A stretch of DNA of 64,000 nt. Origin: Trypethelium eluteriae (Eukaryota). The notes below the pieces were generated by a model. It saw only the letters and a program-made list of their open reading frames with translations, made no database searches and had not been told where the DNA came from. The position numbers and the translations under genes were made by a program. Below are positions 1 to 64,000 of the stretch, one piece after another. Location: contig JAVECL010000041.1 in NCBI GenBank assembly GCA_051942245.1, forward strand, positions 1 to 64,000. The letters run 5' to 3'. The first letter of the stretch is position 1; every line of letters begins with the position of its first letter.

Positions 1-2
1 GG

Positions 3-389
3 TTTACGGGGGAGGACTCGGGCCCGGTGTCGCAGGCGGTGAGCGATGGGGAGGGCGAGGCTGGCGGGACCGACGCGTCGGGTGATGAGAGAAGTGTGAG
101 GGATGGCAAGGTGAGGAGAGATGGGCTGTTGACGCCGACGGACTTCTCAAGACCCACGACAGCGGATCGGAGCGAGAGTCCAGAGCCCCCGTTGATTGCA
201 AGGCAAGCGCCGAAGGAGACGCAAAGTGGCCCTGCGACGCCTAGTGGTATGCGAGATCTGCAGGACGGGGCGCAGGAATGGGAAGAAACAGTTGCGGAAA
301 GCTCTGTGAGGGGAGAGGAAGAGAATGGTGGGAGCGGTGAGCTGCAGTCCCAGCCGCGCGAACAACAGATTGGGACTGCAGAAGGATGA
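3..389 (+). CDS. C-terminal end of an unidentified protein (acidic, low complexity), truncated by the window start
   Basis: Frame open from base 3 to TGA 387-389; G-rich, E/G/S-rich tail; no recognisable domain. Confidence 0.55.
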   Translation, partial: FTGEDSGPVSQAVSDGEGEAGGTDASGDERSVRDGKVRRDGLLTPTDFSRPTTADRSESPEPPLIARQAPKETQSGPATPSGMRDLQDGAQEWEETVAESSVRGEEENGGSGELQSQPREQQIGTAEG

Positions 390-3300
390 AACAAGGAGAC
401 CCAAGCACAACCTAGGTTTGCATCAGGTACGAGAGTATGATGGGCTCCAAATGGTCCCGTAAGTGGATCCCCATGAATCTCTGGGTTTCGCCATTGTTGA
501 GATACTTCACGTGGGAATCTACTAAGTCCGCACCTCCGGATGTCGCCGCCTCGCGAGGAGCCTCCTGATCCGGGCTATTCCGGGTTGCCTATAACCGCTT
601 TCTGGAAGCTACATGACGGATGTGCTCGCCTTCTGTCAAGGGCCGCCCTGATCCGGTCTTGCTCGGGATGTCGTGGCTCCACATACGCCGTTTCGCGTAA
701 TCGGTGCAATCGGGTACTTTGGCGTTGCCATGAATATGCATATCCTTACCTGGTCACTCCCTGGAGATGAACGGGACAAAGCGAAGTTCCAAGCGAGACG
801 GAACTCTGCGCAATATAGACCCATAGTTTTCAACTGATAATCTTGACGGGGCAAGCATGGTTAACTAAGTATAGAGAGCAGTGTGGGAATACAAATCGAT
901 TGAAATGAGGCGTGATTTATGCAATAGAGCGTGCGCTCGGTGGGAGATTTGCCTAACTGTGGAGGAAGCCGGTCGAACATGACGGTCAAGTTGGAGTCGG
1001 TCGATGACCAAAGGCATCGTTTGATTGAGAGCATGCGGTGCGAGCGTAACCACTACGTCAAAATTTGAATTCACGTCGTGTCGAAGTTTGTTGAGAGGTG
1101 CTCGAGCATGGTTGAGGATGTGCTGTTGCATGAGGACACCCATCCTCGAAAGAGTGTGTACACTAAATCTGCCTTTTGCCAGAGTACTGGCGAGCCGTGG
1201 CCTTGCATATGCGTGCTTCCCGGGCTCAAGGATCTGGAGGCCTCCGCCCAGGAGGACTGGTCTGATTTTTTTCCTAACTCCTTTGTTTGATCGGCATTAC
1301 ATGCATCATGAATGGCATCTCTCCTTCAAGAAGCATCTGAACGTGCGATATTACTGTCGCACAGTCTAGCAACAACCATGAGAGCATCCGGCAAGTGTAC
1401 AGCTGCCGTGCGACAGAATTCGGTGAGATCCTCCAGCGACAAGAAATAGCACAGGAACAGTCACCGCCAGCATTTAGAGTCTGCTTCGGTGAGAGTGCTT
1501 GTACTGGTGTATGCGAGCACGACAGACGGCTGAGTGCATCATCTGGAAAGCTTGAGCAACACTCTTTGACCATGTTGAGCCGGTTTGTGGTGCATTTCTC
1601 TGTCGAATCGTAAGAGATTCCGTGGGACACAACAGCGTTACCCGCTTCTCGCAAGCGAATGGTGCAGGTAATTGCCGTAGACATCTTCAAGTTGACGGCA
1701 GATCTCTTTCCCTAGGGTGTTGCCTGATACGTATCTCTGCCAGATCAATTGGAGTATCATATTGCCCGCTTACCATGAACATCGTGGGCCTTCCAGTAGC
1801 GGCTTTGCACCGTTACGTATCTTATTGACAAGAGCCAGGCGTGTGTGAAGGCATCGGACTGGATGACCAGGATGCAACGATGGAAATCTAAGGAAGGGAT
1901 AAGAAAGTGCATCGGATATGATTGCATTCGTATCTGGACGCGATCATAACCAGTTTAGCTCACAACCTTCAATAAATGTTGGGCGAAATAACGCTCGCAC
2001 CCATTTAGTTGAAAGCAGAAATCAGCATGACGAACAACTCACGTGAGCGGTCGCACAATGAAGGGTTGAGCGATTCGTGCCGCGTTACGAAGAAAAACTG
2101 TTGTAGAGGATTGGCTTTAGTCTACCTGACGTCGGAAGTCTTTCACGTGAAAGAGGCTATTATTTGTGCGTGAGGGAGCTGGTGATAGTCGCCCTCGAGT
2201 GTTACTGCATTCCGGGAGGATTTGATTCGATCGGAAGGATGCAAATGATCGAGGTCCCAGGGAAAGCCGAACGTCATCAGCCGGCCTGCATTGGGGCCTG
2301 GGTCTGCTGCATGCGCCTCGCCCAAAGCAGGTGGTGACGAAGCTGTAGCAGCGGGGCCCACCAGCTCCTTCAAGATGCAGTCCTGCGACGCATCCCGTCT
2401 TGAGCGGTGCACATTGATTTTATAGTTGCTCCAGATGATTTCGGGGCAGCTGAGGCGAGCATGGGAGCCGCCCTAATTGATGAGACCACGGCCGGGCCCT
2501 AGCGGAGAGGTGCCGAGTGGCGACAGGCGGTCGCAGCGTTGACTTTTGGCAGCTTTGGGAAGCAAGACAGCAAGAGAAGAGACACTCCACCACTCGATCA
2601 GGGGCCAGAGTCGAGGGCCTTGCCTACCTAGTCCTGTATAGACGGCTTCCTACTGGCGTGCCTCGCCCCCTCCCCGCTGGGTCGGCAGGACGCTAGCGTA
2701 GCAGCATTGGTTGCTGGGTCCATGGCCAGTCGAAAAAGCCCCCCGCCTTGGTCAAGAATAGGCTCGCCGATTCCGTCATCGTCACGAGACATCCAAATGG
2801 ACAATGGCACGAATGGCACCGGCGGGATAATGCCTTTGCTCCACATGCTTTGAGCACTGCCTTTGCTGCTTACGGGGAGAGCAACCTGGCCGTTCCGCCA
2901 TACACGCTTCCGTGTCCCGCTGCTCGACTCGAGATGTCGCAGCCGGTGCAGCAGCTCCGCCTAGAGCAGTTAGCAGCGGGTGCATTACGGTACAGCTCTC
3001 TAGACTCTGGTCGACGGTCTCGGGATGTGCCATCGTCAGTGCCAAGACCTCTCGCCCCAACACGTCCGCGCAGCGTGATGTACGAACCGCAGGAACGCTG
3101 AGGAGCGGATGAGCTGGGGAGCTGGTGAGATGGTTAGTTGTTGTAGAGCGCCGTGAGCGCCTCTGAGAGAATAGGAGTTGGACCTGTTCCAGGGGCGGGC
3201 GGGATAATTTAAGAATCTCACGTGCCTTGGCGCCTGCTCACTTGCCATTGTCGGCGTCAACGGGCGTGTGATACGTGATGGGTGGATGGTTGAAGTGGCA

Positions 3301-4094
3301 CTTGCCTCTCACTCAACCAGCAACGGCGTCTCCTGCCAAAGGCCCCAGGGTCACGGTGATCGATTGTACACAGAAGAGCAGTTGAAGCCCGTCTGACGGG
3401 CGAACCAGAGGCCTGGCTGCAGAAAGCACAGAGAGAGCCGTCTAGTGTCGAGCGCTAGATTGTCGACTATTAGCTTGCCCCCACCAGGCGGGACCAAACG
3501 TCACTGTTTGGCTCGAGACACGCGAGTGGTTGAGCGAACCAAGAGCGAAGCAGTCACGGGGTCCCTATGCCCGCACCGCAACCACTACCAAGCACCATCA
3601 CCATCTGCCCTCTTCTCAAACCAATCCTTCCACCTACACCTGCCTTCCGAACTTCGCGATCCCAATCTACACCTTAAATTCTCTCACTCTACCACTTCCT
3701 CCCCACACCCCTATCTTAGGCGGCTCTGTGTGCTTGAATCCCAGCCTTTGCATTGGCGGCCCTCTTGCGCTAAACTATTCCCTGTTCCTTCACCACCACC
3801 GGATCTCTCCTAACAACCCGCAGCTTTACCACCCCCAAACTGTGTCCAATACCAACCCTTAGCCAACGCGCAGCTTCGATCCATTTCACCGTCGACCTCA
3901 ATCGCTGCGAGACAGCCTGAGCCCCACCTTTGAGCTCCGCCTCTCGGTTCTCACTTCGACACGCATAGTTGCCCATTACGGACTTACTCGCGACCTCTCT
4001 CCGGTCGATCCACCAAATCCTGAACATCAGCCCGCCTTTCTCGCGATAACATCTCGTCAACAGACACCAGACCTGGTTTGACTGGAATAGCGGC

Positions 4095-5611
4095 ATGTCA
4101 CAGACTCGGCCTTCCAACGCGTTTTCCAGCTTGAGAATGGGCGGTAAGTCCGGCACGTCTCTGGCATCGCAAATTCATGGAGCTGATCTTCTTCAGAGGT
4201 CATCCGCGAGAAAGTCCAAGATGGACTTACTGGCGAAACTCGGGAAATGCAATATACGCAGTGCAAGATTGTTGGCAATGGTTCTTTCGGTGTCGTTTTC
4301 CAGACCAAACTCGCACCCAGTGGTGAGGATGCCGCGATCAAGAGAGTTCTTCAAGACAAACGGTTCAAGGTTGGCTCACTTCGTAAGCTTTGTTGAGACT
4401 CGCTGCTGATTTCGGGGTAGAATCGGGAGCTGCAAATTATGCGTATTGTTCGACACCCCAACATCGTGGAATTGAAGGCATTTTACTATTCCAATGGCGA
4501 TCGAGTAAGTAGCACTCGCGCTCTATGCGCCCGTTGAAATCTAACGGGTCTACAGAAGGATGAAGTATATCTCAATCTTGTTCTGGAGTTCGTGCCTGAG
4601 ACCGTCTATCGAGCGTCTCGCTACTTCAACAAGATGAAGACTACGATGCCCATCCTTGAAGTCAAACTCTACATCTACCAGCTTTTCCGATCACTTGCTT
4701 ATATCCACTCTATGGGCATTTGCCACAGAGACATCAAGCCACAAAACCTCCTCCTTGACCCCAACAGCGGCGTTCTCAAACTCTGCGATTTCGGCAGTGC
4801 CAAGATACTGGTGGAGAATGAGCCGAATGTGTCATATATTTGCTCTCGGTACTATCGAGCTCCCGAGCTCATTTTTGGTGCAACCAATTACACCACGAAG
4901 ATTGGTAGGCGCCTAAATGTTACATGCACGATTGTCACGTGACTGACCGGGTTTTCCAGATGTGTGGTCCACCGGCTGCGTCATGGCAGAGCTGATGCTT
5001 GGCCAGCCGCTTTTCCCCGGAGAATCAGGTATTGATCAGCTTGTGGAAATTATCAAGGTGCTTGGGACACCGACTAGGGATCAGATTCGCACAATGAATC
5101 CCAACTACATGGAGCACAAATTCCCTCAGATCAAGCCACATCCGTTTAGCAAGGTAGATCCACTATTATGTTTAATCCAACGCAAGCATTCATTAATCGC
5201 CCATAATCAGGTGTTTCGACGGGCGGAACCAAGTGCCATTGATCTAATTTCAAGGTTACTTGAGTACACACCTACGCAACGACTTTCGGCCATCGAGGCC
5301 ATGGTTCACCCCTTCTTTGATGATCTTCGAGATCCGAACACCAGATTGCCGGACTCACGTCATGCTAATGGTGCCTCAAAGGACCTTCCGGAACTCTTCA
5401 ACTTTGATCATCATGGTACGCCCATCAAAACCTCCTCAATTTTAGAGAAGCTAACCAAATCCAAGAACTGTCTATCGCACCACAGCTCAATCAAAAATTG
5501 GTCCCACCACATGTGAGGGCCGCACTGAGAGCACGAGATCCACGACTTGACATTGATTCGCCCAATTTCACGCCGAAACCCAAGGAGGAAATGATGGCGC
5601 GGCTGGATTGA
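4095..5611 (+). CDS. gsk3: Glycogen synthase kinase-3 (7 exons)
   Basis: Spliced product [74 protein letters not shown]; six GT-AG introns (first 4144-4196, second 4370-4420) restore the frame. Confidence 0.97.
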
Positions 5612-6410
5612 TCTTGTCACCACTCCAATCGATAAAAGTATGCATTACGAATGATCACGTCGTTTTTCTCTGGCAGGTTCAAGGCGCTGTTTTGGCACCA
5701 CAGGGTCTTCTTCCCCGTCGAAAACACTTTGCTAGCCAGAGCTCTATCCTTTTCTCGGCGTTCAGAGGCTGGCACCGAGCGCATGAAACGATACTTCATC
5801 ACAGGTGCGATCTGAGAAATTGCCACTGTCGTTTGCTCCCCCTTCCCCCCACCTGGACGGACTGACTAACCCTTGGCCCAATCTCTCTTCTTTTTCTTGC
5901 ATTCCTTGCTCGCTGATCAAGGACGCTGCGGCTGGACGTGTCTCCGAGCTTTGGAGATGGATTGCGTGGGGAGCATCCACGGCAGATTGCATGTTGCCTG
6001 TGTATTTTCAAATGACGGTTTGATGGGGTTCTGTATTGAAGATGACTTGACGATGGCTCGCCGCTTGCGCTCACCTGGGCACTCTAATCCATTGCGGTTG
6101 GAAGGTAATGGATGGGTGACAGTTGCTGGATGAGCTTCCCTAGACTCGAGGGAAAATGCTAGATTTCATATTCCTACAAGTACGTCTACCGGGGGTCTTC
6201 TCTCTTCATTCTGTGGTACTCAAAAGACTTGGGATCGAAATATCACTTTGACAGCAACCAATGAGACGTATTCCAATGATATTTAATGGCTTTTGAACGG
6301 TGACTGCCGCGTCATTCGTGATGTTCACTTTTGCTACTGAGAATAGTGCATCTTGTCCGAAAACTCAGATCCTGACTATAACAAGCTTACCTCTTACTCT
6401 TACATGGCCG

Positions 6411-6433
6411 CTGAACCAACTGAACCAACTGAA
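6411..6433. repeat. Short tandem repeat (CTGAACCAA)x2.5
   Basis: ctgaaccaactgaaccaactgaa. Confidence 0.7.
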
Positions 6434-6869
6434 GCTCTCACGTGAATCTTCATATTTCTGGATGTAGTTGATCAATCCAACAACACCTACAAGTGACTTC
6501 AGGGCCCTCGCTCTCATTAGATATTTCTGTTCCTCTGTTTTGAGACGCATGATAACCACACACTCATTCATGGAGACAGCTAGCAATATGGAAGGCGTCG
6601 CCTTCGATGAGAATGCTGCGTTTAGCGGATTCAGAAATCTCTCTCTTCGTGATGAAGCACCGACGTCTCAATCTAACGGAGTTTTCTCCCGGGCCAATCG
6701 TGAGCTCCATGACCGAATTCGGTTAGCTCCTCAAGGTCCTAGAGAGCTAACCTTCATAACTCGCGACAACTACGCGAAAGCTCGGCTATACAAGCAAAAG
6801 GGCATACCCAACCGTGTCAACCTTTCCAGTGGTCCCACAAACTGTCGGAGTATTGAAGAAAGGTCAACA

Positions 6870-9800
6870 ATGGCAGACGCAGAGAGTGGTGGACGCCGCA
6901 GCGGTGGAGGCTATGGAGGACGAGGGCATCAGAACTCCAAGAAACGACGTTATCGCGGTGGTAAGCTTGGTATCCCTATCGTCTTCACTTCTGGTTCCTT
7001 CTACGGATACTGCAAAGATGCTTGTGGCGGATTTTGAGCGCGGTTAGCTCACACGACTTTCTAGATGACGATGACCATTACGAGCGCAGGCCTCAGCGCC
7101 GCAGGTACCAGGAACCATTGGCGCAAAAGGTTCGGCGTGAACTTCTGCAGATCGCAGAGTCGGTAAGTTCCTATCTGGTGCAACATGATAGACATCAAAG
7201 GTGTGAAGACTTACACTTTGTAGCAAACACGGACCCCAGAAGACGACGCGCGCAACATAGCTACTATCGTTGTAGAAGGGTTTGACGACCTTGAGATGGT
7301 CAAGAGCTTTCATGAGCTTATACTACAGCTGTGAGTATCCCTGACGATTCCATATCGACAGACCGAAAGCTTATCGTTAATCAGTGTCCTCGAACAACCC
7401 TTCAAGATCCCGTTCGTCGCTGTGGTCATCATTTATGCCAATCAGCAGAAGACTGAAATTGCAGAAGAAACATTAGCACGTGCAGGTCAAAAGGCTCAAC
7501 AATTCGCTGAAGCTGGATCGTGGAGGGACTTCAAATTAGTATTGCGCTTTTTGGCATGTCTTCAGAGGATTTGCGACGGGGAAGGAGTTTTTCCAATCCT
7601 TGACGAGCTCTTCAACAAAGCTGCCGATCTCCAAGAGCAGTCGGCCGAAGATGTGAAACTACCCTGTCATTGACCTTTGCCTCTCGAGCTAACACCAGAC
7701 CAGGCTGTTGGGCTAGAGCTAGTTAAGATCATCCTATTGACGATTCCGTACGCCCTGCAGGAGCGATCACCGGCCTTTGAGGAGAGAACTCGAGACTTGC
7801 TTGCGAAGACTGAAATCATAGCCGATGCCCCGCACACACTGCATTCATTGGTCGATCCATATCCCGCTGTTCCTGAGGGAGTGGAGAGACCAATGGCAGC
7901 AAGCAGTGTGATCAGCTTGCTACAGAAACAGCTGCAACATGAATCAGAAAACAACTGGGAGTTCTCATGCATCCCCAAGCTTATCCAGAATGTAGCGCCT
8001 GGACCAGACGGTGAAGCGGCTGTTAAGAAACACACTTTCCCAACTATTATCATACCTGAAGCCGTGAACCCAGGATCTCGACCACTTTTTCCAGAAATCT
8101 ATTTTTCTCTATATGCAGATCAAGAACTTGAGGTATGTTTCTGACTTCCCCTAGTTCTACTCTCTTTAACTAAGTGCCAAGACTGTTCCTCCAACTACCG
8201 ATATCTCATCCACACTTCTTCGCGACTCGTTAGTCGACACTATCAATATGCTTGACTTCAACCGAACCGCTGTTGCCCAGTGCCTGATTGATCTCGACCT
8301 GTACTGGGCTCAAGGAACTTTCGTGGGACGTGGCAAGCAATTCGACACACTACGAGAGCTAGCCGCCGATGGGAAGAAGATCTGGAAACCCGAAGACATG
8401 GCAGTCGATGCTGTCTTTTCACAGATCTTTCAGCTGCCGTCGCCTGAGCATAGACTTGTCTACTTTCACTCGGTGATAACCGAATGTTGCAAGGTCGCGC
8501 CGGCGGCGATCGCGCCCAGCTTAGGCCGAGCCATTCGGTTCTTGTATACTAACGTTGACTACATGGACTTGGAACTTGCATACCGGTTTCTTGACTGGTT
8601 CGCACACCATCTAAGCAACTTCGAATTTCGATGGAAATGGACTGAATGGTAAGGATGATATTCGCTAAATCTAGAATTATCTTGTTGCTGATTGCTCAGG
8701 ACCGGTGATGTCGATAAGACAAATCTCCACCCCAAAAAGGCTTTCATTGTAGGGATCATTGACAAGGAAATCCGTCTCAGCTTTGCCAAACGCATCCGAG
8801 AGACACTGCCTCAGATTTATCATCCACTCATCTCGGAAGGAAAGGAGAAAGATACGCCAGATTTCAAGTATGCATCAGACCAAGTCCCATTCGCAAAGGA
8901 GGCTCGTGAAATACATGGCCTTCTTCGAAATAAAGCTCCCGACGGAGCATTCGCAGGCCCACTCACCGCAATCGCCCGCGCTTCGCTCGATCACTCCCCC
9001 ACGTCCAATCCCCTCTTGCCAGCCACCGACGCCTTCGTCACTGCCATCTGCTTCCTTGGCTCCAAATCTCTCTCCCACGTCCTCTCGTGCATCGATCGCT
9101 GCAAGGACCGGCTCCTCGCTCTCGGCCGCGGCCAGCTCGTCACCACTCACCCAGACACCACAACCGAAAACGGCGACAACGACGCGCTCGAAGCCCAGCC
9201 GGAGATCGTCACCGGCGACGGCGCCGCCGTCAAGCGGCAGATCGTCCAGAGCGTGGTGAGCTACTGGCGTGACCATCCGGGGATCGCAGTCAGCCTCGTC
9301 GACAAGCTGCTAAACTACACCGTCCTGACACCGCAGTCTGTCCTCGAGTGGGCGCTGATGACGGGCTCGTCCGGTCTTCCAGACGCAGGGGCTCAAGCCG
9401 CCGACGGCGCTGACGCGACTAATGACGGCATGGGCATGGGCGTGGGCGAGGCGGGTGGGCCCCGCGAGGCTGGTCGGGCGGGCAGCAAGCTTGCCGAGGC
9501 GTACGTGTACGAGATGGTTGCGTCGACGGTAGCGAAAGTGACGGGTCGAGTGCGGCAGATCGTTGCGATGCGGACACGAGGCGAGGTGCCGGAGCAGCAT
9601 GTTGCTATGCTGGATGAGCATCTAGAGCGCGAGCGGGCAGATATGAGGGGCATGCTGGAGTCGGTGAAGGATGCGGTTGGCGGGGTAGCGAGTGGGGCTG
9701 CGGATGGGATGATTGAGGCAGAGGGGCAGGTGCCGGTCAGTCAGGAGGACTTGCAGCTCAGAAAGCAGTGGGGCCTGAGATGGTACAAAGTGTTCGAGAG

Positions 9801-10011
9801 GAAGGGGATTGTGGAAGAGGGAGTGGTCGGGGAGGCAGCGGTGCAGATGGCGGCGGAGGTCGCAAGGAAGGCGGCTGAGGAGGCGGAGGCCAATGATGCA
9901 CGTTTGGCAGTCAAGGAAGAAACTGGGACGGACGAGGTGAAGATGGAGGATGCTAATGGGGAGGCCAACGGGTACGGAGATGTTGCAAATGGGGACGATG
10001 AAATACGGTGA
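6870..10011 (+). CDS. cbc1: Nuclear cap-binding complex large subunit CBP80 (MIF4G-like; 7 exons)
   Basis: N-terminal basic KKRRYR, EQPFKIPF, KVAPAAIAPSLGRAIRFLY, FLDWFAHHLSNFEFRWKWTEW, EIRLSFAKRIRETLP, GSKSLSH; six introns restore the frame. Confidence 0.95.
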
Positions 10012-10833
10012 ACCTTGCAGAGCTCTTTTTGAACGACTTCTCCGCGAGGACGATGAACTTCCGTGGCCACTTCTGAGGATGTTTATTCTTCTGAGATCTT
10101 CCTCGAGGACGATCATCGAGGAGTTCATGCTGCAATCAGGATAGGAGTTGATTATGCGAGGGACTGGTGCACCATTATTTGACTTTTATCCAGCATACTT
10201 CCTTGATCTCTTCGACATTCCGCCAATCTGTACAATTCTTAGACTTACTAGAAAACTGAAGCTGATGGTATTTCCAATGATCTGTGCACTATGCAATAGA
10301 ATGTTATGCGATATGCACTCTACCCTAAGGTCTCAGCACTGTCACTTTCTTTGCCATGATTGAATAGCCAGGGGCGCAGCTGCGGGCCCTTGATATTGAT
10401 TTCGTTTTAACCTCATGAAATTGAACAAAATCTACGCTTCCCAATGCGCCATATATTGCCTGTGTGATTTCGTGGATCAGAGCAGGTACGGGGCACACCG
10501 AGTGATTATAAATTAGGTACCTTCCATGATATCTAGAGTTGTATAGAAGAAGTGTCGGTACTTAAAAGCGTTCAATCAACATGCGCTGCGGTGAGAGCTG
10601 CCTATAGGGCAACTCGGTCGGCCGGCGGCCTCGAAGGTATAAAGTAGGGAGAGAAACCGCGGGGCGGAGCGGAGGTCGGTGTCGGTCAGCCCCCGCTATG
10701 ACGAAGTTATCGTCGATTAGTAGGTTTTCCGCGACACTTTTCACTTTTTCGCTTCTTATCCCCATGACACATCTCCATGCTTTTCTTCACCTCTCAGCAT
10801 GCCTATGGTTGAGCAAACAACCTTCACAGCACG

Positions 10834-11986
10834 ATGCCTCGGGTCGTGCCACCGATTGAAGGCCGCACAGCGCACCCATCCCTCTCTCCTTCAATCGTCG
10901 AGACCGTCGCTGGCTTTACAGCGGGTATCGTGAGCACACTGGCGGTGCACCCTTTCGATGTTGTCAAGACGCGTTTGCAAGGTAGGAATGCCAGAGGGTT
11001 TAAAGGTCTCGAGCGAAGATGATGAGCCTGGGAACTTAGGCTGATCGAAGGCGTCTTCAGTGCGGCAAGTTCAGCGGACGCGATGGGGCGACACTTGGAG
11101 AGTAACGCGTGAGCTCATGCTGGAAGAGAGGAGTGGGCGCGCCTTCTATCGCGGTCTCATGCCAAACATGATTGGTAATTCGGTTAGCTGGGCGCTCTAT
11201 TTTCTCTGGTGAGAAGCCCTCGGGTGCACAACCGAATCACTTCGCGACCCCTAATTGCCCGCAGGTATGGAAATCTCAAGGAGATGCTGGTATCACTCCG
11301 AGGCGAGAATGCGCAACTGTCGTCTTCAGACTACTTCATCGCGTCAGGCGTCTCAGGAATCCTCACAGCCGCCTGCACTAATCCGATCTGGGTTATCAAG
11401 ACTAGAATGCTGTCCACTGCCCGCAATGCACCTGACGCATACACCGGCATCATGCATGGCGCCAGGGACATCTGGACACGCGAAGGCATCCCGGGATTCT
11501 ACCGTGGCCTCATCCCCTCATTATTCGGCGTATCACATGGGGCGATACAATTCATGGCATACGAGCAACTAAAAAACCACTGGGCGAAGAGCAGGGGCAG
11601 CAAGCAGGACCTGACAAATCTGGATTATGTAAATTTGTCTGCAATGTCAAAGGCCTTTGCGGGAAGCGTCACATACCCATATCAGGTCCTGAGGACCAGG
11701 TTACAAATCAAGGATGAAGCGACAGGAACATTCCTGAACGTTAGAGGAGTGGCAAGCCAGATCTGGAAACAGGAGGGACTCGCAGGTTTCTACAGAGGGT
11801 AGGCCGCAGTTCCTATTCTCTAACTCTTCTAAACTGAGCCGGGCTTCAGCGCTGACAACACAACTTAGACTTGGGCCCAATATCATTCGCGTCCTCCCTT
11901 CGACCTGCGTGACGTTTCTGGTGTACGAAAACACCAAGCACTACCTCCCTAGAATATACGATCCCGAAGATTCAGCAGGAGAATGA
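10834..11986 (+). CDS. flx1: Mitochondrial carrier, FAD/folate transporter type (4 exons)
   Basis: Three PxD/WxxKxR-type signatures (HPFDVVKTRLQ, NPIWVIKTRM, YPYQVLRTRLQ), GNSVSWALYF, GVSHGAIQFMAYEQLK. Confidence 0.88.
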
Positions 11987-13135
11987 TAGAGTAGACGGAA
12001 CAACACCTATAACTCCGATGACCTGATACGCACGCCGTGTACATAGTGAGCTTATCTATAGACCGGTCCTCTCGTAGGAAACTGGCGTTTCGGGTTGGGT
12101 CTGCTCCGAGGATACACTGGCAGCGGCTCACCCACTGGGACGGATGGTCACCAAGTGAATATAGACACGTAAAAATGCAAACCACATTCTTGCATTCCAA
12201 ATTATCATGCCACATCAGGCAATGTGCTTTATGCGTGCAAATGCTACTGATTACGTCTATCCTGATCCTGAAATTTCAAAGCTTCGAGAAGATGGCCAAT
12301 TAGGGTTGAGGCGAAACACTCAGGGACCAATCCAAACGCAACACGCTATCTGACTGAGACCGTGAGACCGTGAGACAGTGCGGCAGCGGCGTCATTCCTT
12401 CCGCCACTATCTCAGCGGGCTTCAGCCTCCCGTCGGACGTTGCCACCCGGCTGTGATAGCGTTCATTAAGCTTCTTTCAGCATGGCAGAGCATTGTAGCT
12501 ACGGTGCTACAGTGCTCTATCCTGCGGACTATCTGCACCGCAAACCACAATGTTCTAACCAAGCTAGGTAGGGTAGATACAGAAGTCACGCCTTGGGTCT
12601 TTCACCCATGCTTGGCAGACATTATTCAAGATGAGGCAGGTAAAAAGATCTCGAATTAGCCAAATGCCACCAGAGCCCTTGGCATCTCGTAACCAAGACG
12701 TGCCAAGCGAGGTGGCCTGGTGGCATAGTGGTGTATACTGGCGCTAGTAACTTTCGGTCCGTGCTAGGATCTTATCCACCAATCATCCAGCATCATCACC
12801 ATGTTCAACCCACCTCACTGTGTTGATTAGGCAGGTACAGGGTGTCGTACCCGGCCTTACGTCCGATCAACCCTCCAAATCCTGTGCGAGTGCCAATGCC
12901 ACGATTGGCTTGACGGGACTCCCCTGATAACGGATATGGAGCACCAAGGGGTACCTGCAGGGCAAGGAGCAGTCGCTTCGATGATGCCATGGACACAGGA
13001 GATGGGCGAAGCGCGACTGTGGGGAAAATACATTAAAGAGCCGGCGAAGCCCCTCTTGACCATAGTGGGCTCTTCTGAGTGTCGTCGTGCTACTCTCGTT
13101 TGCAAGGCCATTCTTTGATTACCATTCTTTTGACA

Positions 13136-15356
13136 ATGTGGGCTCTTGGGTTGCTTTCTTTGGCGGTCTTGGGGGACGTAGCGTGTGGGAAGCCTGTCTA
13201 CACTGGAGACAAAGGTTCGTGTTACTTTAATCTCCCAATTGGCTGCGGAATGTGTATCACCTACATTTCAAGCCCAAAGCGAAGTGAATTGGTAGTGAGG
13301 AGTTTCGAGATAGGGCCAAAACGGCGCCCTCCGAGGAGTGGTGGCTAAACTCCTGATCGTTTGAGCTGTTTACTTGGTAACCTTATTTTGGGAAGGCCCT
13401 ACAGGCTCCATATCTTCTTATGCGCGCCGCTTTGAACTACTTCAGTCGGACTTCACCGGTGTCACTGCAGTGCTGATTCAATTCCATAGTTCAATCTCGC
13501 ACCCCGTATGCTGTCAAGGACAGCTACGATGTCCCTGCAAAATGGACTCGCGAGGGTCCAGCTCCTGAGGATCACCACATCACCTTGTCCATTGGGTTGA
13601 AACAAAGCCGATTCGGAGACCTGGAAAAGCAATTGATGGAGGTCTCTGACCCTGATCATCCTCGTTATGGACAACATCTTACCCCGGAGGAAGTCTCGAA
13701 GTACATCAGACCCACTGAAGAGGCTTCGGACGATGTTCACGAATGGCTTTCGGACAACGGCGTTGACCTAGATACCCTGAGCCACACTCAAGCTGGTGAT
13801 TGGATTACGGTTCGCCTACCCGTCAAGCAAGTGGAACAACTGCTTGACACGGAGTATTCTGTTTATAAGCACGACGAGGACGGCACGCGCATGGTTCGTG
13901 CTCCAGAGTGGTCTTTGCCAAGGCACCTGCACGGGCACGTTGATGCCATTCAGCCTACGAATTCATTCTCGCGACCCTCGAAGCTTTCTAAGCCAAACAT
14001 GAAGCGGAGCTCGACCTTGAAGCCTGTGTCTAAAGCAGAAGGAGCTTTGAGAGTGCCGCTAAGAACGCCAGGTGTCCAGCACCCCACTGTGTCTCAAGTC
14101 TGTAATACCAGTCTTGTCACTCCTCTTTGCCTCCGAACTCTTTATGGGACAGTCGATTACGTACCACAAGTCCCAGGACAGAATCAAATTGCATTATGCA
14201 ATTACCTGAACGAGACAAATAATCGCTCTGATGTGTCGATTTTCCTCCAGAATTTCCGCCCTGACGCAGCAGGGGCAGGACAACAGTTCACAATTGATAT
14301 CATCGCCAACGGTCAAAACCAACAGACCCCATTGAGCGCAACCCAACTCGGTAATGGTCAAGACATTGAGGGTAATCTGGATGCCGAGACTATCCTGGGT
14401 ATCTCGTACCCAACGCCTCTTACCGCGTACAATACTGGAGGATCTCCCGACTTCATTCCCGATGTCAATACGCCAACAGATACCAACGAGCCGTATCTCA
14501 CATGGATCACCTTTGTCGAGGGACAAAGCTCTGTCCCTCAGGTCATCAGCACCTCGTACGACGACGATGAACAGACGGTCCCCCCTAGCTTTGCTGCTCG
14601 CGTTTGCCAAGAATTCGCGAAATTTGGCGTCCAGGGCCACACGCTCCTCTTCGCCTCTGGAGACAGTGGCGTGGGTCCCACAGGTGGCTGCACCTCGAAC
14701 AATGGCACCAACGCGACTGCCTTCATCCCCGAATTCCCCTCGACCTGCCCCTACATCACGTCCGTCGGCGCGACCAAGAACTTTGCGCCCGAGGTCGCGG
14801 CCTTCGATTCCTCGAATAACTTTGCGTCCGGTGGGGGGTTCAGCAACTACTTTGCTCGTCCGTATTATCAGAATACGACTGTCCCGCAATACATCGCGTC
14901 GTTGAATGGTGAGTACGCTGGTCTGTTCAACGCCTCCGGCCGCGGGTACCCCGATATCAGCGCGCAGGGCCAGCGCTTTGCGGTCGTCTATGACGGGGAA
15001 GTCATCTCAGTCGATGGTACGAGCGCGGCAACGCCGGCGGCGAGCGCGGTCTTGAGCTTAGTCAATGATGCGCTGATTGCAGCGGGCAAGAGTCCATTGG
15101 GCTTCTTCAATCCCTTGCTGTATAAGACGGCATACGCGGGATTTAATGACATTACGAGTGGGAGCGCGATTGGTTGTGGAACTAACGGTTTCGCGGCGAA
15201 GGCTGGGTGGGATCCTGTAACTGGATTCGGAACACCGGTGGGTCTTACTTCATCTTTGTTTTCTTAATCGTCTCCCACGTGCTAATGACACTTCAGAATT
15301 TCCCCAAGATTTTGAGCATTCTTGGTGTGCCTACCAACAGCTCTTCCACCACTTAA
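13136..15356 (+). CDS. Secreted sedolisin-family (S53) tripeptidyl peptidase with pro-domain (3 exons)
   Basis: Signal-peptide exon MWALGLLSLAVLGDVACG (13136-13214), intron 13215-13489, prodomain (EVSDPDHPRYGQHL), catalytic EGNLD, SGDSG, GTSAA, C-terminal GWDPVTGFGTP. Confidence 0.95.
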
Positions 15357-15963
15357 TCAGCTCGTGTGGCGACGATGCTTTGACATCTTCTGCAAAAACA
15401 TTTGGCTTCTACGAGTCCTGAGTTCTATTCTATGTATATGATGAAATCAATTGTGACTCATTTGTTCACAATAACACGACTTTTATTTGGTATCCGTTGT
15501 GACACCTGCTTGTATCACGTGTTCGTCCATAATGGCAGTTGCGAATTTTCTAAAAGCCGAGACGGAAAAAAGTTTGAAGATTGTACAGTATGGGATCAAT
15601 GTACATGACTGTAGATTACTCTTGTGAAGGTTGCGTATTTTTGCCAGCAATAAATTCTTTCGTGCTTGGGGGTAATCCGGGCTGGCGTGAGTCGACTCGG
15701 GCGTATGTGCGGATCCTCGTGCCTCACTAGACGTAACCTCAACCTTCCACCTTTGCCTCGCTACCTCACGAATGATGCCTCGCGTACACTCTACAACATT
15801 CGCTTCCTCGTGTGTTCGGACACCTGAGCTCTTCCTTCCCTGCCGAAGCCTTGCAAGTCTGCCAACGTATTTCGAAACGCGGAATAAAGTCCGCCCTGAC
15901 ATCAGTGCTGCACTTGCACTCCCCGAGTCTCTTGCACTGTAGCAGCCGGCCGGGCACATTAAA

Positions 15964-18160
15964 ATGGCGTTAGCCTCTCCAGGAGTCCAGCAACAAGTGG
16001 AAAAGCTAAGCCGTCAGATTAAGACTCTGATCAATAGCGATCTCAAAGAAATATGTCGTGCGGAAGGCTTACCTGTCTCGGGCGTCAAAGCAACCCTCCA
16101 GAAACGGATCCTAGAACGTGAGCTCTGCTACAAACACTTTGCTGGCATCGAGATTCTTTGCTAAGATAAGCTGTGGATCTTTGCTAATAATTCATCGCTT
16201 CTTTTTAGGCCTAAATGAAGTGAATATCAGTGGCGATACTGCAGTCCTACGACGTCTAGAAAACACTGTGAAGAATCGGGGGTCTTCACCATCAGGATAT
16301 CAGGATTTCGCGCAGAATAAAGCAGGAAGTGCTGTCTATTCAGCAGGCTCTCCAACAATGCCAGCATATAACCAGCATAATGGCTATGGCCAACCTTCCC
16401 GCTCATTTGGTATGCTTCCACATGTTCACGAGCAAGCCTTCAGCTAAGGAGAGTATAGCAGGGATGGTCTTCAAGAACAGTCCGTTCCACGCGATCGTTG
16501 ACTCTCTCACCAGTGTCGTGGAACTCCCAGGTACACTTCAAAACCACTTTAGACTCATCGATTTCGCTGACTGTCTGCCCCAGAGATGACAAGCCATCGC
16601 CATACGGTCGCAACGCAGCTCACCCTAAACCAAGAGCAAGTCTCACACATTCGTGCCGATCCTTCACTGCGGATTTGTCTGTTCTGCGCCGTCAATTCAG
16701 GCCCCGGTCGGTACGAGCAGCTTGACATCTCGTTTCCCTCCCAAATCGAAGTCAAGGTCAACAACGATGAAGTAAAAGCGAATTTTAAGGGCTTGAAGAA
16801 TAAGCCAGGTACAACACGCCCGGCGGACATTACAAGTTTTGTGCGGAAAACGGCCAATTATGATAACTCAATATCAGTAACATATGCACTTACGAAACAG
16901 GTCAGGACCAAATTTCTCTTTTTAGGGGATGCAGGAGCTAATCATGGCAAATCTGCCACGGATTAGGATATTAAAGTTGCAATAGCTAACATGGGTCAGA
17001 AATTTTCACTGATTGCATATCTGGTGAAAACAACTTCTGTAGGAGAACTTAGCGACAAGATCAGACGGCGAGCTGTGATATCAAAACAGAAAGTTATCGA
17101 TGAAAGTACGTTCTCATTCTCCAAGGTGGAACCTGGAAATGGCTAAGGAGTTGTAGTGATCACCCGAGCCAACGATCCAGACATCGTAGCAACATCCTCT
17201 ATCATGTCTTTGAAAGACCCTATCTCAACCCTTCGCATTCAAATACCATGCCGCTCTACCGTTTGCACCCATCACCAATGTTTCGACGTCGCGTCATTTC
17301 TCCAATTGCAAGAGCAAGCTCCGACGTGGACTTGCCCTGTCTGTACCAAGGTCATCTCCTTCGAAGCGCTGGTCGTCGACCAATATGTTCAAGACATTCT
17401 TGCGCGTACCTCAGCGGACCAAGTCACCATTGAGCCTGATGGTAAATGGTCCGAGGGGGACACCTCTGCAGACCAGCAGGGAAATGGACAAAATCAACAA
17501 AGCGACGATTCTGATGAAGACCTCATCGATATCACTGATACTCGCGTCAGCCAAGTTAAGAGAGAAGAGCCAGTTTCGGCGAATCCGTTTTCAGTGACAG
17601 CACAAACACCGCCCCTCACATCTCGAGAAGCTTCATCTGCCCCTCACTCAAACAGTAACAAGCGGAAACGACAAGAAGTCATTGACCTCACCCTAAGTGA
17701 AGAAGAAGACGACGAACCTCCACACCGACCATCGAAACGCCACGCCCCCGGCACCGGCGCCAATCCCAGCACAACAGCGGGATCCTATTACTCCCCCTCT
17801 CCTGTCGCCTCCCTTCCTGACCCACGCAACGGCCACGCCTATCCCCCTAGCCGGAGTAGCAGCTTCTCCGCCCCAAGCGGCAACAGCAGGTTTTCCAATC
17901 CACAGTATACCCCCCACTCCAATCATCGTCCCAATGGCATCACACCCTTCACCATCCGACCGCCGCCTCCCCCACCCCAGCATCCACCACCCCCCTCCAG
18001 CGCGTTCAACCCGAGCCTGCATCTCCCGCCGCCACCGAACTCAGGTCCTCGTAACCATGGGCCGAATGGTGCAGTCGGTGGCGGCGGAGGAGGGGAAGGG
18101 AGCGGCGGTGGAGGTGGACGAGGACCCGGGTCGGTTCCTTACGGGGGTGTGACGCGATGA
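15964..18160 (+). CDS. siz1: SIZ/PIAS-type SUMO E3 ligase (SAP, PINIT-like, SP-RING/MIZ)
   Basis: SAP (LKEICRAEGLPVSGVKATLQKRI), GLKNKPGTTRPADIT, SP-RING (SLKDPIS..PCRSTVCTHHQCFD..WTCPVC), SIM-like VIDLT; five introns. Confidence 0.93.
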
Positions 18161-19930
18161 CGAGACTTGACAGATGCTGATGCTTGTTCTTCTTCACAGA
18201 CACAAAGCTGGCGGCGGCGGCGGTGATGAAAGCGGCAGTGGCGGTGGCAAGAAGAGGGTCCTACGCAAGCGGACGGTGGCCCCGAGGAGGCGGGGTAAGC
18301 GCCGGATTCGTGGGGAAATGCTGAACCAGAGCTGAGAGGTTCTTGGGATGCTGCGACTCTAGTCTCTTGCTGCTGCAGATGTTGTCACCTCGGAGCTGTT
18401 ACACTCGACAGATCTTGCGGATGACTGGCGGTACGGATGGTGGAATGGATACTTTAGGAGTTTCGACATGGATATGGGATTTCAGTCACGTAGCGCGGTG
18501 TTCATGGCACGTTTTTACGAAGACTTACCAACATTTCACTATGGGTTCTGATGGGAATCATGGGGCGGCTCAGTTATTTGCTCTACAATATTATCGATCG
18601 GCGTGCGTGTACTATAGCTTTGGGTGCTGGCATGGCCTCGAGACGTCGCTACAGACGGATGCGGAGCGCTGGACAGATGGCATTCGTGTCCTGCGCTTTT
18701 CTTTTTCCAACCACATATGCCGGGGGATATGAAGGGCTGCTTGCCGGTTGCTACAAGAGTACTCTATAAAAGACGGAATAGATTTCAAAGATCCCGTTGC
18801 AATAGTATTCTTGAATGTCCATGAGAAATCTTAGGAGTGACATATGTCCGGGATCTGATAGTGCGGGACAGCGAAGCCATTGGTTCTTGAGATTGTACAT
18901 ATATCTAGAGCGCAAATCTGAACTACGCGGTGGTATGTTGCCTATGTAAATGGGGTCTACAAAAATTTGGACTCATGGGAGCGCACAGGCTGGTTTATAC
19001 TCGTCGACTTTGATTAAGACATACGTTGGGAAAGGATGTAAAGCAATGGCCTGGTTTTCTGCATAATAAGAATGAGAGGCCGATGAGAAAGAAAAGCTCC
19101 AGAGCACATGACAAAGACGATCAACTTGCTGTGAACCGAGTCATCTTGCATACTGTATGGCCCCAGAGCTTAAGCCTCCTCAGTCGTTGCATATGCAAAT
19201 CAGTAATTAATCTACTATCGCCGGCCACACATCTCGCTTATTTATGACAAGCGTTTGGATGTGTTGGGAGCGAATGGTTAGCTAACTAGCATTTCTAATC
19301 TTGCTTCCCATTGATGGGATCTGTGAAAATAACTTTAGATTCATTGGTATTCTATTTTTAACGAGTGTGTTCTATCCGTTGGCCGTACTTTCCGCTTGAG
19401 ATGCCAAAGACCAGCTTCGGTCTTTCAGACTATGCATTCCAACTCACCACCAATGTTGCGTAGACTCCCACATTGAATGAATCATCCAATGATAGGTGGC
19501 TCTCTTCCAATCTCATGGTTCTGATTGAAGGATTCCCGCATCGTGGTAGACACTTAGCGGATATGGACTGCAGAAACAATCCCCATCTCCATAAGCAGAA
19601 CGAAAGCTTCAACATAGACGGCAGATTTGAGATATTTTTCTGTTTCATTGACTGTAGAATTGCTCGCTCTGATGCGGAGAGCTTGAACAGAATGAAGCTA
19701 TGTTCTTGAGGCACAAGAGATCGAGCTCAGACACAGCTCGAGTACGATAAGCTTCAAGCAAAAGGGCTTTCGTCGTCACTGGCGTAGAATTCTCAAGATC
19801 CTGTCCCGAAACCGATAGACGAGTAATCGAGCTAATGATGAAGAAATGCATAAAGGAGCGAGTATTTGCGACACACATAAGGAAAGACCCAAATCGTAGA
19901 AGTGGGTAGTCTGAAAGTGACCCAGACCAT

Positions 19931-22900
19931 CTAAGATGATCCATGGCAGACATTGGAAGGCGATCCAGCCTCCTCCAACTTGCCGGAAATGCAATGCTTC
20001 ATGAACACCCCGATGTGGAAGGTTGCTGTAAAGTCCCACCCATCGACAGGCGAGTGCCACTTCCATTTCGTGACGGCTCCACATTTTCCGACTGCTTTCT
20101 TGAGCCCAGAACCGTCGGCGCCAAGCTTGTTCGCATCCCACGCAGTCCCGGAGATCGTGACACTATCTTCCATTACCTTGTACTTGGTCTTGCAATCCTC
20201 CGAAGGTGTCGGACCAGCCGAAGTGGTTGAAGAGGGAGGCGTGGACGAGTGGGACGAGTGGGACGAGGTGGAGGAAGCGGATGGCGCAGGACACGCCGAC
20301 TAGTTTCCATATCAGTAGGGTTCTTCAGTCAATTGGTTATCCTTCATTCTCACCACTCCTTTGGCGACAATATCTCTGCTCGAGACTATGGGCTCGCCAG
20401 CCGCTGATGTAGCGCCTCGCTGAGATCTCTTCTTCTTGGTCGGTGGTGAATCGGGGCCTGGACAGTAACTGTATGGAATGTCAGTATTGCGCGAGAAGAT
20501 TGACCGAGTTGCTCGGGACGCAAACAAGGGCGAGAGGAAAAAAGTGGCTTCTACGGGCGCTCCAACACTGAGACTAGAGACACCAATCTTTTCCAGCATA
20601 TGATCGTCCCAAAAAACTATTACATACCCGTTCCATATTTGGTTATAGACGACCGGAAGCTGTTGGGGGAGGCCATATCTGGCGTAAGGTAAACTCTGGA
20701 GGTTTTCGTTGGATGGAAGGAAGTGATTAGTATCGACCCGCTGAAAAGCGAGCGAGATGTCGGCCGTGGATGCAGCAGCATTCCGAAGCTTTCCTCTGAG
20801 GTTCCTGAAGAAGAGATCAGGTGTGTTGCCTAAGGAGTTCCGCAAGCGATCAATCCCCAAAGCATAAGCGATGACGCCAGCCTAGAAATTTTACTAATTA
20901 GAAACATGATGTGGAGTTGGCAGAATTCACAGCAATACTGGGTCCGGGGGTAAGGTCTAGGATGGGAAGGACATACTGTCGCAGCTGCTGCGTAACTTGT
21001 CCCAAAGTCCTCGTCGGTATCATGGGTACCCGCCTTTGCAACTTCTATATCGTCAGCCATCGCATAGACGTCAATTCTCCCGTGCCCATTGGGTGCTTTG
21101 GGCGTGGTGTCCGTCCAAAGTTGACCGTATTGATTAGTACCGCCAACTGTTATCATCCCCGGAACGGGTCCAAGTCGTTGCGGTATGCTGTAGTCAAGTG
21201 ACATGGGGACTATTCGTTGAACTGGGTCAGGATCCTCTCTTGCTCCCTGTCCAGGCACCCACCACTTCTGACCGTCGTTCCCGGCTGCGATGACGAATGG
21301 CGCATATACAGCCTTAAATCTGGGAATCCACTTCTCGAAAACGGCGGTAGTAGGTTCTCGCGCAGGGTCGCCCCACAGAAGATCGAAAGCTATGTTAAAG
21401 TGAGAAACTCGTCGAAAAGCCATCAAGGAAGCTTACACTCCGTATATAGTATGACAGCTCTTTTCTGCAAGTGCTTTGACCGAATGTCATCTCTTATCCA
21501 CCTGAATGCTGCTTCCAAAATATCATGTTCGTTATCTCTGAGTCCATTCGAAGAGGCCGTATTCACACAGACTATGTTCGCATTTGACGCTACGCCAATG
21601 TTTTTCCCAGCAGCAACACTTGCTGTCTTAGTCCCATGACCTTCCTGATCGTTCGCAAAATATCTAGGGTCTTGAGGCCATCCTCGCATTCTGGCCTGGC
21701 GTCCATTAGGACTAAGTTCCTAGAGAAGTTAGCAAATGACTATACGATAAGAATATAAGGCTACGCTTACAGGATGATTTATGTCGCAACCGGAATCCAC
21801 GACATAGATCGTGGATCCAAGACCCAAGGAAATCTCGAAATGGTATTCAAGTCTTATCAGAGGAGGACCCGGATAGGTGGCTAACAAGTCCAGCTGGTAT
21901 ACAGAATCAGGGCGTCGCCAGATGTGTGCATTCTGGGTTCGCACATCTTCCCTCTTCCATTTCGAAGTCTTTGGTAATGCTGAAGCAACGCCAGTCCGTT
22001 TTCCCCTTCTTTGTCCGCCAACAGCGACAGCGTATCCAATAAATGAGAGGTTTCTAATCTTTGCTGCCTCGTCATCTGTCAAATACGTCTTGTAGAGGTC
22101 CGGCACGGAGTAATTTCCCACCATTTGGGGATGATCTCCACGTTTCGGTAGGTTAGCTGTCTTTAGCCAAGATGTAAATTCGTCTTTGGAGGATTCATTT
22201 TTATTGGCAATCGTGTATGGTTTCAAACCTGTCGAAGAGTTTAGTGTTCTCGAGGAATCAACGCTAGTGTTAGTCGTTAAACCTGTCATGCCGGATGAAG
22301 AATTTTCAGACCTGCCCATTAATTGTGCAGTCCCCTTTGATAAGGTGCTCGTAGTATTTGCTGCTGCAGGTAACTTGAACGAAGGCTGCATCTGAGTCCA
22401 ATCGTATAAGCCAAATAGGCCGAGAGCATAAAGTCCTGGTTCCACCTGGGCTCGCCGCTGTCCGGCGACACTGAAAAAGTCCTTTAAAACACCCTCCACG
22501 TGTCTGCGGGTATCGATCTCTAAGTTCGGGACCGAGCTTATCAGTCTCTCGATGCTTTGGAAAATGTCAACCATACTGCTGGAGTTTTGGTCAAGTGCCT
22601 CGAAAATTCCCTTTCCGGTAGATGGTAAATCATCAAAGGAAGATCCAGCATCGCTAACAGCACCTGCCATAGCAAAGACTACGGATCGCAATCCTACGCT
22701 CCAGGTTAGTAAAGGCTCGATAATACCATTGACTCGAAACGCGTTGACTTCGTGCTTTCTAGTGCCTCCTGCGACGGGTATAATAGGTAAAGAATTAGAG
22801 CTTACGAGAAAGTCCCTCATTGAGAGAGCCCTCAATACTAGACAACGTCCTAGAAGCCTTTGTCATCGACTTTGTCATTGCCCATTGCGTGCCTTTCTCC

Positions 22901-23511
22901 ATTGTTTCGTTTAATGCTGAACTGGCTTTCGATGCCTCCGAAGCTACATTCTCGAGGCCCTTCATGAGGCCTGGAAGGCCCGTCAACCCACCGGTCGGAG
23001 GCTTCTGGTTTGGTGCTGGAAAAGCCGTGATGGAGTTGTTGGCCCCTGGTGAACTTAGTGAAGTTGGTTCAGAAATAGGCGGCACTACAAAGGATCTGCC
23101 ATCATGGACTACAAGCGAGGGAGCCAGAGTCATTGAAGAACTGTCCACTTGGGGTAAATCGATTGATCTTTCTGGTAGGACATATGTATCGCCACTGATC
23201 ACTACGATTATAATTTTAGTCTTGGGCTTATAGCTCGATGGTACTGGGGACGGGACGGAGACTGAAAGACCCTCAGTGGTCGTATGTGTTGGAGAGAGTG
23301 CAGTCGACGTCCGTAAAGCTTCAGTGGAGGATTGCTCGGAGATGGCGGATGACAGTGATGTGTGTCCTTCAGGGAAGGCATCAGAGGTCCCGGAAGTCAA
23401 ACGGGCGTGCACTGATACAGTCAATCAAGTGAGTAATTGAAAAGAAGGTAGGAATACGGGAGGACTAGACTTACTTCTATTAAATAATAGAGAAATAGGG
23501 AATAGTATCGT
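19931..23511 (-). CDS. Multidomain subtilisin-like (S8) protease: S/T-rich and helical N-terminal region, S8 domain, S/T linker, C-terminal Cys-containing domain; 5' end uncertain
   Basis: Catalytic motifs YVVDSG, GHGTKTAS, AAGNDG, GTSYAAA lie in separate ORFs joined by canonical introns (gtaagc/gtatgt/gtgaga donors, ctaac/ctgat branch points). Confidence 0.85.
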
Positions 23512-24483
23512 CTGGTTTGGTTTGTCAAATTAGCTCTCAATGTCGCATTTGAACTTCGCCTTACAATAAGCATAGCAGGAGAGATAATGAAGTGCTCAAA
23601 TATAAACTGATGACCTATGAATTATGAAGATCCGGGCTTTGTGTGCCCAACTCAAGGAGAACAATACAAGTCTGAGCTACCAGCGCTCCTACAATAAATG
23701 TAGATTTCTAAGAAGAGTAGACAGGTGGGCTGAGAATACAACTCTGGAGAGCAGAACTTCTTTAAAACAAGTCCCGACATCCTGAGAGCCATTGCTATGC
23801 AATGTCTCCTCAACGTAGCTTCATTGTCAGCGATACGCCTCAGTGTGGTGTCAACAAGGTTCGCAGGTGCGAGCCGTCCCAGAAATTGAGGAAAACTGGG
23901 AAGATTCGCTCCTGTGCAAATCTGATACCGCGTCTGAGGTGAGATACATCCAGTCGTAAGGCTCAACGTATAGCTGTCTGCCAAAATCGCCAGTCACCAG
24001 GAAGAGAGTGTGTTGTTTGCTTGGCGGCAAAGGACGATGATCGCGAGGCGTAACAGTCTGGACATGATCTCCACGATTGCTGCTAGACATTCTCAAAACA
24101 CTCACAAAATGACGCCTGAATAAACGAGAAGCGCTGCGCCTCTATTAGGAGCCGCCGAGGAACAAGCGCTGAGGAATAGTAGGAGGGCACTCTGCGCTTC
24201 GCGGCAAAAGCCTGATACGAACGCTTCGATTGCTAATGGAGAAACTATGCTCTATCGTAAGTGTTTCTCTGCTTCACTGGTACAACCGTCTCGAACCTAG
24301 ATGATTCAGAACACGGGGAAGATAGCGCGACTGCAGTAAGATTCTGATTCTTACTTGCCACACGTTTGAGGTAAATGACAATTTCAAGATCCGACGAAGG
24401 CACAGGAATGATGAAGGTCAGAGTTATGAGCTCAGCATACCCTGCTGGCTACTTGAGATTGGCCGGATGCTTGATGGGCGTAC

Positions 24484-24511
24484 GGCACAGCGACTGAGGC
24501 ACAGCGACTGA
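24484..24511. repeat. 14-bp direct tandem duplication GGCACAGCGACTGA x2
   Basis: Read directly. Confidence 0.75.
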
Positions 24512-25168
24512 CGCGATGATGGCGTTACCAACCCCGCCGACGATCATCCAGAGGGCAGAGTGGAGATTGAAACTTCTTGAAAACCTGTCAAGATTTCAGA
24601 GAATAAGTCGAGCACTGAGGGGCACATCTGTCCAATTCGGTAGGCCATGAGCGTGTCTGTATTGGCAAAGGGCATCAGGGTTGAGCGGTCATGGAGAGTT
24701 ACCGATTGTAAGCTGATGGGTTGAGAACATCGCACTACGTAGGTAGGTTGCAGGGACGCGAGTGTGGCACATCGTGCCCTTGTCCATTAGAGTACATTGA
24801 TGTTGTGTATGGGTGTAGCAAAGTGGAGGTGATAATCTCCCAGTCTCACCGCCTTGCGTGCACAGGCAATTTTGCCGGTTGGCTGGCATACCTTCCCCCT
24901 TCTATGCCTGGTTTGAATACACGTAATTAGCTCTCGAGGGAGATCCTGCACTAAAAGTACGGACTGCATCTTCGTGCAAAGGTAAGTTACTGTTACCAGG
25001 GTTCACTTTCAAGACTCGTGAGCGCCATGGATATTATTGATAGTGAAGGTCACTTAAACGTAAGCTCCATCTGTGACCTTGAAAGCTAAAATTACTACGC
25101 AAACTGGGAGAAACAAAACGGGGTATCTCCGTAAACAATGTGCCAACCAACAAGCCCTTGTTAGTACT

Positions 25169-26751
25169 TTAGTGTCCGTTTCCAGGTGCCCTGCCTTGAA
25201 GCCATCTAGAAACTGTGTCTCCGAGAGCAGTCCAAGTAGAGAGATTGGAGACACGAGACCGTAATGTAGGGAACTTGCTATTGCCATGGATCAAGAGGGG
25301 GACGACAGCAACCAACCACATAAATGCGATGATTCCGATGGCAGCATTGATCCTCATGATGACGACAAAGGAAGACGAGATAGCAAGGACATGCTTCAGG
25401 ATCCAGCTGCGGATGGGGCGGTGATTAGCCTCTGGGTTGTGCTCGAGCGCAGCAGCAAGCTGGACAGCGACGCGGTTGTTAATCTTCTTCCAGGTCGTGT
25501 CGAGTGCAACTTGTCGGGCATTTGTGGACATGACAGCGCGAAGTTCGGGGTTGCGAGCAAGTAATTCGACATGAGCGACAAAAGACTCGAGATCGTGGGG
25601 AGGAATCAAGTACCCAGTCTTCTGGTCAACGATGATCTCGGACGGTCCGCCCTCATCGCGGGCCACCACCGGCAGACCGCTCGCCATCGCTTCCAGATTG
25701 ACGAGACCGAAAGTCTCAGTGATTGAGCAATGGAGGAAGATGTCTCCAGAAGCGTACTGACGAGCAAGGTTTTCACCTTGCTGGAAGCCCGTAAATGTAA
25801 CCCTGTCATCAAACTTGGCGAACAACTGCCGCACATCCTCTTCGACAGTCGGACTCTTGTTTCCCCCAACAATCAGCAGCTTGCACTTCAACCCATTTTT
25901 CTGCAGTCTTTCGAACGCATCTGCCAAGAACTTGAATCCCTTCTCCGGTGCCAGTCTCCCACAACACATGAGCACAATCTCTTCATTGGACGTAAGCTCC
26001 TCGTGGTATTGCTCATCTCGCTTCACCGGATCGAAGAGAGTCGTGTCCACACCACGCCCAAGATGAACCAGTTTCTCGGCCGGAGCACCTGCCTTGTCTA
26101 GATACTTGCGTACGAAATCCGAGGGATAGAAAATGGTATGGATAGCCTTGTGGTTGAAGAGGAACCCTTGGACATTTCGTAGCAGCCACACGGCATAGTC
26201 ATCGAGTGGCTTAGGGAAGATGATCTCGCCATAGGAAGAAAGATCTGTCTGGAAGTTTAGGAGTACGGCTGGAGGCGAGAAGAGCTGGCGCGTCTGCAGC
26301 AAAAATTGAAATCCGACTGAAGCGGGACTAGCCAGGTAGATGAGGTCTGGCCTGAAAGTGCGCTCAAAGATGCGGTCCAGACGCATAGGGTAAGCGACAG
26401 TCAGATCGGGGTTGTAGGGGAGAGGGTAGCCATGGACGCGGACTTCCGGGTCTTTGCAATTCTTGGTCTTGTAAGAGACATATCCCTTGAACTTGGGCGC
26501 GACAATGGCGACTTGCACCTCGTTATCCCTCAAGTACTTCAGCGCAGACCGTTAGCCTGATATATCAGCTCTGGCACCACGGGTATCTCTACCTGTATCA
26601 AACTTTGGGTAGTTCTGCTGACGCCATTAACGGGACCGAGCGACTCTGTGGCGAGCAGAACTCTCTTGCCCCTCAATTTCGCTGGGAACTCGATTGTCGA
26701 CACTGTAGGAGTAGGTTCGGCAAGAACTGGCAGAGGATTCTCAAGCGCCAT
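25169..26751 (-). CDS. Glycosyltransferase family 4 (PimB/MgtA/SQD2-like) with C-terminal membrane segment (2 exons)
   Basis: RVLLATESLGPVNGVSRT, GRGVD, GRLAPEKG, SITETFGLVNLEAMASGLPVV (EX7E); intron 26537-26592. Confidence 0.9.
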
Positions 26752-27709
26752 GAATGCGAATCTCGGAAGGAGAATGGCGAGGAAAGCGCCAGGGCGGCAT
26801 CTGTCAGTGAGCTCTTAATATCATGCTTAGATGTAGGCGTGCGCCTGAGGACAGGCCTGGAAGCTTATGTATTCTCTCTGGATGCATGACTTGCTGCGTA
26901 TGTCATCAGGTCGTAGGCGGATCCTTTGTTGGGCAAACATTTTGCTGCGATGAAAGACGACGGAATGCCCCACGTGTCGTGTCGAATGGACGCAGATGCG
27001 CGCCAGGCATGCCCCGCGTCAGGCGCGTGATTGCATTCACTTACTGAAGCAGGCCGCCTTCAGCACTCTCGACAGTCAACGCTTCAGCCCCGTGCCTCAG
27101 TACGGCTTTCTCATTCATACGCAGAGCCACAGTCCTATAAGAGGTAGGCTGAAGCTAAAATCGGCATCTTGACGCCAACCAAACATACCAGAAATTACCC
27201 CCACCGTCCCTGCATTTGGGATAAATACCCAAATCACTTCACTTCTGCGTTACTGCGTCCGTCTTGCCACATGGGCTTTCTTTGTCAGTAAACCGGATTA
27301 ACATACAATCCCTGACTCCGAAGCCTGGCATACCTGATTCCGGAACTCAATCCAGAAGCGCTAGATAAGTCAGAGCCGATGGACCGCCTGACTGCTGTCG
27401 AAAGAGGTTTGTTAATGGATGCTTGCCAAAGTGATCGTAAACAATGACCGTCGATGTCTTGCTATTTCCCTTGCCATCTATCCATGCTGCGATAGAGCTT
27501 GTGTTGGTGAACGGCGCGCAAGAGTTTGTCACAAGAGCTTCGGTCCTGACCCAATGAATCAAAACCCAGGGATATGGGCTGGTCTTTGTTGAGGTGACAC
27601 TCACACACGCCAAAAAGCTGAATTTAGGATTTAGAACTCATATCATGTCCCTTGGAGCTACTGCCTCGTTAACAGATGCGCGACCGCTGAACTCCTCGAT
27701 CTTGTAGCG

Positions 27710-29067
27710 CTACAGCTGGAATCTTGTCCTCTTCTTTTCACTTCCCGCCTTCCATTCCCACTCTTGCCCACTTGCTCTCTGGATTCCCTTGTCCACTCTT
27801 CTCAACTTCAGCGTTAGCCGAGGGCCGAGCTCCTGAGTAGAGACCTTGATGTCCTCTACCCCCTTCATCTCCTTTCCATCGCGTCCAACGATCTTCTTCT
27901 CGGTGTTTCGCCGATCACGAAACACGTACCGATGTCTGCGCATGAAAATATAGTCGCGTTGATTGTGTAATGTGACAACCTGTCGCCCCTCGATATCTGC
28001 CTGAGGGGGAAATAAGGTGCGAAAGAGGTATGCTGTCAATACACCAAGTGGAGTGACAAAGTTATTGCTTTTGTCGTGGTTAGCTATGGAAGCCGAGTCT
28101 TCAGGTCACGAAAATCTTACAGTATGAGCTCGGGCCAATGATTTGTTGGTTTTCCATGTCCTGGGAGTTTCTTGCCCTCCACGAAGTTGCTGATAGAAAA
28201 ATGAAACATGGGGCCCGACGGCAGATGCACGATATCGAGTCCACTGGGTCGTTTTTGTAGTTCATTGAGGACGATAAGGGTCGTGTAGCCTCTGCTGGGG
28301 CTGGAGGCGAAGGAGGCAATCTCTCGGATACTGTAGTTATGCGAAAATCGGTGTTTGTTGCGGCGAACGTAGGTGGCATTTGGGAAGAGAGTCGTAAGCA
28401 ATTCTCCCTCGTAGTGTAAGGTACTATTCAAGGAAGTGGTAATGAGAATTTTGGGTTCTTTAGCAGACTCAAAAAGAGTTGGAAATTTCGAGAGGAGGAT
28501 TTCGGGTGCCAGCTTCGGGTCGGCGGTCACAGACGAACCACTAGGACTTGTTGCTCTATTTGGAGTCTTAATGTCATCTTGCAATGAGACGTCCGAATCG
28601 TTCTCATCCTCCTCAGAATCTGAATCAAGCATGCTGTCCATCTCATCCTCTTCGTTCTCTTCGCTATCCTCGCTCTCTTCGTTGTCGTCCATGCCATTGC
28701 TCAAAGGCTCCATTTCCTTCTCTGCGCCCGACAATCCTTCAAAATCGGTATCGTCGTTGTCCTCTCGATCGACCGACCCATCGCTAGTTCTTCGTCGCTT
28801 GAGTCTCCCTGCTTCGACCGCTGCACCTAGTTCATTTTGCTCGTCCTTCTCATCAACATCATCCCAACTCCGTTTATGATCGATCGTGACTGGCACATTC
28901 TTGGACTGCCTTTGCGCTTTGATATAGGGATCTTGGCCTTCCTCCTTTTTCCTTCGAAACTGCAGCTCACGTTTTTTGGCCGCCTTCTCTTTCTTGTGCT
29001 TGAGATGCAATGATTCCCGTTGTAATTTGTTGGCCGGCTTTCCTACCCGGAATTTTGATGATGCCAT
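27710..29067 (-). CDS. rpf1: Brix-domain ribosome production factor (2 exons)
   Basis: PKILITTS, HLPSGPMFHFSISN, PELIL|NNFVTPLG, GRQVVTLHNQRDYIFMRRHRYVF, QELGPRLTLKL. Confidence 0.92.
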
Positions 29068-29238
29068 ATTCAGGATGAGTTGCCCCACGTTGGACGAAGG
29101 CTCTTGCGCGAGATTGTGGGCTCCGAAGCAGTGGTGCAGTGGAAGATTTTCAAGAAATTTTGCTGGATGTTTAGTGCGGGCCGACCCGCCAACGTCACTC
29201 GCATTTCAGGCTCAACTTCTCGTGTCGCAGTTGAAACG

Positions 29239-29269
29239 CCCAAGACTCACACCCAAGACTCACACCCAG
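29239..29269. repeat. 13-bp tandem duplication (CCCAAGACTCACA) in the RPF1/GlyRS divergent promoter
   Basis: cccaagactcacacccaagactcacacccag. Confidence 0.7.
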
Positions 29270-29329
29270 ATATAAAAAGTCCATTCCTTTGCTACCCTGC
29301 GTTCTATCCTCTCCTTACTCAATTGATTT

Positions 29330-31562
29330 ATGCGCTCAATTGCCCATGCCACAGGCCTACATCAATCTCGGTTCTTGACCCTAACTGTTCCCAAGGTCTT
29401 CACCCGACGATTCACTTACTCAATTTCAACTTTTCGGTTTCAAATCGCCACCAAGGAAGCCAATATGGCTCACCAGACTACCACTCGTGTGGGCGAGCCG
29501 TTCGATCGAACGCTAATGGAACAACTCATGAAACGCCGCATGTTCTACACGCCCTCCTTCGAAATATATGGCGGTGTCAAAGGTTTGAGCTCTCTATCTA
29601 GGAATGAGAGGCATAGTTAGTGATCAAATATGTTCAACACTAGGTCTTTACGACTATGGTCCGGCGGGCTGTGCACTACAGGCTAACATTGTTGATCTGT
29701 GGCGCAAGCATTTCATTCTCGAAGAGGACATGCTAGAAGTCGACTGTACTTCTCTTACTCCGCATGAAGTTCTCAAGACATCCGGACACGTCGACAAATT
29801 TGCAGACTGGATGTGTAAAGATCCTAAGACTGGCGACTTCTTCCGAGCAGACCACCTTGTTGAGGGCGCGCTAGAGGCAAGATTAAAAGGTGATAAAGAG
29901 GCGCGTGGCCAAAAGGTGGAGGAGAAGGAGGAAGACCCAAAGAAGAAGAAAAAGAAGGGACCGAAGAGCACGGCAGTTAAGTTGGAGGATACAGTCGTCC
30001 AGGAGTACGAGGAGGTACTGGCGAAGATTGATAATTACAGCGGTGATGAGCTGGCACTGCTCATTCAGAAATACGGCATAAAGAACCCAGAGACTGGTGG
30101 TGACTTGGAACCTCCTACATCATTCAATCTCATGTTTCAGACCACCATTGGTCCTGGTTCCGCACTGCCTGGCTACCTGAGACCCGAAACAGCGCAAGGC
30201 CAATTCTTAAACTTTGCGAAATTGCTTGAATTCAACCAACAAAGCATGCCCTTTGCCTCTGCTTCTATTGGCAAGTCATTCCGCAATGAAATTTCACCTC
30301 GTTCTGGTCTACTTCGTGTCCGAGAATTTCTGATGGCAGAAATTGAGCACTTTGTCGATCCTCAGGGTGGCAAGAAGCATCCCCGCTTCGATGATGTGAA
30401 GCATATTGAACTGGCTTTACTCAATCGAGATACACAGCTAGAAGGCAAAACAACGGTCGACAGGATATCTATTGGAAAAGCAGTGGAGACCAAGTTGGTA
30501 GACAATGAGACCCTGGGTTACTTCCTTGCAAGGATACATCTTTTTCTTAACAAAATCGGTGTGGATCCCAATAAAGTGCGATTCCGGCAACACATGGCAA
30601 ACGAAATGGCGCACTATGCCGCGGATTGCTGGGACGCTGAGCTCCTGACAAGTTATGGCTGGATTGAATGCGTGGGCTGTGCAGATCGCAGCGCATATGA
30701 CCTAAGTGTCCACATGAAAAAGACGAGTCAGCCGCTGATGGTCCGTGCAATACGAAAAGAGCCATTGAAGGTTGAAGAGTGGCAAATTGATATCGACAAG
30801 AAGAAATTTGGCCCGCTTTTTAAGAAGGACGCAAAGACTGTGGAGACCGCGATCGAGCAGCTCAGCCAAGATTTAAGAGAGAAGTTGAATCTCGACCTGC
30901 AGAAAGAGGGCAAGATAGAGATTGATGTTCCTGGCGTCGGCGGTGGAAAAGTCGAGCTGCAGAAGGGCGTCGTGGAGATTGAGCGGCGTACACGGGTGGA
31001 GAATACTCGCGAGTACATTCCGAACGTGATTGAACCCTCTTTCGGTATTGGCCGAATACTATACAGTCTCATTGAGCACTGCTTTTGGACCCGTAAAGGC
31101 GACGAAGCTCGCGGTGTGAGTTCTCTTCCGTTTTTTTCTTTTTGACAATCCCTCACTCTAATTGCTATCTCACTCTAGGTACTCTCCTTTCCACCTCCGA
31201 TTGCGCCCACAAAAGTCTTGCTAGTTCCTCTCTCATCCTCGCCTTACTTTCATCCTCACCTTCAGTCGCTTTCCCGCAAACTCCGCACTCTCGCTATCTC
31301 CTGCCGTGTTGATGACTCCTCCGCCTCCATCGGTAAGCGTTATGCGCGGAATGATGAGCTGGGCACTCCACTTGGTATCACCGTCGATTTTCAGACTGTA
31401 AAGGATAGCACGGTCACTCTACGAGACCGCGATTCAACTAGCCAGGTTCGATCGAGCGAAGATGAGATCCTGAAGGCCATCAAGGGCCTTGTCGAGGGTG
31501 TAGAGACTTGGGATGATGTGAGGAACAGGCTACCAGCTTTCGAGGGTCAGGAGGTAGACTAA
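29330..31562 (+). CDS. grs1: Glycyl-tRNA synthetase (3 exons); cytosolic start ATG 29465, upstream in-frame ATG 29330
   Basis: SFEIYGGVKG|LYDYGP, LRPETAQGQF, FRNEISPRSGLLRVREF, VIEPSFGIGRI, SIGKRYARNDELG. Confidence 0.97.
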
Positions 31563-32773
31563 GTTTCTCTCCTATGAGATGTCTCTGAACTCTACGAAGA
31601 GCTATATACGTCAGACTATAGCGTGTGCGAGGAAGGATCTTGTGACAACCTTCTGGGCATTGTACGATAATGACAACGTAGCTCTGATGCGATTAGAAAT
31701 TTGAGTGAAGGTTGCCAAGTACGAACGTGGTAACTCCGTGTGTTTACGGAGTACAAGCCGCGGCTTTTTCCATCTTAATGTGAGCTAAGCACGATTAGGT
31801 AGACCCGCATGACGCGTTAGGTTGCTGGGTGAAATAGGGGCTCACGGGTAACTGAGATAGGGCTAGTGATCTACGCCAAGGATAGAGTACCCTGCATCCG
31901 AAGGGAACACCGAGCCTCAGATCAAATGTACTTCGCCGTGTGCATATACGGGGCGTACTTAAGGCTGAACACGTTTTTGAGCAAGGCTAGCACGGCGTCC
32001 ACCTGATTGCAGCATCTTGCTGTCGATATGTATGATTTGCATTAGCGCGACTCTCCCAAAGGACAGTCAGTTGGTACCATACTTCACGGACAAAAGTTTG
32101 GAGTTCTCCGAAAAGTTAGTATTCCTACATCAGTCCCTCCCTCAATGCCAATTCGCCCTTCTGAGTCGATTCCGTGGACGTCGAACACGAGAGAATTGTA
32201 AATAACCATGATTCGGCCGGTCCCGCTAGAGGTACTTTGGTTTTACTCGGCCGACACCATCTTAATAACGATATCACCAATTTCAGATGACTTCCTGATA
32301 CTACTTCTTGGAAACCCGAAGGAAACCCAGAACGGTCTCAGCTTGTGATTGGCGTGGATTGTCTACATGCGGCCATCCAGACCTATCATCAACAAGGGTT
32401 ATTTTTGCCACATCAGCAATACAGTGAGAATTAAGCAAATCCCAGCTTTTTGTAGACATCCTACTCACTATTTCTTTCCAACGTCATCTTACACACACAC
32501 CGCGCCATCCCCGTGGGCCTGATCGACTACTGCAGACACATTATCTCGATGCGAAGATGCCAGATAGGAGTTGAGTCATCAAACGGGTGTGGCTGGCTCA
32601 TTTCGCATTCAATGTCTACATGTCTAGATATCCAAACTTCTGGATGAAGAATATATAATGTAGCGACGCCGAGTAGAAACTGACTCAAGCGAGCACTCAT
32701 AGTTTACTCGGTCAACTTTAGCATCCACATACCTAGAGCTAGTCACGGTAATCCATTTCATCACCGCAGATCC

Positions 32774-33562
32774 ATGTATCTAAGCACGCCCCTAGTCGTT
32801 ACTTTACTTGTGGGAGCCTCCTGCGCGTCAACATCGTTTGGGTACGCGAGCCATACGGACACGCTTGTGCAAAGGGGAAACGTACTCATACCGGCAGGTG
32901 CCCGAGTGTCGAACAACGACCCACATGGATACGAAATCGTTTTTGATGGCCTTCACTTTAGCCCGTCAGACTGGTTGGAGGGGGTGATTTCAAAAGATGG
33001 TACGCCAGAGAATGCGCGTGCTGATCAGTACTATACGGAGTTGGAGTCTGTGTCCGACTCTGAGCGGATAAATATGGCACTCTATAGTTTCCAGGCTGCA
33101 GCGGACTTGGTCGATTACGGAAAGTGCCCTGTACAGCGGAACGGTCGACAGCTCCTCAACGCGGAATACAGTGGAAAAATCACCGCGTATATCCTCAAAG
33201 TAGCGTCTGGCTTCGCTGGCGGTTTTGGTGCAAATATCGCTTTTGGTCTAGGAACAAATACGACAACTGCGACTCAGGATGCCATCACCGCCGGGACTAC
33301 AGTTGCCATCATTACCCTCATCCATCTGGGGGTAGACGACCTGCTGGCGGCTGAGAGATTGAGCTCCACTGATGCACTCATCTACACCGTTGCGGGACAG
33401 GTCTTTAAAGCAATAGTACAAGCTGCGATATCACTCGCTAGCGCTGTTTGTCCATCGCAGGATGAGATAAATCAGGCAACTACGGCCTTGAGCGAGATAG
33501 AGATGGCAAACATAGGACTTGTATCCAGCGAATCGGTCCAGGCATTGCTGGATCAAGCTTGA
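32774..33562 (+). CDS. Secreted hypothetical protein, 262 aa, with Gly/Ala-rich hydrophobic helices
   Basis: Intronless ORF, signal-peptide-like N-terminus, TATA-like TATATAA near 32652. Confidence 0.75.
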   Translation: MYLSTPLVVTLLVGASCASTSFGYASHTDTLVQRGNVLIPAGARVSNNDPHGYEIVFDGLHFSPSDWLEGVISKDGTPENARADQYYTELESVSDSERINMALYSFQAAADLVDYGKCPVQRNGRQLLNAEYSGKITAYILKVASGFAGGFGANIAFGLGTNTTTATQDAITAGTTVAIITLIHLGVDDLLAAERLSSTDALIYTVAGQVFKAIVQAAISLASAVCPSQDEINQATTALSEIEMANIGLVSSESVQALLDQA

Positions 33563-33844
33563 CGATTCGTCCGCCTGCATTCAGTTGGATCACTCTCAAC
33601 CAAATCCACTTTGTCAATTTCTTCAATAACCAAATCGCAAATAAAACTCGGAAAGTGAAAGAACGAATAACTATTAACGATTTATTAGAACTTGTCTGAA
33701 ATTACAACTGCTGAATATCCACACAGCCTCCGAAAGCGAAGCTATTGCACTTACATCGTCCATTTGGACTTTTGGGCCTACTCGTAAATTCTTAAGAAAC
33801 AACACAACGTCGTGCATGCAAAGATTCCAAGACGACGGCATACA

Positions 33845-35343
33845 TCAGAAGAAGGCAATAGTGCGAAATTCAATGCTCTCTCTGGTCGGTGCATCAGGAC
33901 GAGTTGTTGGATCCAAAAACGCGCTGTGGCCAGCGAATTGAGCACGACCATCATTCTCTGATTCGTATGTCTTGAGTAAAATAGCGTGATCGGGTGTAAT
34001 CTTCGGAAAATACCACCACTTGTGCCTTGGCGAAAACCGCATGACATAGTTTTCGCCAGTCCGTTCCCGATAGCGAAGGTACAGCTTGAAGAAGTCACTT
34101 CTGGGTGAGGTCGTGACATCACACATTGCTAGGGGACGCTCTTCGACAATGTTACGGATCGGTTTCCAGACATTGATGAAGGCTACTCGCCTGGATAGAA
34201 GATCTTCCGCTTCGTTTCCAAGAAGCTGTCGCACACGTAGCGGCCCAGATTCAGCAGTGTAGTCGCAATGTACTAGCATCACTGGTGCCCGCTGTGACGT
34301 GTTTGTTTCTTGCGTGAGCTTCTTGACGTCGTTGGATTTTGTGCGAATGGTATGATCGAATACGAGAGAATACGCTTGGCGCCGACTTGACACTTGAGAA
34401 AGTTAACGACCTCCGGGTAGAACTCCGCCCTGACCGTCTCCTCATCTTCCCATTTGTCGAATCCCGTGTGAAAATTGCGTAATGAAAACCCCTCTTTATC
34501 TACTGAAAAGTCTTGACCACGATGCCAGCCATCATGGATTGTAACTTCGTGAGCGTCGTCTCCAGACTCGTGAATCCCCTCTGCTTCATTCGAATCATAG
34601 AAGTATAGCTCGGTGCGTTTCGGGCTAAGGTCCTTGGTGTAATTTAGTGTTGATTGAATTTGAGTGTACTCGTTGACTATACCATTTGCGGTTGCCTTGT
34701 CAGATAACAGCGCCTTTTCAACGGCAGCCTGCGTCTTCTGCCAGCACGCCAGCTTCTCTACTCGTTCTGTCATCCATTCTTTCAGCTGTGGGTGCTGATC
34801 AAGCGGAAGATGCTGTGCTTTGTGCAAATGCATAGAAGCTGCGATGGAGATGTCCGCTATGGTTGGCTCATCACCACACAATCATTTAGTCTTTGTGAGC
34901 TGATCATTTAGAAGAGTGGCCAGTTTATGCCATTGCATTGACTGTCCTTCAATGACAGCCTGATCGGGCTCACTCTTGAGCAGCGGTTTCACCACGAATT
35001 CGACGAGATAAACGTAGCAGCTGGAAAACCAAACGGACGCCTCCCACAAGAGCCAACGGTTGACCTGAGCGCGCTTTTGCAGGTCCTTTGGGTAGGCAGA
35101 ATTCCCTCCATTGCGGTCAGCTGCGTACATCAAAATCGCATTGGACTCCGTGATTGTTGGTCCGTTGTCTCTGGCTGAGGGAACCGTGGCGTGTGGATTG
35201 ATTTTGAGGTACTCAGTTCCCTTGTGCTCGCCAGCAAAGTAGTCCACATGATTGTAATGATATTCTGTGCCTAGCAACTCTAGACCGGCGAGTACCTTGC
35301 GGCTATTAACAGTGCACGGGTCAAGATAGACTTCAAGCACCAT
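33845..35343 (-). pseudogene. Disrupted fusion gene: N-terminal glutathione S-transferase plus C-terminal CmcJ/NvfI/AsaB-type putative Fe(II) oxidoreductase
   Basis: GST motifs (INPHATVP, TESNAIL, EPTIADISIA) then VFDHTIR, HCDYT, INVWKPI, PLAMCD, HSAFLDP, RESIE; in-frame TGA 34882-34884 and a 2-nt insertion at 34364-34368. Confidence 0.85.
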
Positions 35344-36389
35344 TCTGACGGGTCCTTCAGGTGTGGTGACTGCTTGTTATCTTGCAAGGGTGATGATCAA
35401 GGGTGCAAGGTAAATAGCTAAAACAAATGTGCGACAGACAAAGAAGAATGAAGTGAATCGTGAAATACGTACGCGAATTATGTACCCCACGTTTCCCCGC
35501 CATCCAGCCTTCGGCCAAATGGATGGCGTTTCCATGTGGTGGCATAGACTTTTCTGGACTCGCTGAAGAACGCGTAGGATAGGAGCATCCGCACTACGTT
35601 AGATCGAGGCGTTGCCTACTGGTACGGTGCTAGTTGCTCTGGCTCTGTGATGAGCAGATGCGACGAGTGGCTAGTACCTATTCAGAGAGATGGCCCTAGA
35701 ATGGCATGGTACCTTCCTTAGCAGCTGGCGATCGTGCACAACTTCGCATAGTTTGCACTCAATGGCCTAAACCTGGGTCTCCTCACATTGAGCATTCCGC
35801 TAAGCCCTCGAGACACTGAAATGCCCCTAATATGAGTAAAAGAAAGTCAGCCGAGGGTTTCTCTGCATTTTCGATCCCCGCCTGCCCTGTTTTGGAAAAC
35901 GTCCAACAAGACAACCCTCTTTGCTATCGTTTGACTCCACCAAAGCCGGCAACGACTACAACTCAACGGAATGCCTCAATAGGAGGAAATGCCACATGCG
36001 GTAGAAATAGTCTGAATTTCAGAACGACGAAGAGGCGTACTAAGGGAAGTTAGTAACTCAGGCCAATAATCTCTCGCCTAGGCAAGCAATCCAGCCCTTT
36101 CGAGCTATCCATTCCGGAGGTTGGACGGGTCAAAACAATGAAGTGGTCGTTCTTGGCTTCATCTAGGTCAAGATGATGCCTAACCTTGCATTGTCTATCT
36201 CTAAGAAGATGCCACACATAACAACATGTGAGCCTATTATTGAAGCACTTTCGCAGTGCTTCAGTTGGTATATTACATGCTTGAAGAACTGAGTGTACAT
36301 TTAAGCCTGGCTCGCTGCTGACTTATCAACTCCTGGAGATTAAGAGTCAGCCAGATATCATTCCTCAGAGGTATTTTAGCTGTCTTACC

Positions 36390-37520
36390 TCAAGCATGAT
36401 CTATCGGTGAAGGTCCGACGCCGATATTCAGACTGTAGACATAGTTCGGTTTCACGATCTTGCTTGTTCCATTATTGAATGGCTCGCCTCTGTTCAGCTG
36501 TGCTGCAGGCATCCAGAGCCGCTGCGATGCATCGATCCACATGGCGTCGACCCAAAGTAATCTCGGATCTTGGATCAGCGTCGTCATGGTACCGTTTGGA
36601 CTGATCTTGATAATCCTCTGGCTATCCACATCGCTGTTGTAGATGTTGCTGTCTGCATCAATGGCAGTTCCGCCGGTGGGTGTGGTGAAAGCGTAAGGTT
36701 CAACATACTGACCGAGAATGGCATTTGAGTTGAGAGAAGAGTTATAGAAGGCTTGGTCTAGCCACTGTGTTTCAATCCGACTCATTCCACCGGAAGAGGG
36801 TTGATAGTAGAAGTAGGTACCATCAGGTGAAACTTCAAGCTGGTCCGCAGACACATACCAAGGTTTACCTTGTGTATAGACGATACGCCCTTCTGCAGAC
36901 ACAGGCATGTATTCCCTGGTCGAAAGGTCACCGTCAAGCACCCGAACCGCGCTGCCGCTGACAAGATCCAGGACAATCAGGCCGGCACTTCCAGCGTCAG
37001 TGAGATACGCTTTGCCAGTGGAGTTGTGGAATCGAATGTCATCTAATAAGCTAGCTGCACGAGTCGCGTTTCCCATGGGATATGTTCGATGAACCTCGTT
37101 TGACTTGAGGTCCACTATGACGACCTTTGGTCCGTGCGGCAGATTTACGGGTGTTCCAAAAGATGTTGCACCCTTGTCCACGACCCAGAGGTTGCCATCA
37201 GGACCCACACGTTGTGAATTAACTCCAAGAAAGTGAGTGGCGGGGTCTTTGTCTTCAGAGTATGAGTTCCATTCCTCGTTCGGATAGGCTGTCGTGCTCT
37301 TATTTGACGGATGATATTCCACGAGTTGGGGACCAGTAGAACCATCCACTCGGGCCAAGACGAAGAAGATTCGACCATCGGGCGTTGTACTAGCCCCAGT
37401 GGTGGGGACATCAAGTACCACTTCAACATTAAGTCGAGAATCTTCTGGGCCGTTATAGGATTGGAGAGCTACGGGACGAAACAAAAAGGCGACCGCGAAG
37501 AACACACACTTCAAGTTCAT
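36390..37520 (-). CDS. Secreted yellow/major royal jelly protein family beta-propeller
   Basis: Intronless; signal peptide from ATG 37520 (MNLKCVFFAVAFLF); LWVVDKG, LDDIRF, AYLTDAG, ADQLEVSPDG, DPRLLWVDAMWI, AAQLNR. Confidence 0.9.
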   Translation of the reverse strand: MNLKCVFFAVAFLFRPVALQSYNGPEDSRLNVEVVLDVPTTGASTTPDGRIFFVLARVDGSTGPQLVEYHPSNKSTTAYPNEEWNSYSEDKDPATHFLGVNSQRVGPDGNLWVVDKGATSFGTPVNLPHGPKVVIVDLKSNEVHRTYPMGNATRAASLLDDIRFHNSTGKAYLTDAGSAGLIVLDLVSGSAVRVLDGDLSTREYMPVSAEGRIVYTQGKPWYVSADQLEVSPDGTYFYYQPSSGGMSRIETQWLDQAFYNSSLNSNAILGQYVEPYAFTTPTGGTAIDADSNIYNSDVDSQRIIKISPNGTMTTLIQDPRLLWVDAMWIDASQRLWMPAAQLNRGEPFNNGTSKIVKPNYVYSLNIGVGPSPIDHA

Positions 37521-39074
37521 GATTGACATTGTCTTCATTTGGCACAACAATGCTGCATATTGAAGCAGAAGAAAGGACCAACCATCAAACCGGGGGCTTA
37601 TATTCTAAAGTTTGCACGTCCCTTACCTACATGACGTCTGTAGCATGGGTGCAGCGTGAACTAAGTATATCAAGCGATCGCAGAAAGACCAAGTCATCTT
37701 GTTGCAAGAAGGATGGCCAAAGGTGAAATCATTTGCCGAGTAACCCTCAACGAGAGTAACTCTGCATCATGACGGAGGGACATGATGTCGACGCAATGCG
37801 GGGAAAAACACCGTCCTACAAATTTTTGCCGCCCGAAGCTTAGCCGAAACTTAATTATCTTCACACTAGAAATTAGTCCAGATTCTACGAGAGAACTAGC
37901 AGCCTCTCTAAAAGAAGTGTTTCTACTCTGGCGTGGAGATACAATGCTTCGATGAAACTTCAGCCTCTTATGTCTATCTGGTGCAAAGATGGTGGAAGTG
38001 GCGTTCATCTGTGCTCCTTGTCGCATGTCTCCGGAGAAATTGAGCGTCCCAAGGTGGTTTAACTTCTATGCCTTTTAGATTATCGTCCATACTTCAATCA
38101 CTGACTGGAAATATGGAAAATGAAAATACTTCACCAATGCAGAACGTGCGCTTTCATCTCTTCTCCTGCATGTCAATCTACATCGTTCGTCTCATCATAT
38201 TAGGGAAACTACAATCGACAAGGCTACAGGTACACGCATGTTAACATCATGCAAACACTCTCCGTGAACATGTCGTTTCGGGTAGGGGTTTCGATTCGTC
38301 CACCTCCTCCCCTCTGGTAAAAGATTAGGATTGACGAGGAAGATGCAATTTAATAGCCGCGAACTAAGACCCACTGAAGACAAGCAGCAGATGTGACTCA
38401 TGACTACAGCACGTTGATTTTCGGCCGAATTCGCAACTTCGACCTCCATTCGTTAGCTGCTACATCATAGGCTTGGCATCATGCCAATTCTGTGTCATAG
38501 CAGTAGCCGCAGCTCTCTGACAGCTAAGTCGTAAGGACACTTGAAGCAAGTCTTGGAAAAAAAGCAGATCTGGGTGCGATCCAGTCGGGTTAAGAACCTG
38601 TCTCCCTAACCCCTTGGTGGTGTAAGAGCTTAAAGTTCTGCCTGCCTCGTTCAATTCAGCAACAGTCTTTGCCCCTGGCTTATCACTGATGCATTGTGCT
38701 AACTCGCTGTGAGCTATGCGTAAAGGAATCACCAAAGGTCGATAGACATAATCAGTGTCACAGCTCAGCTACTTGTGTGCTACTAATCATCACTCGGGTA
38801 GGGACGTAGATGGACTATTGTGTCGGTAGGGCGTGCTGCGCACATATGCTTAAATCTCTGTGCTGCGTTCTATCAATACGTATACATCCACAGAGCATAG
38901 CTGTAAGAATCTGCGTGCAAAGAAATGTATCTGCTCACGCAATACTACACCCGAGCGCCGAAACCTGTAGCACCGACTCAATGGGTATCTCAATGGAAGC
39001 AAAGCACGAATAGCCTGACACGTGATGCACAGCATTTCCCCCGCGTGAGTACACGGCCAAGAAGCTTACTTTTC

Positions 39075-41447
39075 TTAATCCAAACCTTCATCCTCATCTG
39101 TGTCTTCTTCCATGGTTAACTGCGGTAGGTCGAAATTATCATCGTCTCCGTCATCTCCGGCTTTATGTGTGCGCGTGGCCTCGTCTTGAGCGTGTACTTC
39201 GCTTGAAGATGCTACTACGACAGGAATTGGGATAGGTGTCGGCTCTTCTTCTCCACGAAGGTTGGCTGACGACGTTGACTGGTTGAGCGATTCAACTTCG
39301 GGATCAGAGAACCGGACGCGTTTGTATGGTCTTGCCTTTGGCTCTAAGCCTGTGGTAACAGCCTCCTCAACAGTGGCATCCACATTTTCTGAATCAATCG
39401 TGTCTGCCATCGCCTTTGATTGCTCTAAGGGGGTATGAACGCTCTCGTCCTTATCGGATCCACTGCGTGTAGGAAGTTCTGAGCCCTCAAAGCTTGGAGT
39501 ATTCTCCTCTGCACGTTTCCTCTTCCCGAAATCATCTTGGACTGATGTGTTTGTTACTGATGTGTCATTGTCCAGTCTGTCCTGTTGAGCCTCGGCCTCT
39601 TCGCTACTCTTCTGTTCGCTTTCTCCATCACTGTCCTGCTGCTCGGAATAGTCATCAAAAGCTCCATCAAGCCCGGTCACGCCAATACTTATGGGTGGAA
39701 GTCGGGGTCTTAGTATTGCCTCGGACTCTGCGGTTTTTGGAGATGCGCGAAGTAAGAACGGCATCACGCTAGATCTTCCACTGGGATTGAGGACGCTTCC
39801 AACTAACGCTTCGTGATTGCCACTGAGAATGGCTGCTTGATCCATTCGTGCTCGGGAACCTAGAGAAACATTTGGTGCTGGTAGCTTAGCCAAGAGGACA
39901 GGCAATAAGGTCGAGGCTGCCTGCTGTAATTGCTTAGGAACTCTTCTAGGAACCGCACGTTCCTGGTTTTCTTCCAGTACTGCATCTCCGCATTGATCCA
40001 GAGTGAGATCCTGGTTCAGTGCTGAGCAATCCAAGGAGCATTCCGTCATTACGGCAGATAATGATCCTACCAGAGTAGGATTGAGCATTGAACCTTTCTT
40101 TTCGATCAGGATCTTAATAAGTCGATACGATGTAGCTTTGAGTAACAAGTCCAATTTCTCAGTATCAAAGATTCTGACTACGTAGCTCAGAAAGTCAGTC
40201 GGTACGGAAGATAGAAGAGGCGCCCCCAGACGGTCAATCATCGTGATAAACAAGTCCAATGCCGAGGTATGTAATGATGGCAGGTTTTGCAATAGTCCTA
40301 AGAGTTCATCCCTTGGAACTGCAGGATTATACAGATTGTCTTTACTCAGCTTTTCATCCTCGGGTGAGGGGACTCTGACCATGAAAACTCGAGTCAGTAA
40401 GGTCAGAACGAGGCCGATCTGTCCGTTGACAGGCGTAGAATTGGACAACTTGAAGATGCATTCGAGGAGCTCCAGAATGTGCTCAAGTCTCTCGCAGCCT
40501 GCTCGTATACCCTTCCAACCTGGAAGGTGTAGAGGATCTGAGCCGGATTCTAACTCTGTCCCGATTGGTCCTGGAGAAGATTTTGCTTGCCTATCGCCTC
40601 GCCCAAGTTCAATCAAGCTCCGAAAGACAAGATCTGCGGTCACATGCGCACTTTCCACGGCTACGGAGACAAGGGACTGCCATTCTTCTGCGGCTGCAGC
40701 CTTTGGCGCGCAACGGTGTAGCCGAACAAACAGGTATTGTGCTGACTTACGGATGTTCCCCGTATCTGAATTACTGCTGTATGCGATCTTGGAAGTCGGG
40801 ACAATTGAGAAGCGCAAAAGGTCCTGCAGCTGCGATTGGAAAGGTCGGAAGGTAGTCGGGTGTAGAGGTAGTAAATGATTGAATGACTCAAGGATCGACC
40901 AAATCACTGAAGAATCACCAATATTCTGTGTGCTGTGCTGCTTGACAATGTCCAGACAAGCTGCAATGAAGGGAGGTAGTGAGGGTGTAGTGAGCTCACG
41001 AGTCAGTTTAGGCAGGTCATGAGTTAAGATGAAAATGCGAGTTAGGGCCAGAATGGTCAACAAATGAATTGTCGAAGGATTGGATTTGGAGAGGAGAAGG
41101 AGGAGATTCTTGACCCAGGTACTGTTCCTTTGTAAGATATTGAGTCCTCCACACTCAATGGTAGCTTTAGTGAGTACGACTCCGGCCCAGCGACGCTCAG
41201 GACCTCGATCTTGCAGAAATGCAGAGAGCTGAGTTGTAAATCTGTGGACTGCGAGAGCCTCTTCAGAGCCTTTGCCATCTTTGTGGCCCAAAGGCTTCGC
41301 TAATAATGACGAGCACGTGGCAAGGTCACCTGCAATGTGCGGCACTATGCGGAGTAGATGCTCCTTTGGTGTTGTTGAAAGTTGCTGGCTTGCAGAATGA
41401 AGCAACGCTGTTGGCAATAATCTTGCCTGTGATTTAGAGTCTGCCAT
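39075..41447 (-). CDS. rix1: Pre-rRNA processing protein RIX1/PELP1-like
   Basis: RWAGVVLTKATIECGG, LTRELTTPSLPPFI, HPTTFRPF, EAILRPRLPPI, acidic C-terminal tail; intronless. Confidence 0.88.
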   Translation of the reverse strand: MADSKSQARLLPTALLHSASQQLSTTPKEHLLRIVPHIAGDLATCSSLLAKPLGHKDGKGSEEALAVHRFTTQLSAFLQDRGPERRWAGVVLTKATIECGGLNILQRNSTWVKNLLLLLSKSNPSTIHLLTILALTRIFILTHDLPKLTRELTTPSLPPFIAACLDIVKQHSTQNIGDSSVIWSILESFNHLLPLHPTTFRPFQSQLQDLLRFSIVPTSKIAYSSNSDTGNIRKSAQYLFVRLHRCAPKAAAAEEWQSLVSVAVESAHVTADLVFRSLIELGRGDRQAKSSPGPIGTELESGSDPLHLPGWKGIRAGCERLEHILELLECIFKLSNSTPVNGQIGLVLTLLTRVFMVRVPSPEDEKLSKDNLYNPAVPRDELLGLLQNLPSLHTSALDLFITMIDRLGAPLLSSVPTDFLSYVVRIFDTEKLDLLLKATSYRLIKILIEKKGSMLNPTLVGSLSAVMTECSLDCSALNQDLTLDQCGDAVLEENQERAVPRRVPKQLQQAASTLLPVLLAKLPAPNVSLGSRARMDQAAILSGNHEALVGSVLNPSGRSSVMPFLLRASPKTAESEAILRPRLPPISIGVTGLDGAFDDYSEQQDSDGESEQKSSEEAEAQQDRLDNDTSVTNTSVQDDFGKRKRAEENTPSFEGSELPTRSGSDKDESVHTPLEQSKAMADTIDSENVDATVEEAVTTGLEPKARPYKRVRFSDPEVESLNQSTSSANLRGEEEPTPIPIPVVVASSSEVHAQDEATRTHKAGDDGDDDNFDLPQLTMEEDTDEDEGLD

Positions 41448-41786
41448 TGGTTCTTTGCATCTCGTCTGGTGACACGTTGGGTAACGTGGGAAATAATTGA
41501 GATCGGATTGTGGAAAGATAGGTACCTCGCTACCTTATGGAGCTGCCGAAGAGACCGGCGAAACTATGGCCCGGGTTAGAGGTATTGTTTGGCTGTCATC
41601 TAGCATCCAAGTACAAATTTCAGCACTCGATACCGCATTGTTGTTTCTGCGCGAACCCAGGGCAGACGCCTCAATTTCTGGAACGGTTTGAAGTCATGTG
41701 AACGCCTGTCACGATGCGTCTACTCGTACCTAATACAGACACGCCGCGGTAGCACAAAGTTCTTCTAGAACGGCACGGCTCCTATT

Positions 41787-44700
41787 ATGGGCGACTCAGC
41801 TTCTTTAGACCCCGTCGGGAGCCAATTGAGAGAAGTTGGCAGTCTACTGACGGGCGAAAATGGCAAAGCTGCTCGTTATCTGAAGGAATTAGAGCAAGCC
41901 CGTAGTCAGTGTCGTTGGAAAGACATTCCAGAGCTCGCCAGGAAAGTTCAGAAGCATGCACCAAATCGACCATGTAAGGCGCTTTTATTCGTCGAGCTAT
42001 CCCATATTAACGAAGTTCATCATGCAGTACTGGTCCTTGCCGAGCGATCAGAGGTTCAAGTCATCGATTTCCTACGTCAACGATCTATCACTGCCTTGAC
42101 ATCCACGCCTACATCTGGAATATCAAATCTTATCCTTCCTCTTCGTGATGCGCTAAATGACCATGGGGCCTGTTCATTTGATAAACTTCGAGCGACTATT
42201 ATCCTTGGCTGGATTCATTGGATTTTGAACGAACCAGAATCAGCCCTTGATCGATTATCAACAATTGATTTGGCCGCCATCTCAGAGGATGGGTTGAAAA
42301 ATCAGGATGTAGGGGACAGCAAGCATAGCACTGTGATTCAAGGATATCTACTGAAGGGTGAGAGCTCGAAGATTCTAGGGTTGAATAGTTCGCGAGATTG
42401 AACATGGCTTATTGTCTGTAGGCACTACACAAGAAAGTACTGGCAGGTCAAATGAGGCAATTGGTACATATATCGCTTCTTTACCGTACCTTTCGTCAAT
42501 CATTTCGCTCAGTACAACATCGAAGGGTGCTTATGTCCTTGATCCTCAACTTCATCGCTGGGCCGAGCAAATTTTCAGTCGTCTTTGCGGTCTCCTGAGT
42601 CAGCGCATGCAGCATCTACCAGTGGATGAGCAAGGTAAAGCTCTAGAGGCTTTTCGATTGTGGGCTAAGTTTTGCCATTATCAGCCCAAAGCTGGTCTCG
42701 TGGATGTGACTGAGACTGGTATTGTGAGTGGCGTCAAGCGTCGTGACGTATGGAAGGCCTACTACGATTCCTTGTCAATTGTTCTCACCCACAATGCTCA
42801 ATCCTCCCAGATTGCTAGTAGCTTTTCTGTTGGACCAGCAGATGCTGAAAAAACAGTCGTGACTGCTCGTCGAGCCCAACGCGCTGAGTTAAAGCGGATT
42901 GAGACCTGTTACGAGTCATTGCTTTTGGAAGAGACCACTTTCCCAAAAGCAATTCAAAGGAATGATGAAGTAGAACGATGGGTTGAGGCAGTCATTGCGA
43001 ATTGGCGAATCTTCTGCGGACCGACCTGGCAAGACGAAGAACTTGGAGAGGGTGGCAAAGCTGCTGTGAGCAGAGATGTGCTCGAGGTAAGCCATGATCT
43101 CAACTTCTGATCTGTACTTTATTCTCTATAATTGACTGATCAAATCTTTGTTCCCAATAGATCCTTTACCGTGCTGCAACCAAAACTTTTCATTCAACTC
43201 AGATACTGAGGTACCTGTTCATAGTGCACAAGTCTCTAGCGGAGTTTGACCTTGCTTTCAAGGCCTTCAATTCATATATTGATCTTGTCGACAAAGGCCA
43301 AGCACGTGCAGAGAAAAGTGGCGAGCGGCAACCTGACCTAGATGACGACGACACCGTCCTTCTTACGGCAGCTGAGGCAGTGAGACTTCTGTGTCAGTAT
43401 GGATCTAGAGCAGAAGTGGAAAAAGCACTCGACGTGAGCCAAAAAATGGAGCAATGGCTTTCCAAGAACAGCGTTTCCCCGCAAGCAGCTCGAGTCGCTT
43501 ACCGCGCTATGGGTGTTGGTCGCGCGCATTGGGCTCGCGTCACATTCGAAAACACATCAAGATCTGCCATTCAAGGTGAAGGTATCCAGTATCTCAAAAA
43601 GGCAATGCAATCTACTTTATCAACAGAAGAAGATTCAAGAACTGCATTTTCCCTTGGCCTGCTACTCGCAGAGACAAGAGATCTTTCGGGCGCCATTGAC
43701 TTGATCAAAAGCGTCATAGCAGATTCCAATGGTAACGAGACCGATACAACAACAGGGCCCATAGAGTCAGAGCAGCCCAGTTACGAAAACGAAAGAAGGC
43801 TTTGTTCGCTCTGGCATTTGCTAGCACTGCTGCTGAGTTCCAAATCCGACTTTGCAGCTGCTGAAAGATTATGCGATGCTGCCTTTGATCAATTTGGCGA
43901 CTATGCAGATTTGTTCGGACAAGTTGAGTCGCAAGATCAAGCTAGAAGCAACGGAGAGGTTATAGAAAAGGACATGGCGTACAAAGACTCACCCCAAACA
44001 CCCAGAGGCGTTGTGGATCGAATGGAAGTCAGCGAAAAAGAGGGTATCGTTCAGATCAAGATAACGCAGCTTGCACTATTAGAGGTGATGGAAGGTCCGA
44101 CCGCGGCAATCGAGGTTTCCCACGAGCTGCTGGGTCTCTTTCGGCGACTATTTGGAGACCCAACACAACCTAATCTCCTGACTCAATCGCAGGGCCTCGA
44201 ACCAATGCCGAAGACTTCATCGAGTACAGTCAAAAGCTTTGGTGGCAGTATACTTGGGCGACCAAAGACCTCTCGAAGGAAGCTGGAGAGGCATCCCACC
44301 ACAACAGATAAGGCAAAGACAGCAAGTCTCGCATCCAGGCCTTCGACAGCGGAAGCTCAAGTAATATCCCCGCCTTTGATTAAAGTCATTGGCGAAGACG
44401 GCGAAAGGTCGGAGGGCACACCTTCTCACCGACATTCCCACCTACCTTTTCGAAGAAGCCCTCATGCCGAAGAGACACCCCAGCAAGCAGACTCGTCCCG
44501 ACCAAAGAGCTACCCAGCCTGGAAACAAGGGAGCGACAACCAAGACACCCAGAAGGTCGGCATGTTGGCCAATCCCAGCCCTGAAAAAGGCACTTCGGTT
44601 CTACCTCAGACGAGCAGTGGTGAAGAGGTCCAAGACAGGTCGAAGACCGTTGGAAGACCCGACCAGCTCTTACCATCGATTCCCCATAATATGCCACCAA

Positions 44701-45623
44701 CGATGGTACCTCCCCCAGCCGGCCACTCCGACCAACCTCCACGACAAGATACTCGCTTACCGTCTGCGGTCCCTGGGCGACCACAGCAGATGCCAGAGCC
44801 TCGCTTTGCCGTTCTACAAGCATGTCGTCAGAAGACTTCGTTGCTTGTCAAAGTATGGCTCTTCATTGCCGGTCTCTATACGAGGGCTGCATTGCTGGAG
44901 GATGCGAAGGGTGCTATCGATGAAGCTCAGAAGCTTGTAGAGGGGCTAGAGATGCAAGTCTCACAGGAATCGTCAAGCAGCAAGGCTTTTGCCGAACGTG
45001 GCTGGGGTTTGGGTCAAAGTGTGGACGAGCTTTGGGCTAATGTGTATGCCGAGGTAAGTCCTTTGCCCTTGTATGTCAGGATTAATGAAAAAGACAGCTA
45101 TGCTGACCGTCTCCAGCGCGGTGCTGTCGCTGAAGCTCAAGCAGCTCCTCACGAAGCTCTCACCTATTACGACCAGTCTTTGGCGCACTTCACAGACCAT
45201 CCAGCAGCAATTGTTGGCCTGTCTGGCGTTTTACTGGATATCTATTCTCAAAAAATCCCTGCGGAGCCTCCCGAGGGAACATTTTCTTCGACTGCGAATA
45301 CGTTGAGACCTGCTTCTGCTCGGAAATCGGCAGATGGCCAAGATGGGGGCGACGAGTCTCCACATCCCACACAAGATGGAGACTCCCCCGAGGTGCTCAA
45401 CCGTGTCGCCGCTCGCGATCGTGCCTATCACTTGCTCTCCACTTTAACGAAGCTCGGCACCGGTTGGGACGATTCTGAGGCTTGGTATATGCTTGCGCGC
45501 GCGTACGAGGAGAGTGGTCAGATAGACAAGGCCAAGGAAGTGCTGTGGTGGTGTGTGGAACTTGAGGATGGTCGACCGCTGAGGCATTGGAGGTGTGTTG
45601 GGACTGGCAGTTTTGTTTTATAA
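41787..45623 (+). CDS. ypp1: YPP1/TTC7-like TPR protein (filamentation protein Rhf1-like; 5 exons)
   Basis: ARSQCRWKDIPELARKVQKHAPNR, ILYRAATKTFHSTQILRYLF, KVWLFIAGLY, GWDDSEAWYMLARAYE, WWCVELEDGRPLRHW; four introns. Confidence 0.88.
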
Positions 45624-47068
45624 AGGAGGCCAAGAGTTGTCACATCTCATTTTTCTGGCGGTCAGTTTCATGCAGGCTTGCTTATACCCATTGTAGAATA
45701 GTTGGTACCTTCATTCCACTAAGGAAATCCAACCACTGTGTGAGCGGCATAGCGGAAATCATTCGGAAGGAAGCCCGAGGCAGCGCAGCCAACCACATCG
45801 TGCTGAACCGTTTCCTTCAAGAGGCTCTGCGAAAATTGACCGCTCCACGCAGAATCCACGGGCATGTCTCTCGGCCGCGAAGGCAAGGTCGAGGTGCGGT
45901 GAGGACGAATGGAGTAACTCGTGTGCCGAATAGAGTCTAGCCGCGTAGGGCTGACGACTGCATTTTGTGATGGCCTTCCGACCAGAAATCACACCACATC
46001 GCCTGTCCTTCTTTTTCGCCGTTGATGTCTCTCTGCCCGTATCATTGGGCGGACATGATGGGGCTCCAGGCAGCCGTAATCGGTCAGACCTACTGCAATA
46101 TCAAACTTTGCAGCGCTCTCACCCAATCGCAGCCTTGGTCTGTCATCTGCAGCCAGCCAGCAAGCGTTGTTTGGATCCGCGTCATAATCCGCCGCCTAGG
46201 CTGGAAGTGGATCGTGCCGAACCGAGTGCGTGGTACAGATACGGTTGCGATTGTGACAGGACGCTCTGCTCAATCTGGTAGACCTATATCCGGTCTGGTG
46301 TCCGGGCATGTGGGACGCCATGGGTAGTATGTTGGGATCTCCCGATCTTACAGTACGTTTAATGACATTATTGACGCATTTCACTTGCTTTTTCAGAGAT
46401 CGCTTTGTCTCTTCTTCCATCTGATTCATCCAGAAAACGCTCTGAGTAAGCCGAGACCGGAGGGAAACACTGTGACATTCCAGGGGTAATAGCCGACAGA
46501 TAGTATGCGTCGTTCTACTGGCTGTCTCGGTAATGATATTCAAAAGCCGCCATACAAGGCGAGGCTGTAAGGTATGATGCAGCAGCATCATGCTAGAAGC
46601 CGCATAGGGGCCAGACGATCGCTACAAGCTAAGGCAAAACGATTGAAAGTGCGGTACATCCTGCAAGCATGTTATGATGTTTCGTGGAAACGGCTTTGCA
46701 TATGTGACCAGATGTCTCGCATATTTGATGGCCTTCAAGACTCTGCAACTGTGTATTCGTCTTCCCTGAGGTTCACTCTGCCACCTTGTTCTTGGAGAAT
46801 TCGATTCTATATTTGATTTCTAGGCCATCAAGTCGTGAACTGTTAGAGCCGCATCTGTTCCTTTGAGCTGCGCTCTTTTCGCCTTTGAAATCATGTCTGT
46901 CCTCTGTGCTAACCCTCCTGCGAAGGGTCCCCCAAAATGTCAAATGGCATGCCACCAACTTGCTCTAGTCCAGTGCATTATTGACAACAGATCTCAAGAG
47001 CCTCTCCTCCTCTCACTACAAGCAGCCTTACTCCATCACTGTCCCTCGAAGTATCCTCCTAATGCATC

Positions 47069-47377
47069 ATGTGCATCCGTATCATTGAGAAATATCCCGG
47101 CTGTGGTTGCATCTACCACATACACAACGTCGACCCTTGCCGTTTATACGGAAGACATCCTATCGAGGAACGTATAGTCTATGTTGGCTATTCATGCCCA
47201 CTCCATACTGGAAATCGCAATAGCTTGACCAACAGTTTGTCTTACTTCCGGTGGCAACGCAAGATGAAGCATATTCGATCCTGCGGATCAAGGACCAACC
47301 AGTTGCAGCAACTCACTGCGGCGCAAGCATCACAAGGAGCATTCGACATGGCTTCTAGGGGAGAGGAATACTCTTGA
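47069..47377 (+). CDS. Small Cys/His-rich hypothetical protein (MCxxxxExYxxCxC..DPC..H..VGYxCxxH)
   Basis: ATG with A at -3 after a CT-rich leader; the first 46 aa resemble a pattern I recall from unannotated Pezizomycotina microproteins. Confidence 0.65.
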   Translation: MCIRIIEKYPGCGCIYHIHNVDPCRLYGRHPIEERIVYVGYSCPLHTGNRNSLTNSLSYFRWQRKMKHIRSCGSRTNQLQQLTAAQASQGAFDMASRGEEYS

Positions 47378-48356
47378 ATGAAGGTACAGTGGATCAAGTG
47401 TGTTTGACGGCAATGAACATCAGCGGTGGGGACGAAAACTCTCGGCCCCGAGGACAAGGTGACAATTTCCGGCTCAACATCCTACTGCGACCCTCATGGT
47501 TTGCAAAAAGCCATGGTAGGACCATCGAAGAGATCCTCAACCGGCTTTTGTTTGTTAGTCTATCAAGGTTCTCGCTACCGTCTCTAGATATAACTCTAGA
47601 TCTTAGTGCAACCGGATCTGACCGATATATCGACTCAACGTATTTCGGGGCCGCAGCATCGCTTACTCGAGGGACCTTGGGAAAGGTCAAATATGATACC
47701 GAACAGCAGCCAGTAGAGAACCTCCTCAATAGCCCTTTCGAGCATTTTTGCAACCCATGAGGACTCGCAACAATATTTCTTATTGCATCTCTTGTCGCGA
47801 AGGGGGATGATACTCATAGTATGACCACATTGCGCTTACTTCCTTGTTGAAAGGCGCCCTGGAAATATGAAACTAAAGTATCGGTCACCTCTACAAACAT
47901 CCACATTTCCTGTCGCCACCCCTTATCATAAAGGATGGTAGACTCATAGCACGATCCTCTATACGCCAGTCTCGTTACGCCTCACACACATCAATCTACC
48001 TTCAGTCTTGCGATTACGAGAAACTCGACTCTTATATCTCCAGTGTCACAGGCTTCTGTACAAGTCAAGATAGGTGTCGGATTGGAGAGCTTCTGTTGGA
48101 GCCTGCTGTGCAACAGAGTATGTATACGATTCATCATGATGCTATTTGATAGTTCCCATTCCACAGCTGCACTTCCATGGCTAAATAAGCCGCTCGAGAT
48201 CAGGCAACCTCAGCACTTAATCTAAACTCATCGCTCGTTTTCCATCCATCAATCTGCCACATATTTCATCTCCTTTTTAGGTTCCATCGAAGACTGATTC
48301 ACTCGAGGACCAGGTTATAGCAGCTCCTTCTCAAGCGCTATCCCATATCACCTTTT

Positions 48357-48599
48357 CTACTTCCCGCCATGCTTGGTGTTGCCGTTACCGCCATCTTGAG
48401 AGGGTTTCTTGGTGTCATCAAAATGGTAATCTTTCCCCTCGAAAGGGTTGGTTCCACACTTAGGACATACATCATTGACAAAGCGTGGAGAGTCTTTCGG
48501 AATCCCGCACGCGATACCGCTGCCGATTGCTGGTACGCACCAATCGATTTTAGACTGGACGTGTTCGCAGGTGAAGATGCTAACGACTTCTTTGCACAT
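48357..48599 (-). CDS. Small Cys-rich hypothetical protein, 80 aa (MC-x8-CxH-x7-C-x9-C-x13-CxxC)
   Basis: ATG 48599 in aagATG context; MCKEVVSIFTCEHVQSKIDWC..IAC..VCPKC followed by a hydrophilic tail. Confidence 0.6.
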   Translation of the reverse strand: MCKEVVSIFTCEHVQSKIDWCVPAIGSGIACGIPKDSPRFVNDVCPKCGTNPFEGKDYHFDDTKKPSQDGGNGNTKHGGK

Positions 48600-51500
48600 C
48601 TTGAGCAATAGGGCCGAACTCCAAGGACCTGTCGAGATGCGATCGATACTATGGAGGGCTGGACACGAAGAGGCTGACCAGGCGATATAGGTGAGACTCG
48701 GTGGCCTTGACTCTCTTGTTCGGATGGACCAAGTGATGAACAGGTGTCTGGAGGTGTGACTAGATCGTTGCGCTGAGTAAGAGCAGTTGACGTCAAAGCC
48801 TTGAAGATAGCTTTTGAAGGATCTGACAATACAGGCTCCTTGGTCTGTAGAATATTTTCTGGATAAAAACAAGGCAAAGGTCGAAAAATTTTGTGGGCAC
48901 GCCAAAAGGTGTGGTGAGGAAAAGTCACATTTTCGTATTCACCACGGTGCAGGCATACATGAACCCAGCCATCACTCATTATGCCCCGGACATTCTACCT
49001 ACTATGGGGGCCTCCTCAGTCACCAAATCCGAGAACAGCTTCTTGCATCGAATGTGGGTTCCTCGGCCTTAACTTCAGGATGGTAGAACATCGTCACAAC
49101 ATCTCCGCATGTGGCACCTACGGACCTATCTTTCAGCATACTGTCCATGCAACTCAAAAAGTATACCTCTCCAATGTATCCCAGAAACTTACATTGTCTT
49201 GTTTTTCTCAGACACAAAGTTAAAGCTGACTTCAGGTTTGCAGATCAATGGGCGGCAGGAGCTCAAAAAGAATTCCGTCATTCTTCGTATCAATGCTGAC
49301 GACGTCATTGAACTGGTTAATGGTGGAGGCTGTCTTGATCATGTCTTCCAGGAGTCGAGATGGTGCCAACGGGCTGCTTTGCAATTCTCGTTTCAAATTG
49401 TCATCCGTCAAGGTCCAGAACATGACAAGCTACCACCATCAGTGTTGCACTTCCCGTAGATATGGATCTGAAAGGCTTGAGCCTAAGGCTCTCTGCCTAT
49501 TATCTATCTTTGGAGTCATTCAAGAGAAGGTCGAGAAGATGGATTTCGACCGGGAGACTCCTCTGAGTATGAAGACTGAGTACGAAGACTGAGACTACTT
49601 CAAGGGCAGAGTGGGAATGCTTCAAGTACAAGGAGTAACTGACTGGAATACCCTACCAATGAGATTGATGCAAAGCGAACTATAAAAGAAGGAGAAGACT
49701 AGGACTGGTGCAAAGCAAGAGACTGAAGACACTGACAAGGAAGCCACGGATTGATCTTATTATGTGGGTTCAAATTCATCAGCTATAACCACATGTCGCT
49801 TGAATGGCCTTCTTGAAGCTTCAGAACTGTCACATAAGGTCGCGCTCCAGTCGCATGATGTCGAAGTTCAGTTCGGGAAGGCATCCTCCAACCTGAGGAG
49901 GCCGCCCTGCCGTCTACAAAGGCCAGCATTCGTCCTCGAAAGCCTGACTCCAAATTAAAAATCCACCATTAAGATTCCAAGCTACCACATTGATATGCTC
50001 AGAATAAGAAATTTTGTCCTGATACTGGGACGCATTTTCAGGGCTTGAGAATCCATCCATCCAATCCATCGACAAAAGGTTACGCGAAAAATCCGAGTTA
50101 TGCAGAAGAACGAGGTTGTAAGCGGCTCCACCTTGCGTGATCGAGAATCTCGTGCTGTTACATTCAATTATTTTAGGTATGGAATGACTATGCTTAATGG
50201 CCAGCGACGGAGCTGTGCTTCTGGCGAACTCGTACTATGTCAGGATTATGGGGTGTACTGGGGGCGGCACTCCTAGATACAGATCTTCCGGAGAACCTCC
50301 TTATCACTATCAAGTCATTTTGAGGGAGTGGAGTGACGGCCCGAGGGTGTCGGAGCTAGCCAAAACCTCACTGAGGACTTCCCGGGTCCCACGGGATAGA
50401 GGTAGGTTCATGATATTCCACAGAACTCTTCTACCATTTAACATTAATCAATTTTATCATAGGCTCTGCGAGGGCCATTCTCTTCCTGTACAGTCTGTCG
50501 GTCAACCTTTCAACATCGAATATGACGTAATTGGAGCGCTCCTAGAAAGGAATATATATTTGCCGGAAATGCTCCGGCATATCCCCTTGGCCGATATATT
50601 TTCATCATGAACTCCAGGCCATTTCGTTCCAACGGCTACACTGGTATTCTATGAATTGTCTGATGTGCCGCCTCTTGCAGCCTGGCGACGTACTTCCCAG
50701 GACCGAAATATAGATCAGACGAGTTCGCCCGACCAGAGCCTCTGAATCCCGGCTGTGAAAGCTTGGCGTCGATCTCTAAATCCCAGCATCAATCTACGAA
50801 AACAATTCTTAGTATTGAGGTTAGGAAAGCTTTCGATGGTGCACAATCGCTCTCTGAACTCCAGCATGAACTACAAAAATACGCCTTAATACTAGAGTTG
50901 GGAAAGCTTTCGAGAGATCTCTGAACCAATTGGAAAAGCTTCTGTGTCTGATGTCGTCCAACTTGAAGACGCTTCTTGCGCACTTTTTGACGCTCGTGAC
51001 TGCTCTGCGATTTTACAACGACCATGACAGCCATAATTCCGGATCCTCTGCATCTCTGAACATCTTCCAATCGACACTGATCTGATACTATCCGATACTG
51101 AGCCCGTCCACAATGGTTCCACCACTGACACCTGGAAAAGTCACGGCCAGTAGACTATCGAGTACCTGACAGCCAGAGTTCACCAGAAGCAGAGGATTAA
51201 TTATCCCATAGGATCACGATAATCGGTGATTCGCACATTCCCGTGACCTGCTGAATCAGATTGGAGTCAGACCTGGGCGCTGACGCGAACCAACGCCCCA
51301 TGTAGAGCTAGGAATCACGCAACTCAGGTGCCCTCTGTAGTCTGTTCATCAGGCTGCGAGCTGTACGAAAACACCAGTACCTACGGGAGTAAACTCTGAG
51401 TCGATGTTTCAAGCTGTGGAGATACGCCAGTATAATTTTTGCTCTATCCAGTGAATGTGCGCTCCACAAGAAAAGAGGCCTTGAATCACGACCGGGTATC

Positions 51501-52598
51501 TCCTCGAGCTTGACGTGGATTTGAACGCGCTCCGCTAGGTTGTGACGAGATAATAAGCCGGACAATCTGTGCAATCCAATACCCCTCCCTCCGAAGACAA
51601 GAGTGGAGCTTGGGTAGGGCTTTAAGACGTTCCGCTAGTCTCGTCGCCCTGAGTAACGCTGTCTAACGTCTCTCTGTAGTCTATCTTTACCCTGGCTAGA
51701 GCGAAAGGAATGATTTGAGCTATCTTATCTTTGCAGAAGCTTGCCTTCATGAAGGGTATAGCGGGGGGGAGCAGGAACACCTCTTTACTGTGAATTGGGA
51801 ACGCTGTCGACAGCCATGGTTAAGCCTTGTGTTATCGAGATGAGGACGTTGTAAAGTAAACTGTCCCAGAGCTTGGAGATTGGTTAGCTTGTCTGTTGTT
51901 TCTCTATTCTGCTGGCGATTAGCACGTACGTCTCGACGCTGCCTGTGCCTTGGTATGCCACACGAGAGTGCCTACCAAGGCCTACTACTCGCCTTGATGG
52001 AATGTCACCTGCGGTGGGGTTCGCCGGATTGCCATCGACATATTTCTCCCTTCCCTCAGAAGAAAGGGCAGGCGATTGGCCTCAGCAAGACGAAGTAAGC
52101 GAAGTACATCCCTAACCCTTACCAGCCATTTTCCTTGAAATCTGTCAGACATAGGTCAACGATTCTATCTTCGGGAATCCGTCCACAGACCTTCATCGAT
52201 GGCGACTATGGTTTGGTTGAGTCGCCAGGAAGGGCGAAACAAGAGATGGATCCTGGGGGGGAAAGTGTGTTTCGAACTCTCATATGGATGTACTGAAGAT
52301 GTCATACACGTAGCGACAATTGATCCTCGTAGAATGCATTTTGGCAAGCAAGGCATATCGGCTTTCCGACAATAGACTTGAAGGTTGCGTTTGGTTGATG
52401 AGAAGGTCAAGCCGAGTGAGAGAGCCTGTAACATTAGACGGAGGTGCGTTTAGCTCAGATATAGTTTCAATGGACTGATCTGACAAGATGAATTGAAATT
52501 GGGTTTTGAGAAAAATGCAATGCTTTTGTGTCCCAAATTCATCCAATGCAATCTAGCTCATAACATTCTCATGACCCAGAACGCCACAGATGCGCATG

Positions 52599-54385
52599 CT
52601 ACTCTAGAAATGTGAAGAGATTCGTGTGGACAATGTTCAGAGCCCGATCTGCTTCGCGCTCCTCAATAACGCAAGATATGTTGATCTCACTCGCTCCTAA
52701 TCAAAGAGTCTCGTTAGCACTGAACCAGAACATGCTCGAAGAAATATATGTCACCCACCCTGTGAAATCATTTCAATATTGATGTTATTCTCCCCCAACG
52801 TGCTGAAGAATCTACCACTAATACCAACCATATTCTTCAATTGCCTTCCCACCAGGCTCACAATCGCCATATTCGGCACCAGATCCACAGTGCCGTATTG
52901 ACGTAAATCAGTGACCGCGCCGTGGAGATCTTCGTCCTGGATACGCAACTCCTCTGCACCACCTCCGCTCAGCATGGCGACTTCGGAATGCAAGGCCATG
53001 GAGACATGCACCTCTGAGCTCGATATGAGATCGACAGAAAGATGCCACTTATCGAGCACCGAGAAAATACCCATCAGGAAGCCATGGGAGCGCGTGCGCT
53101 TGTTGGAGTGCACGTTCAACACCACAATTTGGCGCTTGATTGTGACGGCGGTCGGCCGCTTCGGGCGTTGTAATTGCTGTATGGTGGGGACGCTACTAGC
53201 AGAGCGATGGCGGAAGAGGCGCGGATCACGAAGAGGCGCGTTGGAGTTGATCTCCTCGGGGGTTTCGGGGAAGATGATGGTGCCGTTGTTGCGCGGGTTC
53301 ATCACGTTTTTGATGCGGATGGGAATACGCGCCCGGATGGCCTGCTCCATAGTGAGGTGATGAATGACCTCGGACCCATAGAAAGTAAGCTCAGCGGCTT
53401 CAGATGGAGTGACTGAGGAGAGAAGACGGGCAGTGGGCACCCGGCGCGGGTCTGCCGTGAAGATACCGTCGACTTCTTTCCAGACCTGAAGCTCTTTGGC
53501 GGCGAGCCCTACAGCGATGAGGCCTGCGCAGAGATCAGTATAACCGCGGCCAATGGTATTGAGGAGCCCCCCAGGAAAGTCGCCAAAGTAGCCGGTGATG
53601 ACTGGAACCTTGTCGCCACATTCGTAGACTTTTTCCGCTAGAGCGTGCGCAACGGACTCATAGAATTGCTCATCCAAGCCCTTGCCTGGAGACCTGGGTG
53701 GAATGACGGTAGCAAGATCCAGGTATTGAGCATTGACTCCCTGATCTTGCAACACGGCGGTCATAAACTGGCAGCTCAGCTTCTCGCCCTCGCTGACGAT
53801 GCTGTCCTCAATCAAAGCAATGATACCCTTAGAACTGATGCCTTCTAAATGTTGTGCAGACTCCAAGATCTTAACCAGGCTTTTGCACTCATCGTTGACT
53901 GCATCCGTAAAGCGCCCCAGGATATCTGTAGACCGAATAACATCCTGCGCCGCTTCTATATGATCTTTGCGAATTATTTCGACGATGCTCTCGTAACGTG
54001 TTGTGGATGCTTTCTTTTCCGCCTCTCGGGCAGCACGTAGCAACCTATTCGTGGTGCCTTCACTTTTCGTATGGCTGCTGCGGGCGGAGCAAACAACGGC
54101 AATTCGGCTCGAGGAGAGACCTACTCTAAGGGTACTCAGTGCCAACTCATATGTGGAGTTAGGATGGGAGAGCATACTGCACAATGTCTGCTATATTGAG
54201 TGGCTTCTTGCCTACCTATTGTTTGTCAATTGCTTACTCTTCGGATTGAAAGTTTGGGGCTGTTATACACTCGTGCCGCCAAATTTTTGGACAATCCATC
54301 CGCCCGGTAGGTTTTTCTCCTGTTTGTGAGGTATTAAATTGGCAATGCCAGCGGTGTGGCCGTTGGTGAAGGACTCGACACCCAT
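52599..54385 (-). CDS. hom3: Aspartate kinase (4 exons, including a 38-nt exon at 54178-54215)
   Basis: WIVQKFGGTS|VGK, GRGYTDL, WKEVDGIFTADPR, EAAELTFYGSEVIH, two ACT domains, EMISQG|ASEINISCVI. Confidence 0.96.
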
Positions 54386-54387
54386 AG

Positions 54388-54393
54388 TGACTC
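54388..54393. promoter_or_regulatory. Possible Gcn4/CpcA response element (TGACTC) beside the aspartate kinase start; variant TGCGTCA at 54463-54469
   Basis: Motif match next to an amino-acid biosynthesis gene; short motif, could be chance. Confidence 0.3.
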
Positions 54394-55125
54394 TGACAGA
54401 CAAAAATGAAGATCTGGACAGAAGCGCAAACAGTGGCCGAGGGGCAGAACTATTAGGCAGTATGCGTCACACTCCATCACTCTAGCCAGGCCCGAGGCCA
54501 TGGAAAATTGCGACAACTGATTTAAACCCATTATGGACTATTTAGCCGCAACACCGGAGGTTTGCGGATTGTTCGGCATAACGCTGGCAAGAAGCATGCG
54601 GGTGAAGTTTACCTATCTAAGACAGACCTATGAGGCCAAATAGAAGAGAACAACAAACATCAATCAGATCAGACGAAAGCTTCTCATTCTCCCAACCTTG
54701 TTGATCTAGCTCACATAGAACGAGGAATTCCCAAATAATGTCAGCCGAATAATCTAAAGCCCTTCGGAATTCTTGCCTTCGCAACTCTCTACTAGAGCTT
54801 ACTATGAAGAAGTAATATACTATGGGATTGCGAATACAATAAATGCCGCATTAGATTTTGTGTATCGTACTGCCTGAATGGTATCTAAATCAGGTAACAA
54901 GCAAGTCTAAACTTGGGCAGTATGGCATAGCAAAAACAACCCACATCACAGACCCATCCGACTCCCATGCCCAGAGGTATAGCCGTGAACGCCTTGCCAT
55001 GCTTACCCATCATATCCCTATTCCATCCCTTCCTGCAAAAATCAGCAGATAACCCAGGTGCCGCACAAATAATTCAGGACCCAAAGTGCCCCTACCCAAA
55101 CGCCTTCCGGTACCATCATAAAGCC

Positions 55126-56871
55126 TCATCGCCGATAAAGATCCCGCTCACGATCTCGAAGCCGTTCCCGATGCTCGCCTCGATCGGGGCTCCGACTGCG
55201 CGTCCTCCTCCTATCACGATCTCCATAGTCCAAACTGTTCCTCCGGGGTCCGCCCTCACGGTCTCGCTCTCGGTCTCGATAGTCGCGATCCCTCGGCGCC
55301 CGATCATCCCAGACACCGCCACTGCGCTCATCTCGTGGTCGCTGCTGTCCATGGGCGGCGGAATAGGACGGAATGTACGTGTCCTTGTTTGATGCTCGTG
55401 CGGGAGGTGGTGCACGTGGGAGGGGATGTCGCATGTCTGGTGGCGGAGGCGGCAACTCGCTGCTGTGGCCGTGTCGTGGAGGAGGACCTTGTTGCCATCC
55501 TGGCCGACGCGCGGGCTGTCCGCCTGGTGGAGGCACTCGATTATCATAGGGAGGAGGGCGATGCGGAACGGGTGGACCTGTCCCTGGCGGACCTCTGTCT
55601 TGCGCATAGCCTGAGCCTCGTGTCGGTCGCTCGCTTCCGTTCATGTACCCACCATTAGGAGGCCCCGATCCGATCCACTCCCCGTTCTGGCCCATTCCAA
55701 CGGAGCCCCCGGCGGGAGCGGGAGGAAGGGCTTTGCGATCTCGAAATTTCCTTCGATCGAGTTCATGCGATTCTTCAAATCTCGGGATTTCCTCTGGCCG
55801 AGCGGGCTTTGGGTGTGTCTTGAAATAAGGATGTTGGAGGGCGTCGATCGCGTTGATTCTTTTCCGCCAGTCGAGTTTGAGCAGCTGTGTAAGGAGGTTG
55901 ATGGCCTGCGGAGATTGGCTGAAGCACCTTTGTCAGCATGAATAAAGATAGTGGTATTAAGCGATGAGTGTGACATACTCCCTGAACACTTGCGCAAGAT
56001 TGCCTTGTCGTGGCGCAAATGATCTTACTCCTTCGCAACCCGGCAGCTGGCTCCAGCCCGGCATATTGTCCTCCGTTGGCGATCCCACAAGATCAAAGAT
56101 AATTTGTGCTTGGTTGAGGTCGGTCGTCCCAGAAAGAATCGGCTTCCGTTTAAACATTTCTCCAAAGACACAGCCCACGCCCCACATGTCAATGGCCGTG
56201 GTATACCGGCGCAACTGCAGCAGCAGCTCTGGAGGGCGATACCAGCGTGTCACCACAAGAGTTGTGTAGTCTCGTTTCGCTTCACCCCCACCTCGACCAG
56301 GCTGCGGAACGGATTCGTCGTAATGTCTTGCAAGACCAAAGTCTGCAATTTGCAACTTTCCCTGATTGTTGATTAGGAGGTTGGCGGCTTTCATATCGCG
56401 ATGTAGTATATGGCTCTCATGTAGATATCGCAGGCCCTCAAGGAGTTGCATCATGTAGCACTTGATTTGCGGCTCGGTGAAATGGACAGCGGGATTTTCC
56501 AGAAGACCTGACAAATCGTGATCCATGTAGGGCGTGACCATGTATAAGATAGCCTTCTTACGTCCTTCTCCCTTGCGTTCGACTGCCATCTCTTCCAGCT
56601 GCAGGACGTTCGGATGTGACAGCATTTTCAGCAGCTTGATTTCCCGGAGAGCCGTGATTGGAAACCCATCTTTTTCATTGTGCATTAAGATTTTCTTCAA
56701 CGCGAAAACAGCGTTTGTCCTTCGTGCTCTTGCCTTGTGAACCTCGCCAAAAGTTCCTTCGCCCAGTTTTTGTAGAATCTCATATTCCCGAATGCTCGAG
56801 CAGCCCTGAAATCGTCTGGTGGATATGGACGCCACGTCGCCATCTCGGCGCGCAGGTGATGGTTGCGACAT
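55126..56871 (-). CDS. bur1: CDK9-like CTD kinase BUR1/SGV1 (2 exons) with Pro-rich and RD/RS-rich tail
   Basis: [50 protein letters not shown]; one intron near 55920-55978 joins to SHELDRRKF and the tail. Confidence 0.95.
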
Positions 56872-57858
56872 GTTGAGGTAGCTGGTGTACGAGCTGCGCT
56901 AGAATGCGTCCTTTCCCCTCTAAGGCGCAGCCTCTATTCAACAAATTACCGTCAGAGAGAGGCGGACCGGTTCCTTGAAGGCGTTCATGAGTAGGGCGCG
57001 GAAGTTGGAGGAGAGCAAAGATGGACTGCTTGCGGGAGGAAGGATATACGAATAGAATAGAGGTGCGCGTGATGAATCGGAGAGTGTGGCTGGCAGTGAT
57101 GGTCGTTTGCTCGGAGTAGACAATAGGTGCCGGGTGATTGAGGTTGGAAGAATACTAAGGTACGGTGGTACCTTGCTCGCCGTCAATACCTAGAATCCAG
57201 AGCAGAGGCGGCTGGACCCTGGCACGCCTGGCCCTGGCGTGCATGGGTACCGCGGCTTTGCTCCGCTGAATGACCGACTTCTCTCGCCCTGGCAAGCTCG
57301 CCGACATCTCTCCACGTGAATCGTGGAGCGTTAAGGTTATCCCCCAAATACAAAGGTATTCGTCTGACTGTCTCTGGCTGGAGACTTCCAGAGCAGAATT
57401 GCAGCTGACGTGACAGACTTCATTCCACAATGCCGGCTCCGAACCTTGGCCCCAAGGGCCATCATCCCGTCCACATCCATCCACCGCGCCCGCTCTACAG
57501 ATACTCGGCTACTCTGCTAGGCGCCAGCATGTGGTTCTTCGTATGTCTTGTATCGTCTTTGGGCGAAAAATTGTTCCGCTGACATGAGCAGTTGATGTAT
57601 CGCGCGAAGCAGGACGGGCCCGCACTCATCGGCTTGAAACACCCATGGGATCATTGAGAAGGAGCAACAATTCCAATCAAAAGAATTCCGCAACAAGTTT
57701 TCAAGATGAGCATGGAAGTCCAGCTGCAGGAAAGCTGTTATTGTACATATCACTCAATCCATGGGGGCCTAGGGGGTTGCCCGATTCAAATGACCGGGTT
57801 CAATTATCACCACGGATAGCAAGCGTTGTTAATGTCTTCGCCGACTAAGGTCTCAAAG

Positions 57859-59052
57859 CTACTTCTCGGCTTTCTCGAATAGATAATGGGAGACTCCCCA
57901 TGTGTCTCCACCTTGGAATGCAAACAATTCCGCACACGCCATGTAAAAGATTTGCCATCTATAAAACCATCGTGCAGCATCATCCTTGCCATACGTCTCC
58001 TCGAGATGTGGCCAAATCTCCTGTTTGCTCGCGGTCATTTTCAACAGCCAGTCCTACGATCTCTGTTAAAGCTGTGGGAGTGCAAAGAATGAAGAAGGAA
58101 CCGTACCTCACAAGTTTTAGCATAGTTCTTGCCATTGACCCACCACTGCTGCAACAGCGCTAGATCCCGCTGAAAGTACAGCAGCAGATCAGCAGATGGC
58201 ATTGTGCCGCCAGTGAAGAAGTGAGTTGTCATCCAACCACCTTCAAAGTCGTACGGCATGTTGCAATGGGAGAAGATGTGCACAAACAGCTTGCCGCCTG
58301 GTTTCAGCGCTCGCGCGACCTTGGCCATGAGGAGCTCATAGTTTTTCATGTGCTCGAAAAGCTCGATTGATACGACGCGGTCGAAGCTGGAGGGGGGGAA
58401 TTCGTAATCAACAACATTACCAGTAATGACAGTGAGGTTTTGAAGACCTTTGGCTTTTGCTTGTGCATCAATGTACTCCTTCTGTGTACGTGAATTCGAG
58501 AATGCCGTGACTTCAGATTTTGGTAAGACTTCTGCAAAGTAGAGCGATGCTGAGCCCCAGCCGCAACTATCGGAGTCGTTAGTAATTTGAGCAACGAAAG
58601 TGAAGAGCGCCGTGCGAGTACCCTAGATCTAAAATGCTCTGGCCGTCCTTCAGCTGAGCTTTCTCAAGATATGATTCAAGCATTGCGATCTCCGCTTGTG
58701 CTAATGTCTCGGATTCTTTGGGATAGAGACAGCTCGAATACTTCATCCTAGGACCAAGACAAGCCTGAAGCACACCAGTCCCAACCTCGTAGTGCTGCTC
58801 GTTGGCCGCTGCTGTCTCGATCGCAATTGGTCTCGAACGTAGAGCTTTGACATACGCCATCTTCTGTTTGAGACTTTCTTCCATGGATGTCTGCTGTATC
58901 ATGGAGATTCGCTGCTGCAGCTGTCGCCGTATGCCTACTCGAATCACCGCGTGAGGTAGCCATCCACTGTCGAGGACACGATCTTGGAACTCGTCTGTCA
59001 TCCGATTAGTATGCCTAATATGAGAAGGTTCGTTCATTCTACCGTAGTTCAT
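57859..59052 (-). CDS. SAM-dependent methyltransferase, CMAS / coclaurine N-methyltransferase-like (4 exons)
   Basis: [64 protein letters not shown]. Confidence 0.92.
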
Positions 59053-59401
59053 TTTGATTATTTCAAAGGCGCTTCCAAGCAGTGCTAGTTTTGTGGATAG
59101 ATATTGCAGCCCGCGTAAAAGCGAAGTAGTACTAAGATTTAGAGGGTAAATTATAAATAAAGCTACATATTTGTATGTATCTGCAATCTACGTTTTTAGC
59201 AGAAAAACATCTCTCTTGAACTGTGCAAATCGGGCGGATCGCAATGGATGCAAGCCAAATTCTATCCTGTCTCAGTTTCTGCGACAAAAGGTGGACGAGA
59301 TCAAGGCTCCGGCGACGTCGCAATGCTAGACGGGTTTCACAATCTGGCAATATACAAAGATTGGGAAAAATTCTTAAATATCAAGACGTTCTATAGCTTA
59401 T

Positions 59402-62400
59402 CTATATGCGCATGTTTTCGAACACAACCTTGTACTCTTTCCGCTTTTTTCGTTGTTTTGGCCAAAGCCGTGCTTGCACGCTGCCAATCCATCGAGCCAT
59501 CGCTGGAAATACGAATTTCTCCGTTCCATAAGCACATGCAAACCATCCTACAGCTAGGACCAGTACGAAGATCTTAAAGTTGTTCGAGATGTTTGTTAGA
59601 TCCATGAATCTGAGGACCGCAGGTGCAGGATCCAAGAGCAAGTACAAAGAAATCAAGAGAGTAACAACGATGGCGATGACGAATGGAACTGGCAAAAATA
59701 TTAGCTGCTTGTTAGGTATTGCGTCGCTAGGAGTGTGCTTACGATTATGTGCCATCGACCGGCGGAACGGAGGTCCAACACTTAAGACGATCGCTGCAAG
59801 AATGTACATGAAGCACGACATGAGAAACAGCGCACTATTCTCCGAGTTCTTTGCGCCTGAATGATTCTTGTGTACTTTTGGTGGAATATACCTGAATCCT
59901 CTTAACACCGATTGAAGTGCCGTTGGGGTAAGGGAGACATACCATGACTGTTGTCGAACAGCAACGAATGCCACTGCTTGTACTAGAATGCTGATGATGA
60001 TCTGGCCGAGAAGTGGCGTGAGAACTTTACGGGAGACAAGACTAGCTGTAGGTCTTTTTTGAGACAAGATCGGATAGGCTCCAGTCCAACCCACTGGATG
60101 CGGTTAGAATTTTTCGACGATGACGCCCATGGAACTTACTAAAAATCGCGAGTGGTAAAATTAGGATCAAGTCAATGTACAAGAACTATTATCCATGATT
60201 AGCTAACGTTGAAGGGAGGTAGACTAAGCCTTGATATACCTGAAAATCTCCGAGGTTGGATGCGAAAGCGTACAGAAAGCTGACAGACGTGAATTGTATA
60301 GCCGAGTACAAGCTCATGTACTTGAAGCAGCTGAAACTGGTGACGAGCGCCGCACGTCCCTCCCTGGAAGCAATCAGAATCATTTGTACAGTCCAGGCAG
60401 ATCGCGGAAGACTCACCGAATGACTTCAGGCACACAAGAAATGTCGAAAACCCTGCTCGTGAATGGCGCAGCGACAGAAGCTTCGGCTTCTGAGAGCGAA
60501 ATACCCACGTCAGCTGCTTTGAGCGCACCACAGTCATTGGCACCGTCTCCGCAGAAGCCACAGCAGTAATCGATGCTTTGCAATTTTTCCACCAACTCAT
60601 GCTTCTCATCTGGAGACATTCGAGCAAAAACTTGACCGCGCACGAGCATTCTCTTGAGGACTCGATCTGAAGCATAGTCGATGATCCAACGGAACACATC
60701 ACCGGTAACAGCGATGGAATAGTTGCGTAGATTGGAAATGTCGTATGGCAATGAAGCATCATGATCCACCGGCGGTGGCCGTGGCTCCAAGGTATATTCG
60801 TCCAATTGAAAAACTGGGTTATCTACGCTCTCCCAGGTCAGTTTTGCTAGCGGAGTCCGAGAATCACCTTCGACGAAGTGAGGCACGAAACAATGCGCTG
60901 TCCTATCAATGAGAGTGCACTCCCGAGCCACGCTTATGGCAGTCAAAATATTGTCACCGGTGCACATAATCTTGCGAATGTTGGCATCTCCGAGTTCCTG
61001 GATGACGCCCGTACTCGTAGGTTTGAGCTTATTCTCAAAAACAATGAATCCAACAAACTCGAGATCTGACTCGGCGTCGGCTCGCTTCATCTTTTGTATC
61101 TTCAGCCAGGTCATCTTCGAAAAGCTCTTAGTTGCACAAGCAATGACCCGGTAGCCTCGATGAGTATAGAAGCCCAGAAGCTCTTCGTAATCCTCAGGGA
61201 AGCTTTCCGGCCGGCATATATCAGCCATGCATTCTGGAGCACCTTTGACAAAGACGTCAGCACCCGCCGACTGGTATTGTCGAACTACGACACTAGCACG
61301 TCTCAAGTGCGGGACAAATTCGAAATTCTTCAAAACGCCCAGCTCAAGTATTTTATCGCCGCTTTCATCGTTACCGTCACTTAGACAGTACTCCATGCCT
61401 GGCGGAGGTCTTGCAATAGAGGGTGCTAGACTGCTCGGTTCATCATCGTCGCCTGCACCAGATCTTTGCTCTCCTTCCTCAAATTGCCAACCAGTGAATT
61501 GAAACATCTTGACATCCAATGGATCACCCACGAGCTCGTCATCTACAGAACGGAGAGAATGGCAGGTGGCCATTGTGTACAACATAGCTTGGTGAGCTCG
61601 GTAGTCTATTGTGGGGTCACGTTCGTACAGCGCGCTGGGCAAGACGGAAAGAGGATCTTGTAAAATGTCACTGAATCGACCGGAAGGCCTCTGCACCACT
61701 CGAAGGCCCAAGACATCAAGTCCATCTTCGGTGAGCGTCCCTGTCTTATCAAAGCAGATAACATCCAGTCTGCCACCAACGTTAATTCTTTGAGGGCTGA
61801 TACAGAAGATCTGGCGTTTCTTAAGACGTGACAGCGCGAAATTCATTCCGATGGTCAGTGTTGCAGGAAGTGCAGGTGGTACGACAATCGTGATCAGGTC
61901 CAGCGCTCTGACAATAATGAGATGTGGTGCCAGACCAAGGCGTATGAAGTTGATGAGGGATACGATGAAGCCAATTGCAGCAATGAGAGCCATGACCGAT
62001 ATGTAACGAAATGAGTCGCGGTAGAACTTGAATCCAGAAGGCTTGGGAAACAGCATGGATCGAACGAGGGCACCTTTCGTGGTATTAAATCCAGTCCTGA
62101 CAACCATGGCCAATGCTGCCGCCTGGTCGTCCTTATCATCCTGTGGTCGCCTGGCTCTCACAATCTTGGTCCCGCTGAAAAGCATGTGCTTTGCAACCTC
62201 AGGATGCATTGACGAGGCGCTTAGGTTAAGCAGGTCAAGAGCGTCATTCGTCGCAGGAATCTTAGTGACTGGTACAGATTCGCCAGTGAGCATACTTTCA
62301 TTCACGATGCAATCTCCCGACAGCAGGAGACTATCACACGGGAATTGGGTCAGAGATGGGTCGGTAATCTCGTAGACGTCACCTGGAACAAGATCGCCAG

Positions 62401-63667
62401 AATCGACGTGTCGCCAAAACCCATTACGTTGCACTCTGACATCGCACTCGAATCTTGAGATTTCTCGCAATCTACGCATTGTGGCAAGTGTTTCCATCAA
62501 CGTTGTCGTGATGCTCACGACAGAGATAATGAAAATACAAGCCGCGTAGTAGTAGTATTGGTCAAGAGACCATAGAATCAGACTTGCGATCTGGAAGACG
62601 TAAAACGGATGGAAGACTTCATCGACCAAGAGTTGCCCGACACTTTTCTGCTTAATATCGATCATGTTCTGGCCAAATACTCTCTGCCGCAGCTCCTTGT
62701 CATCATTTTCTAGACCTAGCCGGATCGTCTTGACGTCGGTCCAAGCGGGATCTTTCCATGCGTTTCCCAGGACAAACTTGTCTTTCAACGGGTGGAAACA
62801 AAAACGAATGTAGCGATAATCGATAGACCGAAGCTGGTTGAGCACCGGATCAAAGTCGGCATCGTAATCTTCGAATCCTGCCTTCTCTTGGATCCCGAAT
62901 ACTGTGGACAGCGAGTGTCCGTAATCTTGCTTCAAGAGCTGTTGTATCTCGAGCTCCCCCCACTGGTTCTCAATAGCCACCCAGTCGGCGTCTCGCAAAG
63001 GCCGTGAAGTCCCAAGGATTCGAATTCGCCAGCGAGGCAGCCATCGCAGTAATAGATACCCTAATCCCGCGGTCATCAGACAGATGATAGTGTAAATGAT
63101 CAAACCCAATATCGAGGTTTTGAAGCCAGCAACCACGATAGTCATATCTTCCGTCACGATATAAATCTTTTGACTTGCTCGCCCTTCTCTGCGGTACCCA
63201 GTCACATCCGTATCAGACGACGTGCGTCGCCGTAATAAAGGAGCTTGCACAGAAGACCTCGAATTCGCAGATGATTTGCGACGCAGTGATGGTGACTCCT
63301 CAGAATCCAACTCAGAATCGTGCTCGAGCGTCCCATCAAGCTCTTCAGTATCATCTTGTGCCTCGGTCACCGCCAACTCATCCAGCCATTCTTCAGACGA
63401 CCCGTTGTCCTGCCCCTCCTCGTAGTACGTGAAGCTCGTGGTTGAACCTGCTCGGGGCCGTTGGTGCGCGAAGGATGAAACGCTCGTGGGTACGCTTTCC
63501 GAGACTGGTCCAGCAAAGACATCTTCGCTCGCCATCTCAACGTCAGTCAAGAAGCTGGCCTCGCTCCAGTTGGAGCCGCGGCGGTAGAAGCTTGAGCGTT
63601 GGCCATGCCGCGCAGAGCTCGCGATGGAGCTACTACGGCGGGCGCCAGAGGTGTTGTCTTCGTTCAT
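59402..63667 (-). CDS. ypk9: P5B-type ATPase (YPK9/ATP13A-like)
   Basis: [49 protein letters not shown]; 3' introns restore the frame. Confidence 0.96.
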
Positions 63668-64000
63668 GTCGACAAAGCATTGAGGCGACTTGTCATGAAG
63701 GTAACATCGTTACGCATCTGTCCGTTCGCCCAAGGATGTGGGCTCTTGCGTTGCTGGTGGTGACTTTTCGGCTACAAGGATTCGCCGATATCAGGTAGCA
63801 GCTAGATAAGCACGGACCACCGCCGAACTATCCTTCCACGAAAGCTACCCTTTGCAGGTCATTCTCACTTAACTGAAGCCACGGTTCGTCTGTATGTAAC
63901 TCAATGGTCTACCGTACGGGTATCGTACGCCACGTCACAGTCGGCCCAGATTTCAATGACTGTGTGGCTCCGCAAGTGTGGCCTATCACGATCGGTGGAA

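What the first reader, a model, noticed from the sequence alone, without database searches (positions are those of the whole stretch)
47069..48599. Convergent pair of Cys/His microproteins with different sequences but one seven-ligand spacing
Seen: two small ORFs face each other in an otherwise empty ~7 kb gap, and both begin Met-Cys in good Kozak context. ORF A ligands: C2, C12, C14, C24, H30, C43, H46. ORF B ligands: C2, C11, H13, C21, C31, C45, C48. The pattern MC-x8/9-Cx[CH]-x7/9-C-x5/9-[HC]-x12/13-Cxx[CH] is shared although the intervening residues differ, and neither has a signal peptide. Inference: they are divergent members of one uncharacterised intracellular metal-binding microprotein superfamily that annotation usually misses, possibly acting as a pair. 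I recall similar 'MC...' ORFs as hypothetical proteins in Pezizomycotina but know no assigned function.
Basis: partly seen in the sequence, partly recalled or inferred. Interest (0 to 1): 0.72.

Follow-up and report, generated by a model that had tools for sequence, protein, structure and literature searches.

The report
Unannotated fungal Met-Cys zinc-type genes
One of the two small facing genes is a clear, unannotated member of a large unnamed fungal family with an N-terminal Met-Cys domain that probably holds two zinc ions, while the other is an orphan that may be a real gene but is not shown to be its relative or partner.

Summary
The two ORFs exist exactly as described: A at 47069-47377 (+, 102 aa) and B at 48357-48599 (-, 80 aa). 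All listed Cys/His positions are correct.

ORF A is real. A whole-library phmmer search found 328 cluster representatives at E<=1e-3. All matches lie in its first ~50 residues. The family is unnamed, has no Pfam model, and its named members are Pezizomycotina 'hypothetical proteins'. The domain begins Met-Cys at the extreme N-terminus. The spacing is rigid. AlphaFold2 gives a confident fold (pLDDT 88) with no PDB counterpart.

ORF B has no detectable homologue and scores 1.4-1.6 bits against the A-family profile. Its ligand spacing and global profile similarity to A exceed shuffles only modestly (p about 0.004-0.012). Its unusual composition and codon-like periodicity suggest real coding. Its motif order (MC..CxH..C..C..CxxC) fits a different Met-Cys class noted elsewhere in this scan.

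A single superfamily or a functional pair is not shown. No RNA data were available.

The parts
47069..47377 (+). ORF A: complete 102-aa CDS (with stop) of an unannotated member of the unnamed Met-Cys C5H3 family
   Evidence: (86.1 bits against a family profile built without it). A TAA stop lies two codons upstream of the ATG, so the protein starts at Met-Cys like the family.
47069..47218 (+). N-terminal domain of ORF A (residues 1-50) with eight conserved Cys/His: C2, C12, C14, H19, C24, H30, C43, H46
   Evidence: Alignment A1 gives invariant and near-invariant columns. Spacing is rigid. AlphaFold2 pLDDT 88.4 with three strands and a short helix. No PDB fold match.
47219..47374 (+). Variable, hydrophilic tail of ORF A (residues 51-102)
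   Evidence: Family matches cover query residues 1 to about 50-60 in most rows; 8 of 150 rows run past residue 70. Some tblastn alignments reach into the tail at 33-41% identity.
48357..48599 (-). ORF B: 80-aa orphan ORF, MC-x8-C-x-H-x7-C-x9-C-x13-C-x2-C; possibly a real small gene of another Met-Cys class
   Evidence: no homologue; not an A-family member; weak likeness; composition and periodicity; Atlas lead 0.89, below that tool's 0.9 line
48369..48611 (+). 80-aa ORF exactly antisense to B in codon register: rival reading of the coding-like signal at this locus
   Evidence: No Pfam match.
47486..47769 (.). Imperfect inverted repeat (73-nt arms, 71% identical, 139 nt apart) between the two ORFs; not shown to belong to either gene
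   Evidence: E 4.7e-8 in that comparison; RNA fold -92.9 kcal/mol, z -4.27, 0 of 200 shuffles as stable; no further copy in the window at <=3 mismatches

Best explanation
ORF A is an intact, unannotated gene of a large unnamed Pezizomycotina family. The family is defined by a domain of about 50 residues that starts at the initiator Met-Cys. Its pattern is C2-x9-C-x-C-x4-H-x4-C-x5/7-H-x12-C-x2-H.

Inferred, not shown: the five Cys and three His hold two zinc ions that staple a small three-stranded sheet plus a short helix. This module would serve as an N-terminal binding unit. It occurs alone with a disordered tail, as here, or in front of other regions in longer relatives.

ORF B is a separate entity. 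It is most likely a real small gene of a different Met-Cys class (six Cys, one His, CxxC-terminated). It has no demonstrated homology to A and no demonstrated partnership with it.
For: ORF A:
- phmmer against 1.84 billion representatives: 328 at E<=1e-3, 32 at E<=1e-10, best 1.8e-16. All matches start at query residue 1-3.
- 147 of 150 listed hits carry the core motif. 144 of those 147 have Met directly before the first Cys, and 72 have that Cys at residue 2.
- Alignment A1 (50 sequences): invariant M1 C2 E7 C12 C14 H19 C24 H30 G40 C43; >=90% conserved Y16 D22 G28 V39 H46. ORF A keeps all of them.
- Spacing x9/x1/x4/x4 is identical in all 143 of 150 hits that could be parsed.
- ORF A scores 86.1 bits against a profile built without it.
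- Named members are hypothetical proteins of Sphaceloma, Cryomyces, Zalaria, Stachybotrys, Fusarium, Colletotrichum, Acephala and Thozetella.
- No Pfam family covers the domain in ORF A or in 24 long members. Two of these carry Asp_protease_2 and one carries SH3 plus LsmAD further along.
- AlphaFold2 with A1: pLDDT 88.4, pTM 0.64.

ORF B as a real coding sequence:
- Lowest Leu+Arg+Ser share of 180 ORFs >=60 aa, and the only one with no Leu.
- The highest RNY periodicity of the whole 7-kb gap, 0.654 against a mean of 0.50 (sd 0.041).
- Atlas lead to Ascomycota hypothetical proteins of about 80 aa (0.89, 193 of 256 features).
- Its motif order equals that named in earlier scan notes from other genomes. 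These are leads, not support.
Against: - No RNA run was available, so transcription of either ORF is unknown.
- Codon-usage log-odds do not separate A (rank 118 of 284) or B (rank 36 of 284) from junk ORFs.
- Zinc binding and the two-site arrangement are inferred from conserved residues only. I could not inspect the model's coordinates.
- ORF B has no homologue in any search I could run.
- Its AlphaFold2 single-sequence model is uninformative (pLDDT 43).
- Its RNY signal is strand-symmetric. By my own estimate it is partly expected for a stretch open on both strands (about 0.55 expected).
Confidence: 0.55

Rival explanations
1. One reading: A and B are diverged homologues of one Met-Cys metal-binding superfamily, perhaps from an old local inverted duplication, and may act together.
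For: - Global alignment of B(1-50) to the A-family profile beats shuffles that keep Met-Cys: z 2.6-3.2, with 4-10 of 1000 shuffles as good under four gap settings.
- B ranks 2nd of 284 window ORFs after A, with and without the first two residues.
- Ligand-spacing distance: 242 of 20000 shuffles are as close.
- Pairwise phmmer alignments to several members fall in one register, pairing ID.C with VD.C and CP.C with CP.H.
- hhalign aligns the first 22 residues.
Against: - None of these reaches significance once selection among ORFs is allowed for. The margin is small (11.1 against 5.0 for a junk ORF).
- hhalign probability is 1.1%.
- Against the profile B scores 1.4-1.6 bits, and 201 of 2000 shuffles do as well.
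- Best phmmer E is 0.082 in a library of only 150 sequences.
- B lacks the invariant E7, H19 and G40. It departs from a spacing that is identical in all 143 of 150 members that could be parsed.
- No DNA-level similarity links the two sides apart from a 73-nt inverted repeat outside both ORFs.
Confidence: 0.25
2. Only A is a gene. ORF B is a chance open frame in intergenic DNA, and its likeness to A is a coincidence picked out by eye.
For: - No homologue by any route, and the exact sequence is not in the collection.
- An 80-codon ORF is ordinary here: 29 ATG ORFs >=45 aa lie in the gap.
- Two other MC-start, C/H-rich ORFs in the window are evident junk.
- AlphaFold2 pLDDT is 43.
Against: - B is an extreme compositional outlier: rank 1 of 180 for low Leu+Arg+Ser, and it has no Leu.
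- Its locus has the strongest codon-like periodicity in the gap.
- Ligand spacing and profile likeness have p about 0.004-0.012.
- Atlas lead of 0.89 to ~80-aa Ascomycota proteins.
- The word-index searches also missed ORF A's many relatives at about 60% identity, so their blank for B carries little weight.
Confidence: 0.3
3. The coding signal at the B locus belongs to the opposite strand (48369-48611 +, 80 aa), and B is its antisense shadow.
For: The antisense frame is open over the same 80 codons in exact register. Its codon log-odds (0.059) are close to B's (0.077). RNY periodicity cannot tell the strands apart.
Against: It has no Pfam match, and its exact sequence is not in the collection. 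It shows no conserved-looking motif, whereas B carries an ordered Cys/His scaffold of a type seen in real fungal families.
Confidence: 0.08

Closest known systems
Unnamed Pezizomycotina 'hypothetical protein' family, e.g. PNS15432.1 (Sphaceloma murrayae), KAL2350309.1 (Cryomyces antarcticus), KAK8213214.1 (Zalaria obscura); names
   Same: ORF A shares the whole N-terminal domain at 35-65% identity. It keeps every invariant residue, the same spacing, and the start at Met-Cys.
   Different: ORF A is a short form (102 aa) with its own tail. Its exact sequence is not in the protein collection. ORF B is not a detectable member.
Met-Cys 'MC..CxH..C..C..CxxC' / Cys6-His small fungal proteins noted earlier in this scan (e1-7710200, e1-7502607, e1-7585801)
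   Different: No sequences of those families were on hand, so homology was not tested. ORF A has a different ligand set (five Cys, three His).
Small structural zinc modules at protein N-termini, such as the copper-fist DNA-binding domain of Ace1/Mac1 (recalled from my own knowledge, not from a call)
   Same: A module of about 40-50 residues starting at Met1, built of a small beta-sheet with short helix, and held by Cys/His ligands. This is a likeness in how it may work, not in sequence.
   Different: No Pfam family, copper fist included, matches ORF A even at E<=10. The ligand pattern differs. No PDB chain matches the model.

Membership tests
Unnamed Met-Cys C5H3 N-terminal domain family (Pezizomycotina hypothetical proteins) | Significant sequence similarity over the ~50-residue domain | tested here: met
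   ORF A: 328 representatives at E<=1e-3 and 86.1 bits against a profile built without it. ORF B fails this feature: 1.4-1.6 bits, and 201 of 2000 shuffles score as well.
Unnamed Met-Cys C5H3 N-terminal domain family (Pezizomycotina hypothetical proteins) | Invariant M1 C2 E7 C12 C14 H19 C24 H30 G40 C43, and near-invariant Y16 D22 G28 V39 H46 | tested here: met
   ORF A has all 15. ORF B lacks E7, H19 and G40 in any alignment found.
Unnamed Met-Cys C5H3 N-terminal domain family (Pezizomycotina hypothetical proteins) | Rigid spacing C-x9-C-x-C-x4-H-x4-C-x5/7-H-x12-C-x2-H | tested here: met
   ORF A fits it. All 143 of 150 members that could be parsed share x9/x1/x4/x4. ORF B has x8, x1, x7 to the next Cys, then x9, x13, x2, so it does not fit.
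Unnamed Met-Cys C5H3 N-terminal domain family (Pezizomycotina hypothetical proteins) | Domain begins at the initiator Met | tested here: met
   ORF A has a stop codon two codons upstream of the ATG. In the family, Met precedes the first Cys in 144 of 147 members.
Unnamed Met-Cys C5H3 N-terminal domain family (Pezizomycotina hypothetical proteins) | Metal (zinc) binding by the eight Cys/His | not testable with these tools
   Inferred from conservation only. No coordinates or metal assay were available.
Met-Cys Cys6-His 'MC..CxH..C..C..CxxC' small proteins (earlier scan notes) | Order of motifs: Met-Cys start, CxH, two single Cys, terminal CxxC | tested here: met
   ORF B has C2, C11-x-H13, C21, C31, C45-x2-C48. 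This is a match of pattern only.
Met-Cys Cys6-His 'MC..CxH..C..C..CxxC' small proteins (earlier scan notes) | Sequence homology to members of that family | not testable with these tools
   No member sequences were on hand. A look-alike look-up by sequence found nothing.
Any curated zinc-finger or other Pfam family | Match to a Pfam-A model | tested here: not met
   0 families at E<=10 for both ORFs. 0 on the N-terminal domain of 24 long family members.
Any solved fold (PDB) | Structural match of the ORF A domain model | tested here: inconclusive
   Foldseek best E 0.97, with 0 matches at E<=0.001. VIA-align against 48161 chains gave best Z 2.6 and none at Z>=5. Small metal-stapled domains are hard to match.

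The most novel reading that the evidence does not exclude
The A-type (C5H3) and B-type (C6H) Met-Cys proteins are branches of one old Pezizomycotina-wide superfamily of two-zinc modules. These modules must sit at the very N-terminus because Cys2, next to the initiator Met, is itself a ligand or a redox or processing sensor. Stand-alone short forms such as ORF A would act as microProtein-like competitors of the long multi-domain forms. Convergent A/B neighbours would be a diverged paralogue pair.
Probability: 0.12. Interest if true: 0.75.

Novelty: new variant of a known kind. Interest (0 to 1): 0.45.

Why it matters
A domain present in hundreds of sequence clusters across the major classes of filamentous ascomycetes, plant and human pathogens among them, has no name and no Pfam model. 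It has no solved or matching structure and no known function. Yet it is strictly conserved down to the initiator Met-Cys.

Defining it would let many 'hypothetical proteins' and missed small genes be annotated. It would also give a clean target for a zinc-stoichiometry and structure study.

The case is also a caution: eye-matched Cys/His spacings between neighbouring small ORFs can look like a family when only one of them has demonstrable relatives.

Tried and rejected
- Word-index homologue searches found nothing for A or for B near and longer lengths. They also missed A's many relatives, so they are weak.
- No whole genome is held for the window.
- The look-up of sequencing runs listed one DNA run and no RNA holder.
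- The metagenome scan for B gave one locus, L001. It is a bacterial contig hit only through the low-complexity tail in a junk frame, so it is spurious.
- PDB sequence searches were not significant. The A1 profile's best hit was the pyrrolysyl-tRNA synthetase N-terminal domain at E 0.087. B's best hit was a chitinase at E 0.66.
- The AlphaFold2 model of B alone is uninformative (pLDDT 43).
- Complex prediction of the A domain with B and zinc returned 'no answer'. This is no evidence either way.
- Codon-usage log-odds were inconclusive.
- I tested whether A is the first exon of a long form, with a second module at 47413-47760 mirrored on the minus strand. No family member matches that region (best E 0.33). 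The mirrored peptides come from a DNA-level inverted repeat.
- A possible decayed second A-type domain at 49077-49169 (+) is not significant (E 0.23; tblastn best E 0.01 among 150 related queries).
- Five literature searches found no description of the family. I saw only listings and abstract starts and read no paper. Keyword search cannot find a family that has no name.
- Exact look-up of six window ORFs found none in the collection.

Full report
**What is there**

The window is fungal-looking nuclear DNA. Flanking genes are RIX1, a TPR protein, aspartate kinase, a protein kinase and a P5-type ATPase.

Between the TPR gene (ends 45623) and the aspartate-kinase ORF (52751-54190, minus strand) lies about 7 kb without large ORFs. 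This gap has no Rfam match and no tRNA. The 7 further gap ORFs I tested have no Pfam match.

Their stop codons are 979 nt apart and face each other. Both ATGs have A at -3.

**Is it more than chance?**

Cys/His richness is common among junk ORFs:
- 21 of 284 ATG ORFs >=45 aa have >=7 C/H in the first 48 residues.
- 8 of 284 start MC, and 4 of those 8 have >=7 C/H. Two of those four are plainly junk.

When any seven-ligand subset may be chosen, 242 of 20000 shuffles of B come as close to A's spacing.

**ORF A is a real family member**

Pfam finds nothing, and the word-index search finds nothing. A whole-library phmmer search finds 328 cluster representatives at E<=1e-3 and 32 at E<=1e-10, with the best at 1.8e-16. 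Every match starts at query residue 1-3 and most end near residue 50.

Of the 150 listed hits, 147 carry the core motif. In 144 of those 147 the residue before the first Cys is Met, also where the called protein runs further upstream. In 72 the Cys is residue 2.

In alignment A1 (ORF A plus 49 short members):
- Invariant: M1, C2, E7, C12, C14, H19, C24, H30, G40, C43.
- Kept in >=90%: Y16, D22, G28, V39, H46.

So there are eight fixed Cys/His, not seven. The spacing C-x9-C-x-C-x4-H-x4-C is identical in all 143 of 150 hits that could be parsed. It is followed by x5 or x7 to the His, then x12-C-x2-H in 123 of them.

ORF A keeps all of these positions. It scores 86.1 bits against a profile built without it. 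A stop codon lies two codons upstream of its ATG.

Members with names are 'hypothetical proteins' of Dothideomycetes, Sordariomycetes and Leotiomycetes. Lengths run from 48 to 865 aa: 53 of 150 are <=130 aa and 24 are >=280 aa. In the 24 long forms no Pfam family covers the N-terminal domain. Two have a retropepsin-like Asp_protease_2 domain, and one has SH3 plus LsmAD.

ORF A's exact sequence is not in the 15-billion-protein collection.

**Structure**

AlphaFold2 with A1 gives pLDDT 88.4 and pTM 0.64, with strands at 3-8, 15-18 and 33-38 and a helix at 44-47.
- Foldseek against the PDB has no match at E<=0.001; the best is 0.97.
- VIA-align against 48161 chains gives best Z 2.6 and none at Z>=5.
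- A profile search of PDB sequences gives only a non-significant hit (E 0.087).

Eight conserved ligands in 46 residues suggest two zinc sites. This is inference; I could not inspect coordinates.

**ORF B**

No homologue was found by the word index at near or longer lengths, in the metagenome scan (one spurious bacterial hit), or in PDB sequences. These blanks are weak, because the same word index missed ORF A's many relatives.

Against A's family:
- hhalign probability 1.1%, E 0.05, 22 columns aligned.
- hmmsearch 1.4-1.6 bits, with 201 of 2000 shuffles as good.
- phmmer against 150 members, best E 0.082.

A global alignment to the family profile does beat shuffles that keep Met-Cys: z 2.6-3.2, with 4-10 of 1000 shuffles as good. 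B ranks second of 284 ORFs after A, but by a small margin. The pairwise alignments share one register. This is suggestive, not proof.

Independent hints that the B locus is coding:
- B has no Leu and one Arg, and the lowest Leu+Arg+Ser share of 180 ORFs >=60 aa.
- Its register has the highest RNY periodicity of the gap, 0.654 against 0.50 +/- 0.041. By my own estimate a frame open on both strands would already give about 0.55, and the signal cannot tell the strands apart. An 80-aa antisense ORF (48369-48611) is open in the same register.
- The Atlas lead for B is 0.89 to ~80-aa Ascomycota hypothetical proteins, below that tool's 0.9 line.

Earlier notes of this scan describe Met-Cys small-protein families in other fungal genomes with the motif order MC..CxH..C..C..CxxC. 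ORF B fits this by pattern. These are unchecked leads, and I had no sequences to test them.

**Surroundings**

A 73-nt imperfect inverted repeat lies between the ORFs (47486-47557 and 47697-47769, 71% identical). It folds well beyond shuffles. It explains the mirrored peptide likeness I first took for a second protein module. Family members do not match that region.

**Verdict**

ORF A is a new, unannotated copy of a large, unnamed, uncharacterised Met-Cys C5H3 domain family. ORF B is unresolved. My estimates for B, which overlap:
- A real gene on the minus strand: about 0.55-0.6.
- A homologue of A: about 0.25.
- A chance ORF: about 0.3.
- An antisense shadow of a plus-strand gene: about 0.08.

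No evidence bears on a functional pair, and no expression data were available.

Noticed in passing
window 47486-47769: Imperfect inverted repeat (73-nt arms, 71% identical, 139-nt spacer) about 110 nt downstream of ORF A's stop. As RNA it folds at -92.9 kcal/mol, z -4.27, with 0 of 200 shuffles as stable. There is no other copy in the window at <=3 mismatches. It could be a transposon relic or a 3' hairpin; its origin is unknown.
   Followed up: partly
window 49077-49169 (+), inside ORF 48981-49223: Weak likeness to the middle of the A-family domain (HRHNISACGTYG..H.V). Several family members hit it in one register, but it is not significant (hmmsearch E 0.23; tblastn best E 0.01). It may be a decayed second copy or chance.
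   Followed up: partly
window 48338-48994 (-): Two overlapping open frames of 193 and 218 codons on the minus strand around ORF B. The stretch upstream of B's ATG has no ATG and translates to Ser/Arg/Leu-rich junk-like sequence. It is probably a 5' leader and chance.
   Followed up: partly
proteins P0086 and P0136: In some fungi the Met-Cys C5H3 domain sits in front of a retropepsin-like aspartyl protease domain. In P0117 it sits in front of LsmAD and SH3 domains. These fusions might hint at the module's partners.
   Followed up: no
The word-index homologue search returned nothing for ORF A, although the full HMMER scan found members of similar length at about 60% identity. Blanks from the word index for short proteins should be read with care.
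   Followed up: yes
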